From an uncultured Bacilli bacterium (GTDB lineage Bacteria > Bacillota_I > Bacilli_A > RF39 > UBA660), in NCBI GenBank assembly GCA_934101625.1, contig CAKORV010000001.1, positions 66,121-130,120 of the forward strand: DNA of 64,000 nt. The letters are read 5' to 3'. Below the pieces are notes generated by a model. It saw only the letters and a list, made by a program, of their open reading frames with translations. It searched no databases and was not told where the DNA came from. This document shows, one piece after another, positions 1 to 64,000 of the stretch (its first letter is position 1; the number at the start of each line of letters is the position of its first letter). A program made the translations under genes and the position numbers.

Positions 1-182
1 TAAACGTGTTCTCCATCTTCATCTGTAATTTGATGGCTATGTTCTGAGCCGTCTGCTGATACATTATAAATATGGTATTGCAATTCTCCATTATCTAACA
101 CAAATGTGTCGGTTATTGCTCTATCACCATTTTCATATGTGTCTGTTTCTCTACATAAAAATCTGCCATTATTTTTACTCAT
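1..182 (-). CDS. hypothetical protein, N-terminal part only (gene runs off the left edge)
   Basis: ATG at 180-182 (minus), 8 nt downstream of GGAGG (reverse complement of 191-195). Frame is open to position 1 and translates MSKNNGRFLCRETDTYENGD... Absent from the ORF track because it is truncated. Confidence 0.45.
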   Translation of the reverse strand, partial: MSKNNGRFLCRETDTYENGDRAITDTFVLDNGELQYHIYNVSADGSEHSHQITDEDGEHV

Positions 183-229
183 ATATTTTTCCTCCTTTCA
201 TTTTTATTTAAAATCATATTATTATGATT

Positions 230-991
230 TTAAAAACCAATTTTTCTAAAAATATTCGTGTTTGGAACAATACTAGTTTTTAATCCATAAAGTATTTTAT
301 TATCTAAGTCAATTTGTTGAGAACTAAAATCTAAAAAAATGCTTGTAAAATTATTTAAAATTTTTAATGGATAAAAATTATTTTGGTATCCTAATGCTAA
401 ATAATAATTTAAATTATCTTTTGCTATACTAATGGCTTGCTTATTTAAATAAAAGTTTTTTAAATAAAAATCATTTAGTAACTTAGAACTTTCAATATTT
501 GCTTCTCTTTCATCTGGAATAAAATAATGAGCATTTTTATTATAGCAATTACTTTTTTTGAATTGTAATGATAATTTTTTTGCAAGTGCTATTAGTGATT
601 TATTATCATTATACATACATTTATATTGTATTGCGTGGAATATTTCGTGAAATAATATTGTATAATACTCTACTAAGAATGATTCATCACTTATAAATCC
701 TAATTTATATGCTGTAATTAAATGTCCAATGTTTATAATTAGTATTCTTTTTTCGTAATTATATAATCCTCCAGGTATATTGTTTTCGTAAAGAATTTTA
801 ATATTCTTTATGTAATCAAGTAATTGCAGATTTGAAATTAGTTCAATAATTAAGTCATAGTTTTTTTTTGAAAATAAATTTTTGTCTAAGTTGGTTTTTA
901 AATAATTCCAATAGTTTAGTAATAATTTGTTCAAACTATCATTTAAAATATAATAATGTGAATTATTAGTAAAATTTAAATTTGTTTCCAT
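230..991 (-). CDS. putative HExxH zinc metallopeptidase, uncharacterised family
   Basis: Track ORF 230..1042. Likely start is METNLNF at 991, behind GAGAGGT. Motif ILFHEIFHAIQYK. Paralogous to the 59969..60721 product (shared HExxH, DERxA/EERFA and YG motifs). Confidence 0.55.
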   Translation of the reverse strand: METNLNFTNNSHYYILNDSLNKLLLNYWNYLKTNLDKNLFSKKNYDLIIELISNLQLLDYIKNIKILYENNIPGGLYNYEKRILIINIGHLITAYKLGFISDESFLVEYYTILFHEIFHAIQYKCMYNDNKSLIALAKKLSLQFKKSNCYNKNAHYFIPDEREANIESSKLLNDFYLKNFYLNKQAISIAKDNLNYYLALGYQNNFYPLKILNNFTSIFLDFSSQQIDLDNKILYGLKTSIVPNTNIFRKIGF

Positions 992-1038
992 AATTACCTC
1001 TCGAATTAAGGCTATATTAACATAAACTTTAAAATGCG

Positions 1039-1626
1039 TCAAACATTTTCTTTAATTTTGTTAATTAAAACACATTCTCTATTGTAAACTGAACCTAATG
1101 AAAAATCCTTTTTTGTTTCACTAAATACTCTTTCTATAGCTATTCTTCTATTGTAATCAAATGGTTTATTAAATATCATTTTAACAGAATTATCATTATC
1201 ATGCTCATTTCTATCTAAATAGTATGGGTCAAATATATAAACATAATTTTTAGTTATTTTAGTTATAATTACATAATGTTCACATTCTTGATAACATCTT
1301 ATAAAAACTACACCATCATTATTTATATATTCTTTCATTTTTTCTAAAGTAATTTGTTCTTTTTCTAGTCTTATACACTTAACATTAAAATTGTTTTCAT
1401 TAGTATAATTTGTTATCCACTTTGTTAATTTTTTTATTGCCTCTCTACTAGTTCCGCCTTGTCCAAGATTGCCTTTATCATCATAGCAGTCCAATGTGTA
1501 TTTAAATATCGATTTAACTAATAAAGCTGGTATTTCTTCTCTTTCAAATAAGTAACTAAATGCATTTAAAAGCGATACTGTTCCACAATCAAATTCTGTT
1601 ACTTGAAATCTTAATGGTATTTTCAT
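1039..1626 (-). CDS. stand-alone papain-like cysteine peptidase (C39-like)
   Basis: N-terminal Q-x5-CG motif (RFQVTEFDCGTVSLLNA), later His (CEHYVIIT) and Asp (IFDPYY). No ABC transporter domain is attached. Confidence 0.6.
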   Translation of the reverse strand: MKIPLRFQVTEFDCGTVSLLNAFSYLFEREEIPALLVKSIFKYTLDCYDDKGNLGQGGTSREAIKKLTKWITNYTNENNFNVKCIRLEKEQITLEKMKEYINNDGVVFIRCYQECEHYVIITKITKNYVYIFDPYYLDRNEHDNDNSVKMIFNKPFDYNRRIAIERVFSETKKDFSLGSVYNRECVLINKIKENV

Positions 1627-1635
1627 AAATTCTCC

Positions 1636-2502
1636 TTATAAAATTTTACTTTTCAATATTTCACTTGTAAAATCATATGTTTCTTCACATAATTTATTAA
1701 GTCTTTCATTATGTGCTTTTCTTTTTTCGGGTGTGTTAACTTCATCCCAAGGTGCATACATTGCATTGACTAATGTATCTAAATTTTCACATATTATTTT
1801 TGCATTTTCCTCTCCTAAGTATTCAATCCAATCATTATCTTCTTTAAATTGTGCTCTAAATAATAGTTTTTTTAGTTCATCATTTTGTAATAACAATTCA
1901 GCAATTCTACTGGCTCTACCATAGCTCTTTATTTGATACTCTCCTGTTATTAACTCGCATATTTTTGCAGTAGTAACTGAATTTAATGCTTCTTCGATAC
2001 CTAACATACTTGTTTCTTTTACCTCTATTTTACCATTTTCTATATCACATATATCTTTATTTAAACCAGTTGAATCATATACTTTACCATTTATAAGTTT
2101 TTCTTTTTTATATCCTTTAATAGCGTGACATAGTTCATGTACAATTGTATCGAGTTTGTTATTGTCTAAAACAAATTCTTTTTTATATGGAGTTCTTATA
2201 TATACAATTGATTTTGATTCTAAGCCTTTATCTGTAATTTTTATATTTTTATGATAGAAAGCACCACCTGTTGTTGGTATTTGCCATTTTTCCTGTGTGT
2301 TAAAGTAAGTATTTAAATAATCTTGCATATTCTCGGTAGGTCCTTGTATATGTATTTCACATTCATTAATAGTGCTCAAAATCATTTCAGTATGTTCTTC
2401 TCCATATACTTTAATAATCGCAGGTATAACAGAATTTAACAACCTTATCATATCATCAGAATAGTTAAATTTTATTTTTAAATTATCTAAATAGTTTTCC
2501 AT
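1636..2502 (-). CDS. putative HExxH metallopeptidase, uncharacterised
   Basis: 288-aa ORF with motif IVHELCHAIKG. No signal peptide seen. Same strand and tightly packed with the neighbouring peptidase genes. Confidence 0.45.
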   Translation of the reverse strand: MENYLDNLKIKFNYSDDMIRLLNSVIPAIIKVYGEEHTEMILSTINECEIHIQGPTENMQDYLNTYFNTQEKWQIPTTGGAFYHKNIKITDKGLESKSIVYIRTPYKKEFVLDNNKLDTIVHELCHAIKGYKKEKLINGKVYDSTGLNKDICDIENGKIEVKETSMLGIEEALNSVTTAKICELITGEYQIKSYGRASRIAELLLQNDELKKLLFRAQFKEDNDWIEYLGEENAKIICENLDTLVNAMYAPWDEVNTPEKRKAHNERLNKLCEETYDFTSEILKSKIL

Positions 2503-2511
2503 AGTTAACTC

Positions 2512-3003
2512 CTAAATTATATTATTTTTTCCTATTAATTTTTCAAGAAGTTTTAATGCATAATTATGATAATCTATTCCAGAGTGACTCATACATAAAT
2601 CTTTTAATATTTTAACATCTAAATTATAATCAAAAAGGTCTAATGCTGTTTTTAAAACACAAGCATCTGTATCAATCCCACATAAATAGATTGTATTTAT
2701 ATTATTAATTTTTATATATTCTTTTAGTTCTTCAGTTAATGCTGTATATGTTTTCTTAGTAAATATTTTATAATTATCAGTGTTTAGAACAATTTCTCTA
2801 TCTTCATCTTCTACACATCCTATATAATTTAATTTATTATAAAAATTATTATCAAGTTCATTTATAAATTTAGTAAAGCATACATAATCTAAAGTATTTG
2901 TTTCAATATAATCTTTTATTTTATCAGGTATATCTTTTGTATTTTCATTTATAAAATTATTTTGTAAATCTATAATTAATAACATATTTTTCATATCATT
3001 CAC
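2512..3003 (-). CDS. isochorismatase-family cysteine hydrolase (nicotinamidase-like)
   Basis: LLIIDLQNNF (catalytic Asp), FTKKTY (Lys) and LCGIDTDACV (Cys) match the isochorismatase-like triad. Confidence 0.75.
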   Translation of the reverse strand: MNDMKNMLLIIDLQNNFINENTKDIPDKIKDYIETNTLDYVCFTKFINELDNNFYNKLNYIGCVEDEDREIVLNTDNYKIFTKKTYTALTEELKEYIKINNINTIYLCGIDTDACVLKTALDLFDYNLDVKILKDLCMSHSGIDYHNYALKLLEKLIGKNNII

Positions 3004-3154
3004 CTAACTTATTTATATCATCAGTTATTTGTTTAGTCAAATTATATTGGTATTATTGTGTAAAGTAAATTGTTCTTTTATTTAATTATTAAGATTAAAA
3101 TAAAAGACTTTTTAATATAACTTTGATATAATTGTTTTAGGTTTAGGTGATAAA

Positions 3155-3694
3155 GTGAAAAGTTATGTTAAAAAACAATTTATTAGATTTAGAGTTTATT
3201 TAATATTTGATGCTTATAAAAGAACTAAGTATATAGTTAAAAAGAATATTTTTTATAGTGTAGGTGATAATTTCTTTTTTCAACCAAGAAAGTTACCAAG
3301 TGATGCTAAAATGATTAGTTTTGGTAATAATGTTACAGTTGCTAGTGATGTAACTTTTATAAATCATGATATTATACATAATGTTTTAAATAATATGGGA
3401 TATAATAAATATTATCCTTATTATTTGAGACCTATTAAAGTTGGAGATAATGTATTTATAGGGTCCAATAGTGTGATTCTACCAAATATTAAAATAGGAA
3501 ATAATGTTATCATTGGTTCTGGAAGTGTAGTTACAAAAGATATACCTGATAATACTGTCGTGGGTGGAAATCCTGCTAAGAAGATATGTACTTTTGATGA
3601 ATATGTTTCTAAAAGAGAGAAAACTTATACTAATGATATTATAGAAGTAGATAATTTATGGAGAATGTTTAATGATGAAAAAGATAATAAATAA
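3155..3694 (+). CDS. hexapeptide-repeat (LbH) O-acetyltransferase
   Basis: GTG start after AGGTGAT. Hexapeptide repeats VGDNVFIGSNSVILPNIKIGNNVIIGSGSVV..GGNPAKKI. Confidence 0.8.
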   Translation: MKSYVKKQFIRFRVYLIFDAYKRTKYIVKKNIFYSVGDNFFFQPRKLPSDAKMISFGNNVTVASDVTFINHDIIHNVLNNMGYNKYYPYYLRPIKVGDNVFIGSNSVILPNIKIGNNVIIGSGSVVTKDIPDNTVVGGNPAKKICTFDEYVSKREKTYTNDIIEVDNLWRMFNDEKDNK

Positions 3695-4916
3695 TAATAA
3701 ATTCTTAAAAATATTCTTGTTTATGCAACCGTTTTTAGATGTTTTAGCTGCGGTGTTAATCTATAATAATGTTGATAACTTTGTTACATCTTTGATTAGA
3801 TTAGTATTTATGGGATTAATGGTTTTATATTTATATTTTGGAGAGTATGAAAATAAAAAGAAAACTTTAATATATGTATCAACTTTAATTATGACAATTA
3901 TTATTCATACATTAATTATGGTATTTGATAAAGATATGAGTGTATTTATGTATGAATTTAAGAATACAATATCAACTTATTATTTTGTATTTTTGTTGAT
4001 AAGTTTAGGAGTTATTTACAAAGATAATAAAATTAGTAAGAAAGAGCTTATGTATTTGTGGATAATTTATGTTTTATTAACATTTATACCTAATGTTCTT
4101 GGTATTGGATTCAAAAGTTATTCACATAGTAAAACAGGTATGACTGGATGGTTTTATTCAGCAAATGTAGTAGGTTCTATATTAGTTATTATATTACCTA
4201 TAATATTGATTGAAATAAAAAAATTACCTAAGCTTTTAATAGTTATTTTAGGTGCATTGGTACTTTATAGCGTATTTAGTTTAGGAACTAAGACACCTGT
4301 TTTAGGATTAGGTATAATACTATTTTTTAATCTTTTATATTATGTTTATAAATTATTTAAATCTAAGAAAAAGAAAAGTATTGTTATAATATTTAGCAGT
4401 TTAATATTACTTTGTGGAGTTAGTGCTTATGTGATACCTAAAACAAGCTTTTATGAAAATTTAAAAATACATTATAACTTTTTAAAAAAGAATGATGTTA
4501 AAATATTTAGTAAAGAATTTTTAGATCATTTTGTATTTAGTCAAAGGCTATCCATGGAAGAAAGAACTAGACATAATTATAATAAAAGTCATATTCAAGA
4601 AAAGATATTTGGTATAGGTTATATAGAAAATTATAGTACAGATTCAGTTAATCTTAAAATAGTTGAAATGGATTATTTTGATATATTTTATAGAGAAGGT
4701 ATTATAGGATTTATTTTATTCTTTATACCAATTATATATATGATAGTAATGTTTTTTAAAAATAATTCTATTAATTTTGTGAGTGTTAATATGTTTATAT
4801 CTATATTGTTAATAATGCTACTTGCTTTATTTCAAGGACATATATTTATTACACCTGCGATTAGTATATTTGTAGCATTAATATTAAATATGGGAAGGAG
4901 TAAATTAAGTGAATAG
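3672..4916 (+). CDS. O-antigen polymerase/ligase-like (Wzy-type) polytopic membrane protein
   Basis: 414 aa with about 10-12 hydrophobic spans and a central loop. Lies inside the glycopolymer locus. Confidence 0.5.
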   Translation: MMKKIINNNKFLKIFLFMQPFLDVLAAVLIYNNVDNFVTSLIRLVFMGLMVLYLYFGEYENKKKTLIYVSTLIMTIIIHTLIMVFDKDMSVFMYEFKNTISTYYFVFLLISLGVIYKDNKISKKELMYLWIIYVLLTFIPNVLGIGFKSYSHSKTGMTGWFYSANVVGSILVIILPIILIEIKKLPKLLIVILGALVLYSVFSLGTKTPVLGLGIILFFNLLYYVYKLFKSKKKKSIVIIFSSLILLCGVSAYVIPKTSFYENLKIHYNFLKKNDVKIFSKEFLDHFVFSQRLSMEERTRHNYNKSHIQEKIFGIGYIENYSTDSVNLKIVEMDYFDIFYREGIIGFILFFIPIIYMIVMFFKNNSINFVSVNMFISILLIMLLALFQGHIFITPAISIFVALILNMGRSKLSE

Positions 4917-5448
4917 GTTTAAAGATATTATTATAATTGTTTTAATTAGTTGTATACTTGTATTAGCATATTTCTTGTATAAAAATAATTCTAAAAATTG
5001 TGGAGAAGTTAGTGATGAAGAAAAATACAAATTATATGTTAATAATTATAAAAAAAGTATGAATAATTTAAATAGTAATAATGAACAATATAGAAATATT
5101 AAAATGATTAATAGTGAAGTAGTAGGTAGTTATACATTAATGGTTAATACTAATAATGAGTTAATTTTAAATCAAGGTGGTAAGTATGAAGATTATGTGA
5201 TGGCTAAAGATGTAGTTAATTTCTTTATAGTTGATGAAGGAAATGGTGGATTTAATTATGTTTACTATACTACTTTGGATGGCTCATTATATACATTTTG
5301 TGTTGAGATGGGAGAACAAGATATAGAAAAATTAAATTTTAAATATATTGTAAATGTAATAGACAATAATATAGAGTATTCTATTGGAGATGATGGATGT
5401 ACTCCTTTATTTATAGATATTCTAGGAAATGTTTATAGCAAATATTAA
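4909..5448 (+). CDS. membrane-anchored hypothetical protein
   Basis: Single N-terminal TM (IIIIVLISCILVLAYFLY). No recognisable motif. Confidence 0.4.
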   Translation: MNRFKDIIIIVLISCILVLAYFLYKNNSKNCGEVSDEEKYKLYVNNYKKSMNNLNSNNEQYRNIKMINSEVVGSYTLMVNTNNELILNQGGKYEDYVMAKDVVNFFIVDEGNGGFNYVYYTTLDGSLYTFCVEMGEQDIEKLNFKYIVNVIDNNIEYSIGDDGCTPLFIDILGNVYSKY

Positions 5449-5494
5449 TATTTCTTTTTCTTTTATAATTTTTATAGTATAATTAATTTAGAGG

Positions 5495-6550
5495 GTGATA
5501 GAAGTGAATTTTAATGTAAATGGACATAATGTATTTTTAATAGTGGCTGTTACTTTTGTTAGTTCAATTATATTCGTTTATCTTAGTAAGTTGGTGGCTA
5601 TTCATACTGGAATTATGGATGTTCCTAATAAAAGAAGTGCTCATAAGAAACCTACACCTTTATTAGGTGGAATTGGAATATTTTTGTCATTTTTACTTGG
5701 ATATATTTTATTTGGTAAAGAAAGTACTTTAATGTTATCTATTTTAATAGCATCATTTTTAATATTATTACTTGGTATATTCGATGATATTAAACCAATA
5801 ACGGCAAAAATTAAATTTTTAGTTCATATTTTAGTAGCATGTATTATAGTGTTTTATGGTGGTTTAAAGTTAGATTATTTTGATATGTTTAGTATAAATG
5901 CTTATTTAGGTATATGGTCTTATCCAATAACTATTTTGCTAATAGTATCAATTATAAATGCCATTAATTTAATAGATGGATTGGATGGTTTATGTGCTGG
6001 TATAAGTTCTATTTATTTTTTAACTATTGGAATAATTGCTTTAATTTTAAATAAATTAGGTGGACTTGATATAATGCTTTCATTTATTATGTTTGGTGCT
6101 ACAACAGGTTTTCTTGTTCATAATTTTCCGCCAGCTAAAATATTTATGGGAGATACAGGAAGTACTTTTTTAGGATTAATGATAAGTGTTATTATGTTAC
6201 TTGGATTCAAAACTGTTACTTTAACAAGTTTAATAATACCAATGGTACTTTTGATTTTACCTATTATTGATACTTTATTTGCTATTATAAGAAGAACTAT
6301 ACATAAAAGACCTATTGGTGAAGCTGATAAAGAACATATTCATCATCAATTATTAAAGAAATTAAGTACTAGAAAAACTATTTTAATAATTTATTTTATA
6401 GATATGATATTTAGTGCTGTTACTATTTTATATAGTATTGGTTATAGAAAAGAAATGGTTATATTTTATGTGTTGTTGGCTTTTCTAATACTATTTTTAG
6501 TGTTTAAAACTAATGTTATATTTGATAATGGAAAGAAAGTGAATAAATAA
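5495..6550 (+). CDS. tagO: undecaprenyl-phosphate N-acetylhexosamine-1-phosphate transferase (MraY/WecA/TagO family, GT4)
   Basis: Motifs NLIDGLDGLCAG and HNFPPAKIFMGDTGSTFLG in a polytopic protein. The start may be the GTG at 5504. Confidence 0.85.
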   Translation: MIEVNFNVNGHNVFLIVAVTFVSSIIFVYLSKLVAIHTGIMDVPNKRSAHKKPTPLLGGIGIFLSFLLGYILFGKESTLMLSILIASFLILLLGIFDDIKPITAKIKFLVHILVACIIVFYGGLKLDYFDMFSINAYLGIWSYPITILLIVSIINAINLIDGLDGLCAGISSIYFLTIGIIALILNKLGGLDIMLSFIMFGATTGFLVHNFPPAKIFMGDTGSTFLGLMISVIMLLGFKTVTLTSLIIPMVLLILPIIDTLFAIIRRTIHKRPIGEADKEHIHHQLLKKLSTRKTILIIYFIDMIFSAVTILYSIGYRKEMVIFYVLLAFLILFLVFKTNVIFDNGKKVNK

Positions 6551-7518
6551 TGAAAGTATGTATTTTAGGGAGTGGAGCATATGGTCTTGCTTTAGGAAGT
6601 ATTTTTAATAGAAATAAACATAATGTTGTTATGTGGACTTTTAGTAAAGAGGAAGAGAAATTATTGAAGCTAAAAAGAGAAAGTAGTAAATTACCTGGTT
6701 ATATTATTCCTGATAATGTTAAGATAACAAGTAGTATTAAGAGAGCTTTAAATAAATCAAATTTAGTTGTTATAGCTGTACCAGCTTTTGCTGTAGATAG
6801 TACTTCTAAATTGATAAGTAAGTTTATAACTAAAGATATGCATATTTTAATTGCAACTAAGGGTATTGAAAATGATACGTGTGATTTTTTGACTGATGTA
6901 GTCGAAAGATATATAAATAGTAATAAGATTGCTGTTATATCAGGACCAACTTTTGCTAGAGATATAGTATTAAATGTACCTGTTGGACTTAGTTTGGCTA
7001 CTACTAATGTTAGAACTAAGAATTTTATTAAAAAAGCAATGGAAAGTGATATTGTTAAGTTAAGAGATACACAAGATGTTATTGGTGTGCAAATCTGTGG
7101 AGCAATAAAAAATGTAATGGCAATTGCTTCAGGTATATTAGATGGAATGAATGTTACAGATTCAACAAAGGCTTTGTTTTTAACTGAAAGTTTAAATGAT
7201 ATTAAAGAATTAATAGATGCATTAGGTGGTAATAAGAAAACTATTCTTTCATTTAGTGGATTTGGTGATATTTTAATGACTTGTACAAGCACTAATAGTA
7301 GAAATTTTAGTTATGGTCATTTAATTGGTGAAGGAAAGTTAGAAGAGGCTAAAATATATGGAGAAAATACAACTGTAGAAGGATTATATACTTTAAAAAG
7401 TATTAAGGAATTAATTAAAAGAGAACATGTTAAAATGCCAATAGTAGATTTAATAAGTGATATTATTATTGGAAATAAAAATAAAGAAGAGATATTAAGA
7501 TTTCTTATAGAAAAGTAA
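6550..7518 (+). CDS. gpsA: NAD(P)H-dependent glycerol-3-phosphate dehydrogenase
   Basis: Rossmann motif ILGSGAYGLAL and the GpsA signature CGAIKNVMAIASGILDG. Confidence 0.9.
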   Translation: MKVCILGSGAYGLALGSIFNRNKHNVVMWTFSKEEEKLLKLKRESSKLPGYIIPDNVKITSSIKRALNKSNLVVIAVPAFAVDSTSKLISKFITKDMHILIATKGIENDTCDFLTDVVERYINSNKIAVISGPTFARDIVLNVPVGLSLATTNVRTKNFIKKAMESDIVKLRDTQDVIGVQICGAIKNVMAIASGILDGMNVTDSTKALFLTESLNDIKELIDALGGNKKTILSFSGFGDILMTCTSTNSRNFSYGHLIGEGKLEEAKIYGENTTVEGLYTLKSIKELIKREHVKMPIVDLISDIIIGNKNKEEILRFLIEK

Positions 7519-7576
7519 ATAGTGATATTTCTTTTTCTTTTTCTGTGTAGTATAATATTTAATCAGGAGATGAATT

Positions 7577-7963
7577 ATGAATAAGTTTATAGCATTAATG
7601 TTACCTAGTAGTTTGGGTACAATTATTTATTTAAGAAATACAACTAAAGAAAATGAAAAGTTAGGAATTTATGTTTATTTATTAAATACTTTGTTAACAA
7701 ATATTATTAGCTATGTGTTTATGTATAGTGTAAAAGGAATTAAATCATTTAATTTTACTAATATGTTTACTGTTAAGTATTCTTTGTGTAGTTTAATTAT
7801 TTCTATTTTTTTAAGTATTCTTTTTGTAATAGTAAGTAAAAATATTAAATTAAATGTTGAATTTAAAGAGGTAATAAATAATGAAGGAAAAGTTGAAGTT
7901 AGGGAAGAAAAAAATTCTAGTAAAGAAACCAAAAAAAGAAAAAATATTAAGAATAATAAATAA
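7577..7963 (+). CDS. small membrane protein, hypothetical
   Basis: Three hydrophobic spans and a Lys-rich tail. Overlaps the next gene by 83 nt in another frame. Confidence 0.35.
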   Translation: MNKFIALMLPSSLGTIIYLRNTTKENEKLGIYVYLLNTLLTNIISYVFMYSVKGIKSFNFTNMFTVKYSLCSLIISIFLSILFVIVSKNIKLNVEFKEVINNEGKVEVREEKNSSKETKKRKNIKNNK

Positions 7964-9485
7964 TATAGTTTCTATTTTAATATTAGTTTTAGGTATTGGA
8001 ATCTTTTGTTTAAGTTTTTATATAGAGAAGTTTTTAAGTAAAGTTAGTTTTTATGAAATTGTTTATTATTTAATTAGTCCTAAAACTGGATTTGGAAGTT
8101 CAGTATTTTATGAAGGTGTTAAAGCTTGTGCTGGTTTGTTTATTTCACTTTTGATAATTTTACTTATACCTATTATAAATAGTAAGAGAGTAAAAATAAG
8201 TTTACAAATTAGGAATAAAGATATTAAATTGTATCCGGTATTTTATAAGTATAAATTTGTATATTCTTTAATAGTGTTAGCCATGAGTGCAGTGTTTATT
8301 ATGTTTAAATTAGGAGCGCATACTTATATTAAGAATAATTTAACAAGTGGAGATATTTATGAAACTAGTTATGTAAATACTAATGAAGTTAAGATTAAGT
8401 TTCCTGAAAAGAAGAAAAATTTAATTATTTTATATCTTGAAAGTATGGAAGCTAGTTTAGTTTCTCCAGAAAATGGTGGAGTATTTAGTAAGTCAAGAAT
8501 ACCTGAATTAGAAAAATTAGCTTTAAATAATATTAGTTTTTCAAATACTGATAAGTTAGGTGGAGGTAATGTTGCATCAAATGCAACCTGGACGATCGCA
8601 GCTACGGTGGCATCTACTTCTGGTACACCTGTTTTATCCGATATTGGTAATAGTTATGATAAGATAGAAAAATTTATGCCTAATGTAGTAACTTTAGGAG
8701 ATGTATTAAATAAAGAAGGATATAACCTTGAACTAATTCAAGGAACAGGTAAATATTTTGCTGGAACTGATAAATATTATATAACACATGGTAATTATGA
8801 AATACTTGATTACTATGAAATGATAGATAGAGAATTGGTACCTGAAGGTTACTATGTTTGGGAAGGTGTTGAAGATAAAAAGGTATTAGAATTTTCTAAA
8901 GATGAAATACTTAAATTAGCAGAAGAAGAAAAACCATTTTCTGTAAGTATATTTACAATGGATACTCATTTTAAAGATGGTTATGTAGATTCTAGTTGTA
9001 GTAATAAGTTTAGTGAACATTTATCTAATGCTTATGCTTGTTCATCTAAGATGGTTAATGAATTTATCAATTGGTTAAAAAAACAAGACTTTTATAAAAA
9101 TACTACTATTGTTTTAATAGGAGACCATTTGAATATGAATACTAATTATTTTAGTGAATATCCTGAATATAATAGAACTATATATAATACTTTTATTAAT
9201 TCTAGTGTTACTGATGTTAGTCATACTAAGAATAGATTATTTTCAGCATATGATTTATATCCAACAATTTTGGCTAGTGTAGGAGCAGAGATTGAAGGAG
9301 ATAAGATAGGATTTGGAGTTAATTTATTTTCTGGTAAAAAGACTATGTTTGAAGAATTGGGTATAAATGAATTTAATACTGAATTATTAAAGAGAAGTAC
9401 TTATTATAGTAAATATATTACTAATTATACTGAGATTGCTAAATTAAATGAAGAAAAGAATAGTAAAAATAATGTTAAGGATTAA
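7881..9485 (+). CDS. LTA-synthase/phosphoglycerol-transferase family protein (membrane-anchored sulfatase-fold enzyme)
   Basis: N-terminal TM bundle followed by an extracellular sulfatase-like domain (YLESMEASL, NATWTIAATVAST, MDTHF, LIGDH). Confidence 0.7.
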   Translation: MKEKLKLGKKKILVKKPKKEKILRIINNIVSILILVLGIGIFCLSFYIEKFLSKVSFYEIVYYLISPKTGFGSSVFYEGVKACAGLFISLLIILLIPIINSKRVKISLQIRNKDIKLYPVFYKYKFVYSLIVLAMSAVFIMFKLGAHTYIKNNLTSGDIYETSYVNTNEVKIKFPEKKKNLIILYLESMEASLVSPENGGVFSKSRIPELEKLALNNISFSNTDKLGGGNVASNATWTIAATVASTSGTPVLSDIGNSYDKIEKFMPNVVTLGDVLNKEGYNLELIQGTGKYFAGTDKYYITHGNYEILDYYEMIDRELVPEGYYVWEGVEDKKVLEFSKDEILKLAEEEKPFSVSIFTMDTHFKDGYVDSSCSNKFSEHLSNAYACSSKMVNEFINWLKKQDFYKNTTIVLIGDHLNMNTNYFSEYPEYNRTIYNTFINSSVTDVSHTKNRLFSAYDLYPTILASVGAEIEGDKIGFGVNLFSGKKTMFEELGINEFNTELLKRSTYYSKYITNYTEIAKLNEEKNSKNNVKD

Positions 9486-9515
9486 CTACTTAGTTTGACT
9501 AGGTAGTTTTTCTTT
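9484..9515 (+). terminator. rho-independent terminator
   Basis: Arms AACTACTTAG / CTAGGTAGTT (one mismatch), 5-nt loop, then a T-run. An extended -10 (TGATATAAT, 9524-9532) follows. Confidence 0.65.
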
Positions 9516-9553
9516 TATTATTTTGATATAATTATAATGAATGGAGACTAAGT

Positions 9554-10483
9554 ATGAAAGATTTTATAAGTGTAATAATACCAATTCACAATAGTGCTAA
9601 ATATTTGGATAAGTGTATACAAAGTATATTGAATCAAAGTTATGTAAAATTAGAAATTTTGTGTATTTTAAATGGTTGTACAGATAATAGTCTAGATATA
9701 GTTAGTAAATATAAAGATAGAGTTATTATTAAAGTTTTAGAAGAAGCAAGTATAAGTAAGGCGAGAAATCTTGGAATTAAAGAGAGTACTGGTGAATATA
9801 TTGCATTTATTGATAGTGATGATACTATTGAGTTTACTTATTTTGAAGAATTGTATAAAAGTATTATTTATGAAAAAAGTGATTTAAGTATATGTGATAT
9901 TTGTGAAGTATATGAAAATATAGATAGGGTTATATATGATAATGATTATCCTAAGAATACTATTAATAAAAGGGCTATATTAGAAAATTTAGATAAATTT
10001 AGATTAGGGCCTGTTTATAAATTATATAAATCTAGTATTATTAAAGATAATAAAATATTATTTCCTGAGTTAAAGTATGAAGATATTTATTTTGTTTTAT
10101 CTTATATATTAAAGTGTAATAGTATATCTAAAGTTAATAAAAATCTATATAATTATATTATACATTCTAATAGTGAACAAACTACTGTTGATATGAGATT
10201 ATTTGATATATTTGATGTTATTAAATTATGTGATAGTTTAACTAGTGAAAAGAGTTATTTAAATATTAAAGTTAATTTATTATGTACTTATTCTTTAAAA
10301 ACCAGGTATATGAAAGATAATAAGTTAAGAAATGAGTTTATTGAAAGAGCATATTTTGAACTCAATAATATAGAGTTTAAGAAAAGTAAATATATAAAAA
10401 AGTGTAGTTTTATTAAAAAAATTATATTAAAACATAAGAATTTGGTTAAAATTTATACTTTTTTGTATTCAAAAGTACATTAA
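9554..10483 (+). CDS. family 2 glycosyltransferase
   Basis: ISVIIPIHNSAKYLDKCIQSILNQSY and FIDSDD motifs. Confidence 0.85.
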   Translation: MKDFISVIIPIHNSAKYLDKCIQSILNQSYVKLEILCILNGCTDNSLDIVSKYKDRVIIKVLEEASISKARNLGIKESTGEYIAFIDSDDTIEFTYFEELYKSIIYEKSDLSICDICEVYENIDRVIYDNDYPKNTINKRAILENLDKFRLGPVYKLYKSSIIKDNKILFPELKYEDIYFVLSYILKCNSISKVNKNLYNYIIHSNSEQTTVDMRLFDIFDVIKLCDSLTSEKSYLNIKVNLLCTYSLKTRYMKDNKLRNEFIERAYFELNNIEFKKSKYIKKCSFIKKIILKHKNLVKIYTFLYSKVH

Positions 10484-10536
10484 AAATTGATTAAAGTGAT
10501 TAAAAAAGTTATAATAATATATGTAAAGGAGTAAAG

Positions 10537-11337
10537 ATGATTAAAGCAATATTAGCAAATTTTAAGAAGTATTCGTTTCTTATGAGTCAAATGATTATGA
10601 GAGACTTTAAAGTTAAATATAAAAGAAGTGTACTTGGGGTAATGTGGAGTTTGTTATATCCTGTATTGATGATGGCTGTTATGGCACTTGTATTTTCTAA
10701 TATGTTTAAGTTTAAAGTAGAAGGAGTAAATTATTTAGTATATTTAATGACTGGTCTTGTTATGTTTAACTATTTTAGTGAGGCGTCTACTAGTGCGATG
10801 TCATCAGTTATATCAAACTTTTCGTTAATTAATAAAGTTTATATACCGAAATATATATTTCCATTATCTAAGTGTTTATTTGTAGGTATTAACTTTTTAT
10901 TAACATTGATACCACTATTTATTATAATTTTAGTAACTGGTACACCTGAAACTAGATGTGTTATTAACATTTATTATTTATTACTTCCATATGCGATTTT
11001 GTGTATGTTTGTATTTACTATTGGTATAGGATTTATATTGTCTACAATAGCAGTTTTCTTTAGAGATATATTATATATTTATGGAATAGTTATGACTATT
11101 TGGAATTATTTTACACCTGTATTTTATGATTTAAGTATTTTACCGGTTAAATTACAAGCATTTTTTAAATTTAATCCTTTGTATCAATTTATTAATTTTG
11201 TAAGAACTATTATACTTTATGGTCAAATTCCAAGTGTAGAAAATTTCTTGGGTTGTGCATTTTATGCAGTATTTGCATTTTTCTTAGGTTGTGTAATATT
11301 TAAGAAGAATCAAGATAAATTTGTTTATTACTTATAG
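10537..11337 (+). CDS. tagG: ABC-2 type polysaccharide/teichoic-acid export permease
   Basis: Six-TM ABC-2 architecture with the typical N-terminal [19 protein letters not shown] motif. Confidence 0.8.
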
Positions 11338-11347
11338 TGGAGGTCTT

Positions 11348-12082
11348 ATGATTGATTTAAAGAATGTAACAATGAAGTTTAATTTAGGTATTGAAAAAAA
11401 TAATTCTTTTAAGGAAACATTTATTAATATGTTTAATTCTAAAAAAGAAAAACCAGTTCCATTTTATGCCTTGAAGGATGTAAGTTTTCATGTTAGTCCA
11501 AGTGAAGTTGTTGGGATAATAGGAAAAAATGGTGCGGGTAAGAGTACATTATTAAAGATTGTTAGTGGTGTTATGAAACCAACTAAAGGGAAAGTAACAG
11601 TTGGGGGATCTATTTCTCCGATGATAGAACTTGGTGCAGGTTTTGATATGGAACTTACAGCTAGAGAAAATATATTTTTAAATGGAGCGGTTTTGGGTTA
11701 TTCAAAACAATTCTTAGAAGATAAGTTTGAAGAAATAGTGGAATTTTCTGAACTTAGAGATTTTTTAGATGTTCCAATTAAAAACTTTTCTTCTGGTATG
11801 GTTGCAAAACTAGCATTTTCAATTGCGACAATTGTAAATCCAGAAATATTAATAGTAGATGAAATATTAAGTGTTGGAGATATTAAGTTTCAAGAAAAAA
11901 GTAGAAATAAAATGATGGAAATGATTAAAGGTGGAACTACTGTACTAATAGTAAGTCATTCGCTTGAGCAAATTAAAGAATTGTGTACTAAAGTTATTTG
12001 GCTTGAACATGGTAAGATTGTTGATATAGGAGATCCTATTAAAGTATGTGATGAATTTGCTAAAAAAACCTTGGGGGCATAA
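11348..12082 (+). CDS. tagH: polysaccharide/teichoic-acid export ABC ATPase
   Basis: Walker [10 protein letters not shown], signature FSSGM, Walker B ILIVDE. Start at MIDLKNV after GGAGG. Confidence 0.85.
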
Positions 12083-13282
12083 ATGATTGAAAAGATTACT
12101 TATTATTATAAAAATAATGGATTATTAAGAACTTGTAAATGGTTATTTTTTAAACCATGGAATATTCTAAGTAAAAAAATTAATATATATAAAAGCATTA
12201 ATTTAAAAAATGGTAATATAAAAGATATTTCTAATATAAAAGAAAAAAGAGTTTTTATTTTTGCGGGTGTTCCATATTTTGATATTGGTGGAGGACAAAG
12301 AAGTAGTCAGTTGGCTAAAGAATTTAATAAACTAGGTTATGACGTTATTTATATTTATAATACTCCTAGTAATGAAAGTAAAATTTATAAATTAGAGTTT
12401 CCTACTGTAATTCATAAATATATAAAAAAGTTTAGTATAGAAGAATATAAAGAATTAATCAAAAAAAATGATATGGTTATTTTTGAGGTACCAAGTAAAA
12501 ATTATTTAGAATATTTAGAATTATCACGTTTAAATAATTTAAAAATTGTGTATGAGAATATTGATAATTGGGAAAGTTTAGGTAAAGATTTTCTTGATAA
12601 AGAGGTTTTAAAAAATTTTTTGTCTAATGTAGATTTAATAACTGCAACAGCAAAACCTTTAAAAGAACAAATAGATAATTATTTAAAGGAATTTAAAATT
12701 AAAGATAAAAAAGTTATATATTTAGCTAATGCAGTAAATGATAATTTATTTGATCCAGATAAACCATATGACATGCCTAATGATTTGATTTTAGGAAATA
12801 AAACTTTTTTGTATTATGGTTCTTTATGGGGATCATGGTTTGATTGGGATATTATTAAAGAAATATCTTCGTTGGATAAAAATTATAAAATATATTTAAT
12901 AGGTGATGATAGAAATATAGATAGTATTAAAAATAATTTAAGTAAAAATGTTGTCTTTTTAGGTCTTAAAAAGCAAAGTGAGTTACCTGCTTATTTAAAA
13001 TATGTTGATTATGCCTTGTTACCTTTTAAGACTGATACAATTGGCAATTATGTATCTCCACTTAAAATATTTGAGTATATATCTATGAATAAAAATGTAA
13101 TCGCAACATGTTTACCGGATATTGTGGGATATCCAAACACATATTTTGTTAGGAATATTAAAGACTTAAAAGAAATAATAAAAGAAGATAAAGAAGTAGA
13201 TATTGTAAAAAGAAATGAATTTATAAAAAATAATAATTGGAATAATAGAGTTTCAGTTATTATTAAAGAATTAGAGGTGTAA
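12083..13282 (+). CDS. glycosyltransferase (GT1/GT4-like, TuaH-like)
   Basis: GT-B-like C-terminal half (SPLKIFEYISMNKNVIAT). Resembles the 16306..17448 product. Confidence 0.55.
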   Translation: MIEKITYYYKNNGLLRTCKWLFFKPWNILSKKINIYKSINLKNGNIKDISNIKEKRVFIFAGVPYFDIGGGQRSSQLAKEFNKLGYDVIYIYNTPSNESKIYKLEFPTVIHKYIKKFSIEEYKELIKKNDMVIFEVPSKNYLEYLELSRLNNLKIVYENIDNWESLGKDFLDKEVLKNFLSNVDLITATAKPLKEQIDNYLKEFKIKDKKVIYLANAVNDNLFDPDKPYDMPNDLILGNKTFLYYGSLWGSWFDWDIIKEISSLDKNYKIYLIGDDRNIDSIKNNLSKNVVFLGLKKQSELPAYLKYVDYALLPFKTDTIGNYVSPLKIFEYISMNKNVIATCLPDIVGYPNTYFVRNIKDLKEIIKEDKEVDIVKRNEFIKNNNWNNRVSVIIKELEV

Positions 13283-13285
13283 GAC

Positions 13286-15169
13286 ATGAATGAGAAAGAT
13301 TTAAGAAGTTATAATGTATTAAAAAGATATAAAGTTATAGGATTAGTTAATAAGGCTTTAGTAGTTAAGGATTCTGGATTTAAGGGATTAATGAATAAAT
13401 CTAAAGAAAAAAAAGATTTAAAAAAATATAAATTGAAATCAGGAGAAGTATTAACTAATGAAGCTAAATTAAAACTAGAAGTTGGAAGTATAGATGTTGT
13501 ATTAGAAAATTCTAATATGTATGAAGATGTTAGTAAAGAATTAAAAGATGAAAAAGTAACATATTATTATTTAAATGGAACACAAAAAAGTAAACTTAAT
13601 AAATTAAATAGCTTTGATTTTCCTAGATTATTTGTTAATCGTGCTTTTATATATGTTACTAATAAAAAAGTAAATGTTTCAGATTTTTATTATTGTATAA
13701 ATGTAAATTATAAGAACTTAGATAAAATTAAAGAGATTTTAAATAGTAATGAAGGATTAAAATTATATGGAAATTATAATACAATAAATAATATTACTGT
13801 TAAAGCATCAACTTTCTTTAATGATATTGGTACCAATTATTATTCAGGTGGTGCAGAAAGATATTTAATTGATTTACATGAGGTATGTAATGAAATGGGA
13901 TTTAATTTAGATATTTATCAAAATGGTTCTAAGCCTTATTTTAGAAAGTATAATAATATTAATGTTATTGGATTAAAACCTATTGGAATTAAAAATGCAT
14001 TTAATTATGAATTTATGGATAGACAAACTAAAAATTATATTTATGAAACAAAGTTTAAGTCTAATTTGCATATTTATTCAGCTTTTCAAGAATGTTATCC
14101 AAATCATATAGGACCTTCTATTGGAATAAGTCATGGTATAAGTTGGGATAGTAAATGTAATAATTATCAAAATGGTATTGAGTTTTGGAATTCTAATAAG
14201 TGGTTTATTGATAGTGCTCATATGTGTGATAAATTAGTTTCTGTAGATACAAATACTGCTAATTGGTTTCAAACTATTAATTTTGATATTGGAAATCGTA
14301 AATTTCATGTTATACCAAATTATGTTGATACTAAGGAATTTTCACCTAGAAAAGATTATTTAGAAAAGAGAGATAAAATAGTTATTACTTATCCAAGAAG
14401 ACTTTATGAAGCAAGAGGTTTGTACATTACTTTAGATGTTGTTGATGATATTTTAGAAAAATATGATAATGTTGAATTTCACTTTGTAGGTAAAGGCTTT
14501 CAAGAGGATTTAGATAAAGTTGAAGAAAAAGTTAAGAAATATAATGGTAGAGTTAAATGTTATAGTAAGAGCCCATATGAAATGCATGAAGTTTATAAAA
14601 TGAGTGATATTAGCTTAATACCAACTCAATATAGTGAAGGAACAAGTTTATCATGTTTAGAAGCTATGGCATCTGGTAATATAGTGGTGGCAACTCGTAT
14701 AGGAGGACTTACTGATTTAATTTTAAATGAATATAATGGATATTTAATTGAACCTGATAAAGATTCTTTGAAGGCTACATTAGAGAAAATTTTAGATAAT
14801 TTTGAATCTCATAAGGAAATGAAGAAAAATGCAATTAAAGTAGCAGAAAAATTTAATAAAAATACTTGGAAAGATAAGTGGAAACAAGTAATTTCTAGTA
14901 TGAATTTAAAGGGTAATTCTAAAACTAATGAATTAGTTGAATTCTATTTAGAAGATGTTAAGTCTTTAGATGATAAAGTATATGATTTAGTAAAAAAAGA
15001 ATTGATTGATGGAAATTTGGTTTATCTTAAATTTAAGAATGCTTTAAAAAATGATAATCTTACTGGTAATTTATTACAAGTTGTTCCATATGATGAAGAA
15101 GTTGTATCAAAGGCAGTTAGAGTTTATTCTGATAAAAAGTTAAATATAAAAGATAGTATTGTTTTATAG
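13286..15169 (+). CDS. family 4 glycosyltransferase with ~190-aa N-terminal extension
   Basis: GT4 motif EGTSLSCLEAMASGNIVVATRIGGLTDLI. Confidence 0.75.
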   Translation: MNEKDLRSYNVLKRYKVIGLVNKALVVKDSGFKGLMNKSKEKKDLKKYKLKSGEVLTNEAKLKLEVGSIDVVLENSNMYEDVSKELKDEKVTYYYLNGTQKSKLNKLNSFDFPRLFVNRAFIYVTNKKVNVSDFYYCINVNYKNLDKIKEILNSNEGLKLYGNYNTINNITVKASTFFNDIGTNYYSGGAERYLIDLHEVCNEMGFNLDIYQNGSKPYFRKYNNINVIGLKPIGIKNAFNYEFMDRQTKNYIYETKFKSNLHIYSAFQECYPNHIGPSIGISHGISWDSKCNNYQNGIEFWNSNKWFIDSAHMCDKLVSVDTNTANWFQTINFDIGNRKFHVIPNYVDTKEFSPRKDYLEKRDKIVITYPRRLYEARGLYITLDVVDDILEKYDNVEFHFVGKGFQEDLDKVEEKVKKYNGRVKCYSKSPYEMHEVYKMSDISLIPTQYSEGTSLSCLEAMASGNIVVATRIGGLTDLILNEYNGYLIEPDKDSLKATLEKILDNFESHKEMKKNAIKVAEKFNKNTWKDKWKQVISSMNLKGNSKTNELVEFYLEDVKSLDDKVYDLVKKELIDGNLVYLKFKNALKNDNLTGNLLQVVPYDEEVVSKAVRVYSDKKLNIKDSIVL

Positions 15170-15187
15170 AAAGAGAGGATTTATTAT

Positions 15188-16294
15188 ATGATAAAAGTTA
15201 TGACTATTTTTGGAACTAGGCCAGAAGCTATTAAAATGGCTCCACTAGTTAAAGAGTTGAAATCAAGGAGTGAAATTGAAACAACAATATGTGTTACTGC
15301 TCAACATAGAGAAATGCTTGATCAAGTATTAAATACATTTAATATTGTACCTGATTATGATTTAAATATTATGAAACAAGGTCAAACTTTAGGTGATATT
15401 ACAAGTAGAGTTCTTACTGAAATTGATTCGGTTATTAAAGAAGTAAAACCTGATATTATATTAGTTCATGGAGATACTACTACGACTTTTGCTGGGGCCT
15501 TAGCAGCTTTTTATAATCAAGTGTCTATTGGACATGTAGAGGCAGGTTTAAGAACTTATGACAAATATTCTCCATATCCAGAAGAAATGAATAGACAAAT
15601 GGTTAGTTGCTTAGCCGATATGCATTTTGCTCCCACTTTGTTAAGTAAACAAAATTTATTAAATGAAGGTAAGGATGAAAAAAATATTTATGTTACTGGT
15701 AATACTGCGATTGATGCAATGAAAATGACTGTTTCTAAAGATTATACAAATGAAACTCTAGATTGGGTAAAGGATTCTAGAATGATATTATTGACTGCAC
15801 ATAGAAGAGAAAATTTAGGAGATCCTATGTATAATATTTTTAGAGCTGTTAAAAGAATTGTTGATGAGTTTGATGATGTTAAAGTGGTTTATCCAATACA
15901 TTTAAATCCTAAAGTAAGACAAATAGCTAATGAAGTTTTTGGGGATAATGATAAAGTAAGATTAATAGAACCTTTAGAAGTATTTGATTTTCATAATTTT
16001 CAAAATAAGTCTTATATTATTCTTACTGATAGTGGTGGTATTCAAGAAGAAGCACCTTCTTTAGGGAAACCTGTTTTAGTTTTAAGAGATACTACAGAAA
16101 GACCAGAGGGTATTGAAGCAGGAACACTTAAATTAGCAGGTACTGATGAAGAAACTATTTATCAAATGACAAAGGAATTATTAACTAATAAAGAAGAATA
16201 TGATAAAATGTCTCATGCAAGTAATCCTTATGGAGATGGTGAGGCAAGTAGAAGAATAGTAGATGCTATAATAAATAAATTTGGAAATAAATAA
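15188..16294 (+). CDS. mnaA: UDP-N-acetylglucosamine 2-epimerase (non-hydrolysing)
   Basis: FGTRPEAIKMAPL, HGDTTTTFAGALAAF, HVEAGLRT and DSGGIQEEAPSLGKPVLVLR are canonical WecB/MnaA motifs. Confidence 0.9.
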   Translation: MIKVMTIFGTRPEAIKMAPLVKELKSRSEIETTICVTAQHREMLDQVLNTFNIVPDYDLNIMKQGQTLGDITSRVLTEIDSVIKEVKPDIILVHGDTTTTFAGALAAFYNQVSIGHVEAGLRTYDKYSPYPEEMNRQMVSCLADMHFAPTLLSKQNLLNEGKDEKNIYVTGNTAIDAMKMTVSKDYTNETLDWVKDSRMILLTAHRRENLGDPMYNIFRAVKRIVDEFDDVKVVYPIHLNPKVRQIANEVFGDNDKVRLIEPLEVFDFHNFQNKSYIILTDSGGIQEEAPSLGKPVLVLRDTTERPEGIEAGTLKLAGTDEETIYQMTKELLTNKEEYDKMSHASNPYGDGEASRRIVDAIINKFGNK

Positions 16295-16305
16295 TAGAGA
16301 TAATT

Positions 16306-17448
16306 ATGATAAAAAAAATTAAAGAATATAATAATTTAAGAAAGTATTTAAAGTATATTAATAATTTATATGGTGAGTATTTTTTAAAGGATATTATGCC
16401 TGAGTTTAAAACTATAAAAAAGAATATTGATAATGGTGTTTATAAAGGTATTATTGTTTATTCTACTGCTGTAATGTGGGAACCAATACAAAGACCACAC
16501 CATTTTCTTAAAAGTTTTGCTGAGGATGGCTATTTATGTTTCTTTTGTGAAACTAATTTAAAAGAAAATTATATTATTAAGGAAAAATTTAAAAATGTTT
16601 ATTTGGTTAATGGTGAAGAAAAGTTAATATCGTTGATTAAAGATCAGAAAGTTATATTTTTAATTACATATTTTTTACAGTATGTATTTGCTAGATATTT
16701 TGATAATAAAATTGTTTGGTTTGATTTATTGGATAGGTTAGACTTTATGTCATATCATAATTTATATTCTAAAAAAGTATATAGTGAGATTATAAAAAAT
16801 GCAGATATTATAACATATACAAGTAATAATTTAAAACACTATTTAAATGGTAATAAAAATGCTATTTTGGTACCTAATGGTGCTAATGTAGAGGATTTTA
16901 AAATTGAGAATGATTGTATTGTACCAAATGACATGGAGAATATTTTAAAAGATAATAAACCTGTATTGGGATATTTTGGTGCTATTGAGAAGTGGTTTGA
17001 TTTTAAATTGATTAATACTTTAGATAAATCTGATAAATATAATGTTGTTTTGATTGGTAAAATAGGTGATAACTTAAATTATGAAAAGTATAATTTTAAA
17101 AATGTACATTTTTTAGGACCAAAACCATTTAATGAACTTAAAAATTATGCAAAGTATTTTGATGTTGCGATGATACCTTTTATTGTTAATAAATTAACTA
17201 ATACTGTGTCACCGGTCAAGTTTTATGAATATATGGCTTTAGGATTACCTGTTATAACTACACCTATTTATGAAATGAAACAATATAAATTAAGTGTTTT
17301 AAAATTTGTTAATATAGATAATGTCATAAAGGAAACTGATATATTATTAAATATGGATAAAAAAATTATAAAAGAAACTACTAAAAAGGTTGCTGATGAT
17401 AATACATGGAAGGAAAGAATTAAGGTAGTTAAGGAAAAATTAAGATAA
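16306..17448 (+). CDS. glycosyltransferase (TuaH-like)
   Basis: GT-B-like C-terminus SPVKFYEYMALGLPVITT. Paralogous to the 12083..13282 product. Confidence 0.55.
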   Translation: MIKKIKEYNNLRKYLKYINNLYGEYFLKDIMPEFKTIKKNIDNGVYKGIIVYSTAVMWEPIQRPHHFLKSFAEDGYLCFFCETNLKENYIIKEKFKNVYLVNGEEKLISLIKDQKVIFLITYFLQYVFARYFDNKIVWFDLLDRLDFMSYHNLYSKKVYSEIIKNADIITYTSNNLKHYLNGNKNAILVPNGANVEDFKIENDCIVPNDMENILKDNKPVLGYFGAIEKWFDFKLINTLDKSDKYNVVLIGKIGDNLNYEKYNFKNVHFLGPKPFNELKNYAKYFDVAMIPFIVNKLTNTVSPVKFYEYMALGLPVITTPIYEMKQYKLSVLKFVNIDNVIKETDILLNMDKKIIKETTKKVADDNTWKERIKVVKEKLR

Positions 17449-17604
17449 TAGAAATATTGTCTTTTTTTAAAGTTCTTAGGAAAATGTGATAGTGTTTTGG
17501 TTAATCTTTATGTTAATATTCTATATAGTTTTAGTTAATAACATTTAAATTGCATTTCATACACACTTATAGTATAATTGTTGTTAGTAAGGAAAAGTGA
17601 TTTT

Positions 17605-18222
17605 ATGAAAGTAATTGGTGTATATAGAAAATGTGATTTTGTTACTATGTTAGGGACGTGTTTCGCTATTAGTGGAATTATTTGTGCTTATAATTTTAAA
17701 ACAACATTTGCAGTTTTTTGTTTAATTTTTGCAGCTATTTGTGATGCATTTGATGGAGTAGTTGCTAGAAGGTTTTTTAGTTTGAAAGAACATCAGATAT
17801 ATGGAATTGAGTTAGATAGTTTAAGTGACGCTATTAGTTTTGGAGTACTTCCAATGTTAATATCTTTAAATTTAACAGTACAAAATGTTTATACTTATGC
17901 TATTAGTGTGTTTTTTGTATTATGTGGTGTCATAAGATTAGCATACTTTAATATGTTATCTACTACTAAAAAAGGTAAACATGATGAATTTTTAGGTGTT
18001 CCTATTACAGCAAGTGCTATAGTAATACCTATGGTATATTTTGTTACATTTTTAATAGGTAGAAAGTTTAGATATATAATATTTCCAGTAACATTACTTT
18101 TACTTGGTTTATCTTATATAATACCTATTAAATTAAAAAAACCAACAGCTAGAGAAAAAATTATGTTGTCAATTATGGGAATTATAGCTATAATAGTATG
18201 TATACTTAAAATAAAATTTTAA
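17605..18222 (+). CDS. CDP-alcohol phosphatidyltransferase (phosphatidylserine-synthase-like)
   Basis: Full motif D-x2-DG-x2-AR-x8-G-x3-D-x3-D in CDAFDGVVARRFFSLKEHQIYGIELDSLSD. ATG at 17605 after AAGGAAAAG. Confidence 0.75.
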   Translation: MKVIGVYRKCDFVTMLGTCFAISGIICAYNFKTTFAVFCLIFAAICDAFDGVVARRFFSLKEHQIYGIELDSLSDAISFGVLPMLISLNLTVQNVYTYAISVFFVLCGVIRLAYFNMLSTTKKGKHDEFLGVPITASAIVIPMVYFVTFLIGRKFRYIIFPVTLLLLGLSYIIPIKLKKPTAREKIMLSIMGIIAIIVCILKIKF

Positions 18223-18287
18223 TAGAATTTTATTTTTTTTTAAATATTATTACTATTGCATGGTATAATATTAACAAGAGGAGTATT

Positions 18288-19889
18288 ATGAAGAAAATTA
18301 CAATATTGTCTTTACATTTAGGTGTAGGTGGAATAGAAAAGTATATTTCTAGTTTAAGTAAAATGTTATGTGATGATTATGAAATAGAAATGATTATTAC
18401 ATATAAACTTAAAGAAGTACCATCATTTAATATAAATAATAAGATAAAAATTACATATTTAATAGATGGTGGACCTAATAAAGATGAGATAAAAAAATGT
18501 ATTAGAAGAAAGAAATATTTTAAATTAATAACTGAATTATTTAAGGCTGTTAAAATATTAAGATTGAAGAAATCTAGAACTAAGAAAGCACTTAAAGAGT
18601 TAGATACTGATTATTTGATTACTACTAGAACATATGAAACTAAGTTAGCTAATAAAATACTTAAGAAAAGTAATATTAAATTAATAGCAACAGATCATAA
18701 TTATCCTAGTAAAAAATATAAGAAGGAATTAATTATGAGTACTACTAATTATGATAGATTAATTTTAGTTAATAGTGAAATAAGAGATATTTATAGAAAA
18801 GAAATAGGACTTAAAGCAGTAAGTATAAATAATTTTATAGATGAAATATCTAAGGAAAAGAGTGATTTAAGTACTAAAAATATTATAGCAGTAGGTAGAC
18901 TTTCTAAGGAAAAAGGTTTTATTGATTTAATTGATATAATGTCTATTATAGTTAAAATGGATAAAGATGTTAAGTTAACTTTAGTAGGTGATGGGGAAGA
19001 GAAAGAAAATATTCAAAATAGAATTAAAGAACTTAAGTTAGAGAATAATATTAGATTAACTGGTTTCTTAAACCAAGAAGAGATTAGAAGTGAACTTTTA
19101 AAGTCTAGTATATTTTGCATGACTAGTTTAGTTGAAAGTTTTGGATTAGTAATATTAGAATCAATGAATATGGGAGTACCAGTAGTTGCTTTTGATTCTT
19201 CTGTTGGACCTAGAGTTCTTTTAAGTGATGGAAAAGGTATCTTAATTAAGGATAGAAATAAAGAAGAGTTTGCTAAGTGTGTTATAGATTTATTAAATAA
19301 TAATAAAGTATTAAAAAGATTTGCTAATAATGCTAAGAAAAGTGTTGAAGAATATACTCCTGATGTTATAAAGAAAGAGTGGTTATCTTTATTAAAAGAA
19401 GTAGGTAATTGTAGTAGAAAAAGAGTTATGTTTATATCTAGTACTGGTGGACATTTAAATGAAATGTTGATGCTTAAAAGTATGTTTAATAAGTATAATT
19501 ATTCTTTAATTACTGAGAATACTGAGTCTAATAAAAATCTTAAGAATAAGTATGGTAGAAAAAGAGTAGGTATGATGATTTTTGGAACTAGAAAGCATAT
19601 GTTTACTTATGTGTTTAAGATAATTATGAATTCATTTAGAAGTTTATATTATTATATTAAGTTTAGACCACAATATATTATTTCTACTGGAGCGCATACA
19701 GCTGGACCAATGTGTTTATTAGGACATATTTTAGGTAGTAAGATAATTTTTATAGAAACATTTGCTAATAGTGAAACAAAGACTATAACAGGTAGTTTAG
19801 TTTATAAATTTGCTGATTTGTTTATAGTTCAATGGGAAAGTATGTTAGATAATTATCCTGATGCAACATTTGGGGGGTGGATATATTGA
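18288..19889 (+). CDS. fusion protein: GT4 glycosyltransferase (N) plus Alg14-like membrane/anchor domain (C)
   Basis: N-terminal half has ESFGLVILESMNMGVPVVAFD. From about residue 375, MFISSTGGHLNEMLML resembles Alg14/CpsF-type proteins. Confidence 0.65.
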   Translation: MKKITILSLHLGVGGIEKYISSLSKMLCDDYEIEMIITYKLKEVPSFNINNKIKITYLIDGGPNKDEIKKCIRRKKYFKLITELFKAVKILRLKKSRTKKALKELDTDYLITTRTYETKLANKILKKSNIKLIATDHNYPSKKYKKELIMSTTNYDRLILVNSEIRDIYRKEIGLKAVSINNFIDEISKEKSDLSTKNIIAVGRLSKEKGFIDLIDIMSIIVKMDKDVKLTLVGDGEEKENIQNRIKELKLENNIRLTGFLNQEEIRSELLKSSIFCMTSLVESFGLVILESMNMGVPVVAFDSSVGPRVLLSDGKGILIKDRNKEEFAKCVIDLLNNNKVLKRFANNAKKSVEEYTPDVIKKEWLSLLKEVGNCSRKRVMFISSTGGHLNEMLMLKSMFNKYNYSLITENTESNKNLKNKYGRKRVGMMIFGTRKHMFTYVFKIIMNSFRSLYYYIKFRPQYIISTGAHTAGPMCLLGHILGSKIIFIETFANSETKTITGSLVYKFADLFIVQWESMLDNYPDATFGGWIY

Positions 19890-20365
19890 TATTTGTAACT
19901 GTAGGTACACAAGATGCACCTTTTGATAGGCTTTTGAAGGCAGTTGATAAGTGCATATTTGATGGTACTATTAAAGAAGAAGTAATAGTGCAATGTGGTA
20001 AAACTAAATTTAAGTCTAAAAATATGAAAATGGTTAATTTACTTCCAATGGATGAATTTAAAAAGATAGTAAGTGAGGCAAGTCTTATAATAGCGCATGG
20101 TGGAGTAGGTACTATAACTGATGGAATAAATAATGGTAAAGTTGTAATTGCTTGCCCAAGACTAGCAAAGTATAAAGAAGCTGTTAATGATCATCAATTA
20201 CAAATTATTAAACAATTTGCTAAAATGGGATTTATTATTCCTTGTTATGATCCAAAGGATTTAAAAAAGGCTATAGAAGATTCTAAGAAATTTAAAAATA
20301 AAAAGTATAAGAGTAATACTAATAATATGGTAAAACTTATAGAGAATTTTATTGATAATAATTAA
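19877..20365 (+). CDS. Alg13-like glycosyltransferase catalytic subunit (GT28 C-terminal domain, CpsG/PssE-like)
   Basis: IFVTVGTQDAPFDRLL and AHGGVGT motifs. Overlaps the upstream Alg14-like fusion gene. Start is GTG 19877 or TTG 19886. Confidence 0.75.
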   Translation: MDILIFVTVGTQDAPFDRLLKAVDKCIFDGTIKEEVIVQCGKTKFKSKNMKMVNLLPMDEFKKIVSEASLIIAHGGVGTITDGINNGKVVIACPRLAKYKEAVNDHQLQIIKQFAKMGFIIPCYDPKDLKKAIEDSKKFKNKKYKSNTNNMVKLIENFIDNN

Positions 20366-20548
20366 GACCTTAGAGTCTTTTTTTATTAAGTTAATTTTTA
20401 TTCGTATGAAAAATATGCATTTATAGCACAATATTCGTATGAGAAAATTGCAATACATTAACGTTAATTATAAATTTATATTATTTTAATACCTTATAAA
20501 GACTTTTTATTAAAAATTTGGTAAAATTATATTAGGATAGGTGATAAG

Positions 20549-23500
20549 ATGAAAATAACAAGTGTAATGGATGGAAATGAAGCGTGTTTAACTGCAGCTT
20601 ATAATTTTACTGAAGTAAGTGGGATTTATCCAATAACTCCTTCTAGCGCTATGGCAACTATGTGTGATAAATGGGCAAGTATGGGGAGAAAAAATATATT
20701 TAATGAAAAAGTAAGTGTTATTGAAATGCAAAGTGAAGCAGGTGCTAGTGCAATGATGCATGGAGCTCTACAAAGCGGTAGACTTGCAACTACATTTACT
20801 GCTAGTCAAGGATTATTATTAATGATACCTAGTATGTATAAGATGGCTGGAGAACTTTTACCTGGTGTTATTCATGTGGCAGCTAGAAGTTTATCTACAC
20901 ATGCATTATCTATATTTGGAGATCATCAAGATATATATAGTACTAGAAGTACAGGTTTCGCTATTTTAAGTAGTGCTTCTGTTCAAGACGCATATAATTT
21001 AGCATTAGTTAGTCATTTATCTAGTATTAAGGGAAGAGTACCTTTTTTACACTTTTTTGATGGATTTAGAACAAGTCATGAATTAAATAAAATATATACT
21101 TTAGAAAGTGATGATATAAAACCATTAATAGATATGGAAAGTGTATATAGATTTAGAAATAATAGTTTAAATATAGGTAAAAGTATTACAAGAGGATGTA
21201 GTGAAACTGAAGATGTTTATTTTCAAAATACAGAAGTTAGAAATAAATATTATGAAGAGTTACCTGATATAGTAAATAAATATATGGAAGATATAAATGA
21301 AATTAGTGGTGAAAACTATAAACCATTTAATTATTATGGAGATAGGAATGCTAAACATGTTATTGTAGCTATGGGAAGTGTTACAGATACTATTAGAAGT
21401 GTTGTGGATGATTTAAATAATAATGGTTATAGTACAGGGGTTATTGTTGTTAGACTTTATAGGCCTTGGAGTTCTAAATATTTCTTAAGTGTTTTACCTA
21501 AAAGTGTTGAAAAAATTACAGTACTTGATAGAACTAAAGAAGCAGGTAGTTTAGCTGAACCACTTTATTTAGATGTTGTTATGTCTTTAAAAGGAGAAAA
21601 CATTGATATAGTAGGTGGAAGATATGGTTTATCTAGTAAAAATGTGGGACCAGAGGATATTAAAGCAGTATTTGATAATATGGAAAAAATGAAAATGAAA
21701 GATCATTTTACATTAGGTATTATAGATGATGTTACTAATACTAGTTTAACTGTTAAAGAATATAATCTCAAAACTGATTATAAAGAAATTAAAGTGTTTG
21801 GTTTTGGTTCAGATGGAATGGTAAGTGCTAGTAAGAATATAATTAAAGTAATTGGAAGTAAACCTGAAAATTATGTACAGGGGTATTTTGAATATGATTC
21901 TAAAAAAAGTGGTGGTGTTACAATTAGTCATTTAAGAATTAGTAAAAATAAAATAAATGCTCCTTATTATTTGACAAGTCCTAATTTAGTTGTAGTTTCT
22001 AAAGATTCTTATTTGAGTAAATATGATTTATTAGAAGGTATTAAAAATAATGGTATTCTCCTTATTAATAGTAGTATGAATGATATTGATCTTAATAAGT
22101 GTATGACATTAAAGATGAAAGAAACTATTAAAAATAATAATATTAAAGTTTTTATAAGTGATGCTGATAGTTTATCTAAGAAATATAATTTAAATGGTAA
22201 AATTAATAATGTTATCTCTTTCTATATATTAAAAATGCTTGGACTTAGTGGAGAAGATTTAGTTAAGTTTAAAGAAATGGTAAGAAAGACTTATAGTGAT
22301 AAGGGTAATGATGTTGTTTTAAATAATATAAATGCTATAGATGAGAGTATTGATTATTTAAGAGAATTTGATAAGAAAGTGTTAACTTTTGAAAGTGAAG
22401 AAGATAAAGATTACACTATGATTGACAAGATGATTATTAGAAGAGGTAATATGCTTAAAGTTAGTGATTTTATTAATCATGAAGATGGTACTTTTGAAGG
22501 TGGAAGTAGTGCTTCTGATAAGAGAAAGATATCTAATTTAGTACCTAATTGGTGTAAAGAAAATTGTATTCAATGTAATAAGTGTGCATTCATTTGTCCA
22601 CATTCAGTTATTAAACCAGTTTCTTTGACAGAAGAGGATGTAAATAGAAGTCCTATTAAGAAGGAAGAAACCATTAAAAGTATGGGAGAAGAGAATAAAG
22701 GATTTTACATAAGCATTAATAGTGATAATTGTACTGGATGTACATTGTGTTCTAAAGTTTGCCCTGGAAAGAATGGAGAGAAAGCTTTAGTAATGGGTAG
22801 TCCTATTAAAGATGAAGATATGATTTGTGACTATTTTAAAGATAATGTTTGTAATGATGAACATTTTTCTAAGTTTAGTGTTAAAGGACTTGGATTTATT
22901 AAGCCTGATTTAGAGTTTCCTGGTGCTTGTGCTGGTTGTGGTGAGACTGTTTATTTAAAGACTTTAACAAGTTTATTTAAGGGAGAAATAGTTATTAGTA
23001 ACGCTACTGGATGTAGTTCTATTTATGGAGCAAGTTTACCTTGTACACCTTATAAAACACCATGGATAAGTTCTCTTTTTGAAGATAATGCTGAGTTTGG
23101 ATATGGAATTTATACTGGGTATAAGAATGCTAGAAATAGAATAAAAGAGATTATGATAGAAACTAAGGATGAGGTTAGTAAAGAGGTAAAAGATACTTAT
23201 AAGTTATGGATAGATAATAGTGAAGATGTAAATATTACTAATGAGGTAAAGGAAAAATTAAGTAAATCTAGTATACCAAGTGAGCTTAGAAGTTTGTTAG
23301 ATTATATACCTTCTAGAAAAGTTTGGATAGTAGGTGGAGATGGATGGGCTTATGATATTGGTTATGGTGGACTTGATCATGTTCTTAGAAGTGGTGATAA
23401 TGTTAAAGTTTTGGTTTTAGATACTGAGGTTTATTCTAATACTGGTGGTCAGACATCTAAATCAACTAGAATTGGGGCAATAGCTGAGTTTTCTAGTTAT

Positions 23501-23950
23501 GGTAAATTGAAACCTAAGAAAGATTTATTTAAGGTAGCTATGGATATACCTAATTGTTATGTGGCAAGTATTAGTGCTGGGGCTAATGATATGCAAACTA
23601 TTAAAGCATTTAAAGAAGCAAATGAACATAATGGGCCTAGTGTTATTATAGCTTATAGTCCTTGTATTGCACATGGTATAAGAGGTGGATTAAAAAATAG
23701 TATTGATGAACAAAAATTGTTAGTGGAAAGTGGATATAATATTTTAATGAGATATAATCCTGATGATGATAAGTTAACAATTGATTCTAAGGAACCTAAT
23801 TTTAGTTTATATGAAACTGTTTTTGAAAAAGAAATGAGATATAAGAATTTACAAGAGATTAATAAAGAAGATTATAATAAGTTATATGAAGAACATATGA
23901 GAAATGCAAAAAAAAGATATGAATACTATGTAAACATATCTAAAAAATAA
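20549..23950 (+). CDS. nifJ: pyruvate:ferredoxin (flavodoxin) oxidoreductase
   Basis: 1133 aa. Two 4Fe-4S motifs (CIQCNKCAFICP, CTGCTLCSKVCP) and a TPP-binding GGDGWAYDIGYGGLDH motif. AGGTGAT RBS at 20539-20545. Confidence 0.95.
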   Translation: MKITSVMDGNEACLTAAYNFTEVSGIYPITPSSAMATMCDKWASMGRKNIFNEKVSVIEMQSEAGASAMMHGALQSGRLATTFTASQGLLLMIPSMYKMAGELLPGVIHVAARSLSTHALSIFGDHQDIYSTRSTGFAILSSASVQDAYNLALVSHLSSIKGRVPFLHFFDGFRTSHELNKIYTLESDDIKPLIDMESVYRFRNNSLNIGKSITRGCSETEDVYFQNTEVRNKYYEELPDIVNKYMEDINEISGENYKPFNYYGDRNAKHVIVAMGSVTDTIRSVVDDLNNNGYSTGVIVVRLYRPWSSKYFLSVLPKSVEKITVLDRTKEAGSLAEPLYLDVVMSLKGENIDIVGGRYGLSSKNVGPEDIKAVFDNMEKMKMKDHFTLGIIDDVTNTSLTVKEYNLKTDYKEIKVFGFGSDGMVSASKNIIKVIGSKPENYVQGYFEYDSKKSGGVTISHLRISKNKINAPYYLTSPNLVVVSKDSYLSKYDLLEGIKNNGILLINSSMNDIDLNKCMTLKMKETIKNNNIKVFISDADSLSKKYNLNGKINNVISFYILKMLGLSGEDLVKFKEMVRKTYSDKGNDVVLNNINAIDESIDYLREFDKKVLTFESEEDKDYTMIDKMIIRRGNMLKVSDFINHEDGTFEGGSSASDKRKISNLVPNWCKENCIQCNKCAFICPHSVIKPVSLTEEDVNRSPIKKEETIKSMGEENKGFYISINSDNCTGCTLCSKVCPGKNGEKALVMGSPIKDEDMICDYFKDNVCNDEHFSKFSVKGLGFIKPDLEFPGACAGCGETVYLKTLTSLFKGEIVISNATGCSSIYGASLPCTPYKTPWISSLFEDNAEFGYGIYTGYKNARNRIKEIMIETKDEVSKEVKDTYKLWIDNSEDVNITNEVKEKLSKSSIPSELRSLLDYIPSRKVWIVGGDGWAYDIGYGGLDHVLRSGDNVKVLVLDTEVYSNTGGQTSKSTRIGAIAEFSSYGKLKPKKDLFKVAMDIPNCYVASISAGANDMQTIKAFKEANEHNGPSVIIAYSPCIAHGIRGGLKNSIDEQKLLVESGYNILMRYNPDDDKLTIDSKEPNFSLYETVFEKEMRYKNLQEINKEDYNKLYEEHMRNAKKRYEYYVNISKK

Positions 23951-24071
23951 CATAATAAAAGGATTGCCCCCCTGAGAGCAATCCGGAAAAAAGAATAAAA
24001 AGGGGTTGGCTAGTGTGATACTAGCACCAATTCGCCTATAAGTGAATTGGTAAGTCTATATACTAAACTAA

Positions 24072-24097
24072 AAGGGTTGTTTTGTCAACCTTTTTTT
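24072..24097. terminator. bidirectional rho-independent terminator
   Basis: AAGGGTTG / CAACC(TT) stem flanked by an A-run upstream and T7 downstream. Lies between nifJ and the convergent peptide gene. Confidence 0.65.
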
Positions 24098-24190
24098 GAT
24101 TAAATGTTAAATTCGTTGTGAAACCTTTGATATAATAACTATGAAAATAGGTGATATGATGTTAGGTGAAGTTATAAATAATTCTTCTGC

Positions 24191-24313
24191 TTAGAATCTA
24201 GAACTTATGAATTTAGTGATCCATCCTATGATTTTCATTAATCCATGGTATGTACAGATTATATATGAACCGCCATTGATATTAAGTAATTCTGTTTTAC
24301 TTAATTCTTGCAT
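24191..24313 (-). CDS. double-glycine-leader peptide (class II bacteriocin or signalling-peptide precursor), 40 aa
   Basis: Not in the ORF track. My translation is MQELSKTELLNINGG/SYIICTYHGLMKIIGWITKFISSRF. GGAGGTG RBS (reverse complement of 24320-24326) lies 6 nt before the ATG at 24311-24313. TGTTATAAT extended -10 on the minus strand at 24336-24344. Confidence 0.65.
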   Translation of the reverse strand: MQELSKTELLNINGGSYIICTYHGLMKIIGWITKFISSRF

Positions 24314-24512
24314 ATACATCACCTCCTGTCTCAATATTATAACAATGATTATTCAGATTTTAATGAAATAAATTATGTTTCAATAAAAAAGTAGTGTTTA
24401 ATAATTGATTTATTAAAGTTAAGTGATAGAATGTTAGGATAGTTGTTTTTTTGTAAATTATTTATAAAAAGTAGTTGTAATAAATTAAAATATATAATAA
24501 TTAGTTAAATTT

Positions 24513-24542
24513 AAAAACAAGTTATAAACTAATATAACTTGT
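24513..24542 (-). terminator. rho-independent terminator of the amidase gene
   Basis: 10-bp stem ACAAGTTATA / TATAACTTGT with 6-nt loop, followed on the minus strand by TTTT. Confidence 0.65.
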
Positions 24543-24549
24543 TATATGC

Positions 24550-25953
24550 CTATTTAGTAGGTATTAATATTTCTTGTCCAATTGATAATGTTGAACCAGA
24601 TAGATTATTAATATTTTTTAATTCATTAACTGTAACTCCATATGTATTTGCAATCTTCCAAAGTGAATCACCTTTTTTAACTTTATATGTGGTATAAGAT
24701 TCAGTACCAGGTATTTTCAATATTTGTCCTATTTGTAGTGTATTTGAAGATAGGTTATTTAAACTTTTTATATCATTTACACTAACACCATATTTATTAG
24801 CAATTGTATATAAATTATCGCCTTTTACCACTACATAATTAATTCCAGCTGAAGTTGTTGGTTCTTTTTCTTCAACTTTTGTATCAGATACAGGGATTAA
24901 TAATTTTTGTCCTACATATATAGTGTTACCTGTAAGTTTATTTGCGCTTTTTATTCTATCAACTGTGATTCCATAACTACTTGCTATTTTAGAAAGAGAA
25001 TCTCCTGCCTTTACAGTGTATTCTATTCCTTTTGGTTCTTCTTTTACATCTATTTCTATGTTTTCTGTTTTAGGTATTAGTAATTGCTGATTAATAGTTA
25101 ATGTTGTTCCTTTTAAGTTGTTAATACTCATTAGTGTATCTACAGTAGTATTGTATTTATTAGCAATTTTCCAAAGTGAATCACCAGATTTAACTGTATA
25201 AATTAAATAGTCTTCTACTGGTTTTTCTTCATCAAGTTTAACTTTTAAATTTTGTCCTACTGTAATTGTATTTGATTTTAAGTTATTTAGATTTTTTAAT
25301 TCTTCAACTGTTATACCAAATTTGTTAGCAATTTTCCATAATGAATCACCTTTTTGTACTGTATAATATGAGCCTTCAACAGGCGCAGTATATGGAAGAT
25401 TTTTATATTTAGTTATTGCTCTTACAACTGCTTCAGCATAATCTTTATAATTATTTTTTAATTGATTAACATCATCACCTTTTGAATCTAAAAAACCATA
25501 TTCAACAATTACTGCTTCTGTATCTGGTGTGTTTCTGTGTATAAAATAATAATCTTTTACTGGATTACTTGGAAGTCTTTGTTGATAATTTTTTCTTATG
25601 TTTTGACCTTCACTTTCTAATTCTTCTAATATTGTATTAGAAAACTTTGAATTATTCCTAAGAGCATAAATTACTTCAGCACCATCGCCACCTCCTGCAT
25701 TTATGTGATTACTAATAACGATTACATCTTTGCCTGTACCATATGCTTTCTTAATTCTATTTGTTCTATCAGTACTATCTATTGTTTCATCTGTAATTCT
25801 TGTCATTGTAACAGGAATACCTAATTCTCTTAATCTATCATACATGTATTTACTTATCAAAAGAGTAAGATCTTTCTCAATTATACCATTTCCACTAGCG
25901 CCTGGATCTGAACCTCCATGTCCAGCATCAATAACAATACCTTTTAATGACAT
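24550..25953 (-). CDS. N-acetylmuramoyl-L-alanine amidase (Amidase_3) with five C-terminal LysM repeats
   Basis: VIDAGHGGSDPGA amidase motif. Five repeats of the type Y-V-KGDSLWKIANKYG-TV-L---NNL. Confidence 0.9.
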   Translation of the reverse strand: MSLKGIVIDAGHGGSDPGASGNGIIEKDLTLLISKYMYDRLRELGIPVTMTRITDETIDSTDRTNRIKKAYGTGKDVIVISNHINAGGGDGAEVIYALRNNSKFSNTILEELESEGQNIRKNYQQRLPSNPVKDYYFIHRNTPDTEAVIVEYGFLDSKGDDVNQLKNNYKDYAEAVVRAITKYKNLPYTAPVEGSYYTVQKGDSLWKIANKFGITVEELKNLNNLKSNTITVGQNLKVKLDEEKPVEDYLIYTVKSGDSLWKIANKYNTTVDTLMSINNLKGTTLTINQQLLIPKTENIEIDVKEEPKGIEYTVKAGDSLSKIASSYGITVDRIKSANKLTGNTIYVGQKLLIPVSDTKVEEKEPTTSAGINYVVVKGDNLYTIANKYGVSVNDIKSLNNLSSNTLQIGQILKIPGTESYTTYKVKKGDSLWKIANTYGVTVNELKNINNLSGSTLSIGQEILIPTK

Positions 25954-26256
25954 TTAAATCACCTAGTTTATTGTATGATTTAGTAGAAAAAAAGTTAATT
26001 GTTTTGAATAAAATGAATGTCTTTTTATTTCACTAGGTTAAAAACATGAAAGGATTAAATAACACATCACATTTACTAATCATTTTAATAATGGAAATCT
26101 TGAAGCCAGGAAAAAATATAACTGAAGGATATTATTCTCATGGAGATTCATCTGAAATTTTAATGTATTTTAATGAATACACATTTTTATTAGTAAGTAT
26201 GCCGTTATTAGAATCTTATGTAAAAATAAATACAAAAAAGAAAAAAACAAACTAAA

Positions 26257-26284
26257 AGAACCTACAACACAAATTGTAGATTCT
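26257..26284 (-). terminator. terminator downstream of glmS (hairpin usable on both strands)
   Basis: AGAACCTACAA / TTGTAGATTCT stem (one mismatch) next to the glmS stop codon, flanked by an A-run and a T-run. Confidence 0.6.
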
Positions 26285-26290
26285 TTTTTA

Positions 26291-28036
26291 TTATTCAACT
26301 GTAACACTTTTAGCTAAATTTTTTGGTTTATCAATATCATTACCTCTCAACTTTGCAATCTCATATGCAAGCATTTGTAATGGTACTATAGTTAGAATAG
26401 GTTCAAGTATAGGATTAACTTTTGGAATAAGAATAAGTTCACTATAAACCCCGTCATTTTCTACTTCTTTATTTGTTACAAGAATAGTATAAGCTCCTCT
26501 TGCATTAACTTCTTTAGCATTACTAATTGTCTTTAAATATAAATCTTTATCAGTCGCAATTGCTACAACTGGAGTACCATCATTAATTAATGAAATTGTA
26601 CCATGCTTTAACTCTCCAGCTGGATATGCTTCACTATGTATATAACTAATTTCTTTTAATTTAAGACTTCCTTCCATCGCAATAGCATAGTCAACACCTC
26701 TACCAATAAAGTAAATATCTTCCTTTCTATAAAGTTTAACTGCTAAATCTTCATAATTCTTATTAACCAAATTTTCAATATAATAAGGCAACATATTTAT
26801 CTCTTCTTTACTAACAATAGTATTACTATTCTTAATTGCAAGTAATATTAATGTAGTAACCTGTGATAAATATGCTTTAGTAGTTGCAACTGCAATCTCA
26901 GGACCTGCTAAAGTATAAATAACATTCTTGCAAATTCTAGCAATACTACTACCTTTAACATTAACAATACCTAAAGTATCTATTCCACTTTCATTAGCCA
27001 AATTGACGCATTTCTTAGTATCAGCAGTTTCACCACTTTGACTGATGGCTATAACTAATGTTTTTTTATTATAAAAATGTTTTTTATATTGGTATTCACT
27101 AGCGATCTCAACATTAACTTTAATATTAACGAGTTCTTCAATAGCTCTCGCACCAACTAATCCTGCATGATATGCACTTCCACAAGCAACAATATCAATA
27201 AAATCATATTTACTTAAATCAAAATTTATTTCATTTTTACAAGTTCTCTTAATAACATCAGCTTCTTCATGCATTTCTTTAAGCATATAAGTTTCATAGC
27301 CATTTTTCTCAACTAAATTACTTTCACCATCAAAAGTTAAAATATTTTTATTAACTTTCTTACATTTATTATTATAAACTACAACCTCACTATTACTTAA
27401 GCAAATAATCTCATCATTATCTAAATCTATATATTTATTAGTATACTTTAATATTGAAGGCACATCACTAGCAATAAAATTTTCACCACTACCTATACCC
27501 ACAATTAAAGGACTATCTTTTCTAATTGCATAAATCTTATCAGGTTCATTTGAATTTATAATTCCAAAAGAATAACTACCCAAAAATTTTTTACTTGCTT
27601 CACTCAAAGTCCTAATCATATTTTTATTTTGACTATATAAATAATTAATATATGCTCCAGCAACCTCAGTGTCTGTATCACTAACAAAGCTACATCCATT
27701 ATTTAATAATTCATTCTTAATCTCCATAAAGTTCTCAATAATACCATTATGTACTAAAGTAATATTTCCTTGAGAATGTGGATGAGCATTAATTTTAGTT
27801 GGTTTACCATGAGTAGCCCATCTAGTATGTCCAATTGAAACATAAGATTTTTCATCATTAATTAGTTTTTCTAAATTACTAATTCTTCCAACTTCTTTCT
27901 TTATAATAATTTCATTATTTTCTAAAAATGCTATACCAGCACTATCATAACCCCTGTATTCTAGATGTTTTAAGCCATCAATAACTTTTTCTATCGCGTC
28001 TTCTTTATGGCTTACACATCCAATAATTCCACACAT
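26291..28036 (-). CDS. glmS: glutamine--fructose-6-phosphate aminotransferase
   Basis: N-terminal MCGIIG nucleophile, two SIS domains (SQSGETADT), C-terminal KPKNLAKSVTVE. Confidence 0.95.
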   Translation of the reverse strand: MCGIIGCVSHKEDAIEKVIDGLKHLEYRGYDSAGIAFLENNEIIIKKEVGRISNLEKLINDEKSYVSIGHTRWATHGKPTKINAHPHSQGNITLVHNGIIENFMEIKNELLNNGCSFVSDTDTEVAGAYINYLYSQNKNMIRTLSEASKKFLGSYSFGIINSNEPDKIYAIRKDSPLIVGIGSGENFIASDVPSILKYTNKYIDLDNDEIICLSNSEVVVYNNKCKKVNKNILTFDGESNLVEKNGYETYMLKEMHEEADVIKRTCKNEINFDLSKYDFIDIVACGSAYHAGLVGARAIEELVNIKVNVEIASEYQYKKHFYNKKTLVIAISQSGETADTKKCVNLANESGIDTLGIVNVKGSSIARICKNVIYTLAGPEIAVATTKAYLSQVTTLILLAIKNSNTIVSKEEINMLPYYIENLVNKNYEDLAVKLYRKEDIYFIGRGVDYAIAMEGSLKLKEISYIHSEAYPAGELKHGTISLINDGTPVVAIATDKDLYLKTISNAKEVNARGAYTILVTNKEVENDGVYSELILIPKVNPILEPILTIVPLQMLAYEIAKLRGNDIDKPKNLAKSVTVE

Positions 28037-28057
28037 AATTTAAATTCCTCCATACAA

Positions 28058-28198
28058 AAAAATCTATGAAGTACCCTTTGTTATAATATTAATTTTATTT
28101 TTTAAAATACTTCTAACGATCATTTAACCGTAACAGCATCCGCCGAAATTTCGATAACTGTTATCCTCGTCAACCATTTAAGGATCTGGCGCTAAATA
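28058..28198 (-). ncRNA. glmS ribozyme: glmS ribozyme (GlcN6P-dependent self-cleaving leader)
   Basis: Minus-strand RNA reads A/GCGCCAGAUCC...GACGAGGAUAACAGUUAUCGAAAUUUCGGCGGAUGCUGUUACGG, matching the conserved glmS core. It sits directly upstream of glmS. Predicted cleavage is between 28194 and 28193. Confidence 0.9.
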
Positions 28199-28237
28199 TG
28201 AATAAAACTCCTTTCAAACTCATACCTTTCACATCAA

Positions 28238-28266
28238 TTATAATATGAAACAAATAAAAAAATCAA
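28238..28266 (-). promoter_or_regulatory. sigma-70-type promoter for the glmS leader
   Basis: On the minus strand: TTGATT (28261-28266), about 17 nt spacer, TATAAT (28238-28243). Confidence 0.5.
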
Positions 28267-28282
28267 CTTATTTAAATTTATC

Positions 28283-28338
28283 TTGACAATTGAATAACTA
28301 TTCAACTATAATTATATTAGTTGAATAAATACTCAACT
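28283..28338 (+). promoter_or_regulatory. promoter with two ArsR/SmtB-type 9-2-9 inverted-repeat operators
   Basis: TTGACA 28283-28288 and TATAAT 28307-28312. Operator 1 is AATTGAATAACTATTCAACT (28288-28307), between the -35 and -10. Operator 2 is AGTTGAATAAATACTCAACT (28319-28338). Confidence 0.7.
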
Positions 28339-28350
28339 AAAGGAGGCAAT

Positions 28351-28734
28351 ATGAGTAATAATGAATATAATTGTGATTGTAATATAATACATAAAGATAC
28401 AGTTAATCAAACCAAAGAAAGAATGTTAGATGACATCACTTTAACTAAAGTAGCTGATTTCTTTAAAATATTAGGGGATCCTACAAGAACCAAAATCTTA
28501 TGTGCTTTAGATAACAACGAAATGTGTGTATGCGATATAGCGAATGTTTTAAACATGACTAAATCAAGCATTTCTCATCAACTTAACACATTAAGGCAAA
28601 ACAATATAGTTAAATCCAAAAAGATAGGTAAAGAAGTTTTTTATACTTTAGATGATGAACATGTAACTGAAGTATTTGAAGTAGCATTAAGTCATATTGG
28701 ACATAAGAAAGGTATTAACAATGAAGAAATATAA
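28351..28734 (+). CDS. ArsR/SmtB-family metal-responsive repressor (CadC/CzrA-like)
   Basis: LGDPTRTKILCAL...MCVCDIA...SHQLNTLR winged-helix motif. AGGAGG RBS before the ATG at 28351. Confidence 0.85.
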   Translation: MSNNEYNCDCNIIHKDTVNQTKERMLDDITLTKVADFFKILGDPTRTKILCALDNNEMCVCDIANVLNMTKSSISHQLNTLRQNNIVKSKKIGKEVFYTLDDEHVTEVFEVALSHIGHKKGINNEEI

Positions 28735-30763
28735 ATATAATATAAATAATTTAGATTGTGCCAACTGTGCTAGAGAAGTAGAAGAGTCATTAAATAAAAA
28801 TAAAGACTTTAAAAATGTAATAGTAAATTTTAATACAAAAAAACTATCATATGAATCAGATAAAGAATTTACTATCAATGAATTAAACAAGTTAGTGAAA
28901 TCTATTGAACCTGGGGCAAGCATTTCAAAAGATGTTGTAGAAGAAAAGAAAGAGTTTCATGCTTGGGTTCTTATACTAGCAACTATCTTAGGTATAATCG
29001 CATGTTATTCAAAACTAAATAAAAATATAAAATTAGTTTTATACATAATAAGTTATGCATTACTTCTTTATAGAACATTTATAAATTCAATTAAACTTCT
29101 ATTTAAAAGTAAAACAATAAATGAAAATTTACTTATAACAGTTTCATGTATAGGTGCTTTCATAATTGGAGAAAGAATGGAAGGATTAATGGTAATTATT
29201 CTTTATACTATAGGTAAAATTCTAGAAGAAAAAGCACTTAATAATTCTAGAAAATCAATTCAAGATTTAATGGATTTAAAAGAACCATTCGCAAATTTAA
29301 AAACATCAAAAAGTTCTAAGAAAATAAGTGTTGAAGAAATAAAAGTGGGAGATTTACTTATAGTAAAAAAGGGTGAAAAGATACCAGTAGATGGAATTAT
29401 CTATGAAGGAGAATCACTTTTAGATACATCTTTATTAACAGGAGAATCAGAACCAGTTAAAGTTCAAAAAGGAGATAAATGTCTATCAGGAAGTATTAAT
29501 ACAAGTGATGTAATCATAATTAAAGCAACATCATTATTTGAAGATTCTACAGTATCAAAAATACTTGAATTATTAGAAAGTGCCACTGATAAAAAGACTA
29601 AAACAGAAACAATAGTAAGTAAAATAAGTAAAGTTTATACACCTATAGTTTTAATATTAGCTATACTAGTCGCTATATTGTTGCCAGCAATTTCTAGTGT
29701 TACAAGAAGTGATGCAATTTACCGTGCATTAACATTCTTAGTTATATCTTGTCCATGTGCCATAGCGATCTCTGTTCCTTTATCTTACTTTACTGGAATA
29801 GGAGTATGTAGTAAAAATGGTATTTTAATTAAAGGAAGTAACTATTTAGATAATCTTACTAATTTAAATAATATAATATTTGATAAAACAGGTACTTTAA
29901 CTAATGGTTCATTTGAAGTAACAGAAATAAATATCATTGATGAAGATGAAAATGATGAATATAATAAAGATAAAATATTAGAAATTCTATTAAAAGGAGA
30001 AAACTTATCAAATCATCCACTAGCTAAATCTATTTTAAAATTAACTGATAAAGAAATAGATAGTAGTGAAGTTAAAAACTTTAAAGAAATAAGTGGAAAA
30101 GGTATTACATTTACACTAAATAAAAAACATGTTTCAATTGGAAATAAAACACTTTGTAACTGTGGATATGATGCCTTATTACATTTAAATATGGATGGAA
30201 AACACATCGCAAGTATTACTATAAATGATGGTATTAAAGAACATGCTGTGGAAACTATCATGCTTCTAAAGGCAAATAATATAAAAACATATATGTTTAC
30301 TGGTGATAAAAAAGATGTAGCTTTAACAATTGGAAAAAGATTAGGAATAGATAAAATAAAATATGAAATGTTACCTACAGATAAATTTAAAGAATATGAA
30401 AGTGTTGCTAAAACGAATGAAATAACTGCTTTCGTAGGTGATGGAGTAAATGATGCACCAGTATTAAAACGAGCAGACATAGGTATTTCGATGGGAGGAG
30501 TAGGTTCTGAATCTGCGATTGAAGCAAGTGATATTGTTCTTATGAGTGATGATTTAGATAAAATTCCATTAATGATAAACATAAGTAAATATACAAGAAA
30601 AATAATAAAAGAAAATCTAATATTCGCAATACTTGTTAAAATAATAATACTAGTTTTAAGTGTACTAGGTAAATCAAATATGTGGATGGCAGTATTCGCA
30701 GACACAGGTCTTACATTATTAACAATACTTAATACACTAAGAATTATTAGAAGATATAGATAA
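28721..30763 (+). CDS. heavy-metal (Cd/Zn/Co-type) P1B-type ATPase
   Basis: N-terminal HMA CxxC (LDCANCAREVE), membrane CPC (SCPCAIAIS), DKTGTLT, GDGVNDAP. Overlaps the repressor gene by 14 nt. Confidence 0.9.
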   Translation: MKKYKYNINNLDCANCAREVEESLNKNKDFKNVIVNFNTKKLSYESDKEFTINELNKLVKSIEPGASISKDVVEEKKEFHAWVLILATILGIIACYSKLNKNIKLVLYIISYALLLYRTFINSIKLLFKSKTINENLLITVSCIGAFIIGERMEGLMVIILYTIGKILEEKALNNSRKSIQDLMDLKEPFANLKTSKSSKKISVEEIKVGDLLIVKKGEKIPVDGIIYEGESLLDTSLLTGESEPVKVQKGDKCLSGSINTSDVIIIKATSLFEDSTVSKILELLESATDKKTKTETIVSKISKVYTPIVLILAILVAILLPAISSVTRSDAIYRALTFLVISCPCAIAISVPLSYFTGIGVCSKNGILIKGSNYLDNLTNLNNIIFDKTGTLTNGSFEVTEINIIDEDENDEYNKDKILEILLKGENLSNHPLAKSILKLTDKEIDSSEVKNFKEISGKGITFTLNKKHVSIGNKTLCNCGYDALLHLNMDGKHIASITINDGIKEHAVETIMLLKANNIKTYMFTGDKKDVALTIGKRLGIDKIKYEMLPTDKFKEYESVAKTNEITAFVGDGVNDAPVLKRADIGISMGGVGSESAIEASDIVLMSDDLDKIPLMINISKYTRKIIKENLIFAILVKIIILVLSVLGKSNMWMAVFADTGLTLLTILNTLRIIRRYR

Positions 30764-30802
30764 ACTATGTCTTTTTTCTTTGTTATATACATACACTTTA
30801 AC

Positions 30803-32023
30803 ATGAAAAATATATTTAAATTTATAATTTTATTTATTAGTGTACCAATATTTACCTATGCATCTAGTACAGATGAGGCAAGAATTGGTAATGAATTATA
30901 CGATACTTTAGAACTTGCTATTGAAGCTGTAAAACCAAATGAAACAATAACTTTAGTATCAAATGCTTACTTTAAAGAAAGTGTAACTATTAATAAACCA
31001 GTAAAAATCAACTTAAATAATCATACTATAAGTGCAGATAAAATGGTATTTAGATTAATTGGTGGTGAATTATATTTAACTGGAAAAGGTATTGTAAAAG
31101 AAGAAAATCCATATTATGGAGCAGTTGTAATAAAAGGTTCATCTGACCAAAATAAAGTTAATTTTAGTGTTCTTGAAGTAGATGAAGACATTACTTTAGA
31201 AGGATGGAGTGGAGTTTTTATTGACCAATTGTCAGGTAAAGGATATGGTATAAAAGCAAGTGTAAATGGAATAATCAATGCATTAAGTGATTCAACTGGA
31301 GGTTCTGGAATAGGAATATATGTTAATGGAAATATTAAAGATAAAGTAAATTCACCAATAATAATAGTAAACAAAACAGCATCAATAAATTCTACAGGTA
31401 ATGGTATATATCAAGCTGGATATGCAAGAACAACTATAAATGGTGGTTACATTGAAGGTTATGAATCATCTATTGCAATAAAATCAGGTACATTAACAAT
31501 AAACGATGGAGAATTTGTATGTAACGGTCCTGATAAAACACCAGAAGCTTCTACTGGAGAAATAGAAGCAAGTGGAGTAGTCTTGCAAATTGAATCTAAT
31601 ACTTCTTATGCTGGAAATATGGAAATAACAATTAACAATGGAACATTTAAAAGTAAAAACTCTAATACAATTTATGAATATTCAAATAATAACAAAACTA
31701 AAGTAATATCTTTTTTAATAAATAATGGAGCATTTAGAAGTAGTAATGGTAAAGAAGTATTTAGTTTATCTCAAGATTTTAAAGATAAATTATCTCCATT
31801 TATAAATGGTGGTAAATATACAACAGATGTATCTAAATATATAAAAAATGATAAAACACTTACAAAAGATGAATCATACTTTAAAGTAACTGAAACTGTA
31901 AGTGGTAAACCAATTGAAAAATCAAAAACCAATACTTTTCCAACGTACTCATACTTATTAATAATAATTTCTATATTAATAATAGTAATTTATTTTCTAA
32001 AAAAATACTTAACTAAAAAGTAG
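30803..32023 (+). CDS. secreted, C-terminally membrane-anchored protein with beta-helix-like repeats
   Basis: Signal peptide MKNIFKFIILFISVPIFTYAS, Gly/Asn-rich repetitive core, C-terminal TM YLLIIISILIIVIYFL. Confidence 0.4.
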   Translation: MKNIFKFIILFISVPIFTYASSTDEARIGNELYDTLELAIEAVKPNETITLVSNAYFKESVTINKPVKINLNNHTISADKMVFRLIGGELYLTGKGIVKEENPYYGAVVIKGSSDQNKVNFSVLEVDEDITLEGWSGVFIDQLSGKGYGIKASVNGIINALSDSTGGSGIGIYVNGNIKDKVNSPIIIVNKTASINSTGNGIYQAGYARTTINGGYIEGYESSIAIKSGTLTINDGEFVCNGPDKTPEASTGEIEASGVVLQIESNTSYAGNMEITINNGTFKSKNSNTIYEYSNNNKTKVISFLINNGAFRSSNGKEVFSLSQDFKDKLSPFINGGKYTTDVSKYIKNDKTLTKDESYFKVTETVSGKPIEKSKTNTFPTYSYLLIIISILIIVIYFLKKYLTKK

Positions 32024-32070
32024 AATATCTTTCTAAATTATGATAAAATTACAAGTATGAGGTAGTTAAA

Positions 32071-32757
32071 ATGAATCAAGAAACAATTGGCAAAAAAATA
32101 AAAGAACTTAGAATAAAAAACAACTTAACTCAACAAGAACTAGCCAGTAAATTAAATGTAACATATCAAGCAGTAAGTAAATGGGAAAATGGTAAAAATT
32201 TACCAGACTTAGTAATACTAACTGAAATATGCAAAATATTTAATATAGATTTAAATGACTTAATAAGTGATAATAAAAAGAAATTCAATAAAAAATATTT
32301 ATACTTTATAATACCAATTCTATTAATAGTATTTGTATGTATAACACATTGTATATTAAAAGGAAAAAATGATTATAATTTTACTCCAATAACAACAACA
32401 TGTGAAGAATTTGAAATAACTGGAGTCGCAGCTTACAATAAAGAAAAAACATCTATTTATGTTTCTAATATAACTTATTGTGGTAAAGAAGAAAATCTTA
32501 ACTTTAAAGAAATAGAATGTACTTTATATGAAGAAATAGATAACAAAAAAATAAAAATAAATGAATGTAAGAGTGTTAATAACGAAACAAATTTAAAAGA
32601 TTACCTAAAAGATTTAACAATAAACATTGAACACTTTAGTAAAGAATGTAAAACTATGAAAGAAAATAATTTATATTTAGAGATAAATGGTAAAAATGAT
32701 GATGAAAAAATAATTACTTATAAAATACCTTTAAAACTAGATGAAAAATGTAACTAA
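32071..32757 (+). CDS. membrane-tethered XRE-family HTH regulator
   Basis: HTH IKELRIKNNLTQQELASKLNVTYQAVSKWENGKNLP, then one TM (YLYFIIPILLIVFVCITHCIL) and an extracytoplasmic domain. Confidence 0.7.
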   Translation: MNQETIGKKIKELRIKNNLTQQELASKLNVTYQAVSKWENGKNLPDLVILTEICKIFNIDLNDLISDNKKKFNKKYLYFIIPILLIVFVCITHCILKGKNDYNFTPITTTCEEFEITGVAAYNKEKTSIYVSNITYCGKEENLNFKEIECTLYEEIDNKKIKINECKSVNNETNLKDYLKDLTINIEHFSKECKTMKENNLYLEINGKNDDEKIITYKIPLKLDEKCN

Positions 32758-32798
32758 ACTAATAGTTGAGAAACTTCAACTATTAGTTTCTTTTTTTT
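32756..32798 (+). terminator. rho-independent terminator
   Basis: 14-bp perfect stem AAACTAATAGTTGA / TCAACTATTAGTTT, 6-nt loop, T8. Confidence 0.85.
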
Positions 32799-32841
32799 AC
32801 TAAATAAAATATGTATAATGATTCTAGAAAGGAAGGATATT

Positions 32842-33462
32842 ATGAAAGATAGTACAAAAAATAAAATAATTTTAACTTTATTAGCCATTGTAATAGTTTT
32901 AGTAGGAGTAATTATTTTCTTAAATATTAAAAAGAAAAATGAAGATAATAGTATAACTGATGCAAAAAGATTTAGTGAGGAATATAAAATATCAGAAGAT
33001 AATGTATTTGTTTATAGAAACAGTGATGAAATATTAAAGATAATGAAAAATGGAACAGGAGTAGTATATCTTGGATTTCCAGAATGTCCTTGGTGTTCAG
33101 CATATGTTATATATTTAAATGAAGTAGCTAAAGAAAATCATTTAGATAAAATATATTATTATAATATATTAGAAGATAGAAAGAATAATACAGAGTTCTA
33201 TAAAGAAGTAATAAAACTTTTAAGTGGTAATTTACAATATGATGATGAAGGTAATGAAAGATTATATGTTCCAAATGTATCATTTCACGTTAAAGGTAAG
33301 ATTATAGGAAATGATTATGAAACAAGTAAAGATACTCATGATTTAAAAGATCCTAAGGATTATTGGACAAATGAAGAAATATCTGAATTAAAAAGTACAT
33401 TAACAAAATATACTAAAGAAGTAGTTGATAACTTAAATACATGTACTGATTGTAATAAATAA
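32842..33462 (+). CDS. membrane-anchored thioredoxin-like protein
   Basis: N-terminal TM plus CxxC (FPECPWCSAY). ATG at 32842 after AAGGAAGG. Confidence 0.5.
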   Translation: MKDSTKNKIILTLLAIVIVLVGVIIFLNIKKKNEDNSITDAKRFSEEYKISEDNVFVYRNSDEILKIMKNGTGVVYLGFPECPWCSAYVIYLNEVAKENHLDKIYYYNILEDRKNNTEFYKEVIKLLSGNLQYDDEGNERLYVPNVSFHVKGKIIGNDYETSKDTHDLKDPKDYWTNEEISELKSTLTKYTKEVVDNLNTCTDCNK

Positions 33463-33627
33463 AGTAATTGAACATCTCTGAACGAAATTGAACACCTCTG
33501 AACAGAACCAAATACATAAATAAACACAAAACAGAAAATTATGCTATAATAAATGATGAGATGTATAATTATAGTTTCGATTTACTAAATAAACAAGCTA
33601 TAATTATACTTAGAAGGAGAAAATAAC

Positions 33628-34299
33628 ATGGGAAAAATAGTATTAATTGAAGGAACTGATTGTTCTGGAAAAGAAACACAAAGTAATTTATTAATGGATA
33701 AACTAAAAAAAGAAGGATATTCTGTAGAAAAAATAGCATTTCCTGATTATGAAAGTCCTACTGGAAAAATAATTGGTGGACCATACTTAGGGAAAAGCTA
33801 TATTTGTAATAGTTGGTTTAAGGAAGGTGCGATAAATGTTGATGGAAAAGTGGCATCCCTTTACTTTGCAGCTGATAGACTATATCATAAAGATCAAATA
33901 CTTGATGCTAAAAATAAAAATGATTTACTAATCTTAGATAGATATACTATATCTAATATGGCTCATCAAGGTGGTAAATTCGAAACAAAAGAAGAAAGAT
34001 TAGCTATGTACAAATGGTTAGAAGAATTAGAATTTAACTTATTAGGTTTACCTAGACCAGACATGGTAATATTCTTACATATGCCAGAACAAGTGAGTGA
34101 AATCTTAAAGAAAAATAGAAAAGAAGAATTAGATGAACATGAAAAATCACAAACATATCTAAGTAAAAGTGAACGTGCTTATTTAGAATTAAGTAAACAA
34201 TATGGCTTTAAAGAAATACTATGTAATATAAAAGATCAACCTAGACAAATAGAAGATATAAATGAAGATATTTATAAATTAGTTAAAAAAATAATATAA
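33628..34299 (+). CDS. tmk: thymidylate (dTMP) kinase family protein
   Basis: P-loop LIEGTDCSGKETQ and DRY-like LDRYTISNMAHQ motif. Confidence 0.7.
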   Translation: MGKIVLIEGTDCSGKETQSNLLMDKLKKEGYSVEKIAFPDYESPTGKIIGGPYLGKSYICNSWFKEGAINVDGKVASLYFAADRLYHKDQILDAKNKNDLLILDRYTISNMAHQGGKFETKEERLAMYKWLEELEFNLLGLPRPDMVIFLHMPEQVSEILKKNRKEELDEHEKSQTYLSKSERAYLELSKQYGFKEILCNIKDQPRQIEDINEDIYKLVKKII

Positions 34300-34359
34300 T
34301 TAACAATAATTGGTAGTTTAAAATAACTAAAAAAATAAATCATAATAATAGGTGTTATT

Positions 34360-34755
34360 ATGAAAAAGTTATTATTAAGTCTATCAATTTTTTTATTGTT
34401 ATTACTTTTAATTTGTCCTTTAAATGCTACAGAAGATGAATATATAGAAAAATACTATTCTTTAGAATTTGATAATCTAAACTCTAAAAATATAAATGAA
34501 GTATTTAATGGATTAAAATATAACATAATTGAAGTCGAAGTACAAACAACTAGACTAACTAAATCATATAGATTTAACCTATCCCTAGTAAACAACTTAG
34601 AACAAGAACTAAATAACTTAATATTAAATGACTTAAAAGAAATACTACCTAGAGAAGAAATATCTATAATAGAGACAAAAGGTTTTAAAATAACAAGAAT
34701 AGACTTAAGATGTACTAAAAATGATAAAGAGATAATATTAGAAAGAGTGAATTAA
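34360..34755 (+). CDS. secreted hypothetical protein
   Basis: Signal peptide MKKLLLSLSIFLLLLLLICPLNA. No other motif. Confidence 0.4.
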   Translation: MKKLLLSLSIFLLLLLLICPLNATEDEYIEKYYSLEFDNLNSKNINEVFNGLKYNIIEVEVQTTRLTKSYRFNLSLVNNLEQELNNLILNDLKEILPREEISIIETKGFKITRIDLRCTKNDKEIILERVN

Positions 34756-35913
34756 ATGTCTGATTTAAAAAAATATAATATATTTATAACAATAACTAGT
34801 TTTTCTAAACTATTGGTGGAATTATTTATTCCACTTATTTTATATGACTATGGATTTACTATAAAAAATATAATACTCTATATGATAATAAAATATACAC
34901 TATGTATAATAATGATACCAATAACTATGAAAATAAATAAAAAAATATCTTGGTCTAAAATAATGATACTAAGTAGTTTTTTCTTTTCTTTAACTTACAT
35001 TTACTTAAATATAATGACTAAATCTTTATTAAGTCTAATAATACTTTCTATAATATTTTCTATATATCTAATCTTCTATTGGTTAGGAAGACATATATAT
35101 GGATTATCTATAATAGAAGATAAAAAAACAACAGATAACGTTAGTTTATACACAATATTCACAGTATTAGGAAGTATACCTGCAACGTATATAGGAAGTC
35201 TAATACTAAAATACTTTGGATTTATAACTTTAACTATAATTGTATTAATACTAATGTTAATAAGTATAATACCATTAACAAAAATAAATAAAGATATTAA
35301 ATATATAAAGCCTAACTTAAAACCAATAATAAAAACATTTCCTAAAAGAAACTATTTATTCACATTCATAGAACAATTTAGATATATTTTAAATAATATA
35401 TTTCCACTCTACATATATCTTTACATAAAAAAAGAATTTACATACATTGGTATAACTAACTTAATATGCGGTATTGGTAGTATAATTTATATATTTATAA
35501 TAAGTAAAAAAATGGATAAAAACAAAAAAGATTATCTAAGTATTTCATGTATTTTACTTAGTATATTGTATATTGGTAAACTAAATATAAACAACACTAA
35601 CTTATTTTACATAATAGTATTTATAGAAGGAATTTTAAAAGTAACTTTAGATACTATAGTACAAAGAAATGCATATGTATATGGAAGAAATTATGATGTA
35701 AACTCATATATTGAATTTACAGAATTATTAAATAATATATTTAGAACTATAATATTAATTATATTTTATTTATTAAACTTAAATTTAAGAAACATTATTT
35801 ATATAGGAATACTAGGTATATTTATAAATTCATTTGTTAAATATGATGATGGAAAATATGGGTATAAAAATTTGTTGAAAAATGAATTAAAAAATGATGG
35901 AATTAAAACATAA
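34756..35913 (+). CDS. polytopic membrane protein (MFS-like transporter?)
   Basis: About 10-12 hydrophobic spans. No diagnostic motif recognised. Confidence 0.35.
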   Translation: MSDLKKYNIFITITSFSKLLVELFIPLILYDYGFTIKNIILYMIIKYTLCIIMIPITMKINKKISWSKIMILSSFFFSLTYIYLNIMTKSLLSLIILSIIFSIYLIFYWLGRHIYGLSIIEDKKTTDNVSLYTIFTVLGSIPATYIGSLILKYFGFITLTIIVLILMLISIIPLTKINKDIKYIKPNLKPIIKTFPKRNYLFTFIEQFRYILNNIFPLYIYLYIKKEFTYIGITNLICGIGSIIYIFIISKKMDKNKKDYLSISCILLSILYIGKLNINNTNLFYIIVFIEGILKVTLDTIVQRNAYVYGRNYDVNSYIEFTELLNNIFRTIILIIFYLLNLNLRNIIYIGILGIFINSFVKYDDGKYGYKNLLKNELKNDGIKT

Positions 35914-36026
35914 AATATAAGGAGTAAGGCAAAACTATGAGAATATTGGAAAACCCAAACTATAACAACGATTGTTCGTTATGGGGGCAATTTATTAATT
36001 ATCTCTCATAGTTTTTTCGTGAATTT

Positions 36027-36058
36027 AAATATATAGGCACAAGTCTATATATTTTTTT
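36027..36058 (+). terminator. rho-independent terminator
   Basis: 10-bp stem AAATATATAG / CTATATATTT, 8-nt loop, T-run. Confidence 0.75.
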
Positions 36059-36073
36059 GTGGTGGTGAAAGAT

Positions 36074-36274
36074 ATGAAAAATAAAAAGTATATTGTGTAT
36101 ATGGTAGTAAGTATATTAGTATTAACTATTGGAGTAAGTTATGCATACTTTAAAGCAAGAGTAAATGGTGAAGGTAAAAGTATAAGTTTAAGAAGTAAAG
36201 GAATATATGTGTTATATTCAGGTGATGGAACACCAGAAAGTCCATATGAAATAGCCGAAAATAGTTGTAATTAA
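36074..36274 (+). CDS. 66-aa signal-anchor mini-protein, collapsed paralogue of the 46684..48495 surface protein
   Basis: The N-terminus KKYIVYMVVSILVLTIGVSYAYFKA resembles KKYIIFGIVMIVVLLIGFTYAFYQS. The C-terminus GDGTPESPYEIAENSCN resembles GTGTSTDPYVVDETSCS. Confidence 0.45.
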   Translation: MKNKKYIVYMVVSILVLTIGVSYAYFKARVNGEGKSISLRSKGIYVLYSGDGTPESPYEIAENSCN

Positions 36275-36281
36275 ATAAATT

Positions 36282-36316
36282 AATACATATAATGTGAGTT
36301 ATATGTATTTTATTTT
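36282..36316 (+). terminator. rho-independent terminator
   Basis: AATACATAT / ATATGTATT stem, 10-nt loop, then TTTTATTTT. Confidence 0.6.
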
Positions 36317-36339
36317 AACTTGCTTAATATACTTAACTG

Positions 36340-38919
36340 GTGAATATAATGTTTAATATTAAAGGACTAAGTAATGAAGAAGTAATAAATAATAGAAAAA
36401 ATTATGGTAGTAATGAAATAACACATTATAAAAAAAGTAGTATATTTAAATTAATAATTGAATCATTAAATGATCCAATTATTAAAATTCTTTTAATTGC
36501 TTTAGGAGTTAAAGTACTATTTTTGTTTAATGATAGTGATATATATGAAACTATAGGAATAATTGCCGCGGTTATAATTGCCAGTGTTATAAGTAGTTTA
36601 AGTGAATATGGAAGTGAAAAAGCATTTGAAAAACTAAGTGAAGAAAGTCTTAATGAAGAGGCTAAAGTATTTAGAAATAGTAAACTTATAAAAGTTAAAA
36701 TAGATGATGTAGTTGTAAATGATTATGTATTCTTAGAGAGTGGAGATAAAATAAGTGCTGATGGAACTATATATGAAGGGAATATTTATACTGATGAAAG
36801 TATGATGACTGGAGAAACTAAAGAACAATTAAAAAGTATAAATAGTGAAGTATATCGTGGTACCATAGTGACTAGTGGTACTGCGGTAATGTTAGTTAAT
36901 AAAGTTGGTAATAACACATATTATGGTAAAATTGCTAAAGATATACAGGCAGTAACACCAGAAAGTCCACTTAAAAATAGATTAAGAGTTTTAGCAAATT
37001 TTATAAGTAAAATAGGTTATATATGTTCATTTTTAGTAATGTTATCTTATTTATTTAATGTAGTAGTAATAAAAAATAACTTTAATATGGATGAAATAAT
37101 AAATACAGTTACAAACGCTAGAGAAATAATACCACATTTATTATATGCTCTTACTTTAGGTGTTACCATCATAGTAGTAGCTGTCCCAGAAGGATTACCA
37201 ATGATGATAACTTTAGTACTTTCTAGTAATATGAAAAGACTTCTTAAAAATAATGTTTTAGTAAGAAAACTAGTAGGTATAGAATCTAGTGGTAGTTTAA
37301 ATATTTTATTCAGTGATAAAACCGGCACACTAACAAAAGGTAAACTTAAAGTAACTGAATTTATCACATATGAAGGAAATAAATATAAAAATATTAATGA
37401 AATAAAAGAATTAAATGAACTTGTAAAAATAAGTTTACTTTACAATAATCAAAGTACTTATAATGATAAAGAAATTATAGGAGGTAATATAACAGACCGC
37501 GCTATTTTAGAGTATGTAGGACCATCAACTCAAGATAGATATAAAGTTTTATCTAATGAAGAATTTAATAGTAAAAATAAATATTCTAGTATTACATTAA
37601 ATTATAATAATAAGACTAAGTTTATAAAAGGAGCATATGAAATAGTAATTAAAAAGTGTAATAGTTATTATAAAAATGATGGTAGAAAATCTTTAATTAA
37701 TAAGAATAGTGAATTAATAGAAAAGGGTAATAAATATACAAGTGAAGGTTATAGAGTTTTGTCACTAGCAACAACAGAAGATGATATAAGATATACATTC
37801 TTGGGATTTATTTTAATTAAAGATGAGATTAGAAAAGAAACAATTGAAGGAATAAAAATGGTAACAGATGCAGGTATTCAAACAGTAATGATAACTGGAG
37901 ATAATGAATTAACTGCTAGAAGTATAGCCAAAGAAATAGGACTTATTAAAAATAGTAATGATTTAGTTATAACTAGTGAGGAATTAAATAAAATGAATGA
38001 TGTAGAATTAAAAAGTATTATACCTAAATTAAAAGTAGTCGCAAGAAGTTTACCAGAAGATAAAAAAAGACTTGTAAATTTAAGTCAAGAGTTAGGTTTA
38101 GTTGTCGGTATGACTGGGGATGGAGTAAATGATGCTCCAGCATTAAAAAGAGCCGATGTAGGGTTTGCTATGGGTAGTGGAACAGAAGTTGCTAAAGAAG
38201 TAAGTGATATAGTAATACTTGATGATAACTTTTTAAGTATAGTTAATACTATATTATTTGGTAGAACTATATTTAAGAGTATTAGAAAGTTTATAATATT
38301 TCAATTAACTGTTAATATAACTACAGTCTTTTTATCAGTAATAGGCCCACTTGTAGGAGTAACAAGTCCTTTGGCTGCAATTCAAATGTTGTGGATAAAC
38401 ATGGTAATGGATACTTTGGCTGGAATTGCTTATGCTTATGAACCACCAATAAAAGAATATATGAAAGAACCACCAAAGAAAAGAAACGAAAAAATAATGA
38501 ATTCATATATGATAAATGAAATTTTGGTAACTGGTACATATTTAAGTTTATTATGTATGTTTTTCTTAAAAAGTAATTTTATAAAAAGTTTATATAGAAT
38601 AGGTAATCAAGACAAATATTTAATGACTGCATTCTTTGGATTGTTTATATTTATGAGTGTATTTAATGCCTTTAATGCAAGAAGTTATAGATTAAATGTA
38701 CTTGCTAATGTAACTAAAAATAAAGTATTTCTAAGTGTTATATTATTTATTGTAATAGTACAACTTTCTCTTATCTATTTTGGTGGTTCTATATTTAGAA
38801 CTACAGGATTAACTTTCTTTGAACTAAATGTAACTATTTTATTAGCATTTACTGTAATACCATTTGATTTTATAAGAAAGACTATATTAAGAAAGTTAGG
38901 TAAACCAAATAATGTATAA
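36340..38919 (+). CDS. P2-type cation (Ca2+) transporting ATPase
   Basis: TGES-type MMTGET, DKTGTLT, TGDNELTA, MTGDGVNDAPALKRADVGFAMG, and PEGLP in TM4. Confidence 0.9.
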   Translation: MNIMFNIKGLSNEEVINNRKNYGSNEITHYKKSSIFKLIIESLNDPIIKILLIALGVKVLFLFNDSDIYETIGIIAAVIIASVISSLSEYGSEKAFEKLSEESLNEEAKVFRNSKLIKVKIDDVVVNDYVFLESGDKISADGTIYEGNIYTDESMMTGETKEQLKSINSEVYRGTIVTSGTAVMLVNKVGNNTYYGKIAKDIQAVTPESPLKNRLRVLANFISKIGYICSFLVMLSYLFNVVVIKNNFNMDEIINTVTNAREIIPHLLYALTLGVTIIVVAVPEGLPMMITLVLSSNMKRLLKNNVLVRKLVGIESSGSLNILFSDKTGTLTKGKLKVTEFITYEGNKYKNINEIKELNELVKISLLYNNQSTYNDKEIIGGNITDRAILEYVGPSTQDRYKVLSNEEFNSKNKYSSITLNYNNKTKFIKGAYEIVIKKCNSYYKNDGRKSLINKNSELIEKGNKYTSEGYRVLSLATTEDDIRYTFLGFILIKDEIRKETIEGIKMVTDAGIQTVMITGDNELTARSIAKEIGLIKNSNDLVITSEELNKMNDVELKSIIPKLKVVARSLPEDKKRLVNLSQELGLVVGMTGDGVNDAPALKRADVGFAMGSGTEVAKEVSDIVILDDNFLSIVNTILFGRTIFKSIRKFIIFQLTVNITTVFLSVIGPLVGVTSPLAAIQMLWINMVMDTLAGIAYAYEPPIKEYMKEPPKKRNEKIMNSYMINEILVTGTYLSLLCMFFLKSNFIKSLYRIGNQDKYLMTAFFGLFIFMSVFNAFNARSYRLNVLANVTKNKVFLSVILFIVIVQLSLIYFGGSIFRTTGLTFFELNVTILLAFTVIPFDFIRKTILRKLGKPNNV

Positions 38920-38939
38920 TGTTATCTACACAAAAACTC

Positions 38940-39377
38940 TTAAAGAAATTCCTTTAAGAGTTCTATTTGTTTTTCTCCAAATTTTTGTATATCTAATGCT
39001 AACTTAATAATATCTTTACTACTTTCTTTCTTATAGTTTTTAACCTTAGCCTCTATATCAATATTTCCCATAGTAAATCCTCTTATAAGAATACTAGCTA
39101 TTTTAGAATCACTATTATCTTTACTTACTTCAACCTTCATAGCGCTCGTACTTGTAATACTAGCAAATATCTTACTATGTTTAGATTTAATCTTAAGTTT
39201 TTTCATTACTTTTTTAACTTCTTTGAAATAATATTCATATCTTTGTAATTCTTCTTCTAATATAAACTTAATTTTATTATCTTTATCTTTTAATAACTTC
39301 AAAAGTTCTTTAGTACTATTAACTCCCATATTAGTATTATCATATAAAAGTAGTATTAATTCATTATTTTCATTCAT
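38940..39377 (-). CDS. hypothetical helical cytoplasmic protein
   Basis: Start MNENNEL after GGTGAT. Lys/Glu-rich, no motif recognised. Confidence 0.4.
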   Translation of the reverse strand: MNENNELILLLYDNTNMGVNSTKELLKLLKDKDNKIKFILEEELQRYEYYFKEVKKVMKKLKIKSKHSKIFASITSTSAMKVEVSKDNSDSKIASILIRGFTMGNIDIEAKVKNYKKESSKDIIKLALDIQKFGEKQIELLKEFL

Positions 39378-39420
39378 ATTTATCACCATTTATATTATGA
39401 GCATAATGATTAAATATATT

Positions 39421-39807
39421 CTATAAAGTTATTATTTGTTTAGGTAAATATTTTTTAGTTAAGCTATTTTCTAATTCATCTAATTTTTCTAATCTTCTAA
39501 AGTCTCTAATTAATTCTTTTATTTCAAATAATTGTTCCTTAGTAGGATGATGTTTTCCCTTACTTATCTCAATTAACTTACTATTAATTTGATAGTATAT
39601 TTCATAATAATTCATTTCTATATAATTAAGTAACTTATGTGCTTCATTGGTTAAAACAGCGCCATTATCAATAGAGTTACTTCCTCCATATTCCTTTTTT
39701 ATACAATGATGAAAAGTGAATCTACTATCTTTAGTTAAAGGAAAACCCATAAAACATGTATCTGTTAATTCATAAATTCTTACCATTCTACTTGTCCTAT
39801 GTTTCAT
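39421..39807 (-). CDS. small HNH-nuclease-family protein
   Basis: FTFHHCIKKEYGGSNSIDNGAVLTNEAHKLLN fits the H-N-H spacing. Confidence 0.55.
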   Translation of the reverse strand: MKHRTSRMVRIYELTDTCFMGFPLTKDSRFTFHHCIKKEYGGSNSIDNGAVLTNEAHKLLNYIEMNYYEIYYQINSKLIEISKGKHHPTKEQLFEIKELIRDFRRLEKLDELENSLTKKYLPKQIITL

Positions 39808-39890
39808 AAAACCACCTACTAATATTGTATCAAAAATCCATTGATTTGTGTACTTACAAATGATAAAATTTAATTAGTGGTGCGTGAGTT

Positions 39891-40298
39891 ATGAAACTAT
39901 ATAGAAATGTTTATAAATTATCTTCTTTTATGTTTACTATATTAACAATAATAGAAATAATAATATACTTATTAAATGAAACTAATTATTATGGTTTATA
40001 CTATATACTAATAAGTTTATTAATAATAATTATATTAAATATAAAAGTAAATAAAAAAACTAAATTAAATAAAAGTTTATTTATACTTGTACTACAAATA
40101 TTTAACTCATACTTTTTATTTAATATTTTAACTAAATCTTATAAATACATAGACTATTCATCAAAATATATAAGTAATATTTTTGTTACTAGTAAAATAA
40201 TAAAACCAATATTAGTGACAATATTAGTTTTAACTAGTTTCCTAGATCTTTATAAGATTAATATTACTAACTATAAAATCAATAAACATAATAAGTAA
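39891..40298 (+). CDS. small membrane protein, hypothetical
   Basis: Four hydrophobic spans. Its 3-prime end overlaps the convergent gene. Confidence 0.3.
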   Translation: MKLYRNVYKLSSFMFTILTIIEIIIYLLNETNYYGLYYILISLLIIIILNIKVNKKTKLNKSLFILVLQIFNSYFLFNILTKSYKYIDYSSKYISNIFVTSKIIKPILVTILVLTSFLDLYKINITNYKINKHNK

Positions 40299-40787
40299 AA
40301 TTACTAAAGTTATATACTTTGGTATTTTTTTAGACCATTTATCACTTATAGGTTTAAAATATTTATAAATAAGTATCATACCAATACTCCAAAATATAGA
40401 TACTTCTAAACTAATATATTTATTTAAACTTAATGGTAATTTAGAATAATTCCATAAATCTTTATGGTAAAGTAATTGTATTAATTCTCCACCAATAAGT
40501 TCCATAAAAGTTAAAATAACAAAAGAACTTAAAAACATAATTAAATATTTTTTCCATTCTGGTTTAATAAATCTAAACTTATCAAATAAACTAAACATTA
40601 AAAGTATACAAATTCCATAAATAGGAGTATAAGGTCCATACATAAATCCACTTTTTAAAGGATTACTAAATAATAAACAAACCAATAATTCAAATACATA
40701 TCCTAATACAGAATATATTATAAAACTATTAAAAATAACCATAATTTCACCATCTATAGTATGTGAAAGATTTATGGAATTATTCAT
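40242..40787 (-). CDS. CmpB/DUF1113-like membrane protein (putative ABC-transporter type IV family)
   Basis: IYSVLGYVFELLV...SGFMYGPYTPIYG resembles the motif in the 56765..57406 product. Confidence 0.45.
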   Translation of the reverse strand: MNNSINLSHTIDGEIMVIFNSFIIYSVLGYVFELLVCLLFSNPLKSGFMYGPYTPIYGICILLMFSLFDKFRFIKPEWKKYLIMFLSSFVILTFMELIGGELIQLLYHKDLWNYSKLPLSLNKYISLEVSIFWSIGMILIYKYFKPISDKWSKKIPKYITLVILLIMFIDFIVSNINLIKI

Positions 40788-40840
40788 AAACTATTGTGTT
40801 TTATGTGAATTTATTATAAAATTACTACAGGAGGGTACAT

Positions 40841-41281
40841 ATGAAGAAGTTTTTATCAAAATATGGAGTAGTAATAGGAATAGTACTTTTATTAGGATTA
40901 TTCATAGGATTAAGTGTATTAATTAAAGAAGATCCAGTAAAAGAAATGAGTTCAGATATACAAAACTGGCTTACTGATACTGCTAGTGATGAATATGTTG
41001 TAACTGTAATTGCGCAAACAACATGTGGTCATTGTATTAACTTTAAACCGGTTATGACAAAAGCACATAATAAAAATGATTTTAAATTATATTGGTTTGA
41101 AGCTGATGAATTATCTACTAATGATTATAATACTTTAAAAGGTACTTATGAATTAGATGAATATTCAGGAACTCCATATACATTTATCACTAAGAATGGT
41201 GAAGTATTGGATCACATTTCTGGTGAGAGAGAATATGATGTTCTAATAGATTTCTTAAAAGAAAATAATGTTATTAAATAA
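40841..41281 (+). CDS. membrane-anchored thioredoxin-family protein
   Basis: N-terminal TM and CxxC TCGHC. AGGAGGG RBS. Confidence 0.6.
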   Translation: MKKFLSKYGVVIGIVLLLGLFIGLSVLIKEDPVKEMSSDIQNWLTDTASDEYVVTVIAQTTCGHCINFKPVMTKAHNKNDFKLYWFEADELSTNDYNTLKGTYELDEYSGTPYTFITKNGEVLDHISGEREYDVLIDFLKENNVIK

Positions 41282-41320
41282 GTTAATGATTTTCATTAAC
41301 TTATTTCTTTAGGTGGTACT

Positions 41321-42373
41321 ATGAAAAATATAAAATATATATTTAATTTAATAATAATTATAGTTTTAATAAAATACTTTACTGGTAATTACAATATTAG
41401 TTATACTATAAATGGTTATAAAGTAAATGAAAGAGTAAAAGATAACTACACATACGTAGATGTTAATGTAGATAAGTATTCTTATAGTTTTAAATATAAT
41501 TTAAAAAGAAATTTAAACAAAAAAAGAGTAAAAGAAATAAAAGTATTAGAAAAAGATAATGCTACATGTATAAAACCTATAATAAAAGGATTTACTACAA
41601 ATTATATATGTAAAAAAGATAATGAATTAATGACAGAAAATACTTTAAATAATTTAGAAGAAACTAAATTTAATGAAGATATAAAATATAATAAATATCT
41701 AGATAATAATGAATATCTATATATATGGAAATATGATGGTTTTTACACATTTAATAATGAAATGAGTACATTGAATTTACTAAGTACTGATAGATATTCT
41801 AATGACTTAATGTATACTTTTGATAAATATTTACTAATGCCAGTATATGATAAAGAGTATATGTTTAGTAATTTCTATCTAATAGATATGGAAACAGGTA
41901 AACATAAAACAATTAAAACTAACTTATCTATACACTATGATAGTTATTATGCAGGTACTCATAAAAATAAAATATATCTATTTGATAACAAAAGTAATAA
42001 ACTATATGAAATAAACTATAAAAAATTAACTATTAAATCCATAGGAGATGAATTTAAAGGTTATATTAAATATGAAAATAATAGAAAGAAAACAGCAAAA
42101 CTAAGTGAATATACTAAAGATAAAATTACTTACTTTGAAACTAAAGAAGAATTAATTAAGGTAAATAAAAATAAATTTAGTTATGATAATAAAACATGGA
42201 TTAAATACTTTAATGAAGAAGATATAAAAGTAATAAAAGTATATGATGACTCAATATACTTTGTATATGAAGATAATTTATATAAATATTCTAATTCTAA
42301 AGTAAATCTAATAATACATTATTTTGAATATAACTTTAATAAAAATGATATAACTTATATATATAATAAATAA
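41321..42373 (+). CDS. membrane-anchored hypothetical protein
   Basis: One N-terminal TM. Asn/Lys/Tyr-rich extracytoplasmic domain. Confidence 0.35.
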   Translation: MKNIKYIFNLIIIIVLIKYFTGNYNISYTINGYKVNERVKDNYTYVDVNVDKYSYSFKYNLKRNLNKKRVKEIKVLEKDNATCIKPIIKGFTTNYICKKDNELMTENTLNNLEETKFNEDIKYNKYLDNNEYLYIWKYDGFYTFNNEMSTLNLLSTDRYSNDLMYTFDKYLLMPVYDKEYMFSNFYLIDMETGKHKTIKTNLSIHYDSYYAGTHKNKIYLFDNKSNKLYEINYKKLTIKSIGDEFKGYIKYENNRKKTAKLSEYTKDKITYFETKEELIKVNKNKFSYDNKTWIKYFNEEDIKVIKVYDDSIYFVYEDNLYKYSNSKVNLIIHYFEYNFNKNDITYIYNK

Positions 42374-42405
42374 TACATTTAGGTAAATCAGAAGGAGATG
42401 AAAAA

Positions 42406-43257
42406 ATGATTAAAGGAAAACCATTTGTAAAATGGGCAGGAGGGAAAAGACAGATAATAGATAAATTAAAACAATATGTACCTGAAAATTTTGATACTTA
42501 TTATGAACCATTTGTAGGTGGTGGTGCATTACTTTTTGAACTTTCACCTAAAAAGGCTGTAATTAATGATTCGAATAAAGAACTTATGAATGTATATGAA
42601 TGCATTAAAGATGAGAGAAAGTTTGAATTAATGTGTAGAGAATTAAATCATCATGAAACTGAACATTCAGAAGAATACTATTATGAAATTAGAAACATTG
42701 ATAGAGATAAAAAGAGATTTAATAAATTAACAGATTATAAAAGAGCTGCGAGAACTATTTATTTAAATAAAGCATGTTTTAATGGGTTATACAGAGTTAA
42801 TAGTAAAAATGAATTTAATGTACCATTTGGTAAAAAAACTAAAGTAAATACTTATGAAGGACAAAATTTAGGTATTATATGTGGTTATTTAAATTATAAT
42901 GATATTAAGATATTATCAGTTGATTTTGAAGAGTCTGTAAAAGATGCTAAAAAAGGAGACTTTATTTATTTTGATCCACCATATGATTCTGATACATCTA
43001 CATTTAATAGTTATACTGAAGAAGGCTTTGGAAAAAATGAACAAAGAAGACTAGCTAAAGTTTTTAAAGAACTATCAGATAGAGGTTGTTATGTAATGCT
43101 TTCTAACCATAATACAATATTAGTAAATGAATTATATAAAGATTTTAATATTCATTTAATTGAAGCAAAAAGAAACATTAATTCAAATGGAAAGAAAAGA
43201 GGTAAAGTAGAAGAGGTTATTATTACAAACTATGAAAATAAAAAAGGTTTTGAGTAA
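42406..43257 (+). CDS. dam: Dam-type DNA adenine methyltransferase (D12 class N6-MTase)
   Basis: KWAGGKRQI, FVGGGALLFEL (AdoMet binding) and the DPPY catalytic motif. Confidence 0.9.
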   Translation: MIKGKPFVKWAGGKRQIIDKLKQYVPENFDTYYEPFVGGGALLFELSPKKAVINDSNKELMNVYECIKDERKFELMCRELNHHETEHSEEYYYEIRNIDRDKKRFNKLTDYKRAARTIYLNKACFNGLYRVNSKNEFNVPFGKKTKVNTYEGQNLGIICGYLNYNDIKILSVDFEESVKDAKKGDFIYFDPPYDSDTSTFNSYTEEGFGKNEQRRLAKVFKELSDRGCYVMLSNHNTILVNELYKDFNIHLIEAKRNINSNGKKRGKVEEVIITNYENKKGFE

Positions 43258-43300
43258 TAACATATTTAGGTAAATATCATATATTATGATAGGTGATAAA

Positions 43301-43624
43301 ATGAATGATTTTAGGAAAGTATTAGATACACCATATTATACTTATTATACTGTTGAACAAGGAGATACGTTATATCAAATAAGTAGAAAATTTAATGTTA
43401 ATCCTAAATTAGTCGCGGAATTAAATGGACTTAAATTAGATGAATATATATACCCTAAACAAACACTTATAATACCTAAAAAAGGAATACAATACTATAT
43501 AACAAAAGATGATGATACACTAAAAACAGTATCAAACATATTTAATGCTAAAGAAACAGATATAGTAAATCAAAATAAAAGTATATACTTACTACCAGGA
43601 CAAATGATATTTTATAGAGAGTAA
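43301..43624 (+). CDS. LysM-domain protein (two LysM repeats)
   Basis: YTVEQGDTLYQISRKFNVNPKLVAELNGL and YITKDDDTLKTVSNIF. ATG after AGGTGAT. Confidence 0.75.
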   Translation: MNDFRKVLDTPYYTYYTVEQGDTLYQISRKFNVNPKLVAELNGLKLDEYIYPKQTLIIPKKGIQYYITKDDDTLKTVSNIFNAKETDIVNQNKSIYLLPGQMIFYRE

Positions 43625-43681
43625 ATTATTGTAATTTATTCTTTTTTCTTGTATAATGAATTTAGAATAGGAAGGGTACTT

Positions 43682-45286
43682 ATGATAATAAAAAAACCTT
43701 ATGCTTTTATGATAAAGCATTTTAGATTAATACATCTAATATTAGTAGTATTACTATCATTTCTAGCATATAAAACTAATGCTATATTTACATTCTTTAG
43801 TGATTATGCTAAAAATGGTTACTATTCATATACTAATAATTTAGTATCTTCATACATAAATCTATATATGTTTATTGGTATAATATTGATAATACTTGTA
43901 TCTAGTTTTATGTACTTACTAATGAGATGGAAAAAGAAAAGTAGAACCTTCTATATATCTTTAATAGGATATTACTTAGTATTATTCTTTGGACTATTAT
44001 TTTATTTTAACTTATTTAATACAATACTAAACAAAACACTAGATATAAAAACAGTAAGAGTATATAGAGATATAATTGCTTTATTATACTTTCCTCAATT
44101 CTTTTTCTTAATATATTCTATAATACGTGCGATTGGATTTGATATAAAGAAATTTGACTTTAAAAAAGATTTAGAAGACTTAGATATAAGTGAAGAAGAT
44201 GCTGAAGAAGTAGAAATAACATTTGGACAAAATGCATATAAATATAAAAGAAAAGCTAGAAGAACATTTAGAGAATTTAAATACTATGTATTAGAAAATA
44301 AATTTTTCTTTAGTATAATATGTGGAGGAGCATCTCTAGTATTAATATTAATGATATTTATAGGAATAAATAGAAGACAAAACTATAAAGAAAGTCAATT
44401 CTTTAATGTAAATGGTGTAGTATTTAAAGTAAAAGAAAGTTATTTATCTAGTATAGATTATAAAGGTAACTTAATAAATGAAGAAAAAAAATATGTAATA
44501 ATAAAAGTATCTATGGAAAATACTAATATAGGTAAAGTAAACTTAGATGCTAAGACATTACAATTAGTATTAGGAAGTGAATATTATTATCCAACATATT
44601 CTAAAAATGATTACTTTATAGATTTAGGAGAAGGATATAATAGAAATACATTATATTCTGGTGATATAAGAGAATATTTATTAATATATGAAGTACCATA
44701 TAATAGTAATTTTAAAGATCCTGTATTTAGAATGATAGGTAGTGTAAATGTAGTAAAAGGTGAAATACAGGCTAGTACAATGAATGTTAAATTAAAACCT
44801 AAAGAATATATTACAATATCTAAAAGTGAAGCATATTCTGTAGGAGAAGCAGTTGATTTAACTAATTCTACTTTAGGTAATAGTGAATTTATGATAAAAA
44901 GTTATCAAATAGGAGATCAATTTGAAGAAAACTATGACTATTGTCTAACTGAATGTTATAAAGGTAAAAAAATAATAGTACCTGATACATTAGGTAAATA
45001 TAGTAGAACATTAATTAAATTAGAAGTAGAAACTAGTATAGATGAAGATCTTTATATAAATAGATATATAACAAATAATTCTAACTTTATAAGTATATTT
45101 GGTAAAGTAATATATAAAGTAAATGGAATAGATACAATAGAAACATTTAAAGTAAAAGATTTAGGTAAAATAGATACTAAAAATGTATACTTAGAAATAA
45201 ATGATGAAATAAAAAATGCTACTCAAATAAAACTAATAATGAGTATAAGAGATAAAAAATATACTATAAATCTAAAAAACTCGTAA
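43682..45286 (+). CDS. polytopic membrane protein with large C-terminal extracytoplasmic domain, hypothetical
   Basis: Five to six TMs followed by about 300 aa of soluble domain. The upstream part of the track ORF overlaps a TATAAT box, so the later ATG was chosen. Confidence 0.4.
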   Translation: MIIKKPYAFMIKHFRLIHLILVVLLSFLAYKTNAIFTFFSDYAKNGYYSYTNNLVSSYINLYMFIGIILIILVSSFMYLLMRWKKKSRTFYISLIGYYLVLFFGLLFYFNLFNTILNKTLDIKTVRVYRDIIALLYFPQFFFLIYSIIRAIGFDIKKFDFKKDLEDLDISEEDAEEVEITFGQNAYKYKRKARRTFREFKYYVLENKFFFSIICGGASLVLILMIFIGINRRQNYKESQFFNVNGVVFKVKESYLSSIDYKGNLINEEKKYVIIKVSMENTNIGKVNLDAKTLQLVLGSEYYYPTYSKNDYFIDLGEGYNRNTLYSGDIREYLLIYEVPYNSNFKDPVFRMIGSVNVVKGEIQASTMNVKLKPKEYITISKSEAYSVGEAVDLTNSTLGNSEFMIKSYQIGDQFEENYDYCLTECYKGKKIIVPDTLGKYSRTLIKLEVETSIDEDLYINRYITNNSNFISIFGKVIYKVNGIDTIETFKVKDLGKIDTKNVYLEINDEIKNATQIKLIMSIRDKKYTINLKNS

Positions 45287-45338
45287 TTTTCTCTTTTCAA
45301 GTAACATATAATTTGATATAATGTTGTTACTTGGAAAT

Positions 45339-45413
45339 GGTTCCGTAGCCAAGAGGCTAAGGCATCGGACTGCAACTCCGCGATCGTCGGTTCGACTCCG
45401 ACCGGAACCTCCA
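45339..45413 (+). tRNA. tRNA-Cys: tRNA-Cys (anticodon GCA)
   Basis: Hand-folded cloverleaf. Acceptor GGTTCCG/CGGAACC, anticodon loop CTGCAAC, T-arm GTCGG-TTCGACT-CCGAC, U73 discriminator (a CysRS identity element), encoded CCA. Confidence 0.9.
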
Positions 45414-45503
45414 AATAGTAATGAAACCCTTTGTTTTAAGGGCTTTTTATTTATAATCTAAGTTTATGTATAGTTAGTGGTTGATTTTTGGACTGAAAAA
45501 GTA

Positions 45504-45533
45504 TTGCATGACTATTATAAAAAATGGTATAAT
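45504..45533 (+). promoter_or_regulatory. sigma-70-type promoter (TTGCAT, 18 nt, TGgTATAAT)
   Basis: TTGCAT 45504-45509 and extended -10 TGGTATAAT ending at 45533. Confidence 0.5.
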
Positions 45534-45591
45534 TAAGTTACTTTAGATTGTTGCAGGTGTATTTATACACTTGGTAGAAGTTTTTCGAAAG

Positions 45592-45613
45592 GAAGAGCAT
45601 TGCTCTTCTTTTT
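45592..45613 (+). terminator. rho-independent terminator closing a ~75-nt transcript
   Basis: GAAGAGCA / TGCTCTTC stem followed by TTTTT. Confidence 0.55.
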
Positions 45614-45723
45614 GCTTTTATTTAGTTCTTTTTAATCATTTACATTCTTTAATTCCAACACAAACTATATAATTTGCTTTAATTATTAAAGTATGTTACA
45701 CTTATTACAGGAAAGGTGATTAA

Positions 45724-46608
45724 ATGACATTAGTTATAATGGCCGCTGGAATGGGAAGTAGATTTGGTGGATTAAAACAAATTGAACCAGTAGGACCTAA
45801 TAATGAATTTATAATAGACTACTCTATATATGATGCTAAAAGAGCAGGTTTTAATAAAGTAGTATTTATTATAAAAGAAGAAAACTATGAAATATTTAAA
45901 GATACTATTGGTAAAAGAGTAGATAAATACATAGATGTAGAATATGTATTTCAAAAAAATGATAATGTACCAGTAGTAATCCCAGAAGAAAGGACTAAAC
46001 CACTTGGTACTGCACATGCCATATTATGTTGTAAAGACATAATTAAAGAAAACTTTGCAATAATAAATGCAGATGATTTCTATGGTTATGATGCTTACAA
46101 AAAAGTAGGAGAATTCTTAGAAAACAATACTAATCCAGATGAATATGCATTAATTGGTTACAATGTACTAGAAACAATGACTAACTTTGGTTCTGTCAAA
46201 AGAGGAATATGCGAAATAAATAATGGTTATCTAACTAAATTAACAGAAAGTATAATAGATAAAGATAATGATAAGTTAGTAGGTAAAACATTAGATAGTA
46301 ATAGTGATATAGAAGTAAATAATAATACTATAGTATCTATGAATATGTTTGGATTTACTCCTAAAGTATTTGAATATCTAGAAAAAGGATTTAAAGAATA
46401 CTTAGATACACATGATTTATTAAAAGGAGAATATCTAGTACCTATCGCAGTAAATGAATTCTTAGAAAAAGGATTAATAGATGTAAAAGTAATAAATACA
46501 ACTGCTAAATGGTATGGAGTAACATATAAAGAAGATTTAGATTTATTAAAAAGAGAATTAAATGAACTAATAAATAATGGAATTTATCCTAAAAACTTAT
46601 GGGACTAG
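45724..46608 (+). CDS. sugar-phosphate nucleotidyltransferase
   Basis: N-terminal VIMAAGMGSRFGGLKQ nucleotide-binding motif. NTP_transferase-like fold length. Confidence 0.7.
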   Translation: MTLVIMAAGMGSRFGGLKQIEPVGPNNEFIIDYSIYDAKRAGFNKVVFIIKEENYEIFKDTIGKRVDKYIDVEYVFQKNDNVPVVIPEERTKPLGTAHAILCCKDIIKENFAIINADDFYGYDAYKKVGEFLENNTNPDEYALIGYNVLETMTNFGSVKRGICEINNGYLTKLTESIIDKDNDKLVGKTLDSNSDIEVNNNTIVSMNMFGFTPKVFEYLEKGFKEYLDTHDLLKGEYLVPIAVNEFLEKGLIDVKVINTTAKWYGVTYKEDLDLLKRELNELINNGIYPKNLWD

Positions 46609-46640
46609 TATTGTATAAAATTAAATAATTTGATAAAATA

Positions 46641-46668
46641 AAACTATGAAAATAAATTCATAGTTTTT
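46641..46668 (+). terminator. rho-independent terminator
   Basis: 10-bp stem AAACTATGAA / TTCATAGTTT, 6-nt loop, T-run. Confidence 0.8.
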
Positions 46669-46683
46669 ATAATAGGTGATAAT

Positions 46684-48495
46684 ATGAATAAAGAAAAGAA
46701 ATATATAATATTTGGTATAGTAATGATAGTAGTATTACTTATAGGTTTTACATATGCGTTTTATCAAAGTGAAATGAATAGTAATAAATCTAAAGTAACT
46801 GTAGATACAGATGATATGAGAATTATATTTACTAATGGAGATGCAATAGAAGCAAGTGATGTATATGCAGAAGATAATTTAGATATAGTTAAGTCTTTTA
46901 GTGTAGAGAATAAAACAAGTAAAGAATATAAATATAATATTGTATTTGAAGACTTAGTAAATACATTTAAGACAACTGGTTATTTAGTTTATAAGATAAC
47001 TAGTACAGATGGTGGATACAACATGACTGATTTCATAGACATACCTAAATCATTAACTGCAACTAATACAGTACTAGCATATAGTGTAACTATACCAGCA
47101 AAATCAATACAAAATTATTCAATAGAAATAAAATACATAAATAGTGAAACAGAAAATCAAGATGATGATCAAGGAGCAAAACTAAGTGGTAAATTATATA
47201 TAAGTAAGGGTACAATACAATCTTATAAATTGACAGACGCTATATTAAGAGATAACCCAACAATAGAAGAAAGAACAGACTTTAGTGTAACAAATGTAGC
47301 CAATACAACAGGAACAATATATAAAACAAATAAAACAGAAGATGGAAGTGATGTATATTATTATTCAGGGAATACCACTAATAACTGGGTAAAGTTTGGT
47401 AAAGAAACAGTACAAGAATGTACATATAATGGAGAACAAGTTCAATATGGAATTTATAATGATGAAACAAGTTATTATAAGGAAGTAAGAAAGGTTGCAT
47501 CAAGTGAAGAATGTGTTTCAACTAATGTTTGTTCAGATGACTCTTATGGACCAATAATTGGATTAACAGAAGAACAATGTACAAACAATAATGGTATTGC
47601 TGGTACTTGGACAACAGATAAGGCAACTGCTGGTAGTAAAGTAGAAAAGGATATATATTGGAGAATAATTCATACAAATGAAGATAAAAGTGTAAGACTA
47701 TTATATTCAGGATTTGATCCAGCAACTACAAAAGGGTATATAGGTGGCTCCGCATTTAATTTAAGTTATAATGATCCAATGTATGTAGGATATATGTATG
47801 GAACAAGTGGTTCTTTAGATAGTAATAGAACCAATACAAATGATAGCACTATAAAAACATTTATAGATAATTGGTATGAAGATACATTACTAACTAATTA
47901 TGATAAATACATAAGTAAAACTGCAATATATTGTAATGATAGAAGTGTTCCAAATAATAATTATTCTACATCAAGTAATTTTGATTATGGTGCTTGGACA
48001 AGATTAAGTAATTCTACACCGACATATAAATGTGGAGGAACTGGTACCGAAACAGATAATGATAATACTGGTGGTAGTACTAAATCAATGGATACTTCAA
48101 CAAATCCAGATATGTTTTCTTCAAGTGTTACAGGTACAGGAGGAAATGGACAATTAAAATATCCGATTGCAATGATGACAGCAGATGAACTTGCTTTCGC
48201 AGGTGGAAAAATGTGGACAACTTTAAGTAGTCCATATGCTTGGTATGTTGCAAATAGTGAAGGTAATTTGATAAGCAATACTTTCTGGTGGTCTTTGTCT
48301 CCTAGTGACTGGGCTGGCCCTCGTGCTCGCGTGTGGGCTGTCGATGGTTCTGACACTCCTGGCGGCTTGGGCGGCGGCTACGTTCTGCTTGACTATGGGG
48401 TGCGCCCTTCAGTTTCCCTTGATTCATGTGTCAAAGTAACTGGTACTGGAACATCAACAGATCCTTACGTAGTGGATGAAACAAGTTGTAGTTAA
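46684..48495 (+). CDS. surface/secreted protein with N-terminal signal anchor and lectin-like C-terminal domain carrying the anomalous patch
   Basis: TasA/SipW-type-looking signal (LLIGFTYAFYQSE). C-terminal motif ADELAFAGG...FWWSLSPS...RVWAVDG...YGVRPSVSL, as in DUF1566/DUF6273-like domains. AGGTGAT RBS at 46674-46680. Confidence 0.7.
   Translation: MNKEKKYIIFGIVMIVVLLIGFTYAFYQSEMNSNKSKVTVDTDDMRIIFTNGDAIEASDVYAEDNLDIVKSFSVENKTSKEYKYNIVFEDLVNTFKTTGYLVYKITSTDGGYNMTDFIDIPKSLTATNTVLAYSVTIPAKSIQNYSIEIKYINSETENQDDDQGAKLSGKLYISKGTIQSYKLTDAILRDNPTIEERTDFSVTNVANTTGTIYKTNKTEDGSDVYYYSGNTTNNWVKFGKETVQECTYNGEQVQYGIYNDETSYYKEVRKVASSEECVSTNVCSDDSYGPIIGLTEEQCTNNNGIAGTWTTDKATAGSKVEKDIYWRIIHTNEDKSVRLLYSGFDPATTKGYIGGSAFNLSYNDPMYVGYMYGTSGSLDSNRTNTNDSTIKTFIDNWYEDTLLTNYDKYISKTAIYCNDRSVPNNNYSTSSNFDYGAWTRLSNSTPTYKCGGTGTETDNDNTGGSTKSMDTSTNPDMFSSSVTGTGGNGQLKYPIAMMTADELAFAGGKMWTTLSSPYAWYVANSEGNLISNTFWWSLSPSDWAGPRARVWAVDGSDTPGGLGGGYVLLDYGVRPSVSLDSCVKVTGTGTSTDPYVVDETSCS
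48281..48432 (+). other. adenine-depleted, GC-rich in-frame patch (candidate DGR variable region)
   Basis: Hand count over 152 nt: A 11, C 41, G 49, T 51 (59% G+C). The 60 nt upstream have 20 A. 48311-48340 contains no A at all. The anomaly itself is certain; the confidence value refers to the DGR interpretation. Confidence 0.45.
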
Positions 48496-48504
48496 ATAAA
48501 ATAT

Positions 48505-48530
48505 AAAGAGTGAATTTGATTTCACTCTTT
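48505..48530. terminator. bidirectional terminator between convergent genes
   Basis: 10-bp stem AAAGAGTGAA / TTCACTCTTT with 6-nt loop, flanked by an A-rich run and a T-rich run. Confidence 0.8.
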
Positions 48531-50110
48531 TATTCTTCTATTAAATCTTTAACTTTAGACTTATAATCATTTAACTTATCTTCTAATTCTACATTCTTAT
48601 CTTTTAAATCTTCAATCTCTTCTTCATATTTAGAAATAGTATCATTTAATATACTTTGATTATTATTTAAGTCATTTAATTCATTATAACAACCACTTAA
48701 TTCTTCATCTCTATTTATCTGATTTAATTCTTGATAATATCTACTAGAATTATCTTTTAATTTATTTATATTTTCTTCATTACCTCTTACAACTATATAA
48801 GCTGTATATAAATTATTATAGTTATAAATCTCTTTATCTTTTAAATTATCTAACACTATATTAATAATCTTATTACTAGGATTAATTCTATTACTAAAGT
48901 CTATAAACTTATAATTACTTAAACTATATTCATTAATATTTAAAGTACTAAATTCATTATAATAAGTAGTATCTACAACTATCTTATCACTTAAACTATT
49001 ATCAACTACAAACTTAACATCAGTTCTATTAAAATAATAATCTTCTATAATATGATTGCCATAAGAACCAATTAATAAATTATCACTCATATCATATTCA
49101 TAACTCTTATTAACATACTCTAAATTAGTTTTAGGTTCTTTATCAACATATTTAGTATCAATTACTTCAGTAACACATAATCCAATACCAATACCTGTTA
49201 ATAATAATCCACTTATAAACATAATAAACATCTTTTTAAAACTAATTTTATGATTAAATAAGAAAGCACTAACAAGTAATATAATAAATCCATTAAGAAC
49301 TAAACCACCTATACCTACAAAAGTAAATCCAAAATATAGAATACCTTTAAATAATAAATATAACATAATAAATAAATATATAGCTAAGAATATAAAACTA
49401 AATAAGAAAGGTAAACTTATTAATACTAAGAAAAACTTTAATGTTAACATTAATATCTTACCTAAAGTCTTAAATACTGGAGAACTATTAGTTTCTTTAT
49501 AAACATAACTCTTAGGCTCTTCTCTAATAATAGTTTCTTCTTTATTACTATCTTCTTTAATACTTTCTTTTACTTCAAACTTATCTAAATAATTAGTCTT
49601 ATAAATATATAAGTATGAAAATATAAAGAAAGCCAAATATAAAATATTTATTAAGAATTCCCAAATAGTAGTTATAAATCTTAAACTAGGATAATCATAG
49701 AATATATTATCTGCTAAATTTATTAAATATTCAAATGGTAACCTAAGTGCTAACAATATCATAAAGATAACAAATAATTCAAATATTATTTTAAATCTTT
49801 CTCTACCTTTAATATTCTTAAACATAGTAACACTTTTATTCATTATATAAGTTATATCATCTATAAAAGAATTAATAGTATTTTTACTCTTCTTATTAAC
49901 ATCACTATAATTAATAGAATCATTAGTTAGATCATCTAAAGTAACATTAAATATCTTACAAAGAGTTAATAGTTTATCCATCTCTGGATAAGTTTGACCA
50001 CTTTCCCATTTGGAAACTGATTGCCTTGAGACATCTAATTTATCAGCAAGGGCTTCTTGACTTAGATTATTTTCTTTTCTAAGTTTTGTTAGTTTTTCAC
50101 TAAACTTCAT
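48530..50110 (-). CDS. membrane-embedded XRE-family HTH regulator with C-terminal coiled coil
   Basis: HTH LTKLRKENNLSQEALADKLDVSRQSVSKWESGQTYP, about 6 TMs, an extracytoplasmic region and a coiled-coil tail. Start MKFSEK after GAGGTG. Confidence 0.7.
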   Translation of the reverse strand: MKFSEKLTKLRKENNLSQEALADKLDVSRQSVSKWESGQTYPEMDKLLTLCKIFNVTLDDLTNDSINYSDVNKKSKNTINSFIDDITYIMNKSVTMFKNIKGRERFKIIFELFVIFMILLALRLPFEYLINLADNIFYDYPSLRFITTIWEFLINILYLAFFIFSYLYIYKTNYLDKFEVKESIKEDSNKEETIIREEPKSYVYKETNSSPVFKTLGKILMLTLKFFLVLISLPFLFSFIFLAIYLFIMLYLLFKGILYFGFTFVGIGGLVLNGFIILLVSAFLFNHKISFKKMFIMFISGLLLTGIGIGLCVTEVIDTKYVDKEPKTNLEYVNKSYEYDMSDNLLIGSYGNHIIEDYYFNRTDVKFVVDNSLSDKIVVDTTYYNEFSTLNINEYSLSNYKFIDFSNRINPSNKIINIVLDNLKDKEIYNYNNLYTAYIVVRGNEENINKLKDNSSRYYQELNQINRDEELSGCYNELNDLNNNQSILNDTISKYEEEIEDLKDKNVELEDKLNDYKSKVKDLIEE

Positions 50111-50244
50111 TTTCTTCACCTCGCATACATAATACAATAAAACCCAGTTGCATAAAACCAATATTAAGTTGTTTTTATGTTAATTCTTGGTTGCATCACT
50201 TATATTATATCAAATAAATTAATATTATTAAATAAGAGGTGCTT

Positions 50245-50907
50245 ATGGAAATAATAAATAATAATACTGTTGTAGTATTTACAAGTGAATAATTAAAAAG
50301 TGTATTAGAAAGTGATAATACTTATACATATATCTATATAGGTAATAATATAACTTTAACATTAGAAGAAAACTCTACATTTAATATAAAAACATATAAT
50401 GGAATAAGTTATGGAACATTTGGTACTAGTAACACCACTTTAAATGAAGGTTCATCTCTAACAATTAAAAAAACTAACTACAGTGGTGGTTATGCAACAT
50501 GGTATAGTTATGGTAAAATAAATCTATTAGAAAACTCATCATTAGAAATAATAAATGACTACACTGGATTAACAACATCAAATTATAATATATACTTTGC
50601 CAATACAAGTAGTGGTTTATACATAAATAACCCTAAAAAAGTAGTACTATATAATAAAGGAGGTAATATAGTATATACATCTAATAGTATTCCATTTGAA
50701 CTAACATATAATAGACTAAATCTATTTACTAATCCTATTGATATAACTAGTAATATAAGTGAATCTACATTACCAACATATTCCTGGTATAAAAATAATC
50801 TAAGTATAGTTAAAGGAACATTCACCAATACTTTAACAACTATAACTGAAAACAACTATACAGAAGAAGAACTAACTAATTTACCTGATTCACTATCATA
50901 TGTATAA
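50245..50907 (+). pseudogene. surface beta-helix/adhesin-like gene interrupted by an in-frame TAA (50290-50292)
   Basis: The frame from ATG 50245 reads MEIINNNTVVVFTSE*LKSVLESDNTYTYIYIGNNITL... and stays open for another 204 codons to TAA at 50905-50907. There is no ATG after the stop, so it is missing from the ORF track. Confidence 0.6.
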
Positions 50908-50909
50908 GT

Positions 50910-51212
50910 TTAGCTAGTTACTCCATCAATAGTCACAGAATTATCAACAAATTCAATTAAATTAATATCTAACATATCAGTAATAATTGGTGTTGTATAA
51001 GTATTTTGTGATTTATTATCAACAATTATAGTATAAGTTAAAATTCCATCAGTCCAAATAGGCTTATCAGCAGTTTTAGTAACAGTTAACCCAGTTATCA
51101 TAGTAACTAATGTAACATCAGAATTAATTGAAGTAGGAATACTATTATAATTACCAAGTACACTAACAGTAAAGTTCAGTTTCCACTTTATCACCCATAA
51201 TATTATATACAT
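50910..51212 (-). pseudogene. fragment of a DUF11-type repeat surface protein
   Basis: LTVTKTADKPIWTDGILTYTIIVDNKSQNTYTTPIITDML..FVDNSVTIDG resembles one DUF11 repeat. No signal peptide or anchor. Its end lies 2 nt from the end of the convergent pseudogene. Confidence 0.5.
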
Positions 51213-51244
51213 TATTTTAATTGATGTAACTTTTCTCTAATTAA

Positions 51245-51273
51245 TTTACAACGTAAAACTATCATGCTATAAT
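51245..51273 (+). promoter_or_regulatory. near-consensus promoter (TTTACA, 17 nt, TGcTATAAT)
   Basis: TTTACA 51245-51250, 17-nt spacer, TG at 51265-51266, TATAAT 51268-51273. AGGAGG at 51287-51292 precedes the ATG at 51299. Confidence 0.65.
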
Positions 51274-51298
51274 ACATTTTGAATTCAGGAGGACTATT

Positions 51299-53884
51299 AT
51301 GGAAAACAATAATGAACAAATAGACTTAAAAGACATCAAACTATATAAATCAAAAAAGTTAATAAATACTTTAAAAAAATTAACAGATGAACAAATAGAT
51401 ATTTTAGTAGATTCAAGTGTAATAGAATTTATTTCAAGTTTAGGTAACAATTCTATTAATTCAATTTTTAGAAATTCAAGTGTTACTATGCAAAATAAAT
51501 TGTGGACTAATGATAAAATCCAAAGAATATTAATTTTAGGAACTTTAAACTTAAACAAATCTGTATGTACTGAACATACAATAAGGAATCTTCAAAATTT
51601 AAATAAAGTTACAAAATCTCAAAGTATAAAAGAACAACTATACAATAATAAATACTTTATATATGTAGTCATTAATAGTAGTAAAATTGAAAATAGATTT
51701 TTTAATATATATGATTTAAGAAAAACCTTTGATGGAATAATGAAAAGTGACGAATTTAACTTATTACCAAGTGATAAACAATTAAAAATAGTAGAAAGGT
51801 TAAATGCTTATACTAAAGATATACTTCTACCAAATGATTTCAGGAAAAGATTTAGTAATATAGAAAGAATCTTATATGATAGAGATAGAACTAAAATTGA
51901 TAAAAATATAATTGAACAATTGAATTTTGAAGAGTTATTATTTCTAGATTATATTAATTATAGTACAGAAAATAATAAAGCCTTAAGAAAATATATATTA
52001 GATAGTGTAGGATTAAATGGTAAATCATTTGAAGAATTTTTTACCGAAATAAAACATAAAAATAAATTAATTGTAGAAAAAATAGAAAAACAATTTCATC
52101 ATTCATTTTATTGTCCTATTAGTTTAGAAGAAAAAATATATCATATTTTACTAAAAGAAAATCAAAGTGATTTAATTAAAGAAAAACTTTTAAAATATTT
52201 AATACGCCAAATATTAAATGATAGTACTGTTAATCCAGAGATGATGTATAATACATTAAAAAGAAATCTAAATAATGATTTATTAAGTTATAAAGATATA
52301 AAAAGTCTAATTAACAATTATGATGCAGAAACAAAGGAATTAAAGTTAATATTTTATCTGAAATTTAATATTGCTTTATCAAATGCTGAATATCTTTATG
52401 GTATAACAGAAGAACAATTATCCAAAGTAAATGTTAAACACATAAATAAACTAAAGAAATTTTTAGAAGATAAAACTCAAGATGAATTATCCTTAACTTA
52501 TGGTTTATCTATTAAAATGTACTTTATATTTGGTTATGAAAGAAGTTTAGAAATATTAAGCGGAAAATACGGAGAATATAATAGAAAATTTTTAGATAAT
52601 GTTGCAAAAACAGATGTAACAAAAATACAAATGAAATCTGAAGGAAATAAATATTTACCTAATATAGATAAAAGATTTATTAATTTTATGTTTGAATCAC
52701 CTAAGAATAATCATTTTATCAATATGCTTAATGACAAAAATTCTGAATTATATAAAATGTGGTATTATTTATATAATAATTATGATGAAATATTAGAAAA
52801 AAGTCATAATGTAATTACCTTAAAGAAAGTAAATTCAATATTAGTAACAGAAAAATATAATGTAGATAGGAATATAATTACTCCAGCTAACTATTTATTG
52901 AATGATAATAGTTTTCTAGAAAACATTATATTAGGAAACAAAACCCCTTATACTAATAATGATGTATTAAAAAAGATAGTGGAAATATATTCACAAATGA
53001 AGAAAAGAGTTGAATCAAGTATTCCATATGTAAAAGGAGTTTCAAGAGATGGCTATACATATGAAATGATGAAGTTTGATGATCCACAAGTCTTTGAATT
53101 AGGTTATAAAGCCAACTGTTGTATAAGAACACTAGACATAGCGCACAACCATTTATTACATGCAACACTTTGTAGAAATGGTAGAATATTAATTATATAT
53201 GATAAATTAGGAGATGTAACTGCATTTTCTCCATTAAAAAGAAATGGTAATGTTTTAATAGCGAATAGTATTGAATGTGTGGATAAAGATCTAAATGTCA
53301 AAGGTCATTCAATAGCGAATGCATTTAAAGAAGGAATAGAAAAAATAGTGGAAATTACTAAACGAAGTAATGAGCCAATCAACCTGGTCTGTATTGGTAA
53401 TGAATCACACTTAAAACCAAAAACAACTCATTTTCCAAAAAAATACCCAACTCCAACTATATTTGAAAAAAATGATAAAATATATGGTGGGACAGATAAT
53501 TATCATAAAACTTTAGATATTGTATATAAAGATGAAAACTTTGACCTTGAAAATATTGAGTCAAAAAATCCTAACATTTCATATATGGATCCTAGAGATG
53601 AAATAAAATTTGGTGATTTTTCCACAAGAAGATATGAAAACAATAATGAAAATATAATTAATATAATAAACTCTATAAATTATTCAATTAATCCTACAAA
53701 CTACACACCAATAAGTATATATTCTATAAAAAAAGTTTATTATTCTAAAGATTGGTATATAGCTGAAACTTACCAAGGATTAAAAGGTGAATGCTTAGAA
53801 AATGATTACAGAGCTAAAGAAGAATTTAATGATTATATGAAAATGTTAAATAAAGATGAACAACAAAAAACATTAAAAAAGTAA
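51299..53884 (+). CDS. large (861 aa) cytoplasmic protein of unknown function
   Basis: Long uninterrupted ORF with a strong promoter and RBS. No TM or signal peptide. Cys/His cluster YKANCCIRTLDIAHNHLLHATLCRNG near residue 600. Confidence 0.6.
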   Translation: MENNNEQIDLKDIKLYKSKKLINTLKKLTDEQIDILVDSSVIEFISSLGNNSINSIFRNSSVTMQNKLWTNDKIQRILILGTLNLNKSVCTEHTIRNLQNLNKVTKSQSIKEQLYNNKYFIYVVINSSKIENRFFNIYDLRKTFDGIMKSDEFNLLPSDKQLKIVERLNAYTKDILLPNDFRKRFSNIERILYDRDRTKIDKNIIEQLNFEELLFLDYINYSTENNKALRKYILDSVGLNGKSFEEFFTEIKHKNKLIVEKIEKQFHHSFYCPISLEEKIYHILLKENQSDLIKEKLLKYLIRQILNDSTVNPEMMYNTLKRNLNNDLLSYKDIKSLINNYDAETKELKLIFYLKFNIALSNAEYLYGITEEQLSKVNVKHINKLKKFLEDKTQDELSLTYGLSIKMYFIFGYERSLEILSGKYGEYNRKFLDNVAKTDVTKIQMKSEGNKYLPNIDKRFINFMFESPKNNHFINMLNDKNSELYKMWYYLYNNYDEILEKSHNVITLKKVNSILVTEKYNVDRNIITPANYLLNDNSFLENIILGNKTPYTNNDVLKKIVEIYSQMKKRVESSIPYVKGVSRDGYTYEMMKFDDPQVFELGYKANCCIRTLDIAHNHLLHATLCRNGRILIIYDKLGDVTAFSPLKRNGNVLIANSIECVDKDLNVKGHSIANAFKEGIEKIVEITKRSNEPINLVCIGNESHLKPKTTHFPKKYPTPTIFEKNDKIYGGTDNYHKTLDIVYKDENFDLENIESKNPNISYMDPRDEIKFGDFSTRRYENNNENIINIINSINYSINPTNYTPISIYSIKKVYYSKDWYIAETYQGLKGECLENDYRAKEEFNDYMKMLNKDEQQKTLKK

Positions 53885-53893
53885 ACAAATATA

Positions 53894-53924
53894 AAGACCA
53901 GTACTAATAATAGTATTGGTCTTA
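53894..53924 (+). terminator. rho-independent terminator
   Basis: AAGACCAGTAC / GTATTGGTCTT stem (one G-U pair), then a T-rich run. Confidence 0.65.
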
Positions 53925-53992
53925 TCTTTTTAATTGACTTATCTAAAATTTTGTTGTATTATTTTATTGTTGAATAGTCAACAGGTGATTAT

Positions 53993-54403
53993 ATGTGGGA
54001 AGATAATTTTGTTATTTTATTTAGTTCTATAAAAAAGAAAATGTATAAATTATTAAATAATAAACTAAAAGATTATAATTTATCTATAATTGAAGCAATA
54101 TACTTAATTATACTATATGATGAAAAAAGTCTTACATTTAAAGAATTAACAACTAAAGCAGACTGTGATAAAGGTATGACTACTAAAGTTTTAGTTAAAC
54201 TAAAAATGATGGGATATGTAACATATAATATAAAAAATATTGAAATTACAGATAAAGGTAAAATTACAGGAACTAAAATAAAAAATATATTAAAAGAATT
54301 AAGAAATAATTTAAATAAGAAGATAGGCGAAAAAGAGTTAAAAAATATTTATAATGAATTAAGTAATTTTAATAATATACTGGAGGGAGAATTAAAATGT
54401 TAG
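53993..54403 (+). CDS. MarR-family transcriptional regulator
   Basis: Winged-helix-like LSIIEAIYLIILYDEKSLTFKELTTKADCDKGMTTKVLVKLKMMGYV. The imperfect palindrome GTTGAATAGTCAAC lies just upstream. Confidence 0.6.
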   Translation: MWEDNFVILFSSIKKKMYKLLNNKLKDYNLSIIEAIYLIILYDEKSLTFKELTTKADCDKGMTTKVLVKLKMMGYVTYNIKNIEITDKGKITGTKIKNILKELRNNLNKKIGEKELKNIYNELSNFNNILEGELKC

Positions 54404-56742
54404 AATTAAAAAACATTAAGAAAAGTTATAAAACTGGTGAATTTACACAACATGCTCTTAAAGGAGTAAGTTTAGTTTTTGATAATAATGAATTCGTTTC
54501 TATATTAGGTGCATCAGGTAGTGGTAAAACAACTCTTTTAAATATAATTGGTGGGCTTGATAGATATGATTCAGGAGACTTAATTATAAATAATAAAAGT
54601 ACTAAGAAATTTAATGATGTATTATGGGATGCATATAGAAATAATTGTGTAGGGTTTATTTTTCAAAGTTATAACTTAATCGGGCACTTATCAGTATTAG
54701 AAAATGTAATGATGAGTTTGACACTAAGTGGAGTAACATCTAAAAATAAAAAAGAGAAGGCTTTAAAAGCACTAGAAAGGGTAGGGCTTAAAGACCATGC
54801 ATATAAAAAACCTAATCAACTAAGTGGTGGACAAATGCAAAGAGTCGCTATCGCAAGAGCAATAGTAAATGATCCAAAAGTCATTCTAGCAGATGAACCA
54901 ACTGGAGCCTTAGACACAAAAACTAGTATTCAAGTAATGGATTTAATAAAAGAAATAAGTAAAGAAAAACTAGTTATAATGGTTACACATAATCCAGAAC
55001 TTGCTAAAAAATATGCTACAAGAATAATTGAATTAAAAGATGGAGAAGTAATAAAAGATACAAGACCACTTGAATCTGGGACTAATAAAAATGAACTTAA
55101 AATAAAGAAAACTAAAATGAGTTTTATAACAGCACTTAAATTAAGTTTTAATAATATAAAAACTAAAAAAGGAAGAACGTTCCTAACAGCATTTGCTAGT
55201 TCTATAGGAATTATTGGTATAAGTATAATATTAGCTTTATCTAACGGATTTGATAAACAAGTAGATAAATATGAAAAAAACACATTTAGTAATTTTCCAA
55301 TAACAATTAGTAAAAACACTGTAGCAATGGATGACAAGCAAATGGAAACCTTAATGGGTACAATGATGCCTGGAGAAGGGGACTATCCAAAAGATAAAGT
55401 TATATTCCCATTTGATTTAGATAGTTATAATGTAATGCATACAAATAATATAAGTGAAGAGTTTGTTAACTATGTGGAAAGTATAGATGATAATTTAATA
55501 AGTGGTATTACATATACAAGAGCTACATCCCTTAATTTACTGGTAAAAAATGATGAAGTTAAAAGTGTGTCAACTAGTGATTTAAGTATGGGAGTTATAC
55601 CAAAAGAATTAGATACAGAAGACTTTATGGAAGAAGCTTTTGACTTACTAGAAGGAACATATCCTAAAGAAATAACAGATCTAGTACTTGTAGTAGATAA
55701 TAAAAATAGAGTAGATACTAAAATATTAAAAAATCTAAATATTGATTATGATAAAGATAAAATAGATTTTAGTGAAATTATAGGTAAAGAAATTAAATTA
55801 GTATTTAATAATGATTACTATAAATCATATATGGGTATGTATATTCCAAATAATGATTATGATGAAATGTATGAAAGTGAAAATAATTTAACATTAAAAA
55901 TAGTAGGTATAGTAAGAGGAAAAGAAGATAACTACTTAGGTCAAATAGCAACCTCTGTAAGTAGTTTAAGTAACATGACAAGTACTGAAAGTATGATGAG
56001 TACTACTAATATAGGAAGTTTACTTTATAAAAATGATTTAGTAGAAAAAGTAATAAGTGTTAATAGTGAAAGTGACATAGTAAAAAAACAATTAGATTCT
56101 GATAGAAATATAATGACTGGAGAAACATTGACAGAAGAAGATAAATCAAACATGTTATTATATCTAGGTAGTGAAGATAAACCTATGCTTATAAGTATTT
56201 ATCCAAAAGATTTTGCTAGTAAAGATAAAATAGTAGAATACTTAGATGAATATAATAAAGATAAAACAGAAGAAGATAAAATTGTATACAATGACTTAGC
56301 ATCAAACTTTGTAACATTTGGTTCTAAAATAATGGACGCGATTACAATAGTTTTAATAGCGTTTAGTTCAGTTAGTTTAATAGTAAGTTCTATAATGATA
56401 GGTATAATAACTTATATAAGTGTATTAGAAAGAACTAAAGAAATAGGTATATTAAGAAGTCTAGGAGCTAGAAAGAAAGATATAAGTCGTGTATTTAATG
56501 CAGAAACTTTAATAGTAGGTATACTTAGTGGATTAATAGGAATACTAATCGCAAGACTACTAATATTCCCAATAAATAGTTTATTATTGGATTTAACTGG
56601 TCTAAAGAATGTAGCTATTTTAAATCCATTACATGCATTAATGTTAATTGTAATAAGTACAGTTTTAACTCTTATTGGAGGAGCTATTCCATCTCATATA
56701 GCTAGTAAAAAAGATCCAGTAATTGCTTTAAGAACTGAATAA
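54397..56742 (+). CDS. fused ABC ATPase/FtsX-type permease (MacB-like efflux transporter)
   Basis: Walker A GASGSGKTT, LSGGQMQRVAIARA, ILADEPTGALD. C-terminal FtsX-like four-TM domain with a large periplasmic-type loop. Confidence 0.85.
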   Translation: MLELKNIKKSYKTGEFTQHALKGVSLVFDNNEFVSILGASGSGKTTLLNIIGGLDRYDSGDLIINNKSTKKFNDVLWDAYRNNCVGFIFQSYNLIGHLSVLENVMMSLTLSGVTSKNKKEKALKALERVGLKDHAYKKPNQLSGGQMQRVAIARAIVNDPKVILADEPTGALDTKTSIQVMDLIKEISKEKLVIMVTHNPELAKKYATRIIELKDGEVIKDTRPLESGTNKNELKIKKTKMSFITALKLSFNNIKTKKGRTFLTAFASSIGIIGISIILALSNGFDKQVDKYEKNTFSNFPITISKNTVAMDDKQMETLMGTMMPGEGDYPKDKVIFPFDLDSYNVMHTNNISEEFVNYVESIDDNLISGITYTRATSLNLLVKNDEVKSVSTSDLSMGVIPKELDTEDFMEEAFDLLEGTYPKEITDLVLVVDNKNRVDTKILKNLNIDYDKDKIDFSEIIGKEIKLVFNNDYYKSYMGMYIPNNDYDEMYESENNLTLKIVGIVRGKEDNYLGQIATSVSSLSNMTSTESMMSTTNIGSLLYKNDLVEKVISVNSESDIVKKQLDSDRNIMTGETLTEEDKSNMLLYLGSEDKPMLISIYPKDFASKDKIVEYLDEYNKDKTEEDKIVYNDLASNFVTFGSKIMDAITIVLIAFSSVSLIVSSIMIGIITYISVLERTKEIGILRSLGARKKDISRVFNAETLIVGILSGLIGILIARLLIFPINSLLLDLTGLKNVAILNPLHALMLIVISTVLTLIGGAIPSHIASKKDPVIALRTE

Positions 56743-56764
56743 TAAAAAAGAAAGTTGGTTTAAT

Positions 56765-57406
56765 ATGTATAATATATTTGTTTTAATGGCATTATTTTTA
56801 GTTTATTCATTCGTAGGATGGGTTATGGAAACATGTTATTGTTGGATATGTACTAAAAAATTTGTCAATCGAGGATTTTTAATCGGACCAGTAGTACCTA
56901 TATATGGAACTGGTGGAGTACTTGTTTATGTATTACTTAAAAGATATTTAGATATGCCTTTAGTTTTATTTATAATGTCTATAATAATATGTAGTTTACT
57001 TGAATATTTTACAAGTTACTATATGGAAAAGTTATTTAAAACTAGATGGTGGGATTATTCAAATAGAAAATTTAATATAAATGGAAGAGTATGTTTATTT
57101 AATATGATATGCTTTGGTATATTAAGTTTAGTTATAATGTATGGAGTTAATCCATTCTTACTAGATACTATTCATAAAATAGATCCTATGGTATTAAAAA
57201 CAGTAGTTTCAATTCTTATGACAATATTCTTAATAGATTTAGGTATATCTACAAAGATTATTTATAACTTTAAAGGAATAAGTAAGAATGTATTAACAGA
57301 CGCTACTGAAGAAGTTAATAAGAAAGTTAAAGAAGTAATACTTAGTAAAGGTGTACTGCTTAGAAGAATTGCTCAGAGTTATCCTAACTTTAAAATTAGA
57401 AGGTAA
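56765..57406 (+). CDS. CmpB/DUF1113-family membrane protein (putative ABC-transporter type IV)
   Basis: VYSFVGWVMETCY...NRGFLIGPVVPIYGTGG motif. Confidence 0.6.
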   Translation: MYNIFVLMALFLVYSFVGWVMETCYCWICTKKFVNRGFLIGPVVPIYGTGGVLVYVLLKRYLDMPLVLFIMSIIICSLLEYFTSYYMEKLFKTRWWDYSNRKFNINGRVCLFNMICFGILSLVIMYGVNPFLLDTIHKIDPMVLKTVVSILMTIFLIDLGISTKIIYNFKGISKNVLTDATEEVNKKVKEVILSKGVLLRRIAQSYPNFKIRR

Positions 57407-57421
57407 ATTAAAAGATTCAGT

Positions 57422-57937
57422 TCATTCACAAACTGGATCTTTTTCTAATTCTTTTATTAAATTATTTATATCTTCTTCAGGTATTCTTGTTTTAGAATTC
57501 AACTTTAATAAATCACATGCTTTTATTGCTCTCCTACTCGTAATAATATTTTTTTCACACATTAATTTAATTATCTTCAATGTTCTTATCACTTCCACAC
57601 CATTATTTTCAGAATAAATTTTTAATCTATTATCTCCAGTAGCCAAGATCAAATTGTTATCTTTTGCTATAATATAGTTTAATAAGTCAAAAGTAGATAA
57701 TTTCTTTTCTACATGTGATAACCTAATCATTTTAACCAATTGATTAGATGTAACATTTATTGTTTTAAAATCTTTTATTAAATTAAGATTACATGTTTTG
57801 GTATTTATTTCATCATTTTTAAGTATATCACTTATATATACATTATCTAAACTCACAAATTCTTTTAATATATTTGCATTATTTAAATCTGTAATAATAT
57901 TAGTATCAGTAATTATTATCTTCTTTGTTATATTCAT
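57422..57937 (-). CDS. PIN-like domain protein (DUF3368/DUF4411-like), putative nuclease partner
   Basis: IIITDTNIITDL (first acidic PIN motif) and ILATGDNRLK (T-x-D motif). Overlaps the upstream XRE-ImmA gene by about 30 nt. Confidence 0.55.
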   Translation of the reverse strand: MNITKKIIITDTNIITDLNNANILKEFVSLDNVYISDILKNDEINTKTCNLNLIKDFKTINVTSNQLVKMIRLSHVEKKLSTFDLLNYIIAKDNNLILATGDNRLKIYSENNGVEVIRTLKIIKLMCEKNIITSRRAIKACDLLKLNSKTRIPEEDINNLIKELEKDPVCE

Positions 57938-58946
57938 CAACTGTAACTCCCAATAATTCACACGCTTTATTTAATGAAATAATACCATCTATTTCTAACT
58001 TATAAACCAATTTCTTATATTGATAAGATTTTTCTGGCTCGATTGGATTAGGATCGTTCTTTCCAATTTTTTGACCTAAAAGTATACTAAACTTTTTATA
58101 TAAATATTCTGAAATTATATTTAATTCATGCAATCTATATATAATAGCACTATAACTTACTTTATATTCATTTTTAAATGCTTTCAATTCAAAAAAACTA
58201 ATATTCTTTCTTGAAGTACCAAATTCATTTATAATTGCTTCTTTTGGCATTAAAAGTGAACTAGCAAATCTATTACAAACTTTTTCTGCATCTAGTTTAT
58301 CATCGATTTTAAGTAAAAGATGTCCTAACTCATGAGCAATAGTAAATCTTTGTCTAGCACCATCTCTTATATCATCTAACAAAACAATAACAGGAATATT
58401 ATTAACATATTCATTCATACCATCAAAATCACTAAATTGATTATTAATGTTTTCAACTTGTATTATAATAATACCTAAATTTTCTAATATATTAATTAAA
58501 TCAGAAATAGGTTGTTTATTAGATATTTCTATATAATTTCTAAACTTATTTGCTACTTCTTCTGCCTCTTTTAAACTTTTACAATTATATAATTTTAATT
58601 TATTATTAACAGAATTAATATTATTCATTTCTAAAACTTCTATATATTTGTAAACATTAATTTTAATTAAATCTTTCAATAATTCCAATTTTTTACCAGT
58701 TAATCTTTGCTTTTTTCTAAAAGAAACAAACTTCATTTCAGGCATATCATAAACTTTTAAAAGTTCAATTGACTTAACATTATATGCATTGGCAAACTCA
58801 ATAATTTTAGTTGAATCAGGAATAATTTTTCCATTTTCATATTTTGATACAGCAGTAGCCGACATATTTAGTAGTATACCAGCATCTTTAAGAGATAAAT
58901 TTTTTAATAATCTAATTCTTTTTAGATTTTCTCCAATTTCGTTCAT
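57906..58946 (-). CDS. XRE-family HTH fused to an ImmA/IrrE (COG2856) zinc metallopeptidase domain
   Basis: HTH LKRIRLLKNLSLKDAGILLNMSATAVSKYENGK and HExxH FTIAHELGHLLL. Confidence 0.8.
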   Translation of the reverse strand: MNEIGENLKRIRLLKNLSLKDAGILLNMSATAVSKYENGKIIPDSTKIIEFANAYNVKSIELLKVYDMPEMKFVSFRKKQRLTGKKLELLKDLIKINVYKYIEVLEMNNINSVNNKLKLYNCKSLKEAEEVANKFRNYIEISNKQPISDLINILENLGIIIIQVENINNQFSDFDGMNEYVNNIPVIVLLDDIRDGARQRFTIAHELGHLLLKIDDKLDAEKVCNRFASSLLMPKEAIINEFGTSRKNISFFELKAFKNEYKVSYSAIIYRLHELNIISEYLYKKFSILLGQKIGKNDPNPIEPEKSYQYKKLVYKLEIDGIISLNKACELLGVTVDEYNKEDNNY

Positions 58947-59100
58947 ATTATCACCTCAGTTTATATTTTAACATTAAAAAGAAGAAATGTAAACTAATAA
59001 AGTGAAATTAGACTATAAATAAAATGTTGTGTTTTTTGATTGTGGACATTGTGATATAATATAGAAGTAATATTAAAAGGTTCGTTATGGAGGTTAAATT

Positions 59101-59379
59101 ATGACCGATAAAGAAATAAAATTTTATAATAAAAGATTATTAAAAATAGATTTAGCACTAGAAAGTTATGTTGATTTTTATAATGATAAGCCAAACAAGT
59201 TAGTACAATTAAGAAAACAGTTAAGACTTTATAGAATAGAAAAAGATAAAATGACTGATGAAGAAAAATTTAACAATTGTAAAAGCTTAGTTGACAAGTA
59301 TACTAAACTTATTAATGAAATTGGAAGAGATAAATTTGAATTTTATGATGATGGAGATGTAATTTGTATATCAAAATAA
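59101..59379 (+). CDS. hypothetical small helical protein
   Basis: GGAGG RBS and an extended -10 (GTGATATAAT) upstream. No motif. Confidence 0.4.
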   Translation: MTDKEIKFYNKRLLKIDLALESYVDFYNDKPNKLVQLRKQLRLYRIEKDKMTDEEKFNNCKSLVDKYTKLINEIGRDKFEFYDDGDVICISK

Positions 59380-59539
59380 AACATTGGATTTTTATTTAGA
59401 GAATTGACACTTACAATTAATAGTGGTAATATACATAACCAATAGGAATAATATCGTAATTATTCCTTGATAAAAGGTGGTGATTGAAAATACTTTTGCT
59501 TAATTTCTAAACAAAGATAATAATAAGGAGAGTGAGTAT

Positions 59540-59932
59540 ATGTCAAGAAAAACTTTAGAAGACTTTGAAAATTCAGATGGTTCATATGATTATCAAGCGT
59601 ATGCAGATTATTTAGAATCAGCAGAATGTGCTGATGATGAGGGTTATGATATTTATGCGGATGTGGATGGAAATATATATGAAAGAACAGATGGAAGCTG
59701 GACCATTGGTCATGGCCATAATAATGTAAATGATCCAAGAGATCCAAGAGAGCCAAATGATCCGAAATCATATGGTAGAAAATGGAAAAATCCATGGTTA
59801 AAGTATGTTGAAAAATTAAATTTGACACAGGAGGAAATTGAATTATTAAATAGTTTATGTACATTTGATGGAATAAATGTAGATAAGAATTTAAGCGCAG
59901 ATGAATCAAAATTAATATTAAAAAGAAAATAA
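59540..59932 (+). CDS. hypothetical acidic protein
   Basis: AAGGAGAG RBS. TTGACA/TAATAT promoter at 59404-59431. The longer antisense ORF was rejected. Confidence 0.45.
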   Translation: MSRKTLEDFENSDGSYDYQAYADYLESAECADDEGYDIYADVDGNIYERTDGSWTIGHGHNNVNDPRDPREPNDPKSYGRKWKNPWLKYVEKLNLTQEEIELLNSLCTFDGINVDKNLSADESKLILKRK

Positions 59933-59968
59933 AAAAATAGAAAAATAGAAAAGTAAAAGTAGATTTGT

Positions 59969-60721
59969 ATGGAAAATATTCTAAGTATCTTATACAATAA
60001 TTCAATAAAATTTAAGACTATTGATCAAAAAGATATAGAAAAAATCATAGAAATTATTATATCTGAAAAGCATTTAGATGCATATATTTTAAATATGAAT
60101 ATTCAATCAACAAGAAGCAATGTACTTGCTTCTTATTCTAATTATACAAAGACAATAACGATTTATATTAATTTAATTAACAAAATGATTTATGACATAA
60201 AAAAAAGCAATGAGATGGTTAATGAATGTGAAAAACATTTATATTATAATTTGTTAATATTACAAGTTTTACTGCATGAAGTGGAACATGCCAATCAACA
60301 AAAAATTGCATATAGTGAAAATAGTTTAGAGGCTTTAATTTTAAGATTATCGTATTTAGTAGATGATGGATATAGTGAAAAATTGTATGAATATTGTCCT
60401 GAAGAAAGATTTGCAGAAATAAAATCTGTTGGAGAAATTTTATATTTAATTGAAACTTTTTGTGAAAAATATAATAAATTACATGAAGCCTTTATATTAG
60501 AAAAAAATATAAGACAATTAAGAGGATATCATTATAAAAATTCAAAAATTAATACTCCGTTAATAGACTATTTTACACTCGGAAAAAGAGAAAAAATTTT
60601 ATCTGATGTAGAATACTTAATTAAATCAAATAATCTTTTACTAGATGAAAGATTTAAGTATGGTTTTCCTATTTCAAAAGTTGAATATAGTCTAAAGCTT
60701 AAAAATATTTTGCTTAAGTAA
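59969..60721 (+). CDS. putative HExxH metallopeptidase, paralogue of the 230..991 product
   Basis: VLLHEVEHANQQK, CPEERFAEIKS and ERFKYGF align with matching motifs in the 230..991 product. Confidence 0.5.
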   Translation: MENILSILYNNSIKFKTIDQKDIEKIIEIIISEKHLDAYILNMNIQSTRSNVLASYSNYTKTITIYINLINKMIYDIKKSNEMVNECEKHLYYNLLILQVLLHEVEHANQQKIAYSENSLEALILRLSYLVDDGYSEKLYEYCPEERFAEIKSVGEILYLIETFCEKYNKLHEAFILEKNIRQLRGYHYKNSKINTPLIDYFTLGKREKILSDVEYLIKSNNLLLDERFKYGFPISKVEYSLKLKNILLK

Positions 60722-60769
60722 AATAAATTTATTATGATATAATATAATTGTGAAAGGTGGTTATTAATA

Positions 60770-61390
60770 ATGGAAATAAAAAGCGATGATTTAAAAAATT
60801 ATAAGGATTATGTTATTTACAAAGAAGGTTACAGGGTAGTATATTTTTATGAAAATTATCATGAAGTCGTTAAAGGAGTGTATGCAAAAAATATAAACGA
60901 TTTTATAAACTACTTGAAAAATGATAATATAAACATAAAGTCAAATAACATTGATGATATTCTTACTGCTTTTTTAGAGAATAATCCTAATGCATTAGGT
61001 GTAGCAATATATGACATAAATCAAAATTGTATAAAAAAGAAATTAAGAAAAAATATCAACATTATTAATAATTCTACGATATATAAAGAAGAACTAATTC
61101 ATGATTATAATAATGTTAAAGCAACAGAAGGGTATAGAATAATCTTTTTTAACAATGATGGTACCTATAGTGTTGGTCACTATTCTAAAACATTAGAAGG
61201 TTTTATGACAGATTTTGTAGAAATTGAACCAATTATGAGTAAAGATGATATACCAAAATTTATATCAATAGAAGATATATTAGACAGATACTTAAAAATG
61301 TATAATGAAATAAGAGGAGTAGCTTTATACAAAATTGATGGAACTTTAATGTCTAGAAAAGATAGAAATGATGTTTTAAGAAAAACATGA
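60770..61390 (+). CDS. hypothetical protein made of two tandem ~95-aa repeats
   Basis: KEGYRVVYFYENYHEVVKGVYAKNINDFINYL...GVAIYDIN matches TEGYRIIFFNNDGTYSVGHYSKTLEGFMTDFV...GVALYKID. Confidence 0.45.
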   Translation: MEIKSDDLKNYKDYVIYKEGYRVVYFYENYHEVVKGVYAKNINDFINYLKNDNINIKSNNIDDILTAFLENNPNALGVAIYDINQNCIKKKLRKNINIINNSTIYKEELIHDYNNVKATEGYRIIFFNNDGTYSVGHYSKTLEGFMTDFVEIEPIMSKDDIPKFISIEDILDRYLKMYNEIRGVALYKIDGTLMSRKDRNDVLRKT

Positions 61391-61457
61391 TTTCTTTTTT
61401 TCTTGCATATTTTCTAAATTGTGATAGAATAAAGTACAATTATTTGGAGATGTACTT

Positions 61458-63302
61458 ATGAAAAAAGAAGATTTAGAAAAATTAAAAAGTAAAATAGTTA
61501 AATTATCTGAAAAAGAACTAAAAGAAAGAGATAAATATTTACAAGGTTTAGCAAACGGCAAATTATCTGGACCATTAACTAATTATCAAAGTATAGATAA
61601 GCCTTGGTTAAAATATTATGATTTAAATATAGATAGTAATTTTTTTAATATGACTGTATATGAATCCTTAACTAAATTTAATAAAGAACATCTAAATGAT
61701 ATTGCCATTGAATATTTTGGTGCTAAAATTTCGTATAAAAAACTATTTGAAAATATTGATAAATTGGCATCATCTTTTAAAGCAAATGGTGTGAAAAAAG
61801 GAGATTTTATTACAATATGTGCTCCAGGTATACCAGAAACGGTTTACAGTTTTTATTCTCTATCTAAATTAGGTGCAGTTTCAAATATGATAGCACCTTA
61901 CTTTGATAAACAGGATTTTATAGATAGAATTTATGATTGTAAAAGCAAAATTTTAATTGTGATGGATAGTTTTTATGAAGAAATTAAAGATGCTGTTAGC
62001 AAGTCTATTATAGAAAAAGTAGTTATAGTTCCTTCCTTAAATTCCTCACCATTAAAAATACTAAATAAAAAATATAAAGTTAGTGGAAATGAAACATTGT
62101 GGAGTACCTTTATAAACGAAGGCAAAAATATATTAGATGTCAAAATGATACCTTATGAAAAAGATTTACCTTTGGTGATGGTCTATTCAAGTGGTACGAC
62201 AGGTGCTTCTAAAGGTATCCTTTTAACTAATGATAGTTTTCAAAATTCAGTTAGTGCATACTTTAAATCTGGTTTAGATATACATAGAAATCAAAAGTTC
62301 TATCAAATAATTCCAACATGGTATTCAACAGGAATTAGTACTTCAATTCATTTGCCACTAACTTGTGGTGCGACTATTTTTATGGATCCAAGGTTTGAAA
62401 GAGATATATTTATTAAAAATGTAATAAAAGCAAAACCAAATTATACACTAGCTCCTACCAGTATGTATGAAGGATTTCTTAATAATAAAAATTTAAAAAA
62501 TAAAGATCTTTCATATCTTACAAATGCTTTTGAAGGCGGGGAACCATTAAGTAAAGAATTAGGACTTAGAATTAACGAAGTATTTAAAAATCATAATAAT
62601 ACTTCAAGCATAAAAGTAGGCTATGGCCAATGTGAATGTGGTGCGACAATAACAACTCAGACTAATATAACTGAACATTGTAATGGCTCAGTGGGAATAC
62701 CTTTACCCGACATAAATATACAAATATGTGATGAAAACATGAATGAAGTTATGACAGGCATAAGAGGCCAAATAGTTGTAAATACGAAGTCAAGTATGTC
62801 TAAATATTTCAAAAATGAATCAGAAAGTAACAAATACTTTTATATTGATAAAAATGGACAAAAATGGAATTGTACGGGTGACATTGGATATATAGATTTA
62901 AATGGAAATCTATTTGTAGAAGGTCGTGCATCAGATTATTCAATAATAAATGGAGAAAAATTTTATAATTTTGACATAGAAAATATAATAAAGAATATAA
63001 AAGGAATAAAACTATGTGATGTATTACATAGAAATAAAGAAAATAATCAAGAATTAGTAGTTCATTTAATTATAGAAGAAAATAACAACTTGGATCCTAA
63101 CAATATTTTAAAAGAAATTCAAAATAAAATTTATGAAGTAACTGGGAATATAAATACGGTTCCACATGTTTTCAAATTTAGAAAAGAGTTCCCTTATGCC
63201 AAGTCAGGAAAAAGAGATACATTAAAAATGATGAATGAAACCGATGAATTTATAGAAATTGATTTTGTGGTAAAAACAGAAAAAATTTTAAAAAGAAAAT
63301 GA
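61458..63302 (+). CDS. AMP-dependent synthetase/ligase (acyl-adenylate-forming enzyme)
   Basis: YSSGTTGASKGI (A3), GYGQCECG (A5), TGDIGYIDLNGNLFVEGR (A8), KSGKRD (A10). Confidence 0.85.
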   Translation: MKKEDLEKLKSKIVKLSEKELKERDKYLQGLANGKLSGPLTNYQSIDKPWLKYYDLNIDSNFFNMTVYESLTKFNKEHLNDIAIEYFGAKISYKKLFENIDKLASSFKANGVKKGDFITICAPGIPETVYSFYSLSKLGAVSNMIAPYFDKQDFIDRIYDCKSKILIVMDSFYEEIKDAVSKSIIEKVVIVPSLNSSPLKILNKKYKVSGNETLWSTFINEGKNILDVKMIPYEKDLPLVMVYSSGTTGASKGILLTNDSFQNSVSAYFKSGLDIHRNQKFYQIIPTWYSTGISTSIHLPLTCGATIFMDPRFERDIFIKNVIKAKPNYTLAPTSMYEGFLNNKNLKNKDLSYLTNAFEGGEPLSKELGLRINEVFKNHNNTSSIKVGYGQCECGATITTQTNITEHCNGSVGIPLPDINIQICDENMNEVMTGIRGQIVVNTKSSMSKYFKNESESNKYFYIDKNGQKWNCTGDIGYIDLNGNLFVEGRASDYSIINGEKFYNFDIENIIKNIKGIKLCDVLHRNKENNQELVVHLIIEENNNLDPNNILKEIQNKIYEVTGNINTVPHVFKFRKEFPYAKSGKRDTLKMMNETDEFIEIDFVVKTEKILKRK

Positions 63303-63362
63303 ATTCAAATTAATTGATATTTATTTTCTTTTTTGTTATCATTATTATGGTGATAATAAGGG

Positions 63363-64000
63363 ATGACTAGTAAAACATTATTAATAATTTTTAGTTTAAT
63401 TTACATGTTTGGATTAATATATTTATATTTTTCAAAATCAAGACTTAATAATAAAGAAAACAAAGTTTATAAAATTATGCTAATAACTAATGTTATTGGC
63501 TTAATACTCCAATTAGCATGTGATTATGTTTCATATAAATATAATACTATACCAAAAATAATTTCTAGTATAATTTATAAATCCTATTTGGTATATTTCA
63601 TTGTATTTATAAATTTAATGTTACTATATTTAATAATTATAGTATTTAAAAAATATGAGAAGATTATGGTCAAAAGTAGTATCATAGTAACGATAGTTGA
63701 ATCTTGGATTATTTGTTTAGCACCCTATGAACTTTATCGAAATGTTGAAACTAAAACTTATTATACATTTGGCATTGCAATTAATTTATCATTTATATTT
63801 TCTGCAATTATATGTCTATTTATGTTTGTAGTTTTAATAATTAATCTTAAAAAAATATCAAAGAAAAAAAGTATACCTATATATTTATTAATAATTTCAG
63901 GAATAATAACGGCAATCATTCAACATAAATATCCGGACATTTTAATAATAACTGCCATGGAAAGTTATATATGCTGTTTAATGTACTTCACCATAGAAAA
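63363..64000 (+). CDS. polytopic membrane (sensor-like) protein, N-terminal part, runs off the right edge
   Basis: ATG at 63363 after GGTGATAATAAGGG. At least 6 hydrophobic spans and open to the window end. Not in the ORF track. Confidence 0.4.
   Translation, partial: MTSKTLLIIFSLIYMFGLIYLYFSKSRLNNKENKVYKIMLITNVIGLILQLACDYVSYKYNTIPKIISSIIYKSYLVYFIVFINLMLLYLIIIVFKKYEKIMVKSSIIVTIVESWIICLAPYELYRNVETKTYYTFGIAINLSFIFSAIICLFMFVVLIINLKKISKKKSIPIYLLIISGIITAIIQHKYPDILIITAMESYICCLMYFTIE

Follow-up and report, generated by a model that had tools for sequence, protein, structure and literature searches.

The adenine-starved, GC-rich patch at positions 48281..48432 (+ strand) of the 64-kb stretch of DNA analysed here (the window) is very probably the variable region (VR) of a target gene of a diversity-generating retroelement (DGR). 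The patch is collinear with a template repeat (TR) found in related gut Bacilli, differs from it almost exclusively at TR adenines and is hypervariable across a large protein family, and further VRs are dispersed among several genes. Systems of this kind are already known; the host is little studied.

The patch contains 11 A, 41 C, 49 G and 51 T residues (7% A, 59% G+C), in a window with a GC content of 24% and an A content of 40%. A sliding scan of the whole 64 kb placed both the lowest-A and the highest-GC 152-nt window at 48281, making the patch a unique extreme. The depletion is limited to A, since the T content is normal, and the longest A-free run of the window (35 nt) starts at 48309. 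These figures reproduce the base counts of an earlier note on this DNA, as well as its statements that T is about normal, that only A is missing and that the interval 48311-48340 has no A at all. Codon usage is skewed in the same direction. A-free codons account for 78% of the patch, compared with 16% outside it in this gene and 21% in 15 other genes, and the scaffold codons GGC, CGC, CTG, GTC and TCC, which had been singled out as rare, each occur only 0.1-1.6 times per 1000 codons outside the patch. The window has a second GC-rich spot (45277-45496, 43% GC), which was rejected as a candidate TR because it corresponds to a tRNA-Cys gene (45339-45413).

The target gene (46684..48495, + strand) encodes a protein of 603 residues in an intact reading frame that yields the peptide previously reported. 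The protein features an N-terminal membrane anchor, one or more beta-sandwich domains and a C-terminal variable domain. A hydrophobic helix at residues 4-31 (46693..46776, + strand; KKYIIFGIVMIVVLLIGFTYAFY), recovered as helix H4-31 in the structural model, is a probable signal anchor, which would put the remainder of the protein outside the cell and make a surface location probable. The protein has more than 5,800 homologues, and members of this family adjoin core genes. The 603-residue protein itself has no match in Pfam, NCBIfam or PHROG, and a profile search of PDB sequences was also negative. Downstream of the gene, a hairpin (AAAGAGTGAA-N6-TTCACTCTTT) followed by a T run can be read directly from the sequence at 48505..48531; it is likely to terminate transcription in both directions, for the target gene and for a convergent HTH gene (48530-50161, - strand).

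The AlphaFold model of the full-length protein and a model of the C-terminal 299 residues have pLDDT values of 79.6 and 86, respectively. The full-length fold search is dominated by the N-terminal beta-sandwich and is uninformative on the variable domain. A Foldseek search of the PDB with the C-terminal model returned nothing significant (best E=0.46); most of the 13 listed matches, none of which is significant, are C-type-lectin-like domains (CTLDs) or related bacterial folds, and the matches include 4eps, the Lcl C-terminal domain 8q4e, langerin, the CTLDs of MR and DEC205, LOX-1 and snaclec. The DUF6273 (PF19789) profile does not match the window protein even at E<=10. It matches 7 of 60 homologues at E<=0.1 (best 2.2e-4), and more distant family members carry a precomputed PF19789 annotation, so that the window protein may be, at best, a remote DUF6273 relative. 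The lectin-like fold proposed in the earlier note is weakly supported.

Alignment to the TR (AGGTCTTTGTCTCCT...GGGGTGCGCCCT) sets the limits of the VR proper at 48289..48408 (+ strand), an interval that encodes residues 536-575 of 603 in frame. Entropy within the family is maximal at residues 538-572 (2.62 bits vs 1.19 elsewhere); the most variable 35-residue stretch of the family is therefore the patch, and the variable columns are those encoded by A-containing TR codons. DNA alignments of orthologues with 98%, 88% and 67% amino acid identity revealed the same A-free scaffold, with differences at NNY codons. The earlier note had expected conserved flanks and a hypervariable patch in orthologues, and had noticed many NNY loop codons; the invariant scaffold with hypervariable NNY codons is found across paralogues as well. 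Non-A changes in VR scaffolds range from 0 to 7 of 85 positions, while host genes diverge far more. For instance, the window gene and its L007 counterpart differ at about 24% of nucleotides. Better conservation of the scaffolds than of the genes that carry them implies that VRs were re-templated after the genes had diverged.

At least three VRs matching one TR coexist in one genome (MAG CAKOLN01 and the 77-kb Hadza contig). Scans of genome, metagenome and viral contigs with patterns opening with TGGTCTTTGTCTCCT yielded further VRs only (L011, L012 and L013); such patterns cannot match the TR, as they have T at the first base where the TR has A. Within clusters at 90% identity, VR columns are approximately 3-fold enriched for variation. 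The VR allele of the window shows no differences among 7 contigs, and the window gene differs from its 98% orthologue at a single VR nucleotide. VR alleles look stable across samples and give no sign of rapid ongoing diversification. The flanks of the available strains differ by 1-3%, which leaves no power for a test of recent activity.

The TR was found by setting each variable codon of the VR to AAY and using the translation of this predicted template as a query. The search identified a 118-nt template-like repeat in contigs of related gut "uncultured Bacilli", about 115-135 nt downstream of a gene encoding a 515-residue paralogue. The matches P0121 and P0122 come from separate assemblies, one on contig L014 (SPAdes) and one on contig L015 (MEGAHIT), and in both contigs the unit reads GTCTTTGTCTCCT AAT GAC TGG AAT ... 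AAC AAC AAC AAC GTT CAG AAT GAC AAT GGGGTGCGCCCT, the variable codons being AAT, AAC, GAC and CAG. The junctions of the unit agree across the two assemblers and two studies, and the units are therefore unlikely to be assembly artefacts. Non-coding sequence precedes the unit in both contigs; in L015, 133 nt separate the unit from an upstream diversified VR, which belongs to a target gene. In these two strains the TR is pristine, and 32-33 of its 33 adenines are intact.

The order 515-residue paralogue, unit and tgt is syntenic in L011/L016/L017 and in L021. In L021, a 1-nt deletion frameshifts the pseudo-tail of the unit, which shows that the unit is non-coding. The unit varies at its adenines between strains. 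The L011 allele carries 14 changes, 12 at A sites and 2 at non-A sites, and the VRs of the L011 genome match the pristine allele rather than the local unit. The neighbours of the unit are tgt, yceD-rpmF and ftsW and, in L014/L015, an IS256 fragment. Two genes considered as reverse transcriptase (RT) candidates were rejected: in L014/L015, the convergent gene that faces the TR is the IS256 transposase fragment, and the 371-residue ORF that follows the unit in L011 is tgt.

With the TR of the related strains L014 and L015 as the reference, rather than a TR from the window's own assembly, the 118-nt core of the window VR (48291-48408) has substitutions at 25 of the 33 TR adenines and at a single one of the 85 remaining positions (Fisher p=1.3e-17), the sole non-A difference being TCT>CCT. 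When 11 distinct copies were pooled (8 VRs, the reference TR and two other TR alleles), changes were found at 195 of 363 A sites and 26 of 935 non-A sites, corresponding to the replacement of about 54% of A sites. In the pooled copies, TR adenines are replaced by G (113 times), T (60 times) and C (22 times). A deaminase origin does not fit this pattern, as all three bases replace A. Mismatch specific to TR adenines is a DGR hallmark and supports the initial interpretation of the patch as a DGR VR with its TR outside the window.

The GC-rich core GGGGTGCGCCCT (48397..48408, + strand) is the same in the VR and the TR, occurs once in the window and forms an IMH-like 3' boundary; GGGGTGCGCCC, at 48397-48407, is also found only once in the window. 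With the exception of L013, the core is invariant in the VR copies and the TR alleles. The alignment of the 21 nt that follow (48409..48429, + strand) opposes TCAGTTTCCCTTGATTCATGT in the VR to GCAATTTCTCTATCATCATGT in the TR, in an IMH vs IMH*-like arrangement; 7 of the 21 positions differ, non-A sites included. The element previously called as the IMH is thus the last block common to the VR and the template, with divergence directly after it. By analogy with phage BPP-1, the 21-nt segment may have a role in directionality.

As had been claimed, neither a TR-like copy nor an RT was found in the 64-kb window: no RT domain occurs in the window ORFs tested or among the called-gene annotations. 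Neither RVT_1 nor an Avd-like protein was detected in the window, in the 10 kb past its 3' end or in the 10 kb on either side of the TR unit (L016), and none was found at any other related locus read, which represents part of each genome. Small ORFs beside the targets and the TR unit have no match in NCBIfam, PHROG or Pfam; remote homology to Avd is possible. Searches of viral, phage and plasmid sequences gave no evidence of a phage-borne element, as no matches were obtained in viral scans with TR/VR patterns (IMG/VR contigs included), in a protein-family scan of a viral collection, in blastn searches of phages and plasmids with the TR unit or in tblastn searches of phages with the variable domain.

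The features of the patch are best explained by the following proposed mechanism. A non-coding TR elsewhere in the chromosome would be transcribed, and a DGR RT would copy the TR RNA into cDNA, misincorporating opposite template adenines. The cDNA would replace the homologous 3' tract of the 46684-48495 gene and of several paralogous surface-protein genes, the GC-rich GGGGTGCGCCCT element marking the 3' limit of the replaced tract. Invariant scaffold codons of the TR would have to be A-free, and such codons, made up of T, G and C alone, are uncommon at a genomic GC content of 24%. Most TR adenines would be rewritten, chiefly to G. The combination of an A-free scaffold and rewritten adenines would leave the VR A-starved and GC-rich with a normal T content. 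We infer that the window's own genome has a TR unit, that an RT and an accessory protein serve it, and that the system is, or has recently been, active.

The earlier note had also considered that the patch might be a mosaic segment recombined in from a high-GC homologue, or an assembly chimera. A high-GC import would account for 59% GC in a 24% GC genome, but not for the depletion of A alone with T normal. Moreover, all family members share the A-free scaffold with its interspersed variable codons, among them orthologues and paralogues from many AT-rich genomes, and the donor-like copy, from the same AT-rich lineage, is rich in A (28%, with 45% GC); we give this origin virtually no credence. 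A chimera or sequencing artefact, to which nothing points except the abrupt change in composition, is extremely improbable, given that 7 contigs, assembled independently and drawn from NCBI and ENA assemblies, encode exactly this 603-residue protein, that the reading frame is intact and that the architecture is shared by orthologues from other studies.

Two other explanations deserve more weight. The DGR may be a fossil, the patch having been written in the past and the RT lost, with the VR frozen as an allele that changes by point mutation and recombination only and the TR decaying. This is possible, although we doubt it. It would fit the absence of an RT from all the sequence read of the lineage, the non-A substitutions and frameshifting deletion of the L021 unit, the 14 changes of the L011 unit, the sharing of one VR allele by 7 contigs, the single VR nucleotide separating the window gene from its 98% orthologue and the modest, piecemeal variation in the 90% clusters. 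However, two strains have kept a pristine TR, the conservation of VR scaffolds well above that of host genes indicates evolutionarily recent re-templating, and the adenine bias of the L011 changes (12 vs 2) implies that an RT was active at that time; the sequence inspected is, in addition, a fraction of any one genome. It is also conceivable, but rather unlikely, that the unit beside the 515-residue paralogue is a 5'-truncated pseudo-target that receives cDNA from a master TR, which would have the sequence of the pristine allele and lie beside an RT elsewhere in the genome. The unit has a target-like C-terminal tail and no RT within 10 kb, the L011 unit resembles a partly diversified VR in which the 12 A-site changes occur only in the 3' 60%, and the VRs of the L011 and L021 genomes match the pristine sequence rather than the local unit. 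Further TR copies would have been missed by the genome-wide patterns, which opened with TGG where the TR has AGG. Yet a recipient of mutagenic homing would lose adenines (about 54% substituted on average), whereas L014/L015 retain 32-33 of 33; the 5' end of the unit is the start of the VR/TR homology, with non-coding DNA before it, and the tail tolerates a frameshift. The preferred reading of the patch as a DGR target VR has a bolder extension, which we consider improbable. In reduced, AT-rich Bacilli of the gut, a lone 118-nt TR amid housekeeping genes, uncoupled from any RT, would serve many dispersed surface-protein genes of the core genome, the RT being supplied by a distant locus or a mobile element, and the TR would occasionally be overwritten by its own mutagenised cDNA. 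Such overwriting is suggested by the adenine-biased L011 allele.

The system resembles the prototype DGR of Bordetella phage BPP-1 (mtd VR/TR/brt/avd) in several respects. In both, the target gene ends in a variable domain of which the final ~120-130 nt form the VR, the TR closely matches the VR and differs from it only at TR adenines, diversified sites are marked by AAY codons, and a G/C-only block common to VR and TR is followed by ~21 nt that differ. The IMH vs IMH* arrangement in BPP-1 is reportedly that described by Doulatov et al. in 2004. In contrast to BPP-1, the present system belongs to a cellular chromosome and not to a phage, has several dispersed targets, and acts on a membrane-anchored 603-residue protein instead of a tail-fibre tip; its TR adjoins a different paralogue, and neither an RT nor avd was found within 10 kb.

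The use of one TR for multiple scattered paralogous targets of the surface or lipoprotein type is shared with the Treponema denticola TvpA-type, Legionella and cyanobacterial DGRs. These DGRs have a cassette made up of the RT, the TR and one or more targets, whereas no RT has been located here, and the host is an AT-rich uncultured member of the gut Bacilli. Remote DGR targets have been discussed (PMC4891356, PMC7517822), and large cassette-based surveys miss them by design, as is explicitly stated (Roux et al. 2021, PMC8144416). DUF6273 has been described as C-type-lectin-like and as a domain targeted by DGRs, in which the VR maps to the C-terminal end (PMC10743442, PMC11792537). Like the DUF6273 targets of gut Firmicutes phages (Faecalibacterium prophages; 'tentaclins'), distant members of the present family match PF19789/DUF6273. 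In contrast, the window protein is below DUF6273 significance, the clear DUF6273 members of the family (P0104 cluster) look undiversified, and the family has no similarity to phage records or IMG/VR contigs, either as protein or as TR/VR DNA pattern.

An anomaly in composition alone, in which a segment of an AT-rich genome is starved of A with T normal, can reveal a remote DGR target. Here it leads to a protein family of uncultured Bacilli of the human gut that is large and unannotated; its members are membrane-anchored, and their ligand-binding tips would be diversified, now or formerly, from a single template. If the TR is indeed overwritten by its own cDNA, this would be a natural route to DGR burn-out. 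If the RT is truly unlinked or absent, the locus would provide a natural case for the persistence and decay of DGR templates and targets.

The patch at 48281-48432 contains 11 A, 41 C, 49 G and 51 T residues, exactly as the earlier note had counted, and the stretch 48311-48340, reported to lack A, does so on recount. When a 152-nt frame was slid along the whole window (background 24% G+C, 40% A), the minimum of A and the maximum of G+C were both reached at start 48281; a 35-nt stretch free of A, the longest of its kind in the window, begins at 48309. The GC-rich element GGGGTGCGCCC lies, as proposed, at 48397-48407 and occurs once in the window. Codons free of A account for 78% of the patch, compared with 16% elsewhere in the gene that carries it and 21% in a set of 15 other genes; the scaffold codons GGC, CGC, CTG, GTC and TCC, described as rare, are found elsewhere at 0.1-1.6 per thousand codons. 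The composition anomaly is real and far exceeds the window's own background. The only other GC-rich spot, 45277-45496 (43% GC), contains the sole tRNA of the window, tRNA-Cys (GCA) at 45339-45413 (+).

The patch belongs to a 603-aa ORF (46684-48495, + strand), the product of which features a hydrophobic helix at its start (aa 4-31) and is modelled by AlphaFold (pLDDT 79.6) with beta-sandwich domain(s) ahead of a C-terminal domain of mixed alpha/beta type. The protein has no match in Pfam, NCBIfam or PHROGs. More than 5,800 database homologues were retrieved, nearly all of them unnamed and from gut metagenome assemblies in ENA; some of the more remote homologues bear the PF19789 (DUF6273) annotation, and 7 of 60 aligned homologues show a weak DUF6273 match. 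In published work, DUF6273 is characterised as a C-type-lectin-like domain found in phage DGR targets, where the VR occupies the C-terminal end of the domain (PMC10743442, PMC11792537). The last 299 residues of the window protein, modelled on their own (pLDDT 86), have no significant match in PDB. The 13 weak matches, none significant, are mostly C-type-lectin-like domains or related bacterial folds, and include 4eps, the Legionella Lcl C-terminal domain, langerin, the MR and DEC205 CTLDs and LOX-1; a C-type-lectin-like fold is suggestive only.

Homologues with a clear DUF6273 annotation (P0104, P0168-P0178) carry a conserved A-codon-rich sequence (SKWDGTKANVWIVDTNGKLDENGNVSTSYAVRP) in place of the VR; not every paralogue is a DGR target. 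Versions of the target protein of 177-178 residues, reduced to the N-terminal anchor plus the first beta-sandwich (P0124-P0137, cluster of P0002), occur on many long contigs of up to 181 kb; they could be alleles shortened by truncation or frameshift, or a distinct short paralogue.

Orthologous loci were compared in L002 (98% aa identity), L003 to L005 (88-89%) and L007 (67%), all of them in chromosomal surroundings of low GC and several of Hadza gut origin. An invariant A-free scaffold (GTCTTTGTCTCCT, GTGTGG, GTC, GGTTCT, CCTG, TTG, GTTC, GGGGTGCGCCCT) is present even in the 67% orthologue and is interrupted, in the DNA of all orthologues compared, by codons whose first two positions vary freely. 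In a 60-sequence protein alignment, variability along the whole protein, taken in 35-residue segments, peaks at aa 538-572, with a mean entropy of 2.62 bits against 1.19 elsewhere.

No template-like copy of the patch was detected in the window by sensitive blastn or an adenine-tolerant sliding comparison, in agreement with the earlier note, and no direct or inverted repeat of the window involves the patch. Two scaffold-anchored pattern scans of the whole collection, starting with TGG, revealed further VRs only: L011 and L012, from a Hadza uncultured Bacilli bacterium (GTDB representative MAG CAKOLN01), and L013, on a JGI metagenome contig. A predicted template peptide, in which every variable codon was set to AAY, matched a single cluster in the protein collection (P0121 and P0122, 72 aa), encoded on two short contigs, L014 and L015, from different studies and different assemblers. 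In L015, a diversified VR at the 3' end of the target gene is followed by a 133-nt hairpin-rich spacer and then by an A-rich copy. This copy reads GTCTTTGTCTCCT AAT GAC TGG AAT GGC TCT AAT GCT AAC GTG TGG AAT GTC AAT and continues GGT TCT GAC AAT CCT GGC AAC TTG AAC AAC AAC AAC and then GTT CAG AAT GAC AAT GGGGTGCGCCCT. Unrelated non-coding DNA lies upstream of the copy and a diverged target-like tail downstream, in the classic DGR layout. The base directly before GGTC is T in all VRs and A in the template copy, which made the TGG-anchored scans blind to the template. The gene converging on the unit in L014 and L015 is an IS256 transposase fragment.

Mismatches between VRs and template concentrate at template adenines. 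In the 118-nt core, with the L014 template as reference (33 A; non-A positions T32, G27, C26), the window VR (48291-48408) is changed at 25/33 adenines and at 1/85 other sites (TCT>CCT; Fisher p=1.3e-17). The corresponding counts are 23/33 and 0/85 for the L011 VR, and 19/33 and 1/85 for the L012 VR. Across 11 distinct copies (8 VRs and three TR alleles, one of them the reference), changes affect 195/363 A-site cells and 26/935 non-A cells, the adenines being replaced by G (113), T (60) or C (22). Every A-containing template codon falls at a high-entropy protein column, and the A-free codons fall at the conserved scaffold. Such adenine-specific mismatches are the defining signature of DGR mutagenic retrohoming, and the near-copy differing at its own adenines, expected if the patch were a DGR variable region, is found in L014 and L015; that assignment was correct. 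In the window allele most template adenines have been rewritten, mainly to G (15 G, 6 C and 4 T, with A kept at 8). An A-free scaffold combined with the rewriting of most adenines explains the odd composition of the patch.

In the 21 positions past GGGGTGCGCCCT, VR and template are related and differ at 7, non-A sites included. The prototype DGR of BPP-1 has an IMH/IMH* arrangement, which this divergence parallels. The 3' flank of the L002 VR (CCT GTA ATT TCC; L002:4650-4700) is like the TR flank (CCT GCA ATT TCT) and not like that of the window VR (48409-48432; CCT TCA GTT TCC), and the C-terminal tails of the two proteins also differ at several codons. These differences suggest that recombination, or conversion by read-through, took place at the 3' boundary.

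Two other origins raised in the earlier note are excluded. Import of a mosaic patch from a high-GC homologue conflicts with the selective depletion of A, with a scaffold common to all AT-rich relatives and with the A-richness of the donor-like copy, which belongs to the lineage itself. Against an assembly chimera stand the exact window protein (P0166), present on 7 independent contigs, and the orthologues that other studies assembled. Nothing supports a phage-borne origin: pattern and protein scans of IMG/VR were negative, as were BLAST searches of phages and plasmids.

Four alleles of the template-like unit occur; their locus is syntenic, flanked by a 515-aa paralogue and tgt, and in L016 lies amid housekeeping genes. 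It is pristine at L014:61-178 and has one A>G at L015:321-438. In the L011:6522-6640 allele (also L016:11664, L017:5568), 12 adenines and 2 non-A positions are changed, all of them within the 3' 60%; the L021:2281-2398 allele has three A-site and three non-A changes and a 1-nt deletion, which frameshifts the pseudo-tail and shows the unit to be non-coding. Differences among the alleles favour the adenines of the unit. VRs of genomes with an altered unit still match the pristine allele. The unit may be a pseudo-target, the master TR lying beside an RT elsewhere. However, a homing recipient could not retain 32-33/33 adenines, and we therefore favour the unit being the TR itself, sometimes struck by its own cDNA (self-homing) or decaying.

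The window is ordinary chromosome, with a cell-envelope glycan cluster, PFOR, P-type ATPases, ABC transporters and HTH regulators. In line with the earlier note, no RT domain was detected among the window ORFs tested, and the called-gene annotation of the matching contig lists none. Neither RT nor Avd was found in the window, in the 10 kb beyond its 3' end, within ±10 kb of the template unit in L016 or at the other paralogue loci examined. A Dam-family N6-adenine DNA methyltransferase gene (42406-43257, +; TIGR00571, E=2e-84) lies 3.4 kb upstream of the target gene; in L004 and L005 it is truncated or split. It probably has no connection with the adenine-specific mutagenesis. An HTH regulator (48530-50161, -) is convergent with the target gene; its N-terminal HTH_3 domain and that of a paralogue (32071-32757, +) constitute inverted repeat I1 (128 nt, 70%; 32093-32220 and 49970-50097). 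Direct-repeat families D1 and D2 originate from an N-acetylmuramoyl-L-alanine amidase with five LysM repeats (24550-25953, -). An 861-aa ORF without family match (51299-53884, +), between an HTH gene and MarR, is missing from L002 to L005 and is thus a strain-variable insertion.

With VR/TR mismatches specific to adenine, a 3'-terminal position, AAY codons and boundaries resembling an IMH, the patch behaves as a DGR VR and fits the definition at the sequence level; since RT and Avd were not located in the sequence searched, the locus is not classed as a complete DGR. The systems most like it are cellular DGRs that serve several remote targets (Treponema, Legionella, cyanobacteria) and, in gut Firmicutes phages, the DUF6273 targets. 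Unusual are the host, an uncultured gut member of Bacilli with 24% GC, the distance of at least 10 kb between the TR and any RT (L016 neighbourhood), and the many dispersed targets adjoining core genes. Target-family paralogues directly adjoin gyrBA, rpsD-ezrA-ftsK, rpsL-rpsG-fusA-tuf, ftsAZ and tgt (L016, L018-L020, L007), and at least three reside on one 77-kb contig. A conserved 140-150-aa ORF without family match lies upstream of several paralogues. Large surveys acknowledge missing remote DGR targets (PMC8144416).

The exact window protein recurs on 7 contigs, and within 90%-identity clusters variation in VR columns is enriched only about 3-fold. Diversification is evolutionarily recent, its present activity in this strain being no more than possible. 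Conservation is far higher in the VR scaffolds than in the genes bearing them, which implies that re-templating went on after the genes had diverged.
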